In this document: piece after piece, positions 1 through 64,000 of the stretch
Numbering within the stretch: the stretch's first letter is position 1
How the letters are laid out: every line of letters starts with the position of its first letter
NCBI GenBank assembly: GCA_009914755.4
Contig: CP068257.2
Coordinates: forward strand, 19,456,001 to 19,520,000
Direction: 5' to 3'
Length of the DNA: 64,000 nucleotides
Source: the human T2T-CHM13v2.0 reference genome, Homo sapiens
Program-made: the position numbers and the translations under genes
The notes under the pieces: generated by a model
The model's database searches: none
Told to the model about the DNA's origin: nothing
The model's input: only the letters and a program-made list of their open reading frames with translations

Positions 1-840
1 TTATACCAGATTTTTTCTGCTTAAAAAAATAGTGACTTCTCATTAGTCTTGGGGTGAAGTCATAAGCATCTTAATGTAACAGTAATTCCCTTGATGTTCT
101 TTGTCTGCAGTGCCTCATTTCTGCCTCCAAACCCAGCAGCATCTTTCTCTTTGTTACTGACATTGGAGTCTAGGCTCTAAATTACTGCCCTTTTTTCCAG
201 TCCTTTAGTTTTTTCATTTGTGCTTCTTTGCCTAGAATGCTCACACTTTCCTTCTTTTGTTTACATTTTATCTAAAGTGTAATTTTCTCAAGGAAACATT
301 TTCCTCAAGTAAATTTCTCTGAGTGGGTCAAATGCCTCTTTTCTAAGAATTCTCGTCAAATTGGTAATTGCAAATTTATATTTATTTTGTTTCCAGGGAT
401 ATGTTCATGTCCATGAGAGGAGATCCAGTGTCTCATTTTGACACAAATTGTGTACTTAATCTTGATTATATATTTGATACACTCGATGCTAGGGAACTGC
501 AGTTGAATACCAGGCTGTACATGCTGAATATTGAAAAAAATCAGAACTTGAAAATTAAAATTTGTTGATGAATGAAAACAAAATTCAAATGTTTGTCAGT
601 CTTATATACACAAATATCCATTGGAAATGAAAGAGAAATCAAATTGTTTGAAAGACATGCAAACAACATAGAAAATACATTATCAACTGGATAGTTCAAG
701 AAGGAAATGTACCAGGAAAAAGATGGAAATAGTATGCCCTAAAACATCCTTCAAAAAAGGTGATATAAGGACAGTTAATCTTTGAGCATTTTTGGTTACC
801 TAAAAGCTAAACAATATACTCAGACATTGAGTATAATAAT

Positions 841-904
841 AGTTTATCTAGAAGATAAACTATTTATCTAGTTTAAACTATGATTTATCTTCTAGATAAA
901 CTGT
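841..904. repeat. Short inverted repeat (19-bp arms tttatcttctagataaact / agtttatctagaagataaa) with ~22-bp spacer that itself repeats tttatctag
   Basis: Read directly: 841-861 is the reverse complement of 884-904 with one mismatch. Confidence 0.6.
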
Positions 905-1774
905 TATTTAGAATTGCATGTGTAATTCAATAAATTGAAATTTTACTGGAGTAAAGCATTTAATGTGATTTTATGAATTTCAGTTATGTCAACATTTCTA
1001 AATACGTTCTCAGAATAAATGTATGTAGTGTTTTGAACTGTAAAAATCATGTATATTTACAGGGATAACTTTCTGCAAGGATTTTAGACATGACATTATA
1101 GGAAGGCTTACATAACGATGTAAGTGGGTCATATTTAAAGACTTAATACTCAAAAGGTAGATTACCTATGAAGATTTAAGAAAATTTGAATTAAACATTT
1201 CTAATTGAAAAAATTCCATGGGGACATTAATCACAATCAGTGCATAATGAAGAATATTGGTATATATTAAAAGCATAATTGTTGACTTTTAAAAGAGTTT
1301 TAAGTTCCTCTGAACATTGATGTTCACTAAACTGGAGTTAATTAGTTAGCTTTCTCTATATATAGATTAGTTAATAGTTGATTAGTCAAGTATTATAAAT
1401 ATTCCCAGAAGTGGTGCTGCTGTCTTACAGTGTCTTCAAGAAATGTGAAGTCAAGTCAGGTTATGGCTTATGTTTTTAAGTAGTAAATTATGTATCAGTT
1501 CTAAAATAGAGTTCAGCTTAATTGTTAAATAGTATAAATCAGCAAATTGATTCCTTCAATGCATATGTGCTCCAGTTTAATTTTCATTTGTGGACACATT
1601 TTCAACGCAAATCACAGGTGACCTTAATCCAAGGAAGAAATCCAAGGAAAAAATTTATACACATACATACCAGAGACTGTTGATAATAAAACTGAAGTGC
1701 TAGTGTAATTGATTATTGATTATGGTAAATGTATGTAATATTGTAAAAGTGATTTAAAGTTACATCTTGATCTG

Positions 1775-1832
1775 TCATCTTTCTGTCTATCTATCTAGCT
1801 AGCTACCTATCTTTCTATCTAAAGACACAGAT
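1775..1832. repeat. Low-complexity (TCTA)n/(TAGC)-like tetranucleotide tract
   Basis: tctgtctatctatctagctagctacctatctttctatcta seen in sequence. Confidence 0.6.
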
Positions 1833-3080
1833 AATTTTACCTTTTTAAAAAAAAAAGCAGGAAAAAACATCTTGGAGGAATACAGATGAACTGCATGTCC
1901 AAAAAGTAAGTATGGAGGAAAAATAAGTAAGTGAGGCTAAATAAGTTCTTTAAGGAAGAAAAGATGATAAGATACTTTAAATATATGCTTATTTTTATAA
2001 GGAATAAAGATATTGAATACCTCAGAAAAAATAACTAGAAGCAAGGACCTGTGAATATAATAAAAACAGTAAATTCGGAAAATACTGAGTATTTGATTAT
2101 CACCTATTTTGGAAAAATTGCATATCAACTTTTACTTTCATATTTCTCAGAACTACTAGCTTTCATGAAGTGTCTTTCAGTGAGCTGTGTTTTATTTATC
2201 TCCCTTTATATTATGAATCTAGCCCAGTACCTGATGCAGAGGAACCGTTAAGGGTTGGCTGTTGAATATTACTATATGTATCATTTTAAGTGAATTGCGA
2301 ATGAGAGATAAGAAAGAAGAAACTATTGAGTCAGATATGTATCAAAAGTAATAAGAACAGAACATCTGTTTATGAGAAACAGGAAAGACCTCAATTACCC
2401 TATGGGACTATCCATGGAGAGCCTTCATTTATTTTGTCTTTGTCTTTCAGAAAACCTCTTAACTATTATTGTTAATTTCAATTAATACTTCGGATAATGC
2501 CACACATTCTTGTGAGCAAGGGTAACCTTGCTAGGTTCTTCCAGTTTTCTTTATTTTGGAAAAGATAAGTTGTTGACTTTAAATGCTATATATATATTTT
2601 TTTAATTTCCAAAGTGCTTTATTTGCATATGTGAATTTATTACATTTTCACTAGATATTAACGATCTCTGAAAGTGCATACAGACAGCCCTCACTTTGCA
2701 CAGTAGTGGATTGTTAAAGTGGCAGTGCAAATTAAAACTGTGTAAACAAATCATTTGAAAACTTACAATTGTTCTGTGACATTTAAAATTCGTATCAAAG
2801 CATTAAAACATTTATTCCTCTTAGAAATGTGTAGAAAGATAAAAAACAAATATGTATTTAATACTCTAAAACATTAGAAATATTGAGAATTAAAATGTTT
2901 TTTTCTCTGTAAAATTCTTATCAATAATAGTTGAAGTAGTGTTTTCCTTCTCCTAGTATCATTTATTATTGGTACCACAAGCAAGAATCTTTTCTATGCC
3001 TTGTTCGATGGTTATGTATCTTTCTAAGTTTGGATCAGCTTCCAACATTTTATTCTTTACTCTTTTAATATCATGGAATA

Positions 3081-3226
3081 TCTGCAAGCGTTTATTTAAT
3101 GTTTTTGTGTGTGTGTGTGTTGGTGTTACTTCATCTGGAATGTTTACGTCTTTATTTGCAAGTGTTTATTTAATGTTTAGTTTTTTTGTTGGCGTTACTT
3201 CATCTGGAATGTCTATATCTTTATTT
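3081..3226. repeat. Tandem duplication of a ~73-bp unit; copy 1 contains a (GT)7 microsatellite (3108-3129)
   Basis: tttatttaatgttt...ttggtgttacttcatctggaatgt...ctttattt occurs twice back to back; ORF 2969-3349 with repeated VGVTSSGM is a by-product. Confidence 0.8.
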
Positions 3227-4689
3227 GTTACAACCGGATTTCTCATTTATGCCAATGTCAGCCTTAACCAATTTTCTCTGACTTTCTATCTTAAAGCCTC
3301 TGTAATGGAGACAGTGTCAACATCCCTAAGCCAGTTATTTCTTCCATAACTCCATTTACCTTTGATTTCAATTTCACTTACAGCATCATCATTTTAGTTT
3401 CTCCCTTGAACTTTTATTTTTGTCGGCCAATTCCTTCTTTCATTATACGTTTTTGGTAAACATCACGTGGGTTTTTCACTGGGAAACAAAGAGGTAAGGC
3501 AACCACAGGCTTTCCCTTCTGCACGTGAATTGAATACATGCTCAGCAGCCAATCAAAAACAGACTATGAAGAAGTGAGGTGATTGGTCATCGGTCATGAT
3601 AAGCATCTGTTATTTACATAATAATCCATGTGCTGAAGAGTTAGCAGTGAAGTTTATACTTTATGCCAGTATAGTCAATATACCATAGTAACTGAAAGTT
3701 GAAATGTGTTATGGGAAGCAGGTATTATTTCACTAAACAGTGGAAACGAGTTTCATGCATTTTAGAACTGCAAAATTGAGGACTGTTTTTATTATTGGTT
3801 ATGGATATTGGTCATTTTATTATATGTGGACAAATGTAAAACTACATATTTTTTTAACAGAGATACATTTTTTATATGCTTACTATTTTAAATATAGACT
3901 TGCTATATTTTATAACTGCATAAAAATTTCAATAAATGGTCCTATTTACACTGCACAAACTTGTATACATAACAGATATCTGCTGAATGAGCAGAAAAAA
4001 CAAGCTGGCTGTTTCAGATCCACCAAGGCTGTTTTGTGCAAGAAAGTGTCTGCAGCTTTGTAGGTCCAGAAACACTGTTACATCAGGACACTCATTGTTT
4101 ACCAGACCTTCTGAGATTGTTTTATTCTAATCAAAAGAGCAAGAAAGCAATTGATAAGCTGGATAAAAATTTTGAATTGACAATCACAAATATAACCCAG
4201 AATTGAACAAACGTTCTGTGGTTGGTTTATAGGACATGCTTTCCCAAATAGGAACCCCAGTTCTGTCTTCAGCTGATGATTTGAAGGGCTTGAATCAAGA
4301 GTAAAAATGTGAGTAAATGTTCCTATTTAATAGCTCTCTTGAGAGGAACTATGCTTAATACCTTAAAGCCCATATTCTAAGGTAATACATCCCAATGATA
4401 GCCATTAGCCATATCTATATGATATGACCTGATAGCATGAACTATCAAGCACTTGAAATTTGGCTAGTTGCAATTGATATGTAACTGCTGGATTTCGAAG
4501 AGTACTACGAAAAAGCAAAAAGCTAATGTAAAAGCTTCAATAATTTTTTCTTGAGCATATGCTGGAATTATATTACTCAGATATATTGGTCTAAATACAT
4601 ATATTATTAAAATTAATTTCATATATATATTTTTACTTTTAAAAATATGGCTACAGAAAACTTAAAATTGCATATGTGGCTCACATTGT

Positions 4690-4810
4690 GTTATCAGGCA
4701 GCATTGCTTTACGGCCCATAATGCCTTTGTTCAAATCCTAACTTCACAATTTATTTACTCTACAATGGACCTGGTACTTAACCTCTCTGTTTCTATAAAG
4801 CAATAATTTA
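4690..4810 (+). mobile_element. MIR-like SINE fragment
   Basis: gttcaaatcctaacttcacaatttatttactc...ggtacttaacctctctgtttc resembles the MIR core (gttcgaatcc...aagttacttaacctctctgtgcctcagtttcc). Confidence 0.3.
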
Positions 4811-7800
4811 TAGTAATAATAATGTATTATCAATAATATAGAAATTAATTTAAATCAGTTAATAATAACTATTAAGCACGTACATACATTGACAGTTGAG
4901 CACTGTCAGTTATTATTGAGTATTGATTAGTACAGGAAATGTGCTAAACATATTCTTTCTGTGAAACTTTTTTTGCATATTTTGTTCTCTAATAACTAGC
5001 TTCATTTGCTCTTTCTAGACATATTGCTATATGATTGGGTCAGATTACGCCTTCTTTACATCAGCCAAATCAAAGCTTGTTTTCATAAGAATACACACAG
5101 GACTGTTTGAAAGTGTTGAAACACAGCCCACTTTCATCACCAACATGTCTAGACTTCAACATGAACGAGTTTATGCACAATATTTTTTGTTTACTTCTAT
5201 ACATGACTAATCTTATCCATTGTGTATGTGTATAAGTGTGTAAGTGCATACAAGCATATGTTTTAATTGTTTCTTTCATTATTAGAGGATGGCCTTTTTG
5301 TGACTAAAGAAAGGAAACTTTTTCTTAGCCAACTAAGAAGTGATTAAACTATCTTATTATCTAGTATCAAAAATAATGTAGAATTTACATTAAATATAAT
5401 ATTAAATTACAATATGTAAATATTAAATGTAATTTTATATATAAGAATTTAGGTTTAATACAAGTATGTGATTCTAAACTTTCTATTGCATTGCCAATCA
5501 CAGGTGTTCTATAAATCATTACAGGTTTATCAACTGAAAGTTCTAAATTTTAGATCTATTTTAAAAATAAATTTTAGTATAGGAAATAGTTTCTAAATAT
5601 GGTTGTATTAACTAGACTTCTGTTAATAGACTACATTCATTTATGCTTTATGTTAGTACCTCTCTGTTAAATATCTTGAGAAATCAATTCTTTTAGACAT
5701 TGTAATATTATTTTGCATTTCTTTGGCATAAGTGATGAGCTGTGTATCAATATTTCCTTTTGGGGCTTTATTTAATGTGCATTCATCATCCTACAACTAG
5801 AAAATAATTATCATTCAAAATACCAGTTTCTCTGTAGACTATAATGTTTCTATATAGTTATTATTCTCCAAGTCAGGGTTTATAATATAGTCTGAACAAT
5901 ATATTGTTTCATATGTAGCCATACTAATTTTTCTGTATTGTCATTGAGAACACAGATTGTCCCAGCTTTTATCTCATTATATATTTTTTCTGTTTGAAAT
6001 ATTTTCATCCTGATGTTATTGCTGTCTCTTCTACAAATACTCTGCTCTCCTAATTCATTTTAGTTCCATCGCATGGTATTTAATTTACCTATTAATACTG
6101 TGTCATGGGTCCTCATCCAAAGCTTTTCTAAAGTCTAACTAGACTTTATGAATTGAATTTGAATTATTTTGGCAGTAATAACTTCAAAGCATTGTAATAG
6201 GTTTGTTAAGCATGACCTCCCCTGCCTGAATTCATGCTGGCTATAATTAATCAAGTTATGCTTTACCAGGTGCGCATTTGCCATGCTCCTAAATATGTTT
6301 CCATGAGTGAAATTCTACAGTGGATGTTAACGTTTGTCACTCCTGATTCATCTTCTGCTGTTCATTTTATAACACATTCTGTGGTTTAAGTATTCATTTA
6401 ATGAGCTAATAATATTTCACTTAGTAATAGGAGAATATATTATTTATTCCAGTTGAAGTTACTACTTATTGTAACTGAAATTCCCCAAAAGATTTGATCT
6501 TAACTATATCCTTAAACTCTAAATTATTATAATGAAAAAATAGGACAATAATTATTGCAAAGTATAGTGTTTTTCCAGCATTCAAAAGCCCATTTCGTTT
6601 TTTTCAAATTTCTTTTTATTTTTCATCATTTAACAGAAATGAAGGACATTTAAAGCACATTAAAAGACAAAGGAAATGGCAGCTTCTGTAGTAACATTTA
6701 TCTAAATGATGAAGTATCATAATCAATCACAGAAAGATCATACTTTGTCCTTAGATTCTGCATTGGAGTCTACAGATAATGGAGAATTATTACAGTTGTA
6801 GCAAATCTTAAGATGTACTTAATTTTACAAGTTAAGAAAATAAAATTTAAGTTATTTATAATCTGCTAGAAAAAAGGCACTATGACATATGAAATTGATA
6901 TTTTGTATTGTTATATATGATTATTATTTAGCTTTGTGACAGAAACTACTAAGAGCACAGAAAATAATATCCCATTTTGTTGTGAAATTTAAATCAAATT
7001 CAAAATATTTTTTCTGTTGAAAACTGTATTATTTTCCAGGTGCAAATGATGGAATAAAAAATGTGTAGCCTTAGAAATAAAAAAAAGTACAAATATATTT
7101 CTGAGGCTAAGTTTATTCAAATTGGAATTCTTACTAGTAATTTATTTCATTTTCATAAAGATTAATTAACTCGATTTTGTATAATTAATGAATAATGATA
7201 TTTACAACATGAATTTTTTTCCCCATGACAATGCTGAAATCTTCAGTGTTCTTTGATTTCTTAGCTATTTTCAGGAGGGAATGAGTATTTTATTAATTGA
7301 ATGCATGATTAGGCATTACTCAGTAGATATTTTAATAGATAAAATATTTTGTCTATTTGCCTCACACAAACATGCATTACACAGACATTCAGATAATAAT
7401 AGTTACGTTGTAATTTATACTAATATATACTCATGTTTTTACATTTCTCAGAATTGTGACACTTTTAAATCTAAATTTGTTAAAATGACAAGGCAGTGTT
7501 AAATCACTGTAGGTTTTTCTTATTATTATGGCGAAATACAATGAAAAGAATTTAGCTAGTCGAATATCTCTTTCAGATAGGCACATCTGAGAATTTAGTT
7601 TTATGAAGTTGAATGTACTACACATATATATGGAATTTACTTTTACAAAATTGAAGGTACACATATTATATAGTTTTAAACTATTGTTAGTTAATTATTA
7701 TTGGATGAATACATTTATTTCATTTTGATATTTGGGGCTTTGATGTTTCAGAAGTTAACCTTTGGAAACCTAATATTTATAAAAATGTGCCTTGGTATTA

Positions 7801-8084
7801 CTATGTAAACCCAAATTTAAAGATATATAATGTCAAAATTTTAATGTCACTGTATCTCTCAACTGTAAAAGCCTATTAGACCTTTTTTCTGTATCTTCAT
7901 AATAGAATAGTTTTGTTACGTGATGCAGTTTTTGTGTGAATCTTCAGAGAATCACTTTTATTATTCTTACTGAAACCTCATATTATATTAAACATATCCA
8001 AATACATTCCAGAAGGAACACAGTTAATTCTTGAATTTTTTATGGTATGTCAGGTAGTGGACTAAACACTTCATGCATATCATA

Positions 8085-8190
8085 TTTAGTGTTCACATCT
8101 TCTCTATTAGGGAGGTATTATCCCCATTTTATAGACAAGTAAACTGAGGCTCAATATATTAAGCAGTGAAATTAGTTTGACTTAATTCTA
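8085..8190 (-). mobile_element. MIR SINE core fragment
   Basis: tatccccattttatagacaagtaaactgaggctcaa is the reverse-complement MIR core motif (ccccattttacagatgaggaaactgaggctcag). Confidence 0.45.
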
Positions 8191-8848
8191 AAGCTGAAGT
8201 ATTTTCTAAGATGTGCGTGGCAATGTGAAGGCCTGTTCTTCATAACTTTATCTGAATGTTTATTAACTGTACTAGTATGATATGTGAAGATGGACAAAAA
8301 AAGATGCATTTTTTAAGTACATATCCTGATGGCAGCAATTTTTTTTAAAAAATTCAGTTTTGTTCAGAGTCAAGGTGTCATGCAGGCCACAATTTTCAGC
8401 AAGCAATTGCCAAAGCCTGATAAAGGGAAATTTTCCTGCCTGAAATGGCCAGGCACGCGATGAGATTGGGATGAGTTTTGGTGAAAGCACTTATAAAAAG
8501 CTAAGAATCAAATGAGGAAACCAAGTCCAGGTGATATGACCATCAGTGGATTAATTTATTCACTTGTGTGTCAGTGGACCTCTGTTAATGAGCTAGTGTC
8601 CTTCAAAGTGTTAGACATTATCCACGGGTCCAAAGTGGGTGAAAAAATAAAATGAAACAAAATGAATGAGTCAGTAAGTGAAAAAGGCAAAACAAAGGAT
8701 CAATAATCAGTTTTAGAACATAGAAAAGTAGATGCTGGATCATGCCTTAAATGGTACTGAGGTTTATACATTTTGCCTTTACTGATTATTGGTTTTGGTG
8801 TCACCTGGCTCAGGCAAGCTACACTAAAGGTACAAATAAATGAGATGG

Positions 8849-9234
8849 GCTTTGTATTAGTTCATTCTCACGCTGCTATAAAGAACTGCCTGAGACTAGG
8901 TAATTTATAAGGAAGAGAGGTTTAATTGGCTCACAGTTCTGCATGACTGGGGAGACCTCAGGAAAAATACAATCATGATGGAAGGCCCCTCTTCACAGGG
9001 CAGCAAGAGAGAGAAGTGCTAAGCAAAGGGTGGAGGGAAGCTCCTTATAAAACCATCAGATCTGGTGAAAACTCACTCACTATCATGAGAACAGCATGAG
9101 GGTAACAGACCCCATAATTCAATTACCTCTCACAGGCTCCCTTCCATGACATGTGGGGATTGTGGGAGCTACCTTTCAAGATGAGATTTGGGTGGGGACG
9201 CAGCCAAACCTTATATCAGGCTTTAAGAAAATGG
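8849..9234 (-). mobile_element. MaLR solo LTR of THE1/MST type
   Basis: Window shows the reverse complement of the THE1/MST consensus: gtattagttcattctcacgctgctataaagaactgcctgagactaggtaatttataagg...ctcactcactatcatgagaacagcatg...gagatttgggtggggacgcagccaaaccttatatca. Confidence 0.75.
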
Positions 9235-12200
9235 TGAAGGTTGTTAGCTTTAGCTAGTTTCCAAGTGTCAACAGCAGTATTGCCAGTATTCCTGCTTTTG
9301 CCTTTTTCTCGTGAACCTAAAATTTATATTAGCGATCCCAGTTCACCTAACCCACCCTGCCTGTTATGTCATCTTTACTTCTACACTACTGACCGTACCT
9401 TACTCATGACACTTGGGTTTATTGCCATTTTTTACTTTTTTAACTTTTGCTTTCTATTGATCAGCACAGATCAAGGAATTAAATTATGTGTTTGTTTATT
9501 ATTGTGGTGTTTATTTCTAGTGTGTCTTTTTCCTTCCTTTCTAACCTTTCTACCTTTCCAACTGACCATGGTTTTGCTTCAGGAAAAGGCCTACATAGCC
9601 AAAAACAGCAAAGAAAATGTCAAATTGTTAGTTTTCAAGTCTAAAATTGATTTTTCAAAATTCGTGGCAGAAACCACAGTTTAAAAAATGTTTGAGTTAT
9701 GAAGACCATCCTTTTTAGGAAGGTAAAGTTCATGCATTTGGTATTTGACCAAAAAAAAGAGAAGCCCCAAAGAAATCTATGCATGAGGTTAAAGAGATTA
9801 TATCAAGAGGGACCAAGGATTTACAAATTCCATTTACTGAAGACGAGAGCCTGTAAAGGAGCTATATGAATGTCAGTGGAGGCCAACCAGAGTAGATGTC
9901 AGTGACCCCCCAAAAGCCAAGGCCAAGATAAGGCATATCTTTGTGGATGCTGGTAATGAAAGACAAAGCCAGAAGTACAAGGTGGTGGTTGCCCCAGAAA
10001 ACATGATGCCGTGTAGAAACGGGGAGAAAGGAGCATGACATTGTAAATAGAATAGAATAGCTAAAAGCGACTGAGTTTACCTATATTTCCCTATGTTACA
10101 TTTCCTGTTATAATGCAGAAGGAAATCTTATAAAAGACAATTACTTCAGTAGTAGAAAGCGGTTTTAAATTTCTAACACTTGAGTCTACTTCCACTGAAT
10201 ATGGCTTGTGGGTGTAGTTGGCCTTTCATTGTGCTTAAACTGCCCTTTAACCCCCTTTCTGTTTAGGTGTCTGGCCTATGACTTCTCCCAGTAATTTTGC
10301 TCTTGTCCTCTTCCTTGCCCATGCAAGACCTGTACGCATAGACACATAGCTGTTCTCTTGGGAGCACCCTTCTTTCAGGAAGCTCTGTGCCATTTCATCT
10401 CTCTGAATGTTACAAATAGATGCACTTTCCTAGTATCCAGTTTCTAGAGGCTTAGATTCTAATGAATTTGATCTGTTACATTGACTTATTGACTCTGCCT
10501 AAATGTTCCCAATTGTATTCCCCAAATGAAATCTAAATAATGTGGTATTTGAGGACACACTGTGTATGTAATGTATCATATTGTCTATTTTGTGAGGTAT
10601 TACAAAGAAGAGAATAATATTTAATTCATGGGAGGCTATTATATTTACTCCTTATGCAGTGTTTTCATGTGCATTACCTAATTTTCACCTTAGATTTATG
10701 CAAATAAATTGTAAATGATATCTCTGTTTTCCTTAAGATATTAATATGCAGAAATAACATATCCATAAGCTGTAAACATAATAGAAAATAAATATATGTT
10801 GATAAAACATGGAAAAATGTAAAAATACAGCAAACACATAATCATAGCTAAATGTAAAATAGAAACTATATTACATTTCATTTATGTTTTTGATTCTGTG
10901 ATTTTGATAACTTAAGATACTACTTTTTACTTTTGGAAGCATAATGGTGCACACTACCTTATTGATATGGACTCATGCATACTCTCATAAGAATCAAGGT
11001 AGAGTCAACATAAGTAACTGGTTTTCTGCCCATGTATAAATTCCACCTTCACTACATACTAGCTGTAACTTTAAAGCTTTCTTTTATTTCAAATCTGTCA
11101 TTCTGATTTAGTAAACATGGCACAGTGGCCGTACAGATAAAAACAGCAAGTTTTCTGTGATTCACTAGCTAATATTGATAAATAATGGATTTAAATGTAA
11201 CCATTTCTCAAAAAGGTCACAGTCATGTGTTCTTTGCTGATATTTGAGGTAACCAGAAGAATAAAAGAGGAGGGAAACAATTCCTTAAGACCTATACACA
11301 AAAAAATAAATGAACAAAATAAGTAAAGTTAAAATCATTTTGTCTCTCAATCATGCTTTCATCTGTTGATTTTATAAAAGACTACTACTTGAAAATCATA
11401 GCTTTGACAATTATAAATAGTGTTTAACAAGCATTTCCAGCTCTCACTGTCTTTGGATATGTGCTAACCTGTTTCTGTTGGGTCTAGCATGTGGCAAGCT
11501 TTGGCCAATGAAGTGTAGGAGTAGCTTGTGTCACCTCTTGTCTGAAGCCCTTTGTGCAACATTGATGTTGTGGAAGCACTAGTTAAAGTGAAGGTCTGTC
11601 TTCCTGAGTGTCTGAGTGCCATGATGAGAGAGCCCCCTGCTGACCTTAACCAGAGATGAAGCAAGAGTAAAATATGCACACTTGTGTTAAAACATGACTC
11701 TTCAGGATTGTAGGTTACTGCGTCATAGCCTCAACAAACCTGACTATTGGAATGCTTATGTAGATTGTGAATCACTGCATATATTTGTATTATAGTTTAC
11801 TTTTAAAATTGTAAAAAAAGTACAATTTTTACTAGAAACACGATTTTTACTTATATTTTTTAATTTAAAGGGGTGTGACAACTTGATAATTTAATGTAGT
11901 TTAATTTTTTTAACTCCTCACAATACAGGATTTCTCAGGTTATATTTAATATATGGTATAGATTTTATTAAGGTTTTGGGCGCATACAAGTATATTTGGG
12001 GAAGGTGAATTGATCATTCATAAAATTTTTTGGCACTTAACTAATAACTCATGGATATAAACCAAAACAATTGCAGTCAAAAATCAATGAAGTTCAGGAA
12101 CACTTTTCACTAGTTAACTATGCGTAAAGCTCTGTGATAAGTTTTGAGGGGGGAAAAAGAAAGGAAAATACTTGAGTTGTTAACATATGATTTTTTAAAA

Positions 12201-14149
12201 ATTAATGATGCTCAGTTATAAAAAATCCAGTGGAAAATATCATTAATGTATTCTGAAACAGTTTGAAAAAGCCACTCTGTGAATCAACCTACTTTTGGTT
12301 TTAGAATTTATTTACTTATTTAGAAAGAAAGAAAACAGAAAGACAGGCACCATTCTCTGTATGTTATTTTCCTGAAAGGTGTTAAGGCAAAATGAAAAAA
12401 AACTCTCCTCTATAATTATGTAATATATCCTAATCTCTTATTATGCTTTATGATTTTATAATTCTGTGTAAAATCTGTCATAGTTTTAAGTCCCATCACC
12501 TAATGCATGCATTCTTGTCTAGTCTTTTTATGAAAGGATTCATTCTTGTGAATCAACAAGGCATAGACCCAGACTAAGAGAGCTTTCATCGTTTTTAAGA
12601 AAGTGACGCTAGCTTACAGTCTCCTAGGAAACTCAAAAATTCAGCAGCTGTAGAAAGTCCAAGTTTTACAAAACAGCTATTATTGGGGGTGAAATCTCCC
12701 AAGGATGGATTCCTGCAATCTCACCTTATTTTTAAACATGGAATAAGAAATACTTTAATAGTATTTATGGTTAGTCATTTGTTAGTGAGCAGAAAAAAAT
12801 CAGCAAAACCCAGATCTGGACACTTTTCATTTCTTGATCTGAGTGGAACTGCAATTAAACTCAGGAAACTTAACAAAAGGCTGATTATTTGAAGGGAATG
12901 GTCATCAAACAAACACTGAAAAAATACAAATCCAGAAAGCACACACAGAATAATTTATTAGGCAGTATAATAGCAATTAATTAAGAGGAATGTATATATG
13001 TACTGGAGAAATATGTATTCTAAAATATAAAGTGTAAAAATTAACAATACATGAAATAGCCACATTATCTCCATGAAATTAAGAGTTTGCACTAAATGAA
13101 CTTCAAAATTGCTATCGAGGGAAAAAAATCCATAATGCTTCTGTACTTTTATATGTGTGTTGCATGCTCAGTTTGTTGGTTATGTTGTCTTTTGGATGCT
13201 AAGAGAAGTACAATGGAATATTGCTTTTAGAAATACGTCTGTGTTTTACACTATCATGCTACTATGAAAGGTAGGCATGCACTTGCTGTCATGAAACAAA
13301 TAGAGTTTTTGTAATTAGGTGAAACTTGCCTAAAGTTAGTCATTTTGTTTTTGTGTGTTAATGACTTATTTATTATCGATACATCTTGATGAGAAACATG
13401 CAGAGTTTAAAGATGGAAAATGAAACATGTTAGTACCATTTATCTGACAACAAAAATGCCAAATGAGAAAATAATCGTGGTTGTGGAATTTTCAGTGTAT
13501 TGACTCAGGCTTACCACTACAGAGTAGAAGAACAAAGAAGGGTGTCTTTGATATCCAGTGGCTATAGGTCAAAAGTTGATTCCTTTTCAGTATTATTTCT
13601 TTGCCTTTGGAGACATTAATTAACTTTTTTGAAACTCAATTTCCACAAGTGAAAAATACATATGTTATGATAATCTCAAAATAGTTTTATAAAGTTTCCG
13701 AATTTATGACATGTTATCTTTTCAGTAAATGTTGTCCTCCCTTCTCCTCCTCCTCACCGTAGAGACGTAAGTTGTTTTCAAGTTATAATCGGATATTTAC
13801 ATGTATTTATTAGTACATTAGTGTATTGTATATATCTGCATGTCAAATGCAAAATACATAGGATGGAAAAATAGGAACAAAGAAGTATTTGCCATACATG
13901 TTTTAAAAAGGTTTTCTAGTACCTATTTTTTTTCTCATGGATAGAGATGCTAACACATCGATAACTTCTACTTCATACTTGTTATCTGCCAAGCATTTGT
14001 TTCATGCACGACAGTGAACAATGTAAATATTCTTTGCTCTTGTGAAGCATATATTTTAGTAAAGAAGAGAGAATGAGACAGTTAGTCAGTAAACAGAATT
14101 AGAGGGGTTAATTTTTTTTCGAAGAGGGTGCATTTAAGCTAATGCAAAG

Positions 14150-14640
14150 TTCCTAAGACAAGAATGAGCTTGGAATATGCAAGAAATAGAAAGAAGGGCC
14201 TGTCGGTGGGGTGCATTAGCAAGGTGTGGTAACAAGCTACTAAGAGTCTTTAGTAATCTCTGCCTTGGGTAGTCTGTTCTTTCATTGTACCAGGATTGAT
14301 TTGCGTGATCAATACAATATGGCAGAATTGATGGTCTGTTACTTCTGAGATGGAGGCTATAAAAGAAATGGTAGCTTCTCTCATTGTTGCTGTTTTTTCT
14401 TACTCTTTGATCACTTCCTCTGGGAGAAATCATGTTGGGAGCAGCCCAGTGGGGAGGTTTACAAGGAGAAAAACTGAAATCTCTGCCAACAACCCTGTGT
14501 GTGAGCTTAGAACAAATCCCCCAGTCTCAAACAAGTCTTCAGAGGTTGCTACCCTAGCCAACAGCAAGTTCATTAACCATCCTGAGACGGAAATGCTTAG
14601 CTAAATTTCTTCCAGATTTCTGACCCTCAAAAAAAATGGA
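14150..14640 (+). mobile_element. Probable MaLR-type LTR remnant (MLT/MST-like)
   Basis: MaLR-like motifs: ...agcccagtggggaggtttacaaggagaaaaactgaaatctctgccaacaaccctgtgtgtgagc...ccagccaacagcaag...cctgagacggaaatgcttagctaaatttcttccagatttctgaccc; ORFs 14134-14433 and 14350-14604 lie inside it. Confidence 0.4.
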
Positions 14641-15610
14641 GCAATAAATGTTTATTGTTGTAAACACAAATTTTTGAGGTAGCATGTTTACAGAAATAGA
14701 TAATGAACACAAAACAGAGAGGTTAGAAATGAAATGACATGAAGTAGGACTTCATAGACAATAGTAGGATTTGAATGCTGTTTAAATTAATGGGTAGTAA
14801 TCTGAAATTATGAAGGGTCCATGTAACATTATTTGACTTTGTTTTAAATAAAAATGAATCAATTATGGAGTACACAGTGTTTGAAGGGGCATAGAATGAA
14901 TCAGGATGTCAAGCTAAAAGGAGTTGTCCAGGTAGATATGAGACATTGATTAGAGTAGAACAGCCAAAATGGAAGCAAGTTGAGAGTTCTGCGATGCAAT
15001 GGAAGACAGAACTGGCCATAAATATGGGTATCCTTCATATACATGATTGCTTGCAATCAACAAGAAAAATACAAGGCAAGTAAATAATGAATTTACTAAT
15101 GGCAAAAAAAATGTGTTTTAAAGATGCTCAATTTCATTAGTATTGGCAAAAACATTAATAATAATGGCATATTTTTCATCCTGAGAAATTAAAAAGACTA
15201 ATAAAACTCTTCATTGGCAAGACTGGAAAATTATTCACTTTCATTTATTGTAGATAAGACACTAAATTGATATAGAGTCTCTAAAGCCAATCTGCAAAGT
15301 CCATACGCTTTCTTCTAGGGAGTGAATTTCACGGAATTTTTCCCAAGGAAATGTTTGCAATATTAATGAACACTCATTGTTCATTGTAAGACCATTTATA
15401 ATAGTGGATACTTGGAAGCACCTCATAGGCTCATCATATCGTATATAATTAATCTTGCTTATGGCATAATATATAAAATACATGTTCCAAGAGGGTATGT
15501 TTATCATTAATCTATATATATAAGTGTAAAACTATATATGTCCATGTTATATTTCATGGTATGTGTACGTGTGTATGTAAAAAGGCAGTATTTACCAAAA
15601 AAAGGACAGT

Positions 15611-15854
15611 AGCTTGAAGCCAGGAATTTGAGACCAGCCTGAGCAACAAAGCAAGACACAGTCTCTACAAAAAATTTAAAAACTTAGTTGGGTGTGGTGG
15701 CATGCTTCTGTAGTCCCAGCTACTCAGGAGGCTGAACTGGGAAGATCACCTGAGCCCAGGTGTTCCAGGCTGCAGCGAGCTGTGTTTGCACCTCTGCACT
15801 CCAGCCTGTGCAACAGAATGAGAGACATGTCTCAAAAGCAAAAAAAAAAAAAAG
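15611..15854 (+). mobile_element. Alu SINE, 5'-truncated, older (AluJ/S-like), with A-tail
   Basis: gagaccagcctgagcaacaaagcaagacacagtctctacaaaaaatttaaaaa...tgtagtcccagctactcaggaggctga...ctgcactccagcctg...aaaaaaaaaaaaaa. Confidence 0.9.
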
Positions 15855-17756
15855 GAACAGCCAAATATGATTATTTCTGGGCAATATATTTAAATATGAT
15901 GTTTCTTTCTTTAGATTTTTCTTTATTTAGAGATTCTTTGTGCCAACATTATTTTTAAATATAAAAATAATCCAAAACTGTTGACAAAAATGTAAAATAT
16001 AAAAAAGCTAAAACATTACCTATATTATGACTTTCTATTATAAGAAATATTACAAAGTTAATTTCATTACATTTGTCATTTTCTCCAAATATTTTCTTTA
16101 TAGTAATAATTTTAGATCCTTTGTAGTCTTTATGCTTACATCTTTAGGTCTTTAGAAAACATTATTTTTATCTATTGGTATTAATTAGAACAGAAGAAAA
16201 AATCATGAGAATGATGGGAAAAAGTAAAACTACACTGATCATTAATAAAAAAAAATCAGGACATGTAGGAAAGAAAAAAGAATAAAGATAACCGCTACAG
16301 ATTTAGTAGAGTTATCAGTTTCTATGGTTTTCAAATAAACCATAGGCTAGTCACAAATGTTTTAAAAATTGTTAACATGATATTTTTGTTCTGAGTCAAT
16401 CTTTGAAAAACAGTTTAGTTGTATAAAAACTATTTCTCAAAAATTATTCTCCCACTGAATTTTAGTTTATTCAAAGTATGAGGTACTTGTGATAAGAAAT
16501 ATCTTATCCATTAAAATACTGCTTTATATTTGCCTTTTTAGAGAGAGACCAAAGATCAAATCTAAAATCAGTAAGAAATTTCTGCTTTTCATATTTATTT
16601 GATACCAGTCCATCTCGTTTAGGGTTTATTGGAGTTCTTAAAACGTCTGGTAATAACAGCCATAATAATAGTGTGTTACTTATGTAATTATTAATCCTGT
16701 TTACATTTCACATGTATTATTTTATTTTATCATTATCACAACATGGAGTAGCTTTGATTAATGGTTTTCACTTGCAAAATAAGACAACTGAAGCTCAGAA
16801 AGATTACATGACCTGTCCAGCACTATAGATCTAGTAAATGGTGGTGCAAAAAAATAATACCAGAGCCCACAATGAAATCATTTCCTCAAAAACTATATCT
16901 GATGTTTTTTTCCATGCAAGGTTAATAGACATAGTCACACAGCTTCCAAAATGTTTCCTTTGGTTTCACTATTGAATAGGGACAGGTCAGTTTTTTCTGA
17001 AAAGTGTCATTCCACCCCCGTTTCCCAGCCTGTATTTTTCCCTCTACATATTAACTATCTTAGTTGCCAAATTTCCTACTTAATTTTTGATTTAAATATA
17101 ATTGTGATCTTAATTATATTAAAAATAACTTCTAAAAACTTTCAACATATTTTATTTACTGCACGTTAGCATTAAGGGAAGACTCTAATCCTAAAGGGGC
17201 TTACTGTGGTAACTCAGGACACAAACTATTTTATAGAAAATGTTGGACAGTAAGAAAGAGCAACTGGTAATCAAATGCATTTGTTATTGACTTGATTCTT
17301 ATCTGTTTGACACTACCCAGTGGATATGAGCTGACTTTGCTTCAACCACGGTGTCACTGCCAATACTTAATTTATATCTAGTGGGAGAAGAATTATATAT
17401 TTTTCTTGTTTAATCCTGTACCCTTCAGAAGCTTATTTATAAAGTACCAGTTGGATATTATCTAGTTTTGTTCTACAATTTATTAATATGTATTTGAATA
17501 TTCTTGGTGTACGTTGTAGGGATTAGAGTACCAAAATTTCACACGATAAGCAGGTATATATTTCCTCTAAAGTAAAAGCAGCTGCAATATATAACTAAAC
17601 ATGTAATTTAATTCTTTAAATCCTGTACTTTAATTTTGTTTATAGTTTTTGTGTGTATTATGTCACCAAAGTCTTTACATCTGAAAAACCAAATTGTTCA
17701 ACCCAACCATAACTAAATATTTGAAAAATGTAATTTGACTCATAAAGACTTTTTTT

Positions 17757-17815
17757 TTTAATAAACACTTATTAAAATGTACTGTGTGCCAGGCTTTAAG
17801 TCTCACCCAAGAATT
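17757..17815 (-). mobile_element. MIR 3'-end fragment
   Basis: aacacttattaaaatgtactgtgtgccaggc matches the reverse complement of the MIR tail (gcctggcacatagtaagcgctcaataaatgtt). Confidence 0.35.
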
Positions 17816-20094
17816 CTGCAGAGTGAGGCCAGATTTTCATACAACTGGATTTCATTCACGGTTTAATTTCTCTTGTAAAAGTTGAAAAATAGCAATCTAG
17901 AATACATTTGGCCATTGACGGCACTTTCAATTTTGAAGCTGTACTGAAGCTGTCACACTACCATCCAAATTACTGTCAAAAATGAGTATGCTAATTGAAA
18001 AGCTCTGGCTATGAAGTTAAGTGTTGCAGTTTTATCAAGCATAGATAAGAACACTATATAAAACATGGATTTTAAGGTGAATTGAATTTATCAAATTGTA
18101 AGGGCAGGCTATAATTTGAAAATCCTACATTAGATGGATTTTTCAAATTCTAATTTGTTGTGAATAATAATGTTCAGCAGAAGAGAAGAGCTGTATTTTC
18201 TTGCATTCCTTGGTTTAGGATTTTTAGAATAAGGACATTTCTACCAGGATTCAAAATTCCTTACTAGCATAGCTCATGAATCTCCTCCCTACTTATTGTA
18301 TTGGAAAAACTATCCAGCACACAAAATGTTAGCATTTCAGGAATTTGTAATCAACTGATAAATCATAAGTATTTGTTTATAAGTCAGATCATACATCTAA
18401 AAACTTATAGGGTAAATCAACCCCACTATTTGCTAACTCTCGGGTATCACCATAGGCTGTTCTGTGGGCAGGAGTCCATATTTTCATTGACTACAGTTAT
18501 GATAATGGTTTCTAGTTTTACACAAATATTTTTCCTTCTGATGTCTAACTAATTGTGAAAATAGCATAACATATCACATTTGTGAAAGTTATTTAGCTGC
18601 TGGGGTCACTGCTACTGTGAAAAGATCAGTCATAATTTGTGCAGTGGTTGGAATATACTTTTAGATGTCACTGGGGAAAAAAATCTTGGCTTTAAAATGC
18701 CTTTGTAAAGATAAGCCAGTTGTAAGGTGTGATTCCATTGTTAAGATTAATAATATGAATGACCAGTTAAATATGGGTCTGTACTGACTGGAAACTCTTG
18801 AAAAATGAACTTCAGATATTTGAATTGCATTGTTTTATATGCACATCTTATATATTTTAAATATAAAAGGTAGCTAAATCCATGAATTAGCTTTCACAGG
18901 ATATGATTATCAACATCTCATGTACCCCACAAATATATACACATACTATGTACCCACCAAAATCAAAAATAAAAAAGTAAACTTTTTTGCTTCATGTGGC
19001 AAATTGCAATAGCTCTTTTTTCTAAAAGTATTTCTAATTTTATTTCTTGTGTTTTTCTTCATTTCATTCAATTATTAATGAAATATTTTAAATGTTCATT
19101 AAAGTTCAGTGGAAATGCCATTTCCACCAGTTTTTTCTTTCATTTTTTACATTGCTGTAAGACTTTGACAATGTGTTGAACCTCTAAAATATTTGTCAAT
19201 CATGCTTTCTTGTAAATATATAGTCAAACTGTGATTCAATTACAATAGTATTTTCTGTTTCTCAACTGTTAACTGTTTGACGATAGTAAGAGTGTCTAAT
19301 TCATCCCTCTTTCCTCTAGCTGTTAACACAAGATTTGGCATGGGTTAACAACTCATTTACTATTTAAAGATAAGAACCTTTAACAGAAAATGCCAGTCAT
19401 ATAATGTAAAGGAGGCACAGGGTATGTATTTTCTGTGTATAATTCAAGCTAAGTGTTAAATAGCACAGGCTCATAATTATTTTCTTAATTCGAGTATGTA
19501 ATGTGTTTTGTCTTGCTGGAGTTGCCTCCAAAGCCGTTGTAGGGGGAGTTCCTTCAAGGGACTGCTTCAAACCATTCCATGAAGGGGCCAGTTGGGATTA
19601 CAAAGAAGGAAACACTAAAAGCCGGGGTGATGAATCCAAAGCGTTTGCAGCATTAGGGGAACTTACATACAGAGGGCTTCAGCGTCCTCATGACAGAAAA
19701 AAATACGTTCTACCCAAGTATGTCCTTAACCAGAGTGTCACCCTATGTAGTTTATATAAGAGTGTCAGGAATTTGGCCCAGGCCGTTGCTAGATTCTATG
19801 TGTTTGGCAGCATGCTTGATATTTCAGGGCTTGGGAAAACCACCTAAACAACTTCCTGTGGGCCTTGGAGTACTCCTTGATACCTTCCAGGCCCCAGTTT
19901 CCCCAGTTTGGGTTTAAGCCTGCAGGGAAAAACATGAAGCTGGCTGGGTCACTGAGCACTAAAGGCACTCTGACTTTCTAGGTAAGGACAAAGAAAGAAA
20001 ATAGGGGACACTGGGGACTCTACATATAAAGATACAATTTCCTCTGTGTTTAATAAAGTCTAGGGTATACCAGATTAATGCAACAAAATATGAA

Positions 20095-20186
20095 CAAAAA
20101 ATAACTCATACAAGGCATTCCCTGGTAGTTTCATGGATCTTTTCATGAGACTACCAGGGAATGCCTTGTATGAGTTATTTTTTTGG
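20095..20186. repeat. Perfect inverted repeat (hairpin): 35-bp arms with 20-bp loop
   Basis: aaaaaaataactcatacaaggcattccctggtagt (20095-20130), loop ttcatggatcttttcatgag, then actaccagggaatgccttgtatgagttattttttt (20151-20186); exact reverse complement, 0 mismatches. Confidence 0.9.
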
Positions 20187-23100
20187 AAAAACCTGTATAT
20201 TTTGATTTTATTAAAACAATTATTTGGAGATTGCATCTTTCTCTACCACAAAACTACCAGTAGACATTGTCCTTTATGAGAAGGCAAAGGATATGTGACT
20301 GAATTGGTTCTACCACTTATCGAGGAACTGAACTTAGTTCCTTAAACTAGTAACTTTGGCTTTTAATTCAATTAAATACAGATTATAACACAGAGTCAGT
20401 GAGAATATCAAAATGGTAATGTAAGAGGAAAAAGGGCTCCTGGACATGGTGTGTTTTTTAATAACAATAATTGAATAAGGGGATACATTAAAGTTCTGCT
20501 TACACAAAAAGAAATCATCATGCATATGTTTCAGGAAAAGTATATTTGTTGTGTACTATTTTTGTTAAAAAGGCAATAAAATTAATTCTTCTTAGAGTAC
20601 AGTTTCAGGCAAAAAGATTATTCTCCAAACCAAACAGTATGTTTACTTTTACTTATGAGAAGGAAATAAAAAATCTATTGTATTTTATTTTATAATCTAT
20701 ATTTCTAAGAAACTCCAATTCAATAATAAATCACAGTAGCCATATTGTAACAAGTTTTGATTATTCTATTTTATTTTGCTATTCATACGTTACTTCTCTT
20801 TTAAAATGTAAGTCTGTATTCAGAAGGGATGAGTACTAGAGTTGTGCATTGAGGATTGAAAGCACAGAGATGTTATTTAATACTATGGGATTGGTTTTGA
20901 GCCCGGAGGCATGGAAATGGGTTGGCAGAAGTGATATCAGGCTAAGCTCTGGGACACCCACAATGCGGAGGTCTGGAAGATGAGGTTAATCCCACAAGAA
21001 GATCGAAGACTGAGATGGAGGGAGAACCAAGAGGGCAGGGCTCCAGAAGCCGAATGCAGGCAGTGCAAGGAGAGAGAAGCCCACTGTGACACATGCTACG
21101 GATTAAGGAAGATCTGATACAGAGCAGGGATAATCCATTCACAGGAACGAGAAGAAAGCACAGTAGATGGTAACAGAAGCAAGATGCTTGGTAGATTTGG
21201 TGGAAGGGGAAAGGTTAAAGTTCTCTTTTATTTCTTTTTTCTTCCCAACAAAATTAGAGGCACATTTATTTTTTGAATGGGAGGAGGTAGCGGGGGTCGT
21301 TTCAGGTTTGAGGAAAGTGGGAGAAGACATGGAACATTCCACTCCACTAAAAGACTAGGAGCTCAAATGGACAAGGGAGAATTTCTATCCTCTCATTGGT
21401 CTGTGAATTTTTCAGTATTATATTCATTAGATATAAAGTTTCATAGATGGTTTCTGGCATAGTAGATTAATGTTTATTGTGTAAATTACTGAGACATTCA
21501 CTTAAAGAATCACATAATTATTGCATTAAAGCCTGTGTTGTTAACATGTTGAATGTTGCCCAACTTTAAATGACTGTAGACATTCTCTTATTTTAATTAT
21601 GATAATTCTTTCATACAACATTTTAGTTTTCCTCTTCTCTGTTAAAAATACTGTGTTTTTAACATTTAAAATAGCTTTTGCTTTCTTTTCCTTTTTAAAA
21701 CGGCATAATATTCTATAGTGATTCATTGTGTTTTGTTTTTACCCAGCCCCTATCCTCCCTCACACTTTCTCTCCTATTTTCCTTTTTCTCTGAGACATAT
21801 TTTGCTTCTTTTTCAGTTTGCATTCTGCTCTGAATTCTGATTTTCGCTTAGAGAAATATTTTTCATCTCTGGACAACAGAGAAGCAGTGTGAAAAAAGTA
21901 GCTATTTTTATAAAGACCTGGCCTATCCTTCTCATTTTTTCCCGCTTGCTTGCCTGTTTCTATTACAACTTCTATCAACAGTGTTGGCTTTCTATTTGAA
22001 ATAAAGTTGAACCATATCTGGTGCCTGGACATACTTTAAATACACCTCAAAATGAACTGAAATGTTTCAGGTCCTTCTCATCCGTCAAAGGCTGCAGCCA
22101 CTACTCTGGAAGTTATTTTTTGACACACTGATTGCTGGATGGTATCAGTCCTGATAACTCCATTTAAGAATCCTATGAAGAGAAAACTTTTATCGGTCTG
22201 TCACCATCAGGCCTTATCACCCACAAGCAAGTGGTCAAGCTAAAAGAACAGTGCAGATCATAAAGAATGCCCCATAGCAGATTATTATAGGAGATTAGTC
22301 AGCAAGATGAAACAAGTTGCACAGGATTCATCTTTGCACTCTCAAGTCAATAACAAGTATTATAGTAAAAGCATATCTTTGAGGCTTCCTTAAACTACTT
22401 CCATGCAGCACTGGCTTCGTAGGATTGGTAAGAATGGGATGTGTTCTTTTGCTCTCCTGCACGTGATGCTGAACGTGGGGTGCATGTGTTGCTTTTCTGA
22501 ACAGCATTCTTTTTTCACAAAACTTCGTCTTTTCCAGGTGTTAGCATTAAGTTCTCTTTATATTAGGGGTATTGTGGTTTTTAGAATTTAAGACATATAC
22601 CAGTGGTTCTCAAAGTGACAATATCCACCAGATTCATGGAATATAGCTTTCAGGGGTTCTGTGAGGTTAAAAACCAAACCAAACAAAACTATTTTCATGA
22701 TAATGCTCACACAGTAGGTGCGATTTTTCAACTTCTTGACCTTTGCGCTAGTAGGCAAAAGCAATGGTGGACAAAACTGCTGCTCCTTAGCAGGAATCAC
22801 GGTGGCACAAAATTGTTTTAGTAATCATTTTATTCTTCACTGTCACACAATCACAGGAGGGGAAAAGCCAATTTCATTTAAGAATGTCCGTCAAGAGGCA
22901 GTAAAATATACTAATGTTTTATATCTAAGCACTTAACGGTGCACTATTGGACAAAATTGTAACTGCATATTAGCCATTTTCTGTGGCAAACAGATACAAT
23001 AATTATCTTGAGGAAGAAGTAAGTGTGGATTATTTGAGTTGTGAGACAAACTAGTTGCTTTTTGTTTCTTTTACACACATGGCCTATTATTGAAAAAAAA

Positions 23101-24350
23101 AAGATGACTGGGAAACTATGATTATTAAGACTGAGGTATTTAGCAGATTTTGTTTTCCAAAAACGCACAAAGTGTGTTTGTCAATTCAGGGAAGTACTAG
23201 GAATTGTTATCAACTCTTAACGTTGACAAAATTTGTATTTTAATCAGTTTATCCTAAATAGAACTATTTTGTATTGTAAATGTTTAATGTGTATTTTCTC
23301 AAGTTATTTAAGATTATAAGGCTTAAAGCAATGCCTCTTTTTTTTGATTGGCCTCATGATAATTTAATACCAATTCTGGGTTTTTACTATGGATATTTAT
23401 ATTGTTAGATAGTCTTTATTTCTATTTGTATGACCTCAGCTTTATACTAATTGCTTTATTCGGGAGTTAAGAAGGTCCAAAAGTTCCATATAATTCTCTA
23501 ACTAACATTGAGTTATAATCAATCATGAGTCATAATCAATTTTGCTGTAGCTTGTGTAGCCATCATTTCTCTCTCCCTTTTAGTGTGTGAACGTATATGT
23601 TCTCAATAGTCTGTGAATACTTGTGAACAAAGAAAAAAATTATTTTCTACAGTATTTATTAGAAAAATAATAAGCATTTTGAGTATGCTTTTTAACCTAA
23701 CTCTCAAATATCCTGATATATCACACAAGTTTTAGCAGAAAGATGTGGCAGGCTTCTCATGAGACTCTCCAGGCATATGCAAATCTAAAAGAAAGATAAA
23801 ATATCTGGTATTTTATTTTTTAAAGCCCTTTGCTCTCTACAAAAATTGTATTCTTTAAACAGAAATGTGGGCTATTATAAGCAATGTTTCATTTTCCTAT
23901 TGTCTGTTTAAAAATATCATTTGTAAATTGCAGTTGGTCTTGCATGAATGTGTTTCTAAAATTGTTTGGGAATTATGTACTAATAGACCTCCTGGGATAT
24001 ACTCCTTAGTTTACAAGGGTCGGTGTTAATGTTCTGCCATAGGAAAAGCTTAGTAACAAGAGTGGAGATGTCATCTTTGCCAAAAGCTGTTTCTTAAGTC
24101 TAAAGAGCATGGCAGAACAAAGAGCTTGAGCTACTTTAATGATGCCAATGGTACTACAAAAGTGGTTCCCAACAGCTGTTGTAATAAACCACTGATCAGT
24201 ATCTTTTTGGGGCCCTGTGGGGAACAGAATAACAGACCAAACACACTTCAGGGCTTCCCAGAGCTTCTTCCCCTTTAACATGAGTAATTCTGCTTTTATT
24301 AAACAAAACAAAACAAACCTGATTCGCTCATTATGTCTATTAAATTCTGA

Positions 24351-24650
<300 letters not shown>

Positions 24651-25475
24651 TAATTTCATTTAAAGATGCAATTTTCCTGAGTGAAAAAAATTAAGTCCTG
24701 GCTAGTGAGTCCTTCAGGTCAGTGTTATATTTGCTTGGGGATATGTTTACTGCTAGTAAGTAGCATAAAAGAAATAATTTTATTAGAGCTTTATCCAGCC
24801 TCTCCTTGTGGCATTACCCTTCAGTGTCTTTCTCAGCCCTGAATGCTAAGCCACCATTTAGAATCCTTATTGTTAAATTACCATAAAATAGAGTTTCAAA
24901 GTAAAAAATTCTACCAGAATTAGTTAAGTTAAATAAAACATTAAAATCTTCCAGTTTACACTCAGTTTCTCTCCCCACTTAATTCATCACCACTCTCTTC
25001 TTGGTAATTAGAATATTAGGTCCATCTTGGTCCTAATGGTTAGGTCAATGTTTGGAAATGCCGCTTTCAAAGATTATTAAGTCCTGTTACCAGCTTTTGT
25101 GAATAAGTTCATGGAATGTCCCTGCATTAATTGTCTTTGTTTCTGATTACAGTCTTTTAAGAAAAATTTCTCTAAAATAACTTCCTGGTAGCTATTTTAT
25201 ATACTTCTATACTCTGACATAATTGTCTTCTTCCTTCAGTAATCATAATTACACAAACCTCCTTCAGAATCATTCTACATTATTTTCCTGGGAAAGTTTA
25301 ATTATAAGTTCAAAACAGTGGGGATATTGTGCGTGTGTCTGTGTGTAGAATTTGCAATGTCTTGTATTTAAAGAAAGAAAATCAATTCAAATTGGATCCC
25401 AAATACTGAAATGAATTTTTGGAAATAAGAAGTTCATGGGTAGGACTAGAGTTCAGGGCTTCAGGTCCGCTTCTC

Positions 25476-25479
25476 TGAG

Positions 25480-25517
<38 letters not shown>

Positions 25518-25574
25518 TGTCTGTCTTTCATGCTGAGATTGTGTGTGTGTGTGTGTGTGTGTGTGTCTTTCATG
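25476..25574. repeat. (GT)n microsatellite present as a tandemly duplicated block (ctgagatt-(GT)n-(TCTG)n-tctttcatg, twice)
   Basis: Two adjacent (GT)18 and (GT)13 runs, each flanked by the same ctgagatt...tctttcatg sequence. Confidence 0.9.
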
Positions 25575-26092
25575 AGAAGGGTTTTTTCTAAGTCACCTTG
25601 TTTGCACATAGATGTGCAGTTCCAGACATCATATTCAGGAAAATAAAATGTATTTTCTTGCGTTTATTAGTTTAGGATCCATTTATTATTTTTAAGATGC
25701 TCCCAGCGGACATGTGCTTGACGAGAAGTGAACCACATGCCATGTGTGAAGGGATTAGCATAATTGTTTCAATGAAAACACCACTCTGACCAGTGGAGTG
25801 TTGAAGGGAAAAATACTTGACTACTACACATTGCTAGATCCCATGAGAGATTATATAAATTAAATATAATGTGGAAAACCTGCTCTTAAGTGCTTTATAG
25901 TTTACAGAGAGTTAAATATATATGTAGCATATGAATAACTCTGATATACCACAAGTAGATATGGCTGACGAAGTGTCTTTCACCTTGATAGGACGGCCTG
26001 TTTAGTTTAAGGCCTTACCAGTTAGGCGGGCTATCTTAACACCTGCTTGGTCCATTTAGCATAGTAGGTACTCAAGAAATACTCACCAATGT

Positions 26093-26416
<324 letters not shown>

Positions 26417-26554
26417 TTACAAATACTTGAATAAACGAAGAAAGCTCAAAAAGAATTAAAATTTTAAGGCGATAATTTTTGGGGAAAAAAACAATGTCAC
26501 CAAAATTCTTGTGTTTTTAAATTTTAAAATATTTATTTGAAGAAAAAGGATTAT

Positions 26555-27200
26555 GTATATTCAGTGTACAATATGATGATTTGGTATATATCGACATTGT
26601 GATATATACATCTACATATAATGAGCATCACAATCAAATTAATATATCCAGCACCACTCATGCTATATATTGGATCCCCACAACTTATTAATCTTATATC
26701 TGAAAGTTTATACCTTTTGATCAACATTTCCCTACCTCCCTCATGCTCACAGCTTGGCAATCACTTTTCTACTCTCTGTTTCTATGAGTTTGACTTTGTA
26801 AGATTCTATATATAAGTGAGATCATACACTATCTGGTATATTCATTGTGGAAAACTTTACAGTTTCCTAGAGAAATGAAAATAAAACTATCATACAATCC
26901 AGCATTTCCATCTCTTGGTGAAATAAATATCTTGTAGAGGTTTCTGCACCTCCTTGTTTATTGCAGCATTATGCACAACAGCTAAAATATGAAAACAACT
27001 TGTATTGATCAACAGATGAATAAAGAAATTGTGAATATATTTATGTTTCATATATATGATAATGCAATGAAATGTAACAGCAATAAAAAAGTAGGAAATA
27101 CTACAATTTGCAATAACATTAATGAACCTGGAGAAAATCATGCTAAGTAAGATAAGCCAATATTATTCTTTGACATTACAGATTCTACTCTTTCATTATT
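26555..27200 (+). mobile_element. L1 LINE fragment, 3' portion (older L1M/L1PB-like ORF2 C-terminal region and 3' end)
   Basis: ...ggatccccacaacttattaatcttatatctgaaagtttataccttttgatcaacatttccc...acttttctactctctgtttctatgagtttgac...aatccagcatttccatctcttggtgaaataaatatcttg...tattgatcaacagatgaataaagaaattgtg...catgctaagtaagataagccaa matches L1 3' consensus motifs. Confidence 0.7.
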
Positions 27201-28129
27201 TCACTCAGCCTGTGAAGTCTTATTGAGGATTATTGGACCTAGTCTTTTTTCTTCAAAGCATATATCTTTGTTCGTGATTCTGCACTTATGTGTATCTTTC
27301 CTTGATTAATCGTGGTCTCCTTTACTTGATTTCAAGTTCTGTGAAGACAGAGACTTCTCTCATTTGGTCACCAATTTAAACAAGGATATGGCTTAGTATT
27401 AGGGTATACTAAAAAGTTTATCTAATTCTATATAATGATTGAACTAATAAGTGGATTTATTAAACTAAGTTGCCTGATATTTATGACTTTTAAATATATT
27501 AATAGTGCTAGAAATAACTTTCCATTTAGTTAGGGATAACTTTTCAAATCCTAATGGAAAATCTCTTGGTGAATGCTAAATTGAAGAAAATTTTCCAATA
27601 TTTCCCTGTTAAATGTTCACTTGCTCAAGCACCTACCTAGACTCTCAGCAACAAATACAGAATATGTTCTTCTAATGAAGTTATTTGGTAACCTTGATGC
27701 TCTTCAAAATGAGAATGCATCACCTTTTTCTTGTTCAATAGCTGTGATTAATTATATAGACCATCAGCAAGAAGCTAGGCATAGGCGTACAAGTCACTAT
27801 AATACATGCCTGTCCTAACGAGTTATTTATTACAAACAACCCAAAGATGCAGCGGGGGGGCAGGCTATGATTAAATCTCAAAATAAGCTTAGGAACAAGT
27901 GCCTTAGTAGTTCAGGAAGGAGAGAGGAGATCATTCTGTCTTTCTGCAAGATGATCTGAACTGCACTCTGAAGGCTTAGCCAGTTCAGACAAGCTAAAAG
28001 GAAGGGGTGAGGGACCTTGTAGGTTGAGAGAAAGCAGTAAGGAAGAATGCTCTAAATTCATCTACTTTATGGTCTTGGAACTGATCAGCAGCCATGTTAA
28101 TTACCGTAACTCTTAAACAAAGGGTATTG

Positions 28130-28262
28130 CTTTGTTTTTCTTTCTCTTTCATTTCTTTCTTCTACTTCCCCTTACTTCCTTCTAATTTCACTTTTCTTCT
28201 ACTCTTTTTCTGTTTCTGTCCTATTGCTATCCTTTCCTTCCCAATATTTCTCACCCACATCC
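28130..28262. repeat. Polypyrimidine (CT-rich) low-complexity tract
   Basis: ttctttctctttcatttctttcttctacttccccttacttccttctaatttcacttttcttctactctttttctgtttctgtcc. Confidence 0.6.
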
Positions 28263-30194
28263 ATCCTCAACACACATATTATTTTACATTATCGGAGTTA
28301 GGATGTTTGACAGCTCCCTTACTTGGCCCCAACACACACTTCTTAGTTTCTAATATAAGAAGATAAACCTCCCTCTCCCCAGTGTTTTCAGGTGACTGTG
28401 TTGGCAAGAACAAAAGTACAAAATTATGTTTAATGTTAAGGTTCTTAATTTTATGTTCATTTCTAGCTTTTTAGACTAGTGAGCACGAATGTAAATATAT
28501 CTATAGTTATTCTTGTCACCTCCTCTTTTTGTTTTATGGTTTCTTTGTTGTTTGTCTGTTTTACGTTTTATTTTGTTTTGATCATACTGTGCATTACTTT
28601 TCAGAAGTTCAACTGTCATTTTTCATTTGGGAGATCATGATAATGCATTTGAAATTCATTCAGAGTCTAGATAATTAGGCATTTTCTTTTAGTTCTAATT
28701 CTCTTTTACATGTTCTCCTTAGCATAATGATTACTTCACAGTAATATTATAGTCCTTTCGTTACTTTAATTAATGTCACATCTCAATTCTAAGTGCTTGT
28801 TTTCAGCCCAAGGGTACTAATTTCATATCTTGTTTCTTAAATTAGCCGACTATGAGCTCAGATTTCTGGTGGTTATGGTAGTCATACAGCTATTCCATTT
28901 CCCCATCAATAAGAATAAATTAGTGTTTTAATGAAGGATTTTTTGCTATTCTCTAAGGTATTTGATTTTAAAAGAATTGTAGTATTGTTTCTTGGCCTTA
29001 AGTTTATGGGAAGCAGTAATTGCTCTGCAGCTAATATATTTTTGTTATTGCTAGAATCACTCATAGTTTATAAAATGGCAGAAAATGTATACAAACTAAT
29101 TATATGTGTCTTAAAATAACTTTTACTTGATTATTATTCTGTTTAATAAGCCAATTTAGGAAATAATGCAGATTTCTTAAGGAGCTTTAAGAAGATTTGT
29201 TTATGAAGTCTTTTTTTCCTTTGATAATATTATCTAGGAACAAAAGAAAAACAAATTATCTGGAGATATCTTATTAATAGTACTTCTAAACTTTTAGGAA
29301 AAATAAGTAATTCTAAATGAAGCTTATGAAAACAGAAATTATTATTTTTATGTTTATTGCACTGAAAATTTTGAATCTTGAAACATTAATAGATAAGTGT
29401 GAATGTTTAAATAAACTCTATTGTTTGTGTTCAAGCATAACCTTTCTACTTTGTTTTCAGTTTTTGTAAAATCCCATTGTGACCTGAACCCACATTGGTC
29501 CCTAAGCACTGATACTTCTCCATTACCTCAGTGCTTGACTTCTTGTGCAGTTAGTCATGTTCATAGTAAAGCTCCACCATTGTTTGATAATTGCTTTAAT
29601 CTGCTGCTTATTTCGTTGGAAAGGTTTCCCAGTTACGTTTGTTCCTTGTATGCTGTAGAGAATGAAAGACTTTGCAAGTTTTATTAGTTTGTTAGGTAGA
29701 AGGATAATGCATTTTCTAAGTATATGGGTATTCGTTGGAATTAACAGCTTTATTAATGATTTGCAAGGATAATGACACAGATAAATTCGGAGTCCCAACA
29801 TTTTCTTTAAAATAAGAAGTTGAAAAACAAGATGATTCCACTTAACTGTTGGCAGTTGTTATATCATGACTTAAAAAAAAAATCAAGTGATTTTCAATGA
29901 AGAAGGAAATAATGTTAATTTTGGGATAGGAAACTGATTCCTTTAGTGGCACTGTAGGTGAGTTAGTGTATGTATGTGTCTATCTTTGTGTTTCTTCCTG
30001 AGGACGATTTTAAACTGATACTGGCAGCATGGGGTAGATTCGAATAGGTGACTGATTAAGCCTGCGTGTTCACAGGCGGGGGACGCTGCTTCGGCAGAGC
30101 CCCTGAAATGAAAAAGGAGCCTGTTTGTTTTCAAGAATGAGGATGAGTCCAGCTTGGTTCAACACAGAGAGGAAGATTACTGTGGTATTTTTAA

Positions 30195-30538
<344 letters not shown>

Positions 30539-32638
30539 ATGGATGTTTATTTGTACACTGCAAATGTCTTTACTGAGTTTATATTGTTCTTTATATCTCT
30601 GTTGGATTTCTCAGTAGTGTACTACTTCACATGATCATTATTTATAGTATATTTTTAGTGTTGCAGATTTTCATATAAAATATCTCAGAAGATTATCTTT
30701 ATGAAAGTATGAGTGATTGCATTCTGACATGTTAATTTCAATAGCTTCTTATTAGTATAGTGAATAACACAGATCATTCCTTCTTTTCTTTGTCCTTCAC
30801 TTCTTTTTGTCTTTAAACTCTTCCTTAAGAATTGCTCTTCAAAATGTATTTAATAAGACAGTACCATAATCTCTGAGTACATTAACTGATGTCAAGGAGG
30901 GACAGGATGAAATCAGTGGTCTTACTTGATATTTACTATTTGATATAAACTCCAAATAATTGAAGAAATTTTGCACCGTAATTTTAGATTCAGATGCCTA
31001 TCATAGCTGAATGTATGAATGACTTTGAATTGGGCTCTAATTATGAAGGTAAAGCTATAAGGGTTTATTCTTCCTTCTGTGTCTGTTAATCAACTAATAT
31101 GTGGCTAGACATGATCAAGGATACAAAATATTCATGATCCTTCTTTGAGGTTCAGAATCCTTATTTAAAGATAGAAGGATTCACTCTAGCCAGTTGAAGC
31201 AAAAAAGGATATATCATGAATTATAGCTTGCTCACTAAAACGTTTGGAAGTCTGATGGAAAAGGCTATATATAGGCTGAGCCTTCAGGAATTCCTGCCAG
31301 AATCATGCCGTTGAAGTGGCCCATGGATCGATCTGCTGCCTGTGTTACGATTGGGTATATGATAAATCAGGAAGCCGATACCACAGCCGAAGGCTCTAGA
31401 TCTACATTTCTTCAAAAGTGATGAGACAGGGTAAAGTGAAAAGGACAATTCATTGAGCTGAATCCAAAAGAGTTATTCTACCTGTTTCCAAGAACAACTG
31501 TTAAATGTGACAGTATGAGCTTCCGAATGAGCAGTGCATTCTGATGAGGATTTGGACTGCTGGTTTTAGAGAGAACAAAAATCGATTAATGTTATTACTA
31601 GAGGTTTGGAAATGCCTAAAAACTATGAAGTTAGATATCAAAGGCAGCAAATACTGTTAGATTAGGAAAAGAAACTAAAGTCAACCTTTTAACCAGAGGA
31701 ATTTTGTTCTTGATTGTCCATGCATAATTTGATAACTTAATATTTTAATATATGATGCCATATTTCATTATTAATTTAACCTCTTAATATAATCTGGTAA
31801 GGTGATTACTTAGAATGGCACATGGTTAAATATGGAAAAAGTGTTCCAGGCACTCCATATACTGTATAAAGCCTGAGTTTTATGAAACAATCTAGAGCCC
31901 TAATTTAGTAACAGGAAGAAGATAGTTTTGAATACTTTTTCCCATGATGCATTGTCTCATTATATTCATTGTGAATTTCCACAATAATGCTGTACAAAAG
32001 CTGTCTTAATAATTACTGCCATAAAACAACAACTATTTATTATTTCTCACAATTCTTTGGGTTGGCGGGGTGATTTCTTTTCATCTGAGCCCGTATTGTC
32101 TAATGTGGGCTGGGTTTGCTCAGCCATCTCCAGTTAGTTGGTGGGTTGACTGGAAGCTGGCTGGGCCATGGATGGACCTATTCAGTTCTGTTTCCTATGG
32201 CTTACGTCTTTCACCAAGGTAGCCCTGTGTTTTTATATCCAAGGCAGGGGTCAAAGAGTTTTTGGAAGCATGCAAAACCTGCTGTGTCCATCAGAACTGA
32301 GCCATTGTGACTTTGGCTGCATTCTACTAGCCTAGGCAAGTTAACAGTCATCCAGAGTTCAGAGAGAAATAAGCTACAACTCTTGACAGGAGGTTGGCAG
32401 AGCTGTGGTGCAAACTATCTATTGCAGTCTCGTGTACACTTGTGAGAAACAAATCCAGCAAGGTGATTGTCCCGAATGAACCTTCCTCAGCTGACTTCTT
32501 CCTTATTGAAACAGCAACTCAATTTCAAGTAAACACATCTCATTGCAGTCTGTGTATTTTCCTTGGTAATATAATTAAACAAATATAATTAAATTTCAAA
32601 ATATTTAGTGAGAACATATGATTTGAAAATTTTGTGTC

Positions 32639-32960
<322 letters not shown>

Positions 32961-33289
32961 TTAAAAACACAGTAAATTATGTCTACAATTGTCGTCTGTT
33001 AATACCCATTCGATATTATCTACCTTTCCTCAGTCTAATCCCACCCCCGTGGTGAGGAATTGTAACACACTGGTTCCCGAGATCAACCTGCAATGTTGTA
33101 AGATGCTACAAATGTCTTGAAATACGTTCCTCTTCTGCCTTATTTCTTTAACAAATATGTCTGATGCGCATTGCAATTAATATATTTTGCTTTAGGAATT
33201 TGATGAGCTAGTAAATTAGAGGAGGTAATATAAATTAGGTATTTATATTAATAACCCAAACTTTTCTTTATAACAACCTTATGATTTAG

Positions 33290-33345
33290 GTGTTACTGTT
33301 ATCCTCATTTTACAGATGATGAAGTGGAGGTACAGAAAAATAGTG
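33290..33345 (-). mobile_element. MIR core fragment
   Basis: tgttatcctcattttacagatgatgaagtggaggtacagaaa matches the MIR core in reverse orientation. Confidence 0.4.
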
Positions 33346-33370
33346 CACATTTGAATTCATTCTTGATTGC

Positions 33371-33678
33371 TTTTTTTTTTTTTTTTTTTTTTTTTTTTTG
33401 AGACGGAGTCTCACTCTGTCGCCAGGCTACAGTGCAGTGGCATGATCTTGGCTCACTGCAAGCTCCACCTTCCGGATTCAAGACCATTCTCCTGCCTCAG
33501 CCTCCCGAGTAGCTGGGACTGTAGGCGCCCGCCAGCACGCCCAGCTAATTTTTGTATTTTTAGTAGAGACGGGGTTTCACCATGTTGGCCAGGATGGTAT
33601 CGATCTCTTGACCTCATGATCCGCCCACCTCGGCGTCCCATAATGCTGAGATTACAGGCGTGAGCCACCGCGCCCGTC
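33371..33678 (-). mobile_element. Alu SINE, full length, with long T30 tail and target-site duplication ttgattgct
   Basis: t(30)gagacggagtctcactctgtcgccaggctacagtgcagtggcatgatcttggctcactgcaagc...gtgagccaccgcgcccgtcc; ttgattgct at both flanks. Confidence 0.95.
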
Positions 33679-34879
33679 CTGATTGCTTTCTAATAACATT
33701 CAAGTAGATTATCTTTGACAAATGTAAGGGCCATTTCAAAAATTAATCAACATGGTGGCAGACAAGGTAATGCTGACCAAACTCTTGCTGTTTTCCATAA
33801 TATTTTTAAATTATTTACAATAAAATTATAATTCATTCTTATATTTAGAATGTAACATTATGTGCAAGTGCCTGTGTGTATTGCAATGATCACACAACTT
33901 GAGTTTTGCCTGTTTAACATAACAAAGAAATATCAAGAGCATTTTTTCATCACCTGAAACAGTTTAGGATTTTCAGAAGCTGGAGTAGGCCTCTAAAATA
34001 GTAAACTTAGGTCAGCTTTCGAGGGCTACATTTGCTAATTGAAATAGTAACAATGGAAAGCAGGAACTATTGTGGAGACATGGAATCAGGGTAAAAACTT
34101 ATGCTCAGGAAAACTTTGAAACTTGAGCAAAACTCATTGTGTTCAGTTTCTGAATCATGAACCAAACCTAAGAAGTCGTTTAAAACTGAGTCATGCCATA
34201 GAAAGTTTAAGTACCTTTTTTTCTTCTCCTAGGCTCCTTTTCTTTAGTCTGTGATAGCACACCTCCAATTCTCACCCTAGTGCTATCACCATCCTAAAAC
34301 AACTAAGAATAAAACTTGCTTCTGCTTCTCTTATGAAGAGTCTCAATGAGACATGTATGTTACCATTTTTACAAATGGCAGGATATGTAAAACTAGAAGG
34401 CAGGGCTATGCTGGAGCCTGATTGTATCATTTTAGAAAAACTCATTGTTACATTTTCTGAAATTGTGTAAGCTGATTGTTAAACACAGCCATTACTAAAA
34501 ATTAAATTATATAAGCCAGAAATATAAGCTAAATTAAAAGCAAAGGTAATAAATGCTCAAAACTCACCAGTTTCTAAGTGTTTTATTACATATACTATTA
34601 CCTATATTCTGTAGTTGTCTTATGTCTATTGTACATGTCTGCATATGATAGAAATACTATGTAACTCCGTATTACTGTGCATTTTTTGAATACCACATTC
34701 AGTAATGTCACATTAGTGGCTGGTGTGCCATTTTTGTGTGAGAACTATCATGAAATTTTTTCCAAATGAATACTCATCATTTCTTCGTAAAGAATATTTA
34801 TTCAACTGTATCATACCCCTGATGTGAGATCTAGTTCATCTAACTGCTTCTTGGAAACAGTTTTGAAATTTCAGGGTGG

Positions 34880-35400
34880 GGAGATAATATTTTACATATA
34901 TATGTAATATATAATATTTTACATATATATGTAATATATAATATTTTACATATATATGTAATATATAATATTTTACATATATATGTAATATATAATATTT
35001 TACATATATATGTAATATATAATATATTACATATATTCATACATATGTAATATATAATGTATTACATATATAGAGACAGATATATATATCTATATATAGA
35101 TATATATGTAATATATAATATTTTACATATATAATATGTAATATATAATATATTACATATAATATGTAATATATAATATATTACATATAATATGTAATAT
35201 ATAATATATTACATATATAATATGTAATATATAAAATATATATTACATATATACATATATAATATGCATATAAAACATAATATACATATTTATTAAATAT
35301 ATAAATATATAATATGTTATATATAATATATAATATTTTACGTGTATATATAGAGATATATATATCTATATATAGAGATATATATGTAATAATATTTTAC

Positions 35401-35435
<35 letters not shown>

Positions 35436-35440
35436 TTGAG
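34880..35440. repeat. AT-rich minisatellite/VNTR: ~5 perfect copies of a 27-bp unit (ttttacatatatatgtaatatataata), then degenerate copies, ending in (GA)n
   Basis: Period-27 repeats of ttttaca starting at 34890, 34917, 34944, 34971 and 34998; unit contains the 14-bp palindrome tacatatatatgta; agagagagagagagagaga at 35409-35437. Confidence 0.9.
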
Positions 35441-35939
35441 GTTTTCCAGGAAAAGTAGAAACCACATATTCTTTTTTTTCAAACAAACCTACTTTTCAAA
35501 ATTGTTAAAATTGAATGGATTTAATGCAGCGCAATAGTCTCTGAATTGAAACTGAATGAACTTCATTTTCCATTCATTTTCAGATTTCATGGGAAGAAAT
35601 GATGGAAAGTTAAGCAAATAACTCATTCCTTTCTTCACTAGTGTATGTAATTTAACCAACCAAAATTATCTGCAAAACTGTTGCTTTAGTATTTATTCCA
35701 TTTAAGCCAGAGAATTACTAAGCCTGTTCAAATTTTGTAATGTTTGTCTAACACGCGCATGAAAACTGGCTACATCCAGTAATGTTTCCTAGTAAAGATG
35801 CTCTATTAGTCTTATTTCTCAAGTTGTTCTTCTTAGAAACATAAAGAAATACTTGCTTTTGACAGAGTTTAGTGAGGGATCATTTCCGGGGTAGGAGCCA
35901 TGAGACCAGATCTGACTTCCATTTCCGATACTATCATGG

Positions 35940-35940
<1 letters not shown>

Positions 35941-35973
<33 letters not shown>
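35941..35973 (+). repeat. Pure poly(A) tract of ~33 nt
   Basis: catggaacat followed by A33 then tcgcag; no recognisable Alu/L1 body immediately upstream. Confidence 0.95.
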
Positions 35974-35975
<2 letters not shown>

Positions 35976-37029
35976 GCAGAAAAAGTGTATTTGAATTAGC
36001 GTAACCTAGTGAAAACATTTTTTAAATTAGTATGGTCCACTTCTCAGATTTTGTAACATGGTGAAATACATCCAAACAAATTTTTTTTTGGTAAAGCTAA
36101 ACATACACATCCATACATATGCACAGGTATGTACATTCAGTTTAGATAGAGAAAATGTCTTCTAACTTTCGATGTATTTGTTTATATTCCTGTCACTGTA
36201 ACATAATAACCATAGTATCAACATATTATTAATTATTTTGAATACCAACCCCATTTCTCTACCTATTTGTGTTTGTGTGTATTCTAATTGTATGTGTGTG
36301 CAGATTGTGAAATATCATATATTTGATATATTTGTTGAAGCACACTTAATAAAATCTAATAATGCAAGTGAAATTTCAACAGAAGCTTCTGTGAAAAGAG
36401 GAGCTAATCTTATGTTTTGTGAAAAGTAATGACCTCAAACACAGAAACTGATAATCAAATAAAATATCAGTGTGTTTGATTAGCTGTAATGTTGAAAAAA
36501 TCCAAGATAATTTCTCATACACAGTTATACTTCTGAAACTGTCATACGTGTGTATTATGAAAGGTCATTGTCATTTTTTTGTAAGTTAAAAAACGTTGAT
36601 GCTAAGTAGATAAACTACACAGCAAAGTGACGCTTTTACCTTCTAGGAGAAAAAGGTAGAAGTTAAAAAAACTGCATCTAAATTTTACTCTCTCATCTAC
36701 TTCCCTCATAAGAACTTTCAGAAATAACTGATGCATATACATTTTACCATGTTATTTCATTATATTTTTCATTATTAAAAAAGAATAAGAATCTGTCATA
36801 ATGTAACTATATTAAATTTATTCTATTTACATGACGGTTTTATTTGTAAGTAGTTTTTTAGATAATCCTTAAATACATTATTTAAGCATAAAATGAACAC
36901 TGTAATATATATTTAGAAACTAAATATCAAGAAATACATTTCCAAATGTATTTCTTGATACATTACATTTCAGTTTTTCTCTGAAACGAAAAACTGAAAT
37001 GGAACATTTGCAAGTATAGTCAATAAATT

Positions 37030-37585
37030 TATTTATTTTATTTTTTGATACGAAATAATTGTACGTACTTATGCAGTACATTGATATTTTGATACATGCA
37101 TAAAATGTGTAACGATCAAACCAGAGTAACTGGTTATCTATCATCTCAAACATTATTTATTTATTTGTTTTGGGAATATTCCAGATCTTCTCTTCTAGCT
37201 GTTTTGAAATCTACTATAATTTCTCTGTAACTATAGTAGCCTTATTGTGCTATCGAACACTAGAACTTGTTTTATGTAAATATATTAATATTTTTATACT
37301 CATTAACCAACCTCTCTTCATTCTGCCTCCCTCACCTTCTCAGCCTCTGATAATCACTATTCTACTCTCTACCTTTATGAAATCAACATTTTTTAGATTC
37401 TACATATGAGTAAGATGATGTGATATTTGTGTTGCTGTGCTTGGCATATTTCATTGAACACAACGTCTTCTAGTTCCATCTATGTTGCTGCAAATGACAG
37501 GTTTTATTTTTATGACGAATATTTCATTGTGTATATATACGTATATACACAAACTATTTTTTCTATATTTATGTCTCTAAATATA
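37030..37585 (+). mobile_element. L1 LINE fragment (3' part of ORF2, L1PA/L1PB-like), sense orientation
   Basis: ttttgatacatgcataaaatgtgtaacgatcaaaccagagtaactggttatctatcatctcaaacatt...ctgtaactatagtagccttattgtgctatcgaacactagaacttg...cagcctctgataatcactattctactctctacctttatgaaatcaacattttttagattctacatatgagtaagatgatgtgatatttgt...ctatgttgctgcaaatgacagg matches L1 ORF2 3' consensus. Confidence 0.75.
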
Positions 37586-39169
37586 TACATTTAAATTTAA
37601 ATATACGTTTAGCTTCCTTAAATAACACACAATTATATTAACTAGAAACCTGGCTGACGCCCAGCTCATTGATGAGACCTGCAGTTTGTGATGGCCAGCA
37701 TGTCACACTTGCCACCCATTGTTACTACCTACCATTTTCCCTTTGTATTTTTTTTTAAAGAATAAATCAATAAAAAGCAAGAACTGTATGTAGGAAAGGA
37801 AATATTACATATTACATCTGGGTGTGAATTTTAAGGAAGGTGCAATCCAACAGAAAATATACTCTAGGTAGGGGACTGTAGTTCATATTGTGTTAGCTTG
37901 TTTGTGGTGGTTGTTAGTTGGTCAAAGAACAAATATAGAGTGAATGAGATTTGTGAGGGGTTTTTTTTTTCTTTTAAGCAAAGCATCACTGGAATAAGAT
38001 AAAGTCTCTCTTTACTTTGGTATTAAAATGGATGCATGCCTGGTATTCACAGGAAATTTGTCTAAGGGTTGTACATGTCACCTTGACTTTCAACTTAGCA
38101 TCTGATAGGAGAACTTTATTGGCATACAAATGAGCAGAGAGGGTGACTGATGTAGTGAACTCTGCATTTTGCTTGTACTGAAAAGATTAAGATCTTTCCT
38201 TAATTGAGAATTAAGACAACTAATGAAAAAGAGCAAAAATCATAATTGAGCATTTTATATTACTGTGCCCAAAAGTTGGAATTTATAGATCCTGTAGAAA
38301 CAAAGTAAAAGTAGTGTCGAATAATGATTTATTGATCTTCTGTGTAAGTCATTTAATTTGATTCTGAGTGAAATATAAAGTAAAATCTACAAATAAAATA
38401 TAAAATAATTGGGCTTTGTAAGGCAAGAAAAGAAAAATGAGTTGAAAAGCATATGTGAAGAGTTAAGAAATTATTTGACGTCAGATAATAAAACAAAAGA
38501 TCAATGCTTAAATTAAATCTACCTTGGAAATGGCAAAAATATAATTATTACTATACAAAATCAAATCAGAATTGTAGCAGAAACATTAGAAGACATCAGA
38601 AAATAATCTTAGAGGGATTAAAGCCAATTTATTAGAAGATATTGTGGGGACCAATGTAAAAACATCCAAAGAATGAATGAGCAGAAATGAGTTAAAACGA
38701 CAGCAAACAAATTTGACAGCCAAGAACAACAAATATTATCAAATTTTAAATTATTTTATGAACTGCTTATTAAGAGCTATCATTAAGTTTTCAGGTAAAC
38801 AAATTTTAAAACGTATAAATTTGCATGTAGATACTGTGGCAAGTTTATTGATCATATTAGTCTTTATAATGTGAAAACTTTTAAGTCTTTAAAAATAGAC
38901 TGAAAATTTATATCAGATACTGTACAGACTTACCTTTATCAAACACTTCTTTTACTTTTAAAAATGTATTTAATTCACAAATGAAGATTGACTATATTTG
39001 AAGTGTTAGAACTTAATGATTTAATCATTGTATTATGATTACCACAGTCAACACATCCAAATGTCTTATTAATTTAATTATAGCAAATAAAAGAAGGTTA
39101 AAGTAATGACTCAACTAGTCTTACTAGATTTTTAAGTTGCTTGCAAATTCTGTTGTAGAATATTGTCTA

Positions 39170-39490
39170 TTTTCTACTGCCAGCTGCTATATCACGTGGG
39201 CTTCTATATCAAAAATGCTGCAAACTGGATGGGTTATATACAACAGAAATTTATCTCCAGTCTCCTGGAGACTGGAAAATTCATCATCAAGGCACCAGTA
39301 GATTCAGCGTCTGGTGAGGGCTGGCGATTTGGTTTTTAGATGGCATTCTCACTTTTTCTTCACGTAGTTGGTGCTAGCTAGCTCACTGTCGCCTCTTTTG
39401 TCGCTGTTGCCACCTTTTAATACTATCATGTGGGGGATTAGGTTTCAATATATGAATTTTAGAGGAGCGCAAGCATTCAGTCCATAGCAA
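39170..39490 (-). mobile_element. MLT1-type MaLR LTR
   Basis: Reverse complement of the MLT1 consensus: ...acaacagaaatttatctccagtctcctggagactggaaaattcatcatcaaggcaccag...tgggggattaggtttcaatatatgaattttagaggagcgcaagcattcagtccatagca (consensus ...ttctcacagttctggaggctggaagtccaagatcaaggtg...tactgggggttaggacttcaacatatgaattttggggg...caacccataaca). Confidence 0.7.
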
Positions 39491-40978
39491 TAGTTCAGTG
39501 TAAGTAATGATCTTAAGTATGGTAAATTCATTGTATGATGAATCTGTATATTTTCACGAGGATCTGCTTATGCAGCTTCTGGTGATATGTAATGTTAGAA
39601 AATGCAAGGTGAATTTTGGACTTAGAAAATGCACCTATTGAATAAGAATACATTATTTTTTGCCTGGGATATTACTTAAAGTAGCATCATTTTATTTAAA
39701 TAAGAATACAGAACTCATGTTCTGGGAAGAACTAATATATTGTGCTAGATATGGACCTCTCTTCTTACTCTAAATAGTGTTGTCAGTTAAATTTTAAATA
39801 AGGAACAATGAGAAAAAAATAAATGTATAAAACAAAGGCTAACTAGGAATATTATCTAAATATATTTTAAATAAAATTTTGTGTGAAATGTCTTTTGAAT
39901 AGTTTGTTACAATTTTATGCACTGTGGAATAGTGTTAACATTATAATTTGACATCATCTAGCAGTTGGTAATACAAGGCTTTGTACAACTGGAAATCATG
40001 CAAAGGTTATCTTGTTCATCTGGGGAAATTAATATTGTCAATAGGATTTTATTAAATGTAGTTAATAAAATATTTAGTGGAACATTTCTTTTTTAAGGAA
40101 TTTTTAGTCAATACTGGCAGTCCTCAAAGATGTTGAATAATATATAATGGTACGTGCATCAATCTCCCAAACTTTTATTTGACTGTGTAACTGTGCTTCC
40201 AATAACATTTTCACGAATGTAAAAGCCTAAATATATTGTATAACAAAGAAATATATATAATTACACTAATTCCGATAGATTATTGGTAATCTGTTGGGGA
40301 TAGTCAGTAGGGATGAATTACTATGTTTATATTAACTTAATTTGACATTTTAAAACATCATTGCCAAATGTCAACATTCATATCTGAGGAAATGCTTTAA
40401 TTTTTGCTTACTCTGTGCCATAACTTTTGCCTCTATGTAAATTACCAATTTTTTTTGGTATTTTTAACAGTGGTATTAACTTATTAAATAAAAACCAGTT
40501 GAAAATATGTTTCTGGGTGAATATTTAAAATGGCAAAACGTATGTCCAAAAATATAAGCTGGTAATTTATTACCATTTTAGTTCACATTTTTCTAAATTG
40601 GCCAAGCAAAAACAATGATATTTAGTTTAACTGAATGTTTCAGGTATAACGTGATCAACGTTATTGATACTAAACTAAAAAACAGAGTGATATGTTTTAA
40701 ATTCTTTTGTGGAATTCATTAGATTTTTTTTGTTTCCTCTGTGATCCATATGTGCAAAAACGTAATCATGTGAGAATGAAAAGGAATAGACCATTTAAAT
40801 AAGTTTGAAATCCTCATCTAAATATGTCAAGGTGTGTTAACACTTATGAAAATCACAGCTAATATAGACATTTCTAACTGATCATTGGATAAATGGTGGG
40901 GTTTGTGATAGAGGCAGAGTTATCACCATTCAATAACCATATCTACAACCAATATCAGATAAGTTACTTTATTTCTAG

Positions 40979-41436
<458 letters not shown>

Positions 41437-43671
41437 TAATAGTGCTGTATGAAAATTGTATGCTTCTCAATTTTATGCATATATTTTATTCAAAAGGTTT
41501 TAACTTAAATTGTTTCCCAGTATGTATTGAACTTCTGTTATGGCCAAGATACTAGAAAAGATTCTGTATACAGAAAAGTGAATAATAGAAAGTGTGTATT
41601 TATATAAATAGCTAAGTGGCTTAATTTCCTATTGATATTGTAACAAATTGTCACAAAGCTTAAAAACCACACAAATATATTATTTTACACTTCTGTGGAT
41701 CAGAAATTTGAAATGAATCATACAGGGCTAAAATCTGGGTGTTAGCATCTGTTACTTCTCAAAGCTGAGGTGAAGAATCCTTTTCCTAATCTTTTCCAGG
41801 TTCTAGGAGTTTCCCGCATGCATTTGCTCATGGCCTCTTCTTCCATCTTCAAAGGCACCTGCTTAGCATCTTTAAATTCATCTCCCTATCTCTCCCTCTT
41901 TCTTGCTCTCACTCTTTTTTACTCTCACTCTTGCTTTTGCTTTCTCTTTCTCTCTGACTTCTGCTTCTGTGGTTACATAGCCTTCCCTGACTCCCACCCT
42001 CTTTTCCTTATAAGAACCCTTGTGACTACAATAGTGCCACTAGGATAATTCAGGATAATTTTCCCATTTCATCTCAAGATCCTGTACTTAATCACATCTG
42101 TAAAGTCTTTTTTTTTTTTCATATAATTCAACATATTCACAGGTTCCAGGGATTATAAAGGGAATACTTTGAGGGAAGAGGGATTGCTCTGTCTACCATT
42201 GTCAGTATATCTGCATTTTTATTACAGCTTGTATTTAATTATGTATGTGTACATACTGAATGGGAGAAAAAGCACCTCAGTATTCTAATTTCAGATTGTA
42301 GCACAGTCCCTACACACATTAAAATAACTTATTACTAAATTCCATAAGCCTTACTAAAGACTTTAAAGTAAAGTTCCTCATGCTCCAAAATAAACATAGA
42401 TCCTGGTTTTGTATTATCAGCATAGATAAATCTCACTTTATTTTTATGAACACATTTTTATTATGGAATATAAAACCAAGAGAGACAAGAACATAAGCTT
42501 AAACTTGCAACATAATGAATATTTTTTAAAATGAATAACCACATAACCACTGCACAAGGCAAGAATAGAACCCAGCACTCTAGAATCCTTTGTGTGCCAC
42601 TTCCAGGGTAAAACCGTTAGACATAACCACTTTTCTATCTTCTGAGAATCATTTTCTTGATAACATTTATCACTTATACATAGATCCTTAAACAATATAA
42701 TCATACGTGTTTTTATAATATAAATCAATTCATTTTACCTATATTATGACAGTTATTTTCTTTGCTCAAATTATATTTTAAGATCCATCTATCTTTTTGT
42801 ATGTGACTTTGGATTATTTCAATTTTTATACAACATTCCATTGCTTTAATTTATTATGCAATCATTTTAGTAACAGTAAGCTACAGTACAAACAAATAGT
42901 AAGATACAATGATAATACTAACAATGAAGAAAACATTCAGAATTGATTAGAATATGCTGTGGCAACAATCTCCAAACTCCTTGACTTGTCTCTCTACACA
43001 TACCTCACTAGTCTACTCAACATGGAGTTTACACTAACACTCGGAAGTAGCAGCCATATCTGGGATATTGACATGTTCTGTGGCAAAGGGAATGAGCACA
43101 TGGGCTGATCGTGTTCTGTCTTTTAAAGCTTCTGCCACAAACTGACACAGTTCACGTCCACTCCTAATTCATTAGCCACTGTAAGTCACATGCCCATATC
43201 TGATTTCAAGGAGGCAGAGGAGTACCAAATGGGAAAAGACCTGTAAATATATGGCAAATTGCACTGACCAGTTCAACAACTGTGGTATTAATTAGTCATC
43301 ACATATTCAATCCACTGTCCTTTTTGCCCACAAAAGGCACTCACCCTCCATGATGGAGTCAATCCAAAAAAGATCTCATAGAATTATTCTCAAAGTGCAA
43401 GATACCAGAATGATGTGCAGTATTTTCATCATCAGTGCATAATGCACAGTTGTTGCTGCCTCGACCCTGATCTGGAAACTCATGAAATTAAAAAGGTATT
43501 AACTTACCCACATCCCCATCCCTTACCCAACCAACTTTCACTGGAGGAATAGGAACAGGATACCCATAGAGAAAACAATCCATCAGAAAGGGGAGAAAGT
43601 TGAGATCTCACTGGTACATATTGATGCTGAAGTAACACTGGGTAGATGGTTGTGGATATTCCAAATCTTAA

Positions 43672-44083
<412 letters not shown>

Positions 44084-44424
44084 AGCACTGCTCTTCTATT
44101 TGCTTCTTAACTACCTCTGAAGAAGACAGTGGAGACCAGGAGTGTAGGCCTTCATGGGTTCTGGGTGGCTTTGTAGGATTGGTTTTTGTCTATAGGAGTT
44201 AAAGAGCCTAATGGTCCATTAAACTCTGAATATCTACAGACACTTTAGTCCTGGATAATGCTTTCTTTTACAAAATAAAGTGTCCTAAAACTGTCTATCA
44301 TTTTCATTAAAACTTTTTAATGTGCTAATAGAAAATGAGATATAGTCTTTAGATTTACCATATTTTTTGTTTTTTAATTTTTCATTTCACTTACTTCCAG
44401 TTGAATTATGGTTATATTGCAGCC

Positions 44425-45054
<630 letters not shown>

Positions 45055-46119
45055 AGTTGTATTTCATTTTTGTGCCTTTAGTGAGAGAGCCACAAGTTAA
45101 GTCCCTTTTATCTTGTGGCATATTGCTCAGTAGAAAGGATTCGGTAGGTGCCAAATAATATTATTCGAGTTTTTGCTCTGAAACACCTCGATAGAACTGA
45201 AGTTACTTAACAGTGAATGTGACAGTCTTAGCATTTATTTTATCCCTGCTTCAAGTCTGAGTTCAATTGTTCTTGTCACTCGAAGCTCTTCTCAGTTTTA
45301 TATGCCGTTGGCCTTGATTAGCGGTTGCATCTTCTAACCATGACAGTCCTTGGAATGCTTGTACTCTCACTATCTCCACTATTTCCGTGTCCTAACTCAC
45401 TGTTTTCTGATCTGATCTGTTTCTTGTGACAGTTTGCCAAATTCAACTCCTAGGAACCAACCTGTGCTTTTTTCAACCTTTTCCACTGGGACTCCAAGTT
45501 CATTAAGTATATACATTTTTCTTCCAAGTTATTACAGGTGGCAATTGTACCTAATAGTTCAGAACATGTGTCATGGATTCCATGTTCCCAGCCCTTCCTA
45601 GGAGTTTCCTTGCCTTAAAGTCCACAGATCCTAAGTCAGTGTCCCATGTATTTAAAAAAAATTGTTATGACATCATTTGACTTCTAGTTACCAATTTCTG
45701 GTGTGATGGACCATGTTATCCTGCAGTTACAAACAATTTTGAAGGCTTAGTGACTTACAAGAATTGTTTATTTATCGCTCTGTTTATATATCCATCATGG
45801 GTTACCTGGGGCCTTTCTCTTTCTTTACATCTGGACCCAGACTATTTGAACAGACACTTATCTGCAACATTAGGGGTCACTCTGGTGAAGGAAAATAAAG
45901 GAAATGGAGACTCCTCACTATTCTTTACCATTTTCTTCTGATACAGTTTGCTACCATTTGCATGTAAATAGCTAGAGGAAGTCATATAGCCATAACTAAC
46001 TTTAAGGGTGAAGGGGAATACGATTCAGCCATGTATCCAGAAGGGAAAACAACCAGAAACACTGGTGAGCAACACTATAGAACACCACAAATGATAACAG
46101 CATTGAAAAATCTTTCTGA

Positions 46120-46488
<369 letters not shown>

Positions 46489-46735
46489 TAATTCTCTTTC
46501 TACAAAAGACGACATGCAATGAAATCCTTCCGGTTGCAGACACCATGCAAAGCAAAGGGAAAGTTAAACAACTGTTCCTCAAAAGAAATTTTGAATGTTA
46601 ATAGTAAATAATTGATTTTTTTTTTTTTGGTTTAAGGACAAAAAAGCTATAATTTTTAAGAATTGTTATTACTGCCAAGAGTTAATACTGGCGAGTGCCA
46701 CTTTATGACTTAGAGTTGCTTGGTTTCTGGTTACA

Positions 46736-46858
46736 ATTTTTAGTAGAGGCAGGTTTCACCATGTTGGCCAGGCTGTTCAGGGACTCCTGGCCTCAAGGAT
46801 CCACCCACCTCAGACTCCCAAAGTGCTGGGATTACAGGTGTGAGCCACTGCGCCCAGC
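46736..46858 (-). mobile_element. Alu left-monomer-only fragment (FLAM-like or truncated Alu)
   Basis: tttttagtagaggcaggtttcaccatgttggccaggctgttcagggactcctggcctcaaggatccacccacctcagactcccaaagtgctgggattacaggtgtgagccactgcgcccagcc, with no right-monomer sequence adjacent. Confidence 0.7.
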
Positions 46859-47146
46859 CACAATTAATAAAGTTTGTTTGAACATATTATAAAATGTGTT
46901 TAACACATGGTGCCGATATTGTCAAAATTAAAAATTAGAAAAATACACTGCCATTATTATACTAAAATATGACTGCTTATGTCAGAATATCATACAAAGT
47001 TCTGTTACTTAAAAGAAATTATTTACAAATTAGAACTTTTCCAAGAAGTATGTATTTACATATTGTGGCATTTCACAATACAGCACACTTAAAAATAATT
47101 GATACTTAAACATGTTCCTATAAAGTATTCTAAATCAGGTGAGAGA

Positions 47147-47211
47147 CTTCAATATGATTTATAAAAAATGTTGGCCGGGTGTAGCATTCAATATGATTTA
47201 TAAAAAATGTT

Positions 47212-47220
<9 letters not shown>
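47147..47220. repeat. 35-bp tandem duplication spanning the 5' junction of the Alu at 47212
   Basis: cttcaatatgatttataaaaaatgttggccgggtg, then tagc, then attcaatatgatttataaaaaatgttggccgggtg; each copy holds 26 bp of flank plus the first 9 bp of the Alu (ggccgggtg). Confidence 0.85.
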
Positions 47221-47549
<329 letters not shown>

Positions 47550-48689
47550 TCACTTCATTTTTTTTTTCTGTGTTGTGATTCTTCTTTGTGTTCCTTGTAT
47601 GACTTTTGTCCTTTCCATAATGAGTGTAGGATATTAGCAGGAAGGTGACACTGGATTTGTGTTGATGGACTTGGGGAGAACCTTTGTAACGGTGTTTCAT
47701 TAGACTCAGTTCACCCCAGATACCAGCTTATTACCATCTCCTCTAGCATTTATATCTGAGGAACAGAGAAACTCATGTCTTTTGTCCTACCTTTTGTCCT
47801 ATTTCCAAGCTCTGATCAGGGCATATCAAAAAGCAATTTCTGGCTTGTGCTAGTTCCTTATCTTGGGAACAGCTGCAGTTCACATTCCCTAAGTGTGAGC
47901 AAGCACAGATGTCTTCACTGATTGTAAGGCTGAAGGTGGAAGAAAAACGTCCTTACTAGTATGCCTTGATCTGCCCCAGACGTTCCAATCTCTCCAGTTC
48001 ATTCTGCAAACCAGCATTGCAGTACTTTTTAAACCTTGGTGTGATAGTAAAAACAAGACAAAGCCAGGGGTTTCAGAGACAGATAGATGTGTTTGACCTG
48101 TCGTTTCTCCACATCATTTTCATTATCTGTAAATTGAAGATGATTACAGTAGTCGTAGTTCCCCAATCTTAAGCTACATCTCTAGTGTATTTATTTGCCT
48201 ACTACACAGTAGGAATCAATGATAACTGGAAGAGTTGACTGGTATTTCCCTCTCCATATTGTGAACTACATGAATATAAGGGATGCATCTTTTTTTAACA
48301 TTATTGCCATCCTCTCACATCTCCAGCAATATTGTAAACAGACAGCGACCCATATATACCTCCATTATGCTCTAACAGGTAACTGATTTTAGCAGTGACA
48401 TATTTATAATAAATAATTAGTGTATTTTGATTTGAAAAATAGACTTAATAATTAAAACTGAGTTTTATAGCTAAACATTCTGATACCAAAATAGATATAT
48501 ATATTTTTTGCTTCAATATACGACTGACACTTTCTTTGACACTGTGGAAGCCAACTTAGGTAAGGTAAGGTAAAATAACCCTTTAATGTAGTCATTGAAG
48601 TAATTTTTTGTCATACATATTCATCATTTTGTTCAGGTTATGGTATTTTAATGATAAATAATAGTTATATAATGCAGTCAGGTGAATGG

Positions 48690-49105
48690 TGGTCACCCCA
48701 GAAGATATGGCCACATCTGGATTCCCTGAACCTGTGAATAAAAGTTTTCTTACTTTGAAAAAGGATCTTCGCTTATGTAATTTAACATCTTGATATGTAG
48801 AGAGAATCCCGGATTCTCTGGGTGGGCTCTAAATTCAGACAAGTGTCTTTATAAGAAAAAGGCAGAGGGGGATTTGAGACAGACAGAAGTGAAGGAGGCA
48901 GTGGAACTACAGAGACAGAGCTGGAGTGAGGCAGCCACAAATCAAGGCTTGGCGAAGGCCACCAGAAGCTGTAAGAGGCAAAGAACAGATTCACCCCTAA
49001 AGCTTCAGAGGGAATGTGTCCCTGCTAAAATTTGGACTTCCAGCCTGAAGAGCTGTGAGAAAATACATTTTTGTTGTTTTAAGCCATCAGGTTTGTGGTA
49101 ATTTA
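48690..49105 (+). mobile_element. MLT1-type MaLR LTR (3' portion clearest)
   Basis: ...tgtctttataagaaaaaggcagaggg...ccacaaatcaaggcttggcgaaggccaccagaagctgtaagaggcaaagaacag...tttggacttccagcctgaagagctgtgagaaaatacatttttgttgttttaagccatcaggtttgtggtaattt matches the MLT1 3' consensus (ttggacttccagcctccagaactgtgagaaaataaatttctgttgtttaagccacccagtctgtggtatttt). Confidence 0.65.
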
Positions 49106-52095
49106 GTTTGAAATCTTCAGAAAATGAATACAGATGTGTTAATGTCTCTAGTTCTTGGCATCTGTTTCTGAAGATTAAGCACGACTTTTCACAAACAACC
49201 TTGATGCATTTTGTTTTCTTTATAGAATACAAGGAGAAAATTAATATACAAACTAACCAGGAAAAACATCTAATTGTAACAGTCTATAGATATTTTATCT
49301 CGCTTTCTGTCTGTTCACATGTGATGTAGGATAAATATTCAGGTAGTTTTTTAATTCACATTTTTGGAATTTTTACATTCTAAGGGGAAGATTAAATTGT
49401 TTGAAAATATGTGTGCAGAAGTATATAAAATAAATATATAAAAATGGCTATGCATATGTACATACACATACTTATGTGAAAATATTTTAAACATCAATGT
49501 ATGAATATTTAGTTCTATGTGTGAAAAATACTTAATACCATTATTTATTAAACTCAATTCCTTAATTATTAAAATTTACTCCTTTATTAAAAATAAATCT
49601 AAAATATTCACAAGTTCATGTCTTACACATATTTGCCTTGTTGGAAATATTCTGGTAATTTCTATGATAAGAAAACATTCATCATGAACAATTGTATAAT
49701 TTGCTCACTAATGATGATGGTGTCTCCAAGAATTTAGGACATCAGATTGTCATGGTGGGTTCTAAGATTTATCCAGAGTTTCTGTTTCAAGAGTATTTTT
49801 TATGGCTAGAATAAGTTTTCAGGTTACTCTTTAGAAAGTGATTAAAATAAAATTAAGATCCATTTTTAAGTCATTACAATTGGTATCATGTTATTGCTTT
49901 GTATTAATTGTATACACCATAGAGTAATAAGTATAAGGAACAAGACAGCTTGAAAAATAAGTGACACTGGAAATTTAAACACAGTTTGGTGGGATATAAA
50001 GACAAATAATTGCATCCTTCTAGGCATTGAAGCTAAACATTTCTATTTTGGTAATGTTGGCTAGAGCATCTGAAAATGCACATCAGGGTCTCTGGGCAGA
50101 GCAAACACTTCCTGTAAGCCATACCTTCAATAAATAATTCTTGGTGAAAATAAAACCATTAGCAGAAATAATGATAATCTTTTCCTTTTGGGCTTTAATA
50201 AATCATCCTACCGATGCTAACAAATGAAGTATATTATAAAATATGAAATAAATATAAATCTTAAAAATCATCTGAGATTGCCATTTCTCCAGTCTAAGCC
50301 TCATCAGCTATTTCTCTTAGTAGGACCACCAGGGTCCAGAATCTCATACCCTGATTTACAGCTGTTATTTTATTCAGAAGTGCTCATGAAGAGCTTATTC
50401 TTTGGTTTTCTCTTCTGTCACTTTTGTTCAGACCACCATGAAGAAAGTCCTGGAAAATCACTTTATTTTTCAACAATTTAATATGTTACAATTCCTGAAT
50501 CTGCATGCTACTTTTCAAAAATGAACACTAGTGAAATTTGAGGAGTCAAATTAATTCATTGATAAAAATCTCTGAACATTGCTATGAGGCCAGAGTGTAG
50601 CAGTTACTCTAAGAAGGCTTACAGTGTGCAGAAACAACAGAGAAAAGGTAATTTCTTAAATTAACCCTGATTTAACATGTACCCTGCTGTGAAGGACTCT
50701 ATATTTTAAAAATGGGCTATTTATCTATGGTCCAGGAGGCAAAGACTCTCCATTCAGGAAGCAGTAGTATCCTAAACAATACATACCTTCCCAGCATTGT
50801 ACATTTTTGTAACCTTGATTTTTCTATCATGATAAAATTAGAAGACATAACACTTCATAATTTCAAAACGTATAACACTTTTGTAAAAATGGTTTTCAAG
50901 TTTTTCGCTAGAAATTTTGTAAAGTTGCTACAGGTACGTGTAAACAAACTTGATATGATGAAACAACAAACTTCTCCTTATTTCCTTAGATTGTTCTTCT
51001 ATCAGGAGGCACATATTTGTTGTCTGGTGTCTCCTTTAATGATGTTAGCAGCTATTGATGATCTTTGCTAGATCCATTAATTCACTGGCAGTTGGAAATG
51101 GTTCTGTTTTAATGCCACAATTCTTTTCTCATTTATTAGCAGATATTTTTATAAAAAATCCTCTTATCAATGATATGGTTACCAGTGATACCAGAAAGGC
51201 AGAATAAATGTTGGATTTTTCCTATCAATTACTATATTCTAAAATAAAGTTTTGCATTCCTCACACCTTTATTAGTAATTAGTAGTTTTAATAAACATAA
51301 TTATTGACAGTTAGATATGAGAGCATATTTGATAGATTTCATTCCACTCAAGATGGTCTCATTCGTGCTCAAATTTTCTCCTCCTTTACTCATGGAAGGC
51401 TCTTAAATTTAGCAAAGTTCTTTTGACACTGCTCTGGTAGTCTTTTGGAGAGCCTCCACACTATCTGGCATGACAAGGTGTCCCAGGCCTAGGCTGTATA
51501 TCTACTGCCCTGGACCAGGAATCAGGCATTTGTCTGAAGTGAACTGATTAACTGATTACTTTTAGTGGGAAATTGTATCTGAACACCATAAATTGGGTTC
51601 AAGGTATGCTCATTAGTACTGTATTGATCTTTGCTTCCAGACATTTTAGAAAGCAGAGCCAGAAAAATAATAGATACATGAAAGATGATAGATAGAGATA
51701 AATGGATGAAATAAGTAGAAAGTTCATCTGAGTGTTTTAATTCAAATTCAGCCTTTAAGGGATTTTTGCATAATCGGTCATGTTACATCTTGATCTCCTT
51801 TCTTCTGGTTTATAACACTGGGAATAATTAAAGTAACATTTGCTTTATTCCATGATGCACATAAAGCATTCTCAGTTAGCAATAGCGAAAACAACTAATA
51901 TGAATACTATAAACATTTGTGACTTTTTTGGGTAGTTTTTCCTGTCCATAGAGTATATCTTGCTGTAAAAATACAGTCAAATTACTGTGACTGAAAGGCA
52001 CTTGGATAGTTTATGTTTGTGCACATGTGCATATTTAATAACTACAAATATATGTTTAACTTCACTTTTTAAATTATTTGACCGTTTTTTTTTAT

Positions 52096-52398
<303 letters not shown>

Positions 52399-52879
52399 CT
52401 TGACCATTATTTTTATTGTAATTATGTAAAATGTTTTTTGTGGTTTCTGGGTCAAAAAGCAAAGTGCATATAATAAAGTTGTATATTAACACACATCTGT
52501 ATTATATGCACTTTTATTTTTTCCCTTATAGTACATGGTTATAAAAACCATAATTAAATGTAAAGTATTCCTCATTCATTCATTTTCAGAGCTATGATTT
52601 TTGTAGGTGTAGCGTATTTTATTAAACTGTATTTTTGTAGACAGCAATTTTGGTTGTTATTAGATTTCGAGGGATCTCCCTCTATCTTATAGAATGTCAC
52701 AATTATTAGCCCTGGTCATACATCTTTATAAAAATATTTTTGCCGTTGTCCATTTTTGTTATATTCAAAGAAGTTATACTGCTTGGTCGAAGGGTAATGA
52801 TTAAGTTATTTGGTCACACATACCAAGTTACTGTTCATCGGGATTTTAACATTTTTTTGTCTCACTGCAAAGGTGTGAA

Positions 52880-53790
52880 GGTTCCTATTTAGCCAACCCC
52901 TGCTTAGCAGACTATGTGGTTAGGCTTTTGGGTTTTTTTCCATTGGAAGATGTGAGAAAATGGTATTTTTGTTTCTTTATTATTTTCATTTCATTTTATA
53001 TGAAGTGTGTGTCAACGCATCTATTTTTATAGGGTTATTGAAAATTTTATCTATTTTAGGTGTTCTTTATTAAACATATTAACTCTGATTCTTCAGTTTT
53101 GATTTGTTTTAGCTTGACTGTTTACTTGTGGTGTCCTTTGCCCTGTGAATTTTTAATGTAATCAAATGTACCTAATTTCTCATTGCGTCTGGATTTTGAG
53201 TTACAGTTTTAAAAGGTTTTCCCTCTCCCACTTGTAGAAAAGTTGACCAGATTTTCCTCTGTGTATAGTTTTATACTTTCACATTTCAGTCTGGTCCTTT
53301 TGGAATTTACCCTGATGCACAATATGATGAATTCACCCAATTTTATCTTTTTAATATTGTATCTTTTTATTTAAGTATTTTTTTCCCTCACTGTTCTACT
53401 ATGCTGTTTTTCTATTTTGGCGCCTTGGTTTTTCCATCTCTTCATGCACCAAAAACGCATTATTTAAAATATGTTTGGTGTCTTGTAGGCCTTTTCTCCT
53501 TTTTGCTCATTTTTTTTTCAGGAAGTTTTTTTTTTTTTTTTCCAGCAGTTATTTGTATTTATTTGTTTTTTAAGATAACTTTCTACTCATATTCTTGCAA
53601 TTCAGGGGAAATAAGAATTGTGATCATATTGGCATTGCTGTCAATCCTGAAATTAGTTAGTAGAAAACTCAATGTGTTATTTGTTTCACAACGTTTTTTG
53701 TCTATTTTCATACCTTTCATCTTTTAAAAAATCCCAAGTTAAATTGTGTATTATGTACCAACATCATACAATTAAAAATCAACCTTTTGG
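52880..53790 (-). mobile_element. Possible ancient L1 fragment seen in antisense (T-rich, L1-antisense-like)
   Basis: T-rich sequence with L1-antisense-like word usage (ttttgatttgttttagcttgactgtttacttgtggtgtcctttgccctgtgaatttttaatgtaatcaaatgtacctaatttctc...); family not identified with confidence. Confidence 0.25.
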
Positions 53791-53798
53791 CTGGGCAC

Positions 53799-54083
<285 letters not shown>

Positions 54084-56220
54084 TCAACATTTCAAATTAC
54101 AAAACAAAATGATAAAATGGCATTCAAAATAACTTAAAAGATAATATCCTTGCCAAATTAGTTCAAGATTATACACTCCAAACCAAAATCATTGCTGAGA
54201 GAAAGCCAATGAAATTCAGATACATGGAGAGACACATGGTGATCATAGATCAGAAGAATCAACATATGTCAAGGTCTCAATTTCCTAAAATCGATCTACA
54301 CATTTCATTCAATCGAAATGTCTGTCTTTTTTTTTCTTAAAGTTAATATTTCCATTCTTTTGACATCTTTGAATTCCCCTTGAAATACAAGAGAAATCCT
54401 CACCACTTTAAGTCAAACACCTCTGTTCCCAAATATCTGACACATCTTCCTTCATTTATTTCTTCTTTCTTCCACTTACATTCATAGATTTAACTACAGA
54501 CAAAGCAAGACTAGGAAATCTAGTCTTGCTAGATGCATCTTGTTTAATGAAATGCTTAAGAAATGGAATATAGGAAAATGTAGAGAAACAAAGGCATAAA
54601 AGCATGTCAACACTAGTACAACTGATCTTTGAAATGTCAGGGGTCGCCGTGTTGTGAAAAGCAAATTAATATAGGACGCTGAAAGAAATAATGATCATGA
54701 AGAATTTAAAAATGTTACTGGCACTGATATGAATATTCTTCAAGCAATATTACTTTATACTAAAATGAATCCCTAATAGAGATTCAAGTTGATATCCACT
54801 GCAGGTTGCTACATCAAAGCATTTTATTTTTTTGATTACTCCACCAAATTTTTCATGGTTTCTTACCATTTAAAAACAAGAAAACCTCTGACAATAATGA
54901 AACAACAATAGAGTGAAGGGTTTTGAAGCCCATGCTAATATGAATTACAAATTATTTTTATAATAGATTCATTCACTATAACAAGAAAAACAACAAAAAC
55001 AAAAATATTTTAAATTGTGCTTACTTGCTTTTGATTATGCATAATGTCCTTCACCGTCTTGAGCATTACTTAGATGTTTTAAAATTGAATAGCTAATTTG
55101 AAATTGAGTATAAACCAAGAACAACTTACTGCAATTTATGTGTCACCACAATGATGATAACAATCTTCATAAAAATTCTTTTGTCCATCAAAGTATGCAA
55201 TATGTCTTATAACAAATTAAATGTTGATCAAAACATTACAGATAAATAGGCATACTTTTTATATAATAAAACCTTTAGTTCCTTGTTGTTCTGCAAAATT
55301 TTTAAGTAGTCTATAAATCTGTATGTTACAAACAATAAAATGAAGCCAAAAAGAAGTGGGTAAGAGGATTATTGCAAAAGGAAGCTATGGATAGTATAGT
55401 ATAACCAACACAAGAGAAGGTATAAATTAAAGATGTATTCAGAAGAGATTTAGAATACCCAGTATGCATGGTACAATTCAGGACACTGAGTACAAAACGA
55501 TAAATAAATAAGATGATTATTTATAATCCATGGATTTAATAGTCTTATAGGGAAGATAGTAACTCAGGTAGAGTGTGATAGATTTAACAATACTACTGTA
55601 CTTAAGGAGCTTGGTAAAATATTGACGATTGTGATTTAATTTGCCCGAAGGAAGAAGAAAGGCCAGGAAGCCTTCACAGAAGAGCTGGCACATAGACAGC
55701 AAAAATGGCAATGTCTTTAAATAGCAGTTCTGCCTGGAAACTTTTGCAACAGAGAAACACGTTTTTTGACAGTTTTTACAAGTAACAATGGCTAAAGTGA
55801 GAATATGAATTTAATAATTTCTATCACAATATGCCATTGTAAAAATTTTAAAAGGTAAGATTTTAGAATATGTGATTATATAAAATACTTATAATATTGG
55901 TTACTGAGTAAAATATTTTAAAATATTATAGTTCATACAAATACACTTTAAGAAAATACACTATTTCCATTGGTGTTATCACAGCCTTACTTTTTATTTT
56001 ATATCCAGGGTTTTTTGTTTTGTTTTGTTTTTTCATGGATTATAAAATGTTATAGAGGGAAAATTGTCTTTCTGACATGAATTTTGATCTGATTCTTCTG
56101 ATCATATGTTTAGGTCTTCTACAGTGATACTTAAATAATCTATAGGGACTGAAATTACTTGGGTGTACTAGGCAGCATTTTCCAGAGAAACAGAACCAAT
56201 ATATACTCAATAGAATATAT

Positions 56221-56330
56221 ATGTGTATGTGTGTGTGTATATGTGATTATATAAAATACTTACAGGATATATATATATATATATATATATATGGATTATA
56301 TAAAATACGTGTATGTGTGTGTGTGTTTTT
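56221..56330. repeat. Compound microsatellite (TG)n/(TA)12/(TG)n with a locally re-duplicated 20-bp motif tgtgattatataaaatact (copies also at 55870)
   Basis: atgtgtatgtgtgtgtgtatatgtgattatataaaatacttacaggatatatatatatatatatatatatggattatataaaatacgtgtatgtgtgtgtgtg. Confidence 0.8.
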
Positions 56331-56581
56331 CCTTTACTCAGAGCCATTTAACGTATTAAAGAACAGCTTTAAAAAAAACTTAAATTCACAGTTTCTTAAC
56401 AGCAATACATTTAATACCTTCGCAAGATTTCAAGTGAAAAACATACATTATTCATGCTACGGGTTTTAAATTTTCCTTGGATAACACCAAAAACATGGTA
56501 CTCAAACTGCATGTTTTAACATGAGGAACATGAACTATCATTTTGACACAAAGACAGGTTAAACAAAATAAAGGCAATGTG

Positions 56582-56950
56582 GAACTACTCCAGTACCAGT
56601 GGACTTGCTGAAATCTCGCGCCCTGTCCCACTCCGGAACTCATACCGCTGCCTTCTACTCCGGAACTCAGACCGCTGCCTTCTACTCCGGAACTCAGACC
56701 GCTGCCTTCTACTCCAGCACCAGTGGACTTCCTGAAATCTCGCGCCCTGTCCCACTCCGGAACTCATACGGCTGCCTTCTACTCCGGAACTCATACCCTT
56801 TGCCTTCTACTCCGGAACTGATACCCTTTGCCTTCTAAGCCAGCACTAGTGGACTTCCTGAAATCTCGCGCCCTGTCCCACACCGGAGCTGGTACCGCTG
56901 CCTTCTACTTCAGCACATGGAACTCTGCCTCCGCAGTTCTTAGTCCGTAC
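56582..56950. repeat. GC-rich, CpG-containing hierarchical minisatellite: 27-bp unit (ccggaactcataccgctgccttctact) in triplets, alternating with a ~43-bp block (ccagcaccagtggacttcctgaaatctcgcgccctgtcccact); ~124-bp higher-order period, ~2.8 copies
   Basis: Read directly: 27-bp units at 56623, 56650, 56677, 56748, 56775 (28 bp), 56803 and 56873; 43-bp blocks at 56582, 56704 and 56831. ORFs 56585-56794(-) and 56599-56838(+) with periodic peptides are by-products. Confidence 0.9.
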
Positions 56951-57125
56951 CCGGCATTTCAACAAAAATGTAAATATTCAGAGATGTGTCACTGAATGAG
57001 AATTACTACAACATGCTAAAAAAAAGACAATTTATTTGTTGAATGTTGAAAGAAGGGGCTAGAATCAGTTGAAATTTAGAGTAGAAGGAAAATTTTGGAG
57101 TGACTCAGTCACTTCACTCTGATTT

Positions 57126-57315
57126 CATTTTATTTTTTATTTTTTGAGACAGGGTCTTGCCCTGTCCCCTAGGCTGGAGTGCCGTGGTATACTCATGACT
57201 CACTGTAGCCTCAATATACATACACTAATATATATATACACTAATAATGCAGCCACAGTATACATACATGCCGTGGTATACTCATGACTCACTGCAGCCT
57301 CAGTATACATACACT
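57126..57315 (-). mobile_element. Short Alu 3'-end fragment, with a ~45-bp piece of it plus flank duplicated ~90 bp downstream
   Basis: ttttttgagacagggtcttgccctgtcccctaggctggagtgccgtggtatactcatgactcactgtagcctcaatatacatacact; gccgtggtatactcatgactcactgcagcctcagtatacatacact recurs at 57270-57315. Confidence 0.6.
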
Positions 57316-57349
57316 GTATATATATGTATATATACATACACTAATAAGT

Positions 57350-57533
57350 ATCAACAGATATATATTTAATAAATTTATATATATACACACTAGCGCATAT
57401 GCACACATACATCAAAAACATACATATATACTATATATAATATATAGTAATATAAAAACGTACATGTTTTTGATGTGTGTGCATATGCACTGGTGTGTAT
57501 ATATATAAATTTATTGAATATATATATATCTGT
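57350..57533. repeat. Long AT-rich near-palindrome (~72-bp arms at ~93% identity, ~34-bp AT spacer that is itself partly palindromic)
   Basis: Left arm atcaacagatatatatttaataaatttatatatatacacactagcgcatatgcacacatacatcaaaaacatacat; right arm acgtacatgtttttgatgtgtgtgcatatgcactggtgtgtatatatataaatttattgaatatatatatatctgttgat is its reverse complement. Confidence 0.85.
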
Positions 57534-59121
57534 TGATATGTTTATAAAATACCCTATTTATATAGGATATTTAAATTAGGATAATTTTTCATTCTCTATA
57601 TAATATATAGGATAATAATAGGATGAATAACATATAGGATATATATAAAGTGAAAAGCCAGTGCTGTGATTCCAGTCTGAATCTGAAGACCTGAGAACCG
57701 GGGGCACTGAGGGCAGGATAAGATGGATGTTCCAGCTCAGGCATTGAGGCAGAGAGAGTGCCAATCCTACCTTCCTCCCATTTTCTCCTATTCAGGCTCT
57801 CAATGTATCCTATGCTGTTCAGCCACATTGGGAAGGGCCATGTGCTTTATTTACTCAGCACACCAATTCAAATGCTAATCTTTTTTAGAAACAACTGTAT
57901 AAACATACTCAGAAATTATGTTTGATCAGATATCTGGGCAGCCTGTGTTCAGTCAAGTTAACACATAAAATTAATCATCACAGAGGATGTGTACTTAATT
58001 ATTTTGACCTCATAAATGAAGGCTTTCTCTAACTTTAATACTGTGGAACAAGCAGGGATACACAGCATGCCTAAGCAAAAATGCAAATAACTGGTGATAG
58101 TTTCTACTGGAAGATACTTCACAGGTAGGGGCACGTCTCTTTGACTGCTTTGTCATCAAACAGCCTCTCTGGAAAAATTTATTTGTCCTTGTAGGGAGAA
58201 GAAGATACTGTTAAAGTGGAGATTTTAAAATAAACCTAAAGTATGCAGATATACAGTGTTCAACACCAAAAACCTTAAGAACAGACATCTTCATTTTAAA
58301 TTTTCCTTTAGAATCTTTAAAAGTAGATAAGAATCCTAGGCCTGAAGCTTTTTTTGAGAGACGCTTTTTTAGGAACTGCTGTAAGAAGTATTCATAAGTA
58401 CTTAAGTTGTCATAGTTATTAATAGTTCTGAGAATTTCCCTTAGATTTCCCAGTATATTCAGTTGATGTTCAAATCTTTGCAGAGAAGTTGACCTGAAGG
58501 AGAATTAGGAAATTAACAGAATTAGAAAATAATTATAATCTGGGAATTATTCTTACAGTAGAAATAGTGTCAGTCTAAAGTTGTATATCTCATACCATAT
58601 TTACTAAAATTATTTATTTTGCTGGTAAGGCATGCATAAGCCACAGTGTATTTCCAAAAGAATATCCAGCTCTTTCAATGACGATTACTAATGTCCCTTT
58701 TCAAATTTAATGATTATAGGACCTTAGTTCAAATAAAAATACTGTATATATGTGGTTCTATTTCTGGACTCTATTATGTTCCATGAATCTGTATTTCTAT
58801 CATTATTCCAGCACTAAATTGTCTGGATATCTGTAAGTTTGTATAAAATCTTGAAATAAGGTAATGCACACTGTCTTTGTTCTTTATTGGAAAAATATTT
58901 TGGCTATTTGAGGTCTTCCTTTTCCATATAAATTTAAAACCTTCTTGGCAATTTTCTCAAAAAAAGTCTGCAGTTCATTTTTGGAGAATTACATTGAATC
59001 TATAGGTCAACTTGGAGATAATTGATATATTAGTAATATAGATTTTTCCAATTCAAGGTCATGGAATATTTCTCAATTTATTTAGATCTCTTTTAACTTC
59101 AGGAACTTTGTCTACTTTTTG

Positions 59122-59790
59122 ATTTTTTATTTTACCTTAAGTTCTGGGATACATGTGCAGAATGTGCAGGTTTGTTACATAGGTATACATGTGCCTTGGT
59201 GGTTTGCTGCACGTATCAACCCATCATCTAGGTTTTAAGCCCTGCATGCATTAGGTATTTATCCTAATGCTCTCCCTCCCCTTGCCCCCCACCCCCCGAC
59301 AGGGCCCGGTGTGTGCTGTTTCCCTCCCTGTGCCCATGTGTTCTCATTTTTCAACTCCCACTTATCAGTGAGCACGTGTGGTGTTTGGTTTTGTTCCTGT
59401 GTTAGTTTGCTGAAAATGATGGCTTCCAGCTTCATCCATGTCCTTACAAAGGACATGATCTCATTGTTTTTTATGGCTGCATAGTATTACATGGTGTATA
59501 TGTGCCACATTTTCTTTATCCTGTCTATCATTGATGGGGCATTTGAGTTGGTTCCAAGTCTTTGCTATTGTAAATAATGTTTCAATAAACATACATGTGC
59601 CTGTTTCTTTATAGTAGAATGATTTATAATCCTTTGGGTATATAGCCCATAATGGGATTGCTGGATCAAATGGTGTTTCTAGTTCTAGATCCTTTAGGAA
59701 TTGCCACACTATTTTCCACAACGGTTGAACTAATTTACAGTCCCACCAACAGTGTAAAAGCGTCCCTATTTCTCCACAGCCTTCTACTTT
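59122..59790 (-). mobile_element. L1 LINE 3' end (young L1PA-like): ORF2 C-terminus plus 3' UTR, tail end at ~59122
   Basis: ttttttattttaccttaagttctgggatacatgtgcagaatgtgcaggtttgttacataggtatacatgtgcc... is the reverse complement of the L1 3' terminus; minus-strand ORFs 59259-59456 (MSFVRTWMKLEAIIFSKLTQEQ...) and 59461-59721 (...TIAKTWNQLKCP...) match the L1 ORF2 C-terminal protein. Confidence 0.9.
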
Positions 59791-62700
59791 TATGTGTTTA
59801 GGTTCCTTATATATTATGTGAAATTTTTTTCTAAATATTTTGTGTTTTTATTACTGTAAATGGTATTGTGTTTATAGCAAAGGTATTTTTCTTTGTGGAT
59901 ATAGAAATACAATTAATTATTGCATGTTGAGCAGTACCTTGCAAATATATTTACTTATTCTTATAGTTTTTTAAAATGTAATTTCTGCGAGTTGCTTACA
60001 AATTATTTGTGAATTAGTTTTACTTCTTGCCAAGATTTATACTTTTTTCTTTGTTTTCTTGCCTAGTCTGCTGCCTAGGGATTCCAGAAAAATTGTGAAT
60101 AGAGGTGATGAGAACAGATATCCTTGTCTTGTTCCTGATTTCAGGGAGAAAATATGCAAATTTTCACTATCAAATATGAGGTTAAATGTAGACTTTTAAA
60201 AGAGATTCTTGATCAGATTGAGGAAATGTTCTTATATTCCTAGTTTGCTATTTTATTATTAATTGATGTTGAATTTTGTCAGATTTTGGAGGCATCTATC
60301 TTTATGATCATATGGTTTTTATCTTTTATTTTATATATGTGATAACTTCCATTGTTTGATTTCCATTCTTGGGATAAATCCAGCTTCATCATGATATTGT
60401 CTGTGGTATATATTGTTAGATTCATTTTTCTTATATTTTCTTTTGGATTTCTGTGTCTATATTAGTGATGGTATTGTTTTCTGGTAATATATTTTTCTGC
60501 ATTTGGTATAAAGATAATGATATTTTTATAAAATTAATTGGGAAGTGTTCTCTGTTGATTTTAATTGGGAAGTGCTCTCTGTTGATTTTATGAAAAAGTT
60601 TATAGAAGCTGGATGCTATTTTTTCTTAAATGGTTGACAAAATTTATGGGCTATGTCATCTTGGCTAACTTTTTTTTGTGGGAAGATTTTAAAAATATAA
60701 TATATTTTTAATCGTGATATGTTTGATTGATACCATTCTTGTGTCAGTTTTGGTGGGTTTTGTCTTTCAAGGAGATTAGGATGATTAAATTTATATTTTT
60801 ATTTTCCAGTGTTATTTAAATCAATTAAAAAAACACTTCTGCATCTGGCAATTTAGATATATTTTTATTACCTATTTTGAATGTGATTCCTTAGGTTTAG
60901 ATAATATAATCTGGAGGATTTAGTCATATTACACTTTAGACTTAATTATGTTCCAGAATATTAAGTATCTTAGATAATATTTAATGTGTATTTTTTATCA
61001 TTATACTTCAAATTGTAAGGTACATGTGCACAACGTGCATGTTTGTTACAACATGTGCCATGTTGGTGTGCTGCACCTCATTTAATGTGTGTTTGAAAAG
61101 ACTATTCAGTAGTTGTTGGTTGTAGTGTATTATTAATGGTTATTAGGTAAAGTTTGCTAATAGGCTAATTCACATCTTCTAAATTCTGACCTAGTTTAGT
61201 CTACCTGTTTTACTTTCTCAGAGTGGAATGGTATAGCCTCTACCTATAATTGTTGATTGATTCCTGTTAATTCTGTCAGGATTTCCTTTCAGTTCTTCAG
61301 GTATTTGGAAGCGCTGGTAGTGGCATACACGTACAGGATTTTTATGTCTTTCTTGTGAAATGATTCTTATTATTTGAAATGACCTCCGTTATATCTAATC
61401 ATGTTGTAATAAACTTGGGTCCTGATACTAATAGAGACTTCCCAGCCATCATATGATTAGTGTTTGCATGATGTGTTTTTCCATGCTTATGTTTTTAAAT
61501 CTGTTTCCATTCTTTTCTCGTTTGCATTATTTCTGATGCACTGTCACCATTGTTCTTATTTGTTCTTTTGTGCATTAAGTGACTTTTTTCTCTAGCTGCT
61601 CTCAAGATTTTAATTCTTGATTTTTAGAAATATTGTTATGATATACCTCATTATAATTTCTTTATGTGTATCCTAATTAGAGATTATTAAGTTTTTTTGA
61701 ATTTGTGGGTTTGTATTGCTTAATAAAATGTGGAAATTTTCCACTATATATTTCTTCAGTCATTTTATGCCCTCTCTTCTGGAACTCTAACTCCATGTAT
61801 GTTGGACTGGCTGACGTTTTATCACAGTCAATGACTGATGCTTTGCTCATTTATTTTTTTCTCTCCATGTTTCAGTTTGGATAATTTTAATTGTGATGTC
61901 CTAAAGTTTACTATTTTTCTTCTGTTAAGCACAGCCAGTGAGCATTTAATTTAGATTTTGTACTTATAGCTTTAAAGTTCCGTTTTATTTTTTCCCAATG
62001 GTTTCCATTTCCCTTTATCCTGATTTATATTTTCCTTCAAATCCTCGAATATATATGCTAATTCCATTTTATTTTTCATTTATATATATTTCTGTGGATA
62101 TATTTTCTCCTGCTTGTGGGTCACATTTCCATGAATTTTCAGTAGTCTACTGTTTTTTGTTATATGTTGGTCGTCGTGATTATCATATTGTTGAGTTTCT
62201 AGACGTTGGTATTTTCCTTTAAAGCAGATTGTATTACTTTGTGGCAACAATTGAAACATTTCAGGGTTAAGATGATCTGCTTAAGCCCTGTTTTAAAGTA
62301 TTTTAGGCTAGACTTTGTGGAGCCAGTACTCTAGAAGTAGCTTAGTTCTACTTCACCGTTTTGGGTTTTTTGGGGTCTGTATTGAATATTCCAGTTACTC
62401 AACAAATCACTGTACTCTGCCTTAATGGAACTTGGAAATCTCTCAGCAACCTGAGTTCTGGTAGCGTTCCAGTTTACCACTCTCCAGTAGTTGTTGTTTC
62501 CCTCTCTAAGATTAGCTTAGTATTCAACTACAGACTCAATGGGACACTTATGCTGATGTCTGGAGCTCCTTCTATGTAGCCTCCTGTTCTATAATAATCT
62601 GACATAAACTTTAGCCATCTTAACTCCTGTAAAGTTGCGTATGTGTCTTCATAGCACATAGAAACCACTGTGCCATTTTCCCCCTCAGTATTGTGTCTGG

Positions 62701-62800
62701 TAAGTGTCTCCAGGAAGAAAGTCAGGGTGATCTAGTTTTTTCCCCTTCTCTCAGGGATTAATATTCTCTACTGCCTGTTTACCAGATGTGACAGTATTTA
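59790..62800 (-). mobile_element. Older L1 fragments seen as antisense of the ORF2/RT region (mosaic; includes a short young-L1 3'-end piece at ~61010-61080)
   Basis: T-rich L1-antisense-like text: gttgaattttgtcagattttggaggcatctatctttatgatcatatggtttttatc...ccattcttgggataaatccagcttcatcatgatattgtctgtgg resembles antisense L1 (gttgaattttgtcaaatgctttttctgcatctattgagatgatcatgtggttttt...cccagggataaatcccacttggtcatggtg); caaattgtaaggtacatgtgcacaacgtgcatgtttgttacaacatgtgccatgttggtgtgctgcacc at 61012-61080 is an L1 3'-terminal motif. Confidence 0.5.
60535..60588. repeat. 27-bp tandem duplication inside the L1 fragment
   Basis: aattgggaagtgttctctgttgatttt followed immediately by aattgggaagtgctctctgttgatttt. 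Confidence 0.85.
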
Positions 62801-64000
62801 TTTTTTATTTCTGTTTTTTAGTTGTTTAGATGAAAGGGATTGTCTGGAGTCAACTATACCGTCATGGCCAGCCATGGAAAATTCACTATTTTTTTTTTTT
62901 TTGTAATAATGTATTAGTAATTGGGTGCCTTTACAAAGCTCTTTCCTTTACATCTGGAAGACAATTCCATTATCATTTTGTTTGACTCTTTCAGATCTTA
63001 GTTTAAATGTCATTTTTTTTTTCATGAAGCTCCCTGGAATCTGCATGTCCAAATGTCTTCTTTATATGCTGTCAGTATTCTGTGCTTTCTCCATAAGTGA
63101 ACTTACACTACTATGCTGTGTTTATTTGCCCCTTGCCTTGTATATATGCATAACTAAATTACACACAACATAAATATATAGAAATGTATAATATAATAGA
63201 AAAGTATGAAATATTGAGTACCATAAATGTGCATATTTAAATGAACGTTTGGAGGAGAAAGAAATCCATTTTAAGTAGTGGAAAAGCAAACATCATGACT
63301 TTTGTAAGACATGGTTGAATGTGAGCATTTTGGAATGGGAGGGAGCCACATTTTAGTCATGGTGGGGGGTACCGTGCGAACAATGGAACCAAAATTTGCA
63401 GTTTTGAAAACATATAAGTGAATGTTTGAATATAACTTGGGTCAAAATGTGAAGAGTATTGAATGATGGAGCTATGATGGAAAAGTACATTCAATCTATT
63501 AAGGGGTTTTGCAGTAAGAGACTGATGAGTTTAGATCATTCTGAAAGCATTTTAAAGGTAGAGGAGGTAGACTTAATTGGGCAGCTTTTAAAGTAGCTAG
63601 GTCAAAGTATGACAGCCAAATAAGGTGTGGGAGAGAGAGAAGGGGCATGTTCAAAGTGTATTCTTAATTTTTATTTTTCTTGGTTAAATATATGATTAAG
63701 TTTATAAATGAGATAGAGAATATGTGATAAGTGAAAAAAATGTTTTAGAGAAGAGGTCATATTATTTTTAGCATGCAAATTTGGAGATGCCTGCTGCATG
63801 TTCATGTATATTGTCTGTTTGGCACTTAAATTATGGGTTTCCACGATATATGGGGATAGAATAACAAGTTAGATAACATCATAAAGAAACAATCAGCCAA
63901 ATCCATATGGGGGATTACATAGATAAAATGACTTATTTTATCTAGCATATCAATTATATGAGGAAAGAAACATTGTTATGGAATAAAAAGTTTTATGAGC

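What the first reader, a model, noticed from the sequence alone, without database searches (positions are those of the whole stretch)
57126..57560. PATRR-like long AT-rich palindrome immediately downstream of the minisatellite, inside a cluster of local duplications
Positions 57350-57533 form a ~185-bp near-palindrome. The arms are about 72 bp at about 93% identity, and the AT-rich spacer is itself palindromic. Just upstream sit an Alu 3'-end stub and a 45-bp piece of it that is copied about 90 bp away. One arm reads gcgc where the other reads gcac, a difference consistent with CpG decay after duplication, so the palindrome is old and has persisted. Long AT-rich palindromes can extrude cruciforms. 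In human DNA they are known hotspots for double-strand breaks, deletions and recurrent translocations, for example the PATRRs on 11q23 and 22q11. The region 56.2-57.6 kb therefore contains a compound microsatellite, a CpG minisatellite and a long palindrome within 1.4 kb, which marks it as a candidate unstable or fragile micro-region.
Basis: partly seen in the sequence, partly recalled or inferred. Interest (0 to 1): 0.6.

Follow-up and report, generated by a model that had tools for sequence, protein, structure and literature searches.

The report
Decayed AT-rich quasi-palindrome in primate DNA
A real 190-bp AT-rich inverted repeat sits in repeat-rich, gene-poor primate DNA and can fold into a strong hairpin, but it is too imperfect and too GC-interrupted to count as a PATRR-type breakage hotspot, so it looks like an ordinary decayed local inverted duplication.

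Summary
Positions 57349-57538 form a 190-bp quasi-palindrome with arms of 73 and 75 nt. The arms differ by 2 substitutions and 3 indels, giving 89.6% identity with gaps and 97.2% without. As single-stranded DNA it folds at -62 kcal/mol (z = -14.9). The Alu 3'-end stub, the duplicated 47-bp piece 89 bp away and the gcgc/gcac difference are also real.

The PATRR interpretation is only partly supported. The element is 78% AT, against more than 90% for PATRRs. Its mid-arms are only about 60% AT. Central symmetry breaks after a 9-bp stem because the linkers are unequal (8 and 15 nt). The duplex-to-hairpin cost is about 40 kcal/mol per strand. Published PATRR11 alleles cost 8-26.5 kcal/mol, and the asymmetric ones almost never translocate. 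A perfect palindrome of this size would cost about 5.

It is not the Xq27.1 hotspot palindrome (0 of 14 locus primers match). I found no NF1 or globin exons, which argues against PATRR17 and the beta-globin palindrome. A second AT-rich hairpin-forming tract with the same z-score lies at 34.9-35.4 kb, so such features are not rare here.

The best reading is a non-functional fold-back duplication in a TA/CA-rich tract. It can form hairpins during replication but is a poor cruciform former. Population instability could not be tested.

The parts
57126..57212 (-). 3'-end stub of an Alu element on the minus strand. The T-rich tract at 57126-57145 is its poly(A) tail read in reverse complement.
   Evidence: Eleven other Alu copies in the window match the stub at 70-78% identity.
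57180..57348 (+). Tandem duplication of about 89 bp (57180-57268 and 57269-57348). Each copy starts with the last 33 nt of the Alu stub and continues into TA/CA-rich sequence. A 21-nt sub-repeat (TGCAGCCNCAGTATACATACA) occurs three times at 44-45 bp spacing.
   Evidence: families D5 (47 nt, 96%, spacing 89) and D8; TRF period 45, 3.0 copies; global alignment of the two copies.
57349..57421 (+). Left arm of the quasi-palindrome (73 nt). The outer 37 nt are 92% AT and the inner 36 nt are 61% AT (CACACTAGCGCATATGCACACATACATCAAAAACAT).
57422..57429 (+). Left linker of 8 nt (ACATATAT) between the arm and the central core.
57430..57448 (.). Perfect 19-bp central palindrome (ACTATATAT A ATATATAGT). 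The central 20 bp are 90% AT. This is the only place where cruciform nucleation could start.
   Evidence: it forms the apical stem in the folds.
57449..57463 (+). Right linker of 15 nt (AATATAAAAACGTAC), 7 nt longer than the left one. It breaks the central symmetry and forms its own small hairpin with the start of the right arm (AAAAAC / GTTTTT).
   Evidence: and the bulges in the folds. The small hairpin is read directly from the sequence.
57464..57538 (+). Right arm (75 nt), the reverse complement of the left arm apart from 2 substitutions (one at a CpG) and 3 indels in TA or CA runs.
57555..57654 (+). AT-rich short tandem repeats (periods 11, 13 and 27) that continue the low-complexity block to the right of the palindrome.
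56590..56909 (+). Neighbouring minisatellite with a 124-bp unit repeated 2.6 times and nested 27/28-bp units. It is 57% GC with a CpG observed/expected ratio of 0.74, against 0.26 for the whole window.
56220..56326 (+). Compound TG/TA microsatellite: (TATGTG)n, then (AT)13, then (TG)n, with a duplicated GATTATATAAAATAC motif.

Best explanation
This is a non-coding, non-functional quasi-palindrome. It most likely arose from a local inverted (fold-back or template-switch) duplication inside a TA/CA-rich low-complexity tract next to a truncated Alu. It has since decayed by point substitutions, slippage indels in its TA/CA runs, and a 7-nt asymmetry near the centre.

Its likely behaviour is as follows. 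When the region is single-stranded, for example on a lagging-strand template, either strand can fold into a hairpin of about 90 bp with bulges, at about -62 kcal/mol. Such a hairpin could pause polymerases and favour slippage or template switching. That fits the tandem duplications and short repeats packed around it.

In duplex DNA it should be a poor cruciform former. Only a 9-bp AT stem can nucleate before the unequal linkers block branch migration. Full extrusion costs about 40 kcal/mol per strand, roughly nine times the cost for a perfect palindrome of the same size.

What is shown: the anatomy, the folding energies, and the exclusion of three known loci. What is inferred: the fold-back origin, the replication-slippage behaviour, and the low breakage risk.
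For: The palindrome is real and non-random. The arms contain a non-self-complementary 36-nt segment at 61% AT that is copied in inverted orientation, so this is a true inverted duplication and not TA self-complementarity. There is a single axis of symmetry and the flanks beyond TATCAACAG / CTGTTGATA are unrelated. All three arm indels lie in TA or CA runs, and one of the two substitutions is at a CpG. The surrounding 1.4 kb is dense in tandem duplications. Cruciform minus duplex is +79 kcal/mol, against +9 for idealised perfect versions. The Kato-style dG is 39.8 kcal/mol, against 8.1-26.5 for PATRR11 alleles. Published work shows that central symmetry and length control extrusion and instability. 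No coding exon or Rfam gene lies nearby, only an L1 ORF2 remnant. A second AT-rich hairpin-forming tract with the same z-score lies in the same 64 kb. A catalogue cited in a review counts about 180,000 human palindromes longer than 40 bp.
Against: No orthologous or allelic sequence could be obtained, so neither the origin nor the stability of the locus was observed directly. My energies use ViennaRNA DNA parameters, whereas the published PATRR values came from mfold, so the comparison is approximate. Kato et al. found that their in-silico dG did not correlate significantly with translocation frequency (r = 0.37), while in-vitro extrusion did, so the energy argument alone is weak. The 180-bp Xq27.1 palindrome shows that an element of this size can be a strong rearrangement hotspot. 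The assembled allele may not be the most symmetric allele in the population.
Confidence: 0.7

Rival explanations
1. It is a genuine PATRR-type hotspot. The palindrome extrudes a cruciform in vivo, for example under transcription- or chromatin-driven negative supercoiling in the germline. The cruciform is cut at its tip and seeds translocations, insertions or deletions, as at 11q23, 22q11, 17q11 or Xq27.1.
For: The length (190 bp) equals that of PATRR17-long (187 bp) and is close to the 180-bp Xq27.1 palindrome. The central 20 bp are 90% AT with 2 G/C, inside the 1-3 GC range reported for all PATRRs. The hairpin is strong, with z = -14.9. There is another AT-rich region on one side and a cluster of local rearrangements.
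Against: AT content is 78%, not over 90%, and the arms are not near-perfect (89.6% with gaps). The linkers are asymmetric (8 and 15 nt) next to a 9-bp core. dG is 39.8 kcal/mol, above every PATRR11 allele, including the asymmetric ones that give fewer than 1e-7 translocations. Even the near-perfect PATRR17-long shows negligible extrusion at physiological salt, and a 9-bp spacer plus 4 mismatches silenced PATRR22. The window is not the Xq27.1 locus and shows no NF1 or globin exons.
Confidence: 0.08
2. It is a relic of a non-autonomous DNA transposon (MITE). The two arms are terminal inverted repeats and the TA on each side is a Tc1/mariner-type target-site duplication.
For: The palindrome is bounded by TA|TCAACAG...CTGTTGA|TA. 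The size is typical of MITEs. Another compact palindrome with 40-nt arms at 98% lies at 20096-20183 in the same window.
Against: TA is itself palindromic, so the apparent duplication is simply the outermost base pair step of the inverted repeat. No 8-bp or TTAA duplication is present, as read from the sequence. The whole element, not just its ends, is inverted-repeat, and much of it is TA/CA simple sequence. No other copy of the arm or mid-arm exists in the 64-kb window. No exact match to the arm pattern was found in three public contig collections, although those hold little primate DNA and the exact-match scan would miss old, diverged copies.
Confidence: 0.07
3. It is a hairpin RNA gene, either a miRNA or an endo-siRNA precursor of the TA/TG-rich kind such as mir-3149 or mir-297.
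For: Sub-threshold Rfam matches to mir-3149 on both strands (49.7 and 41.6 bits, E = 4e-8 and 5e-6) and weaker ones to mir-297, mir-568 and others.
Against: The best score is half the family's gathering score of 100. The alignment needs a 37-nt insertion in the loop and is driven by CA/TG-rich stems. Hits on both strands and to unrelated plant families (MIR530, MIR6217) point to a composition and hairpin artefact. No family reaches its gathering score anywhere in the window. There is no evidence of transcription.
Confidence: 0.03
4. It is only chance self-complementarity of a TA-rich low-complexity tract and not a true inverted duplication.
For: (TA)n-like sequence is self-complementary. Many weak inverted matches exist between TA-rich tracts in the window.
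Against: None of 200 dinucleotide-preserving shuffles folds as well, with z = -14.85. The 36-nt mid-arm at 61% AT is not self-complementary simple sequence, yet it matches its partner at 89% with E = 6.5e-7. A 36-mer from the arm has no other match within 3 mismatches in the window, with 0 expected.
Confidence: 0.02

Closest known systems
PATRR17 (palindromic AT-rich repeat in NF1 intron 31; long allele 187 bp, short allele 161 bp)
   Same: Nearly the same length. Both are AT-rich palindromes with an AT-rich centre. In having an asymmetric region around the centre, this element resembles the short PATRR17 allele, which did not extrude a cruciform under any condition tested.
   Different: PATRR17-long is a nearly perfect palindrome with 94-nt arms, whereas this element has 3 arm indels, 2 substitutions and unequal central linkers. 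No neurofibromin-matching ORF was found in the window, so it does not appear to be that locus. No translocation breakpoint is known here.
Xq27.1 human-specific 180-bp palindrome near SOX3 (a hotspot for interchromosomal insertions)
   Same: Similar size, an intergenic and repeat-rich AT-rich setting, and flanking SINE and LINE elements.
   Different: None of the 14 published primers from that locus matches the window with up to 3 mismatches. The Xq27.1 arms are described as exact inverted copies, whereas these arms have diverged.
PATRR11 and PATRR22 (about 450 and 590 bp; the recurrent t(11;22))
   Same: The same class of structure: an AT-rich inverted repeat able to form a hairpin or cruciform, with an AT-rich centre.
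   Different: They are two to three times longer, more than 90% AT, nearly perfect and spacer-free. Their dG is 11-18 kcal/mol, against about 40 here.
Generic human quasi-palindromes and inverted repeats, as in the Ganapathiraju et al. 2020 catalogue cited in review PMC7999016
   Same: It is intergenic or intronic and AT-rich, and it has mismatches and a spacer. It is one of a very large population: about 180,000 palindromes longer than 40 bp and 718 longer than 200 bp under a strict no-gap, at most 4-mismatch definition.
   Different: At 190 bp overall it is towards the long end. Under that catalogue's strict definition only its short central core would be counted.
mir-3149 and mir-297 type TA/TG-rich miRNA hairpins (Rfam RF04176 and RF04217)
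   Same: A hairpin whose stems are built from CA/TG and TA repeats.
   Different: It scores 49.7 bits against a gathering score of 100 and has a 37-nt extra loop. It is not a member.

Membership tests
PATRR (palindromic AT-rich repeat) | Length of several hundred bp; the shortest accepted member, PATRR17, is about 187-200 bp | tested here: met
   190 bp (57349-57538). This is only at the very bottom of the range given.
PATRR (palindromic AT-rich repeat) | Extreme AT-richness (more than 90% AT) | tested here: not met
   78.4% AT overall. The mid-arms are 59-61% AT and only the outer arms and centre reach 86-92%.
PATRR (palindromic AT-rich repeat) | Nearly perfect palindrome without a spacer, with central symmetry | tested here: not met
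   The arms are 89.6% identical with 3 indels. A perfect 19-bp core is flanked by unequal linkers of 8 and 15 nt.
PATRR (palindromic AT-rich repeat) | AT-rich centre (1-3 G/C in the central 20 bp) | tested here: met
   The central 20 bp (57430-57449) are 90% AT, with 2 G/C.
PATRR (palindromic AT-rich repeat) | Low free-energy cost of going from duplex to hairpin (published range 8-26.5 kcal/mol for PATRR11 alleles) | tested here: not met
   39.8 kcal/mol with the same formula, Gds/2 - Gstru (against the table). The parameter sets differ (ViennaRNA DNA versus mfold), so the comparison is approximate.
PATRR (palindromic AT-rich repeat) | Constitutional translocation or insertion breakpoints clustered at the palindrome centre | not testable with these tools
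   No human structural-variant or breakpoint resource is available, and the locus could not be mapped to a chromosome.
PATRR (palindromic AT-rich repeat) | Size and symmetry polymorphism among individuals | not testable with these tools
   Scans of the metagenome, genome and viral contig collections for the arm and for a unique flank gave 0 hits.
Xq27.1 180-bp palindrome locus | Published flanking primers (HSPF, HSPR, R-TSP1 and 2, GP-P-F, GW-SP1 to 6 and others) lie within about 2 kb of the palindrome | tested here: not met
   0 of 14 primers found on either strand with up to 3 mismatches.
PATRR17 / NF1 intron 31 locus | NF1 exons, or the OMG, EVI2A and EVI2B ORFs, within tens of kb | tested here: not met
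   No match to neurofibromin or any other solved protein except L1 ORF2 among ORFs at 56.5-62 kb or among the 44 longest non-Alu ORFs at 1-56.5 kb. The longest ORF in the window is 152 aa. The expected exon sizes are from memory.
Beta-globin cluster 160-bp palindrome | Globin genes within about 30 kb | tested here: not met
MITE / non-autonomous DNA transposon | Terminal inverted repeats with a target-site duplication, and multiple dispersed copies | tested here: inconclusive
   Only a TA flanks each end, and it cannot be told apart from the palindrome itself. No other copy exists in the window. No primate genome or Dfam library was available to count copies.
mir-3149 (Rfam RF04176) | Score at or above the family's gathering threshold of 100 bits | tested here: not met
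   49.7 bits on the plus strand and 41.6 on the minus strand. Nothing in the window reaches a gathering score.

The most novel reading that the evidence does not exclude
The assembled sequence could be a decayed or minor allele of a polymorphic palindrome whose more symmetric alleles act as an uncharacterised hotspot of the Xq27.1 or PATRR17 kind. In that case the truncated Alu and the pile-up of local duplications around it would be scars of past palindrome-induced breaks.
Probability: 0.05. Interest if true: 0.5.

Novelty: new member of a known kind. Interest (0 to 1): 0.15.

Why it matters
If the palindrome were a real hotspot, it would add a locus to the short list of human palindromes that cause recurrent translocations or insertions, and it would flag a region that short-read sequencing probably covers poorly. 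As the evidence stands, its main value is as a calibration case. Length, AT-richness and a strong single-strand hairpin are not enough to call something PATRR-like. Central symmetry, arm perfection and the duplex-to-hairpin cost have to be checked as well, and this element fails all three. A second tract in the same 64 kb with an equally extreme folding z-score shows that such signals are common in AT-rich primate DNA.

Tried and rejected
1. I looked for other copies of the arms. The arm pattern GCATATGCACACAN{0,4}CATCAAAAACAT gave 0 hits in the metagenome, genome and viral contig collections. A unique 24-mer from the right flank gave 0 hits in the metagenome and genome collections. No orthologue, second haplotype or family member could therefore be obtained. 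These collections contain little primate DNA, so the negative result says little.

2. I tried to identify the locus through coding exons. Stop-to-stop ORFs were searched against PDB sequences and only an L1 ORF2 remnant at about 59.2-60.5 kb on the minus strand matched. The chromosome remains unknown.

3. I tested whether the window is one of three known palindromes of similar size. Xq27.1 was rejected with published primers. No NF1 exon was found, which argues against PATRR17. No globin exon was found, which argues against the beta-globin palindrome.

4. I tested the miRNA reading. Only sub-threshold Rfam hits driven by composition were found.

5. I tested the MITE reading. No informative target-site duplication and no second copy in the window were found. 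This could not be settled without Dfam.

6. I tried to read the two primary PATRR17 papers (PMC2818517 and PMC1180249). Neither is held.

7. A literature search for 'PATRR17' together with 'intron 31' and 'NF1' returned nothing.
Full report
**Setting.** The window is primate genomic DNA at 33.8% GC, with a dozen or more Alu copies. There is an L1 ORF2 remnant on the minus strand at about 59.2-60.5 kb. I found no coding exon in the ORFs I searched and no Rfam family at its gathering score anywhere in the window. I could not assign it to a chromosome.

- The arms are 57349-57421 (73 nt) and 57464-57538 (75 nt).
- They share 69 matches, 2 substitutions and 6 gap columns in 3 indels. That is 89.6% identity with gaps and 97.2% without.
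- As single-stranded DNA the region folds at -62.8 kcal/mol. Two hundred dinucleotide-preserving shuffles average -20.3 +/- 2.9, so z = -14.85 and no shuffle does as well.
- It is not just TA self-complementarity. Each arm carries a 36-nt segment at 59-61% AT (CACACTAGCGCATATGCACACATACATCAAAAACAT) that is not simple sequence. It matches its inverted partner at 89% (E = 6.5e-7) and has no other significant match in the window, only a few chance-level alignments with E of 0.25 or more.

- Positions 57140-57212 plus the T-rich tail at 57126-57145 are the 3' end of a minus-strand Alu.
- A 47-nt piece starting inside that stub recurs 89 bp downstream at 96% identity (family D5). It is part of a tandem duplication of about 89 bp covering 57180-57348.
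- One arm reads GCGC where the other reads GCAC.
- TRF confirms the compound TG/TA microsatellite at about 56.22-56.33 kb and the 124-bp/27-bp minisatellite at 56590-56909.
- One correction is needed. The spacer is only partly palindromic. It contains a perfect 19-bp core (ACTATATAT-A-ATATATAGT, 57430-57448). The linkers joining that core to the arms are 8 nt on the left and 15 nt on the right, so the core lies 3.5 bp off the axis of the arms.

**Is it a known palindrome?** Three characterised human palindromes have about this size. They are PATRR17-long (187 bp, NF1 intron 31), the 180-bp Xq27.1 palindrome near SOX3, and a 160-bp palindrome upstream of beta-globin.

- Xq27.1: I took 14 primers published for that locus, several of them within 2 kb of the palindrome. 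None matches the window on either strand with up to 3 mismatches.
- NF1: full-length neurofibromin is in the PDB sequence set. Neither the ORFs at 56.5-62 kb nor the 44 longest non-Alu ORFs from the rest of the window match it. The longest ORF in the window is 152 aa, which rules out the OMG and EVI2B ORFs that I recall lying nearby.

So this is not the Xq27.1 palindrome, and I found no sign of the NF1 or beta-globin loci. It appears to be an uncharacterised palindrome.

**Does it meet the PATRR definition?** The literature describes PATRRs as several hundred bp long, more than 90% AT, and nearly perfect palindromes without a spacer. They have only 1-3 G/C in the central 20 bp. Length and central symmetry are the variables that control cruciform extrusion and instability.

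| Criterion | This element | Result |
|---|---|---|
| Length | 190 bp | Met, at the extreme low end |
| AT-rich centre | 2 G/C in the central 20 bp | Met |
| More than 90% AT | 78.4% overall, about 60% in the mid-arms | Not met |
| Near-perfect arms | 89.6% identity with 3 indels | Not met |
| No spacer, central symmetry | Unequal linkers of 8 and 15 nt | Not met |

**Energetics.** I used ViennaRNA DNA parameters.

- The two hairpins are -62.1 and -62.6 kcal/mol and the duplex is -203.9. A cruciform therefore costs +79 kcal/mol. Mirroring either arm to make a perfect palindrome gives +9.
- In the form used by Kato et al. 2011 (Gds/2 - Gstru), the cost is 39.8 kcal/mol per strand.
- Their table gives 10.9-17.9 for the long symmetric PATRR11 alleles, which translocate at about 1e-5 per sperm. 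It gives 14.7-26.5 for asymmetric alleles, three of which were below detection at under 2e-7.
- Caveats: they used mfold, and their in-silico dG did not itself correlate significantly with frequency, whereas in-vitro extrusion did.

**Experimental yardsticks.** Kogo et al. 2007 found negligible extrusion at physiological salt for the near-perfect PATRR17-long and none under any condition for the centrally asymmetric PATRR17-short. A 9-bp central spacer plus four nearby mismatches abolished both extrusion and instability in E. coli for a PATRR22 construct of about 590 bp. The element here is as short as PATRR17 and less perfect than PATRR22-quasi. The expectation, by inference, is that it forms hairpins but is a poor cruciform former.

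**What it most likely is.** The single symmetry axis, the unrelated flanks and the inverted copy of a non-simple segment point to a local inverted duplication. I infer that a fold-back or template switch seeded on a short TA palindrome within a TA/CA-rich tract.

- The later changes are what neutral decay predicts: indels in TA/CA runs and a CpG transition.
- The extra sequence in the right linker creates its own small hairpin (AAAAAC...GTTTTT), read from the sequence. This resembles a templated quasi-palindrome mutation, which is again inference.
- Dating is almost uninformative. Two substitutions in 71 sites give a point estimate of 14-28 Myr and a 95% interval of roughly 2-100 Myr. 'Old and persistent' is plausible but not shown.
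- The dense local duplications fit a region prone to replication slippage. That is correlation, not demonstration.

**Rivals.**

- MITE: the only target-site duplication is a TA that cannot be distinguished from the palindrome itself, and there is no second copy in the window. Without Dfam this cannot be fully excluded.
- miRNA or hairpin RNA: the mir-3149 hit reaches 49.7 bits against a gathering score of 100, needs a 37-nt loop insertion, appears on both strands and is accompanied by plant miRNA families. This points to a composition artefact.
- Chance self-complementarity: rejected.

**Context.** The same window has a 532-bp tract that is 91% AT, built from about 19 copies of a self-complementary 27-bp unit (34884-35415). 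Its folding z-score is -14.9, the same as the target. There is also a compact 88-bp palindrome with 98% arms at 20096-20183. A published catalogue counts about 180,000 human palindromes longer than 40 bp. Hairpin-forming AT-rich tracts are therefore common, which lowers the surprise of this one.

**Limits.** No allelic or orthologous sequence and no breakpoint database could be reached. The Xq27.1 example shows that a 180-bp palindrome can be a strong hotspot when its arms are exact copies, so a residual probability of about 5% remains that more symmetric alleles of this locus are unstable.

**Verdict.** The feature is real and accurately described. It is best filed as an ordinary decayed AT-rich quasi-palindrome and not as a PATRR. 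Interest is low.

Noticed in passing
window 34884-35415: A 532-bp tract that is 91% AT and built from about 19 copies of a self-complementary 27-bp unit (ATAATATTTTACATATATATGTAATAT). It contains many zero-spacer palindromes with 56-84 nt arms at 82-91% identity. It folds into several hairpins with z = -14.9. By composition and length it is more PATRR-like, or more like an AT-rich fragile-site minisatellite, than the finding itself.
   Followed up: partly
window 20096-20183: A compact 88-bp palindrome with 40-nt arms at 98% complementarity and an 8-nt spacer (AAAAAATAACTCATACAAGGCATTCCCTGGTAGTTTCATG). It is not simple sequence, it is 65% AT, and its dG is only 11.7 kcal/mol. It looks like a MITE-type element or a recent fold-back. 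It has no Rfam match at gathering score.
   Followed up: partly
window 56590-56930: The minisatellite (124-bp unit repeated 2.6 times, with nested 27/28-bp units) is 57% GC with a CpG observed/expected ratio of 0.74. It sits in a window at 34% GC with a ratio of 0.26. CpG has been retained unusually well for non-coding repeat DNA, which suggests either a young expansion or an unmethylated state.
   Followed up: no
window 57449-57469: The extra sequence in the right linker gives AAAAAC-GTACAT-GTTTTT, a small local hairpin that duplicates in inverted form the AAAAAC of the arm. This looks like a templated quasi-palindrome mutation and is the main cause of the central asymmetry.
   Followed up: no
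window 56199-56326: The compound microsatellite has a mirror-like layout: TG-rich, then GATTATATAAAATAC, then (TA)13, then GATTATATAAAATAC, then TG-rich. The 15-nt motif is a direct repeat on either side of the (TA) run.
   Followed up: no
window ~59240-60500, minus strand: A LINE-1 ORF2 remnant. Residues around 1118-1266 and 578-685 of human L1 ORF2p match, with E = 1.8e-53. This is the only protein homology found near the palindrome.
   Followed up: yes
window 57650-57990: The sequence immediately to the right of the AT-rich block looks to me like an old interspersed repeat, ending in ...GTCAAGTTAACACATAAAATTAATCATCACA. I could not name the family from memory and no repeat library was available.
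   Followed up: no
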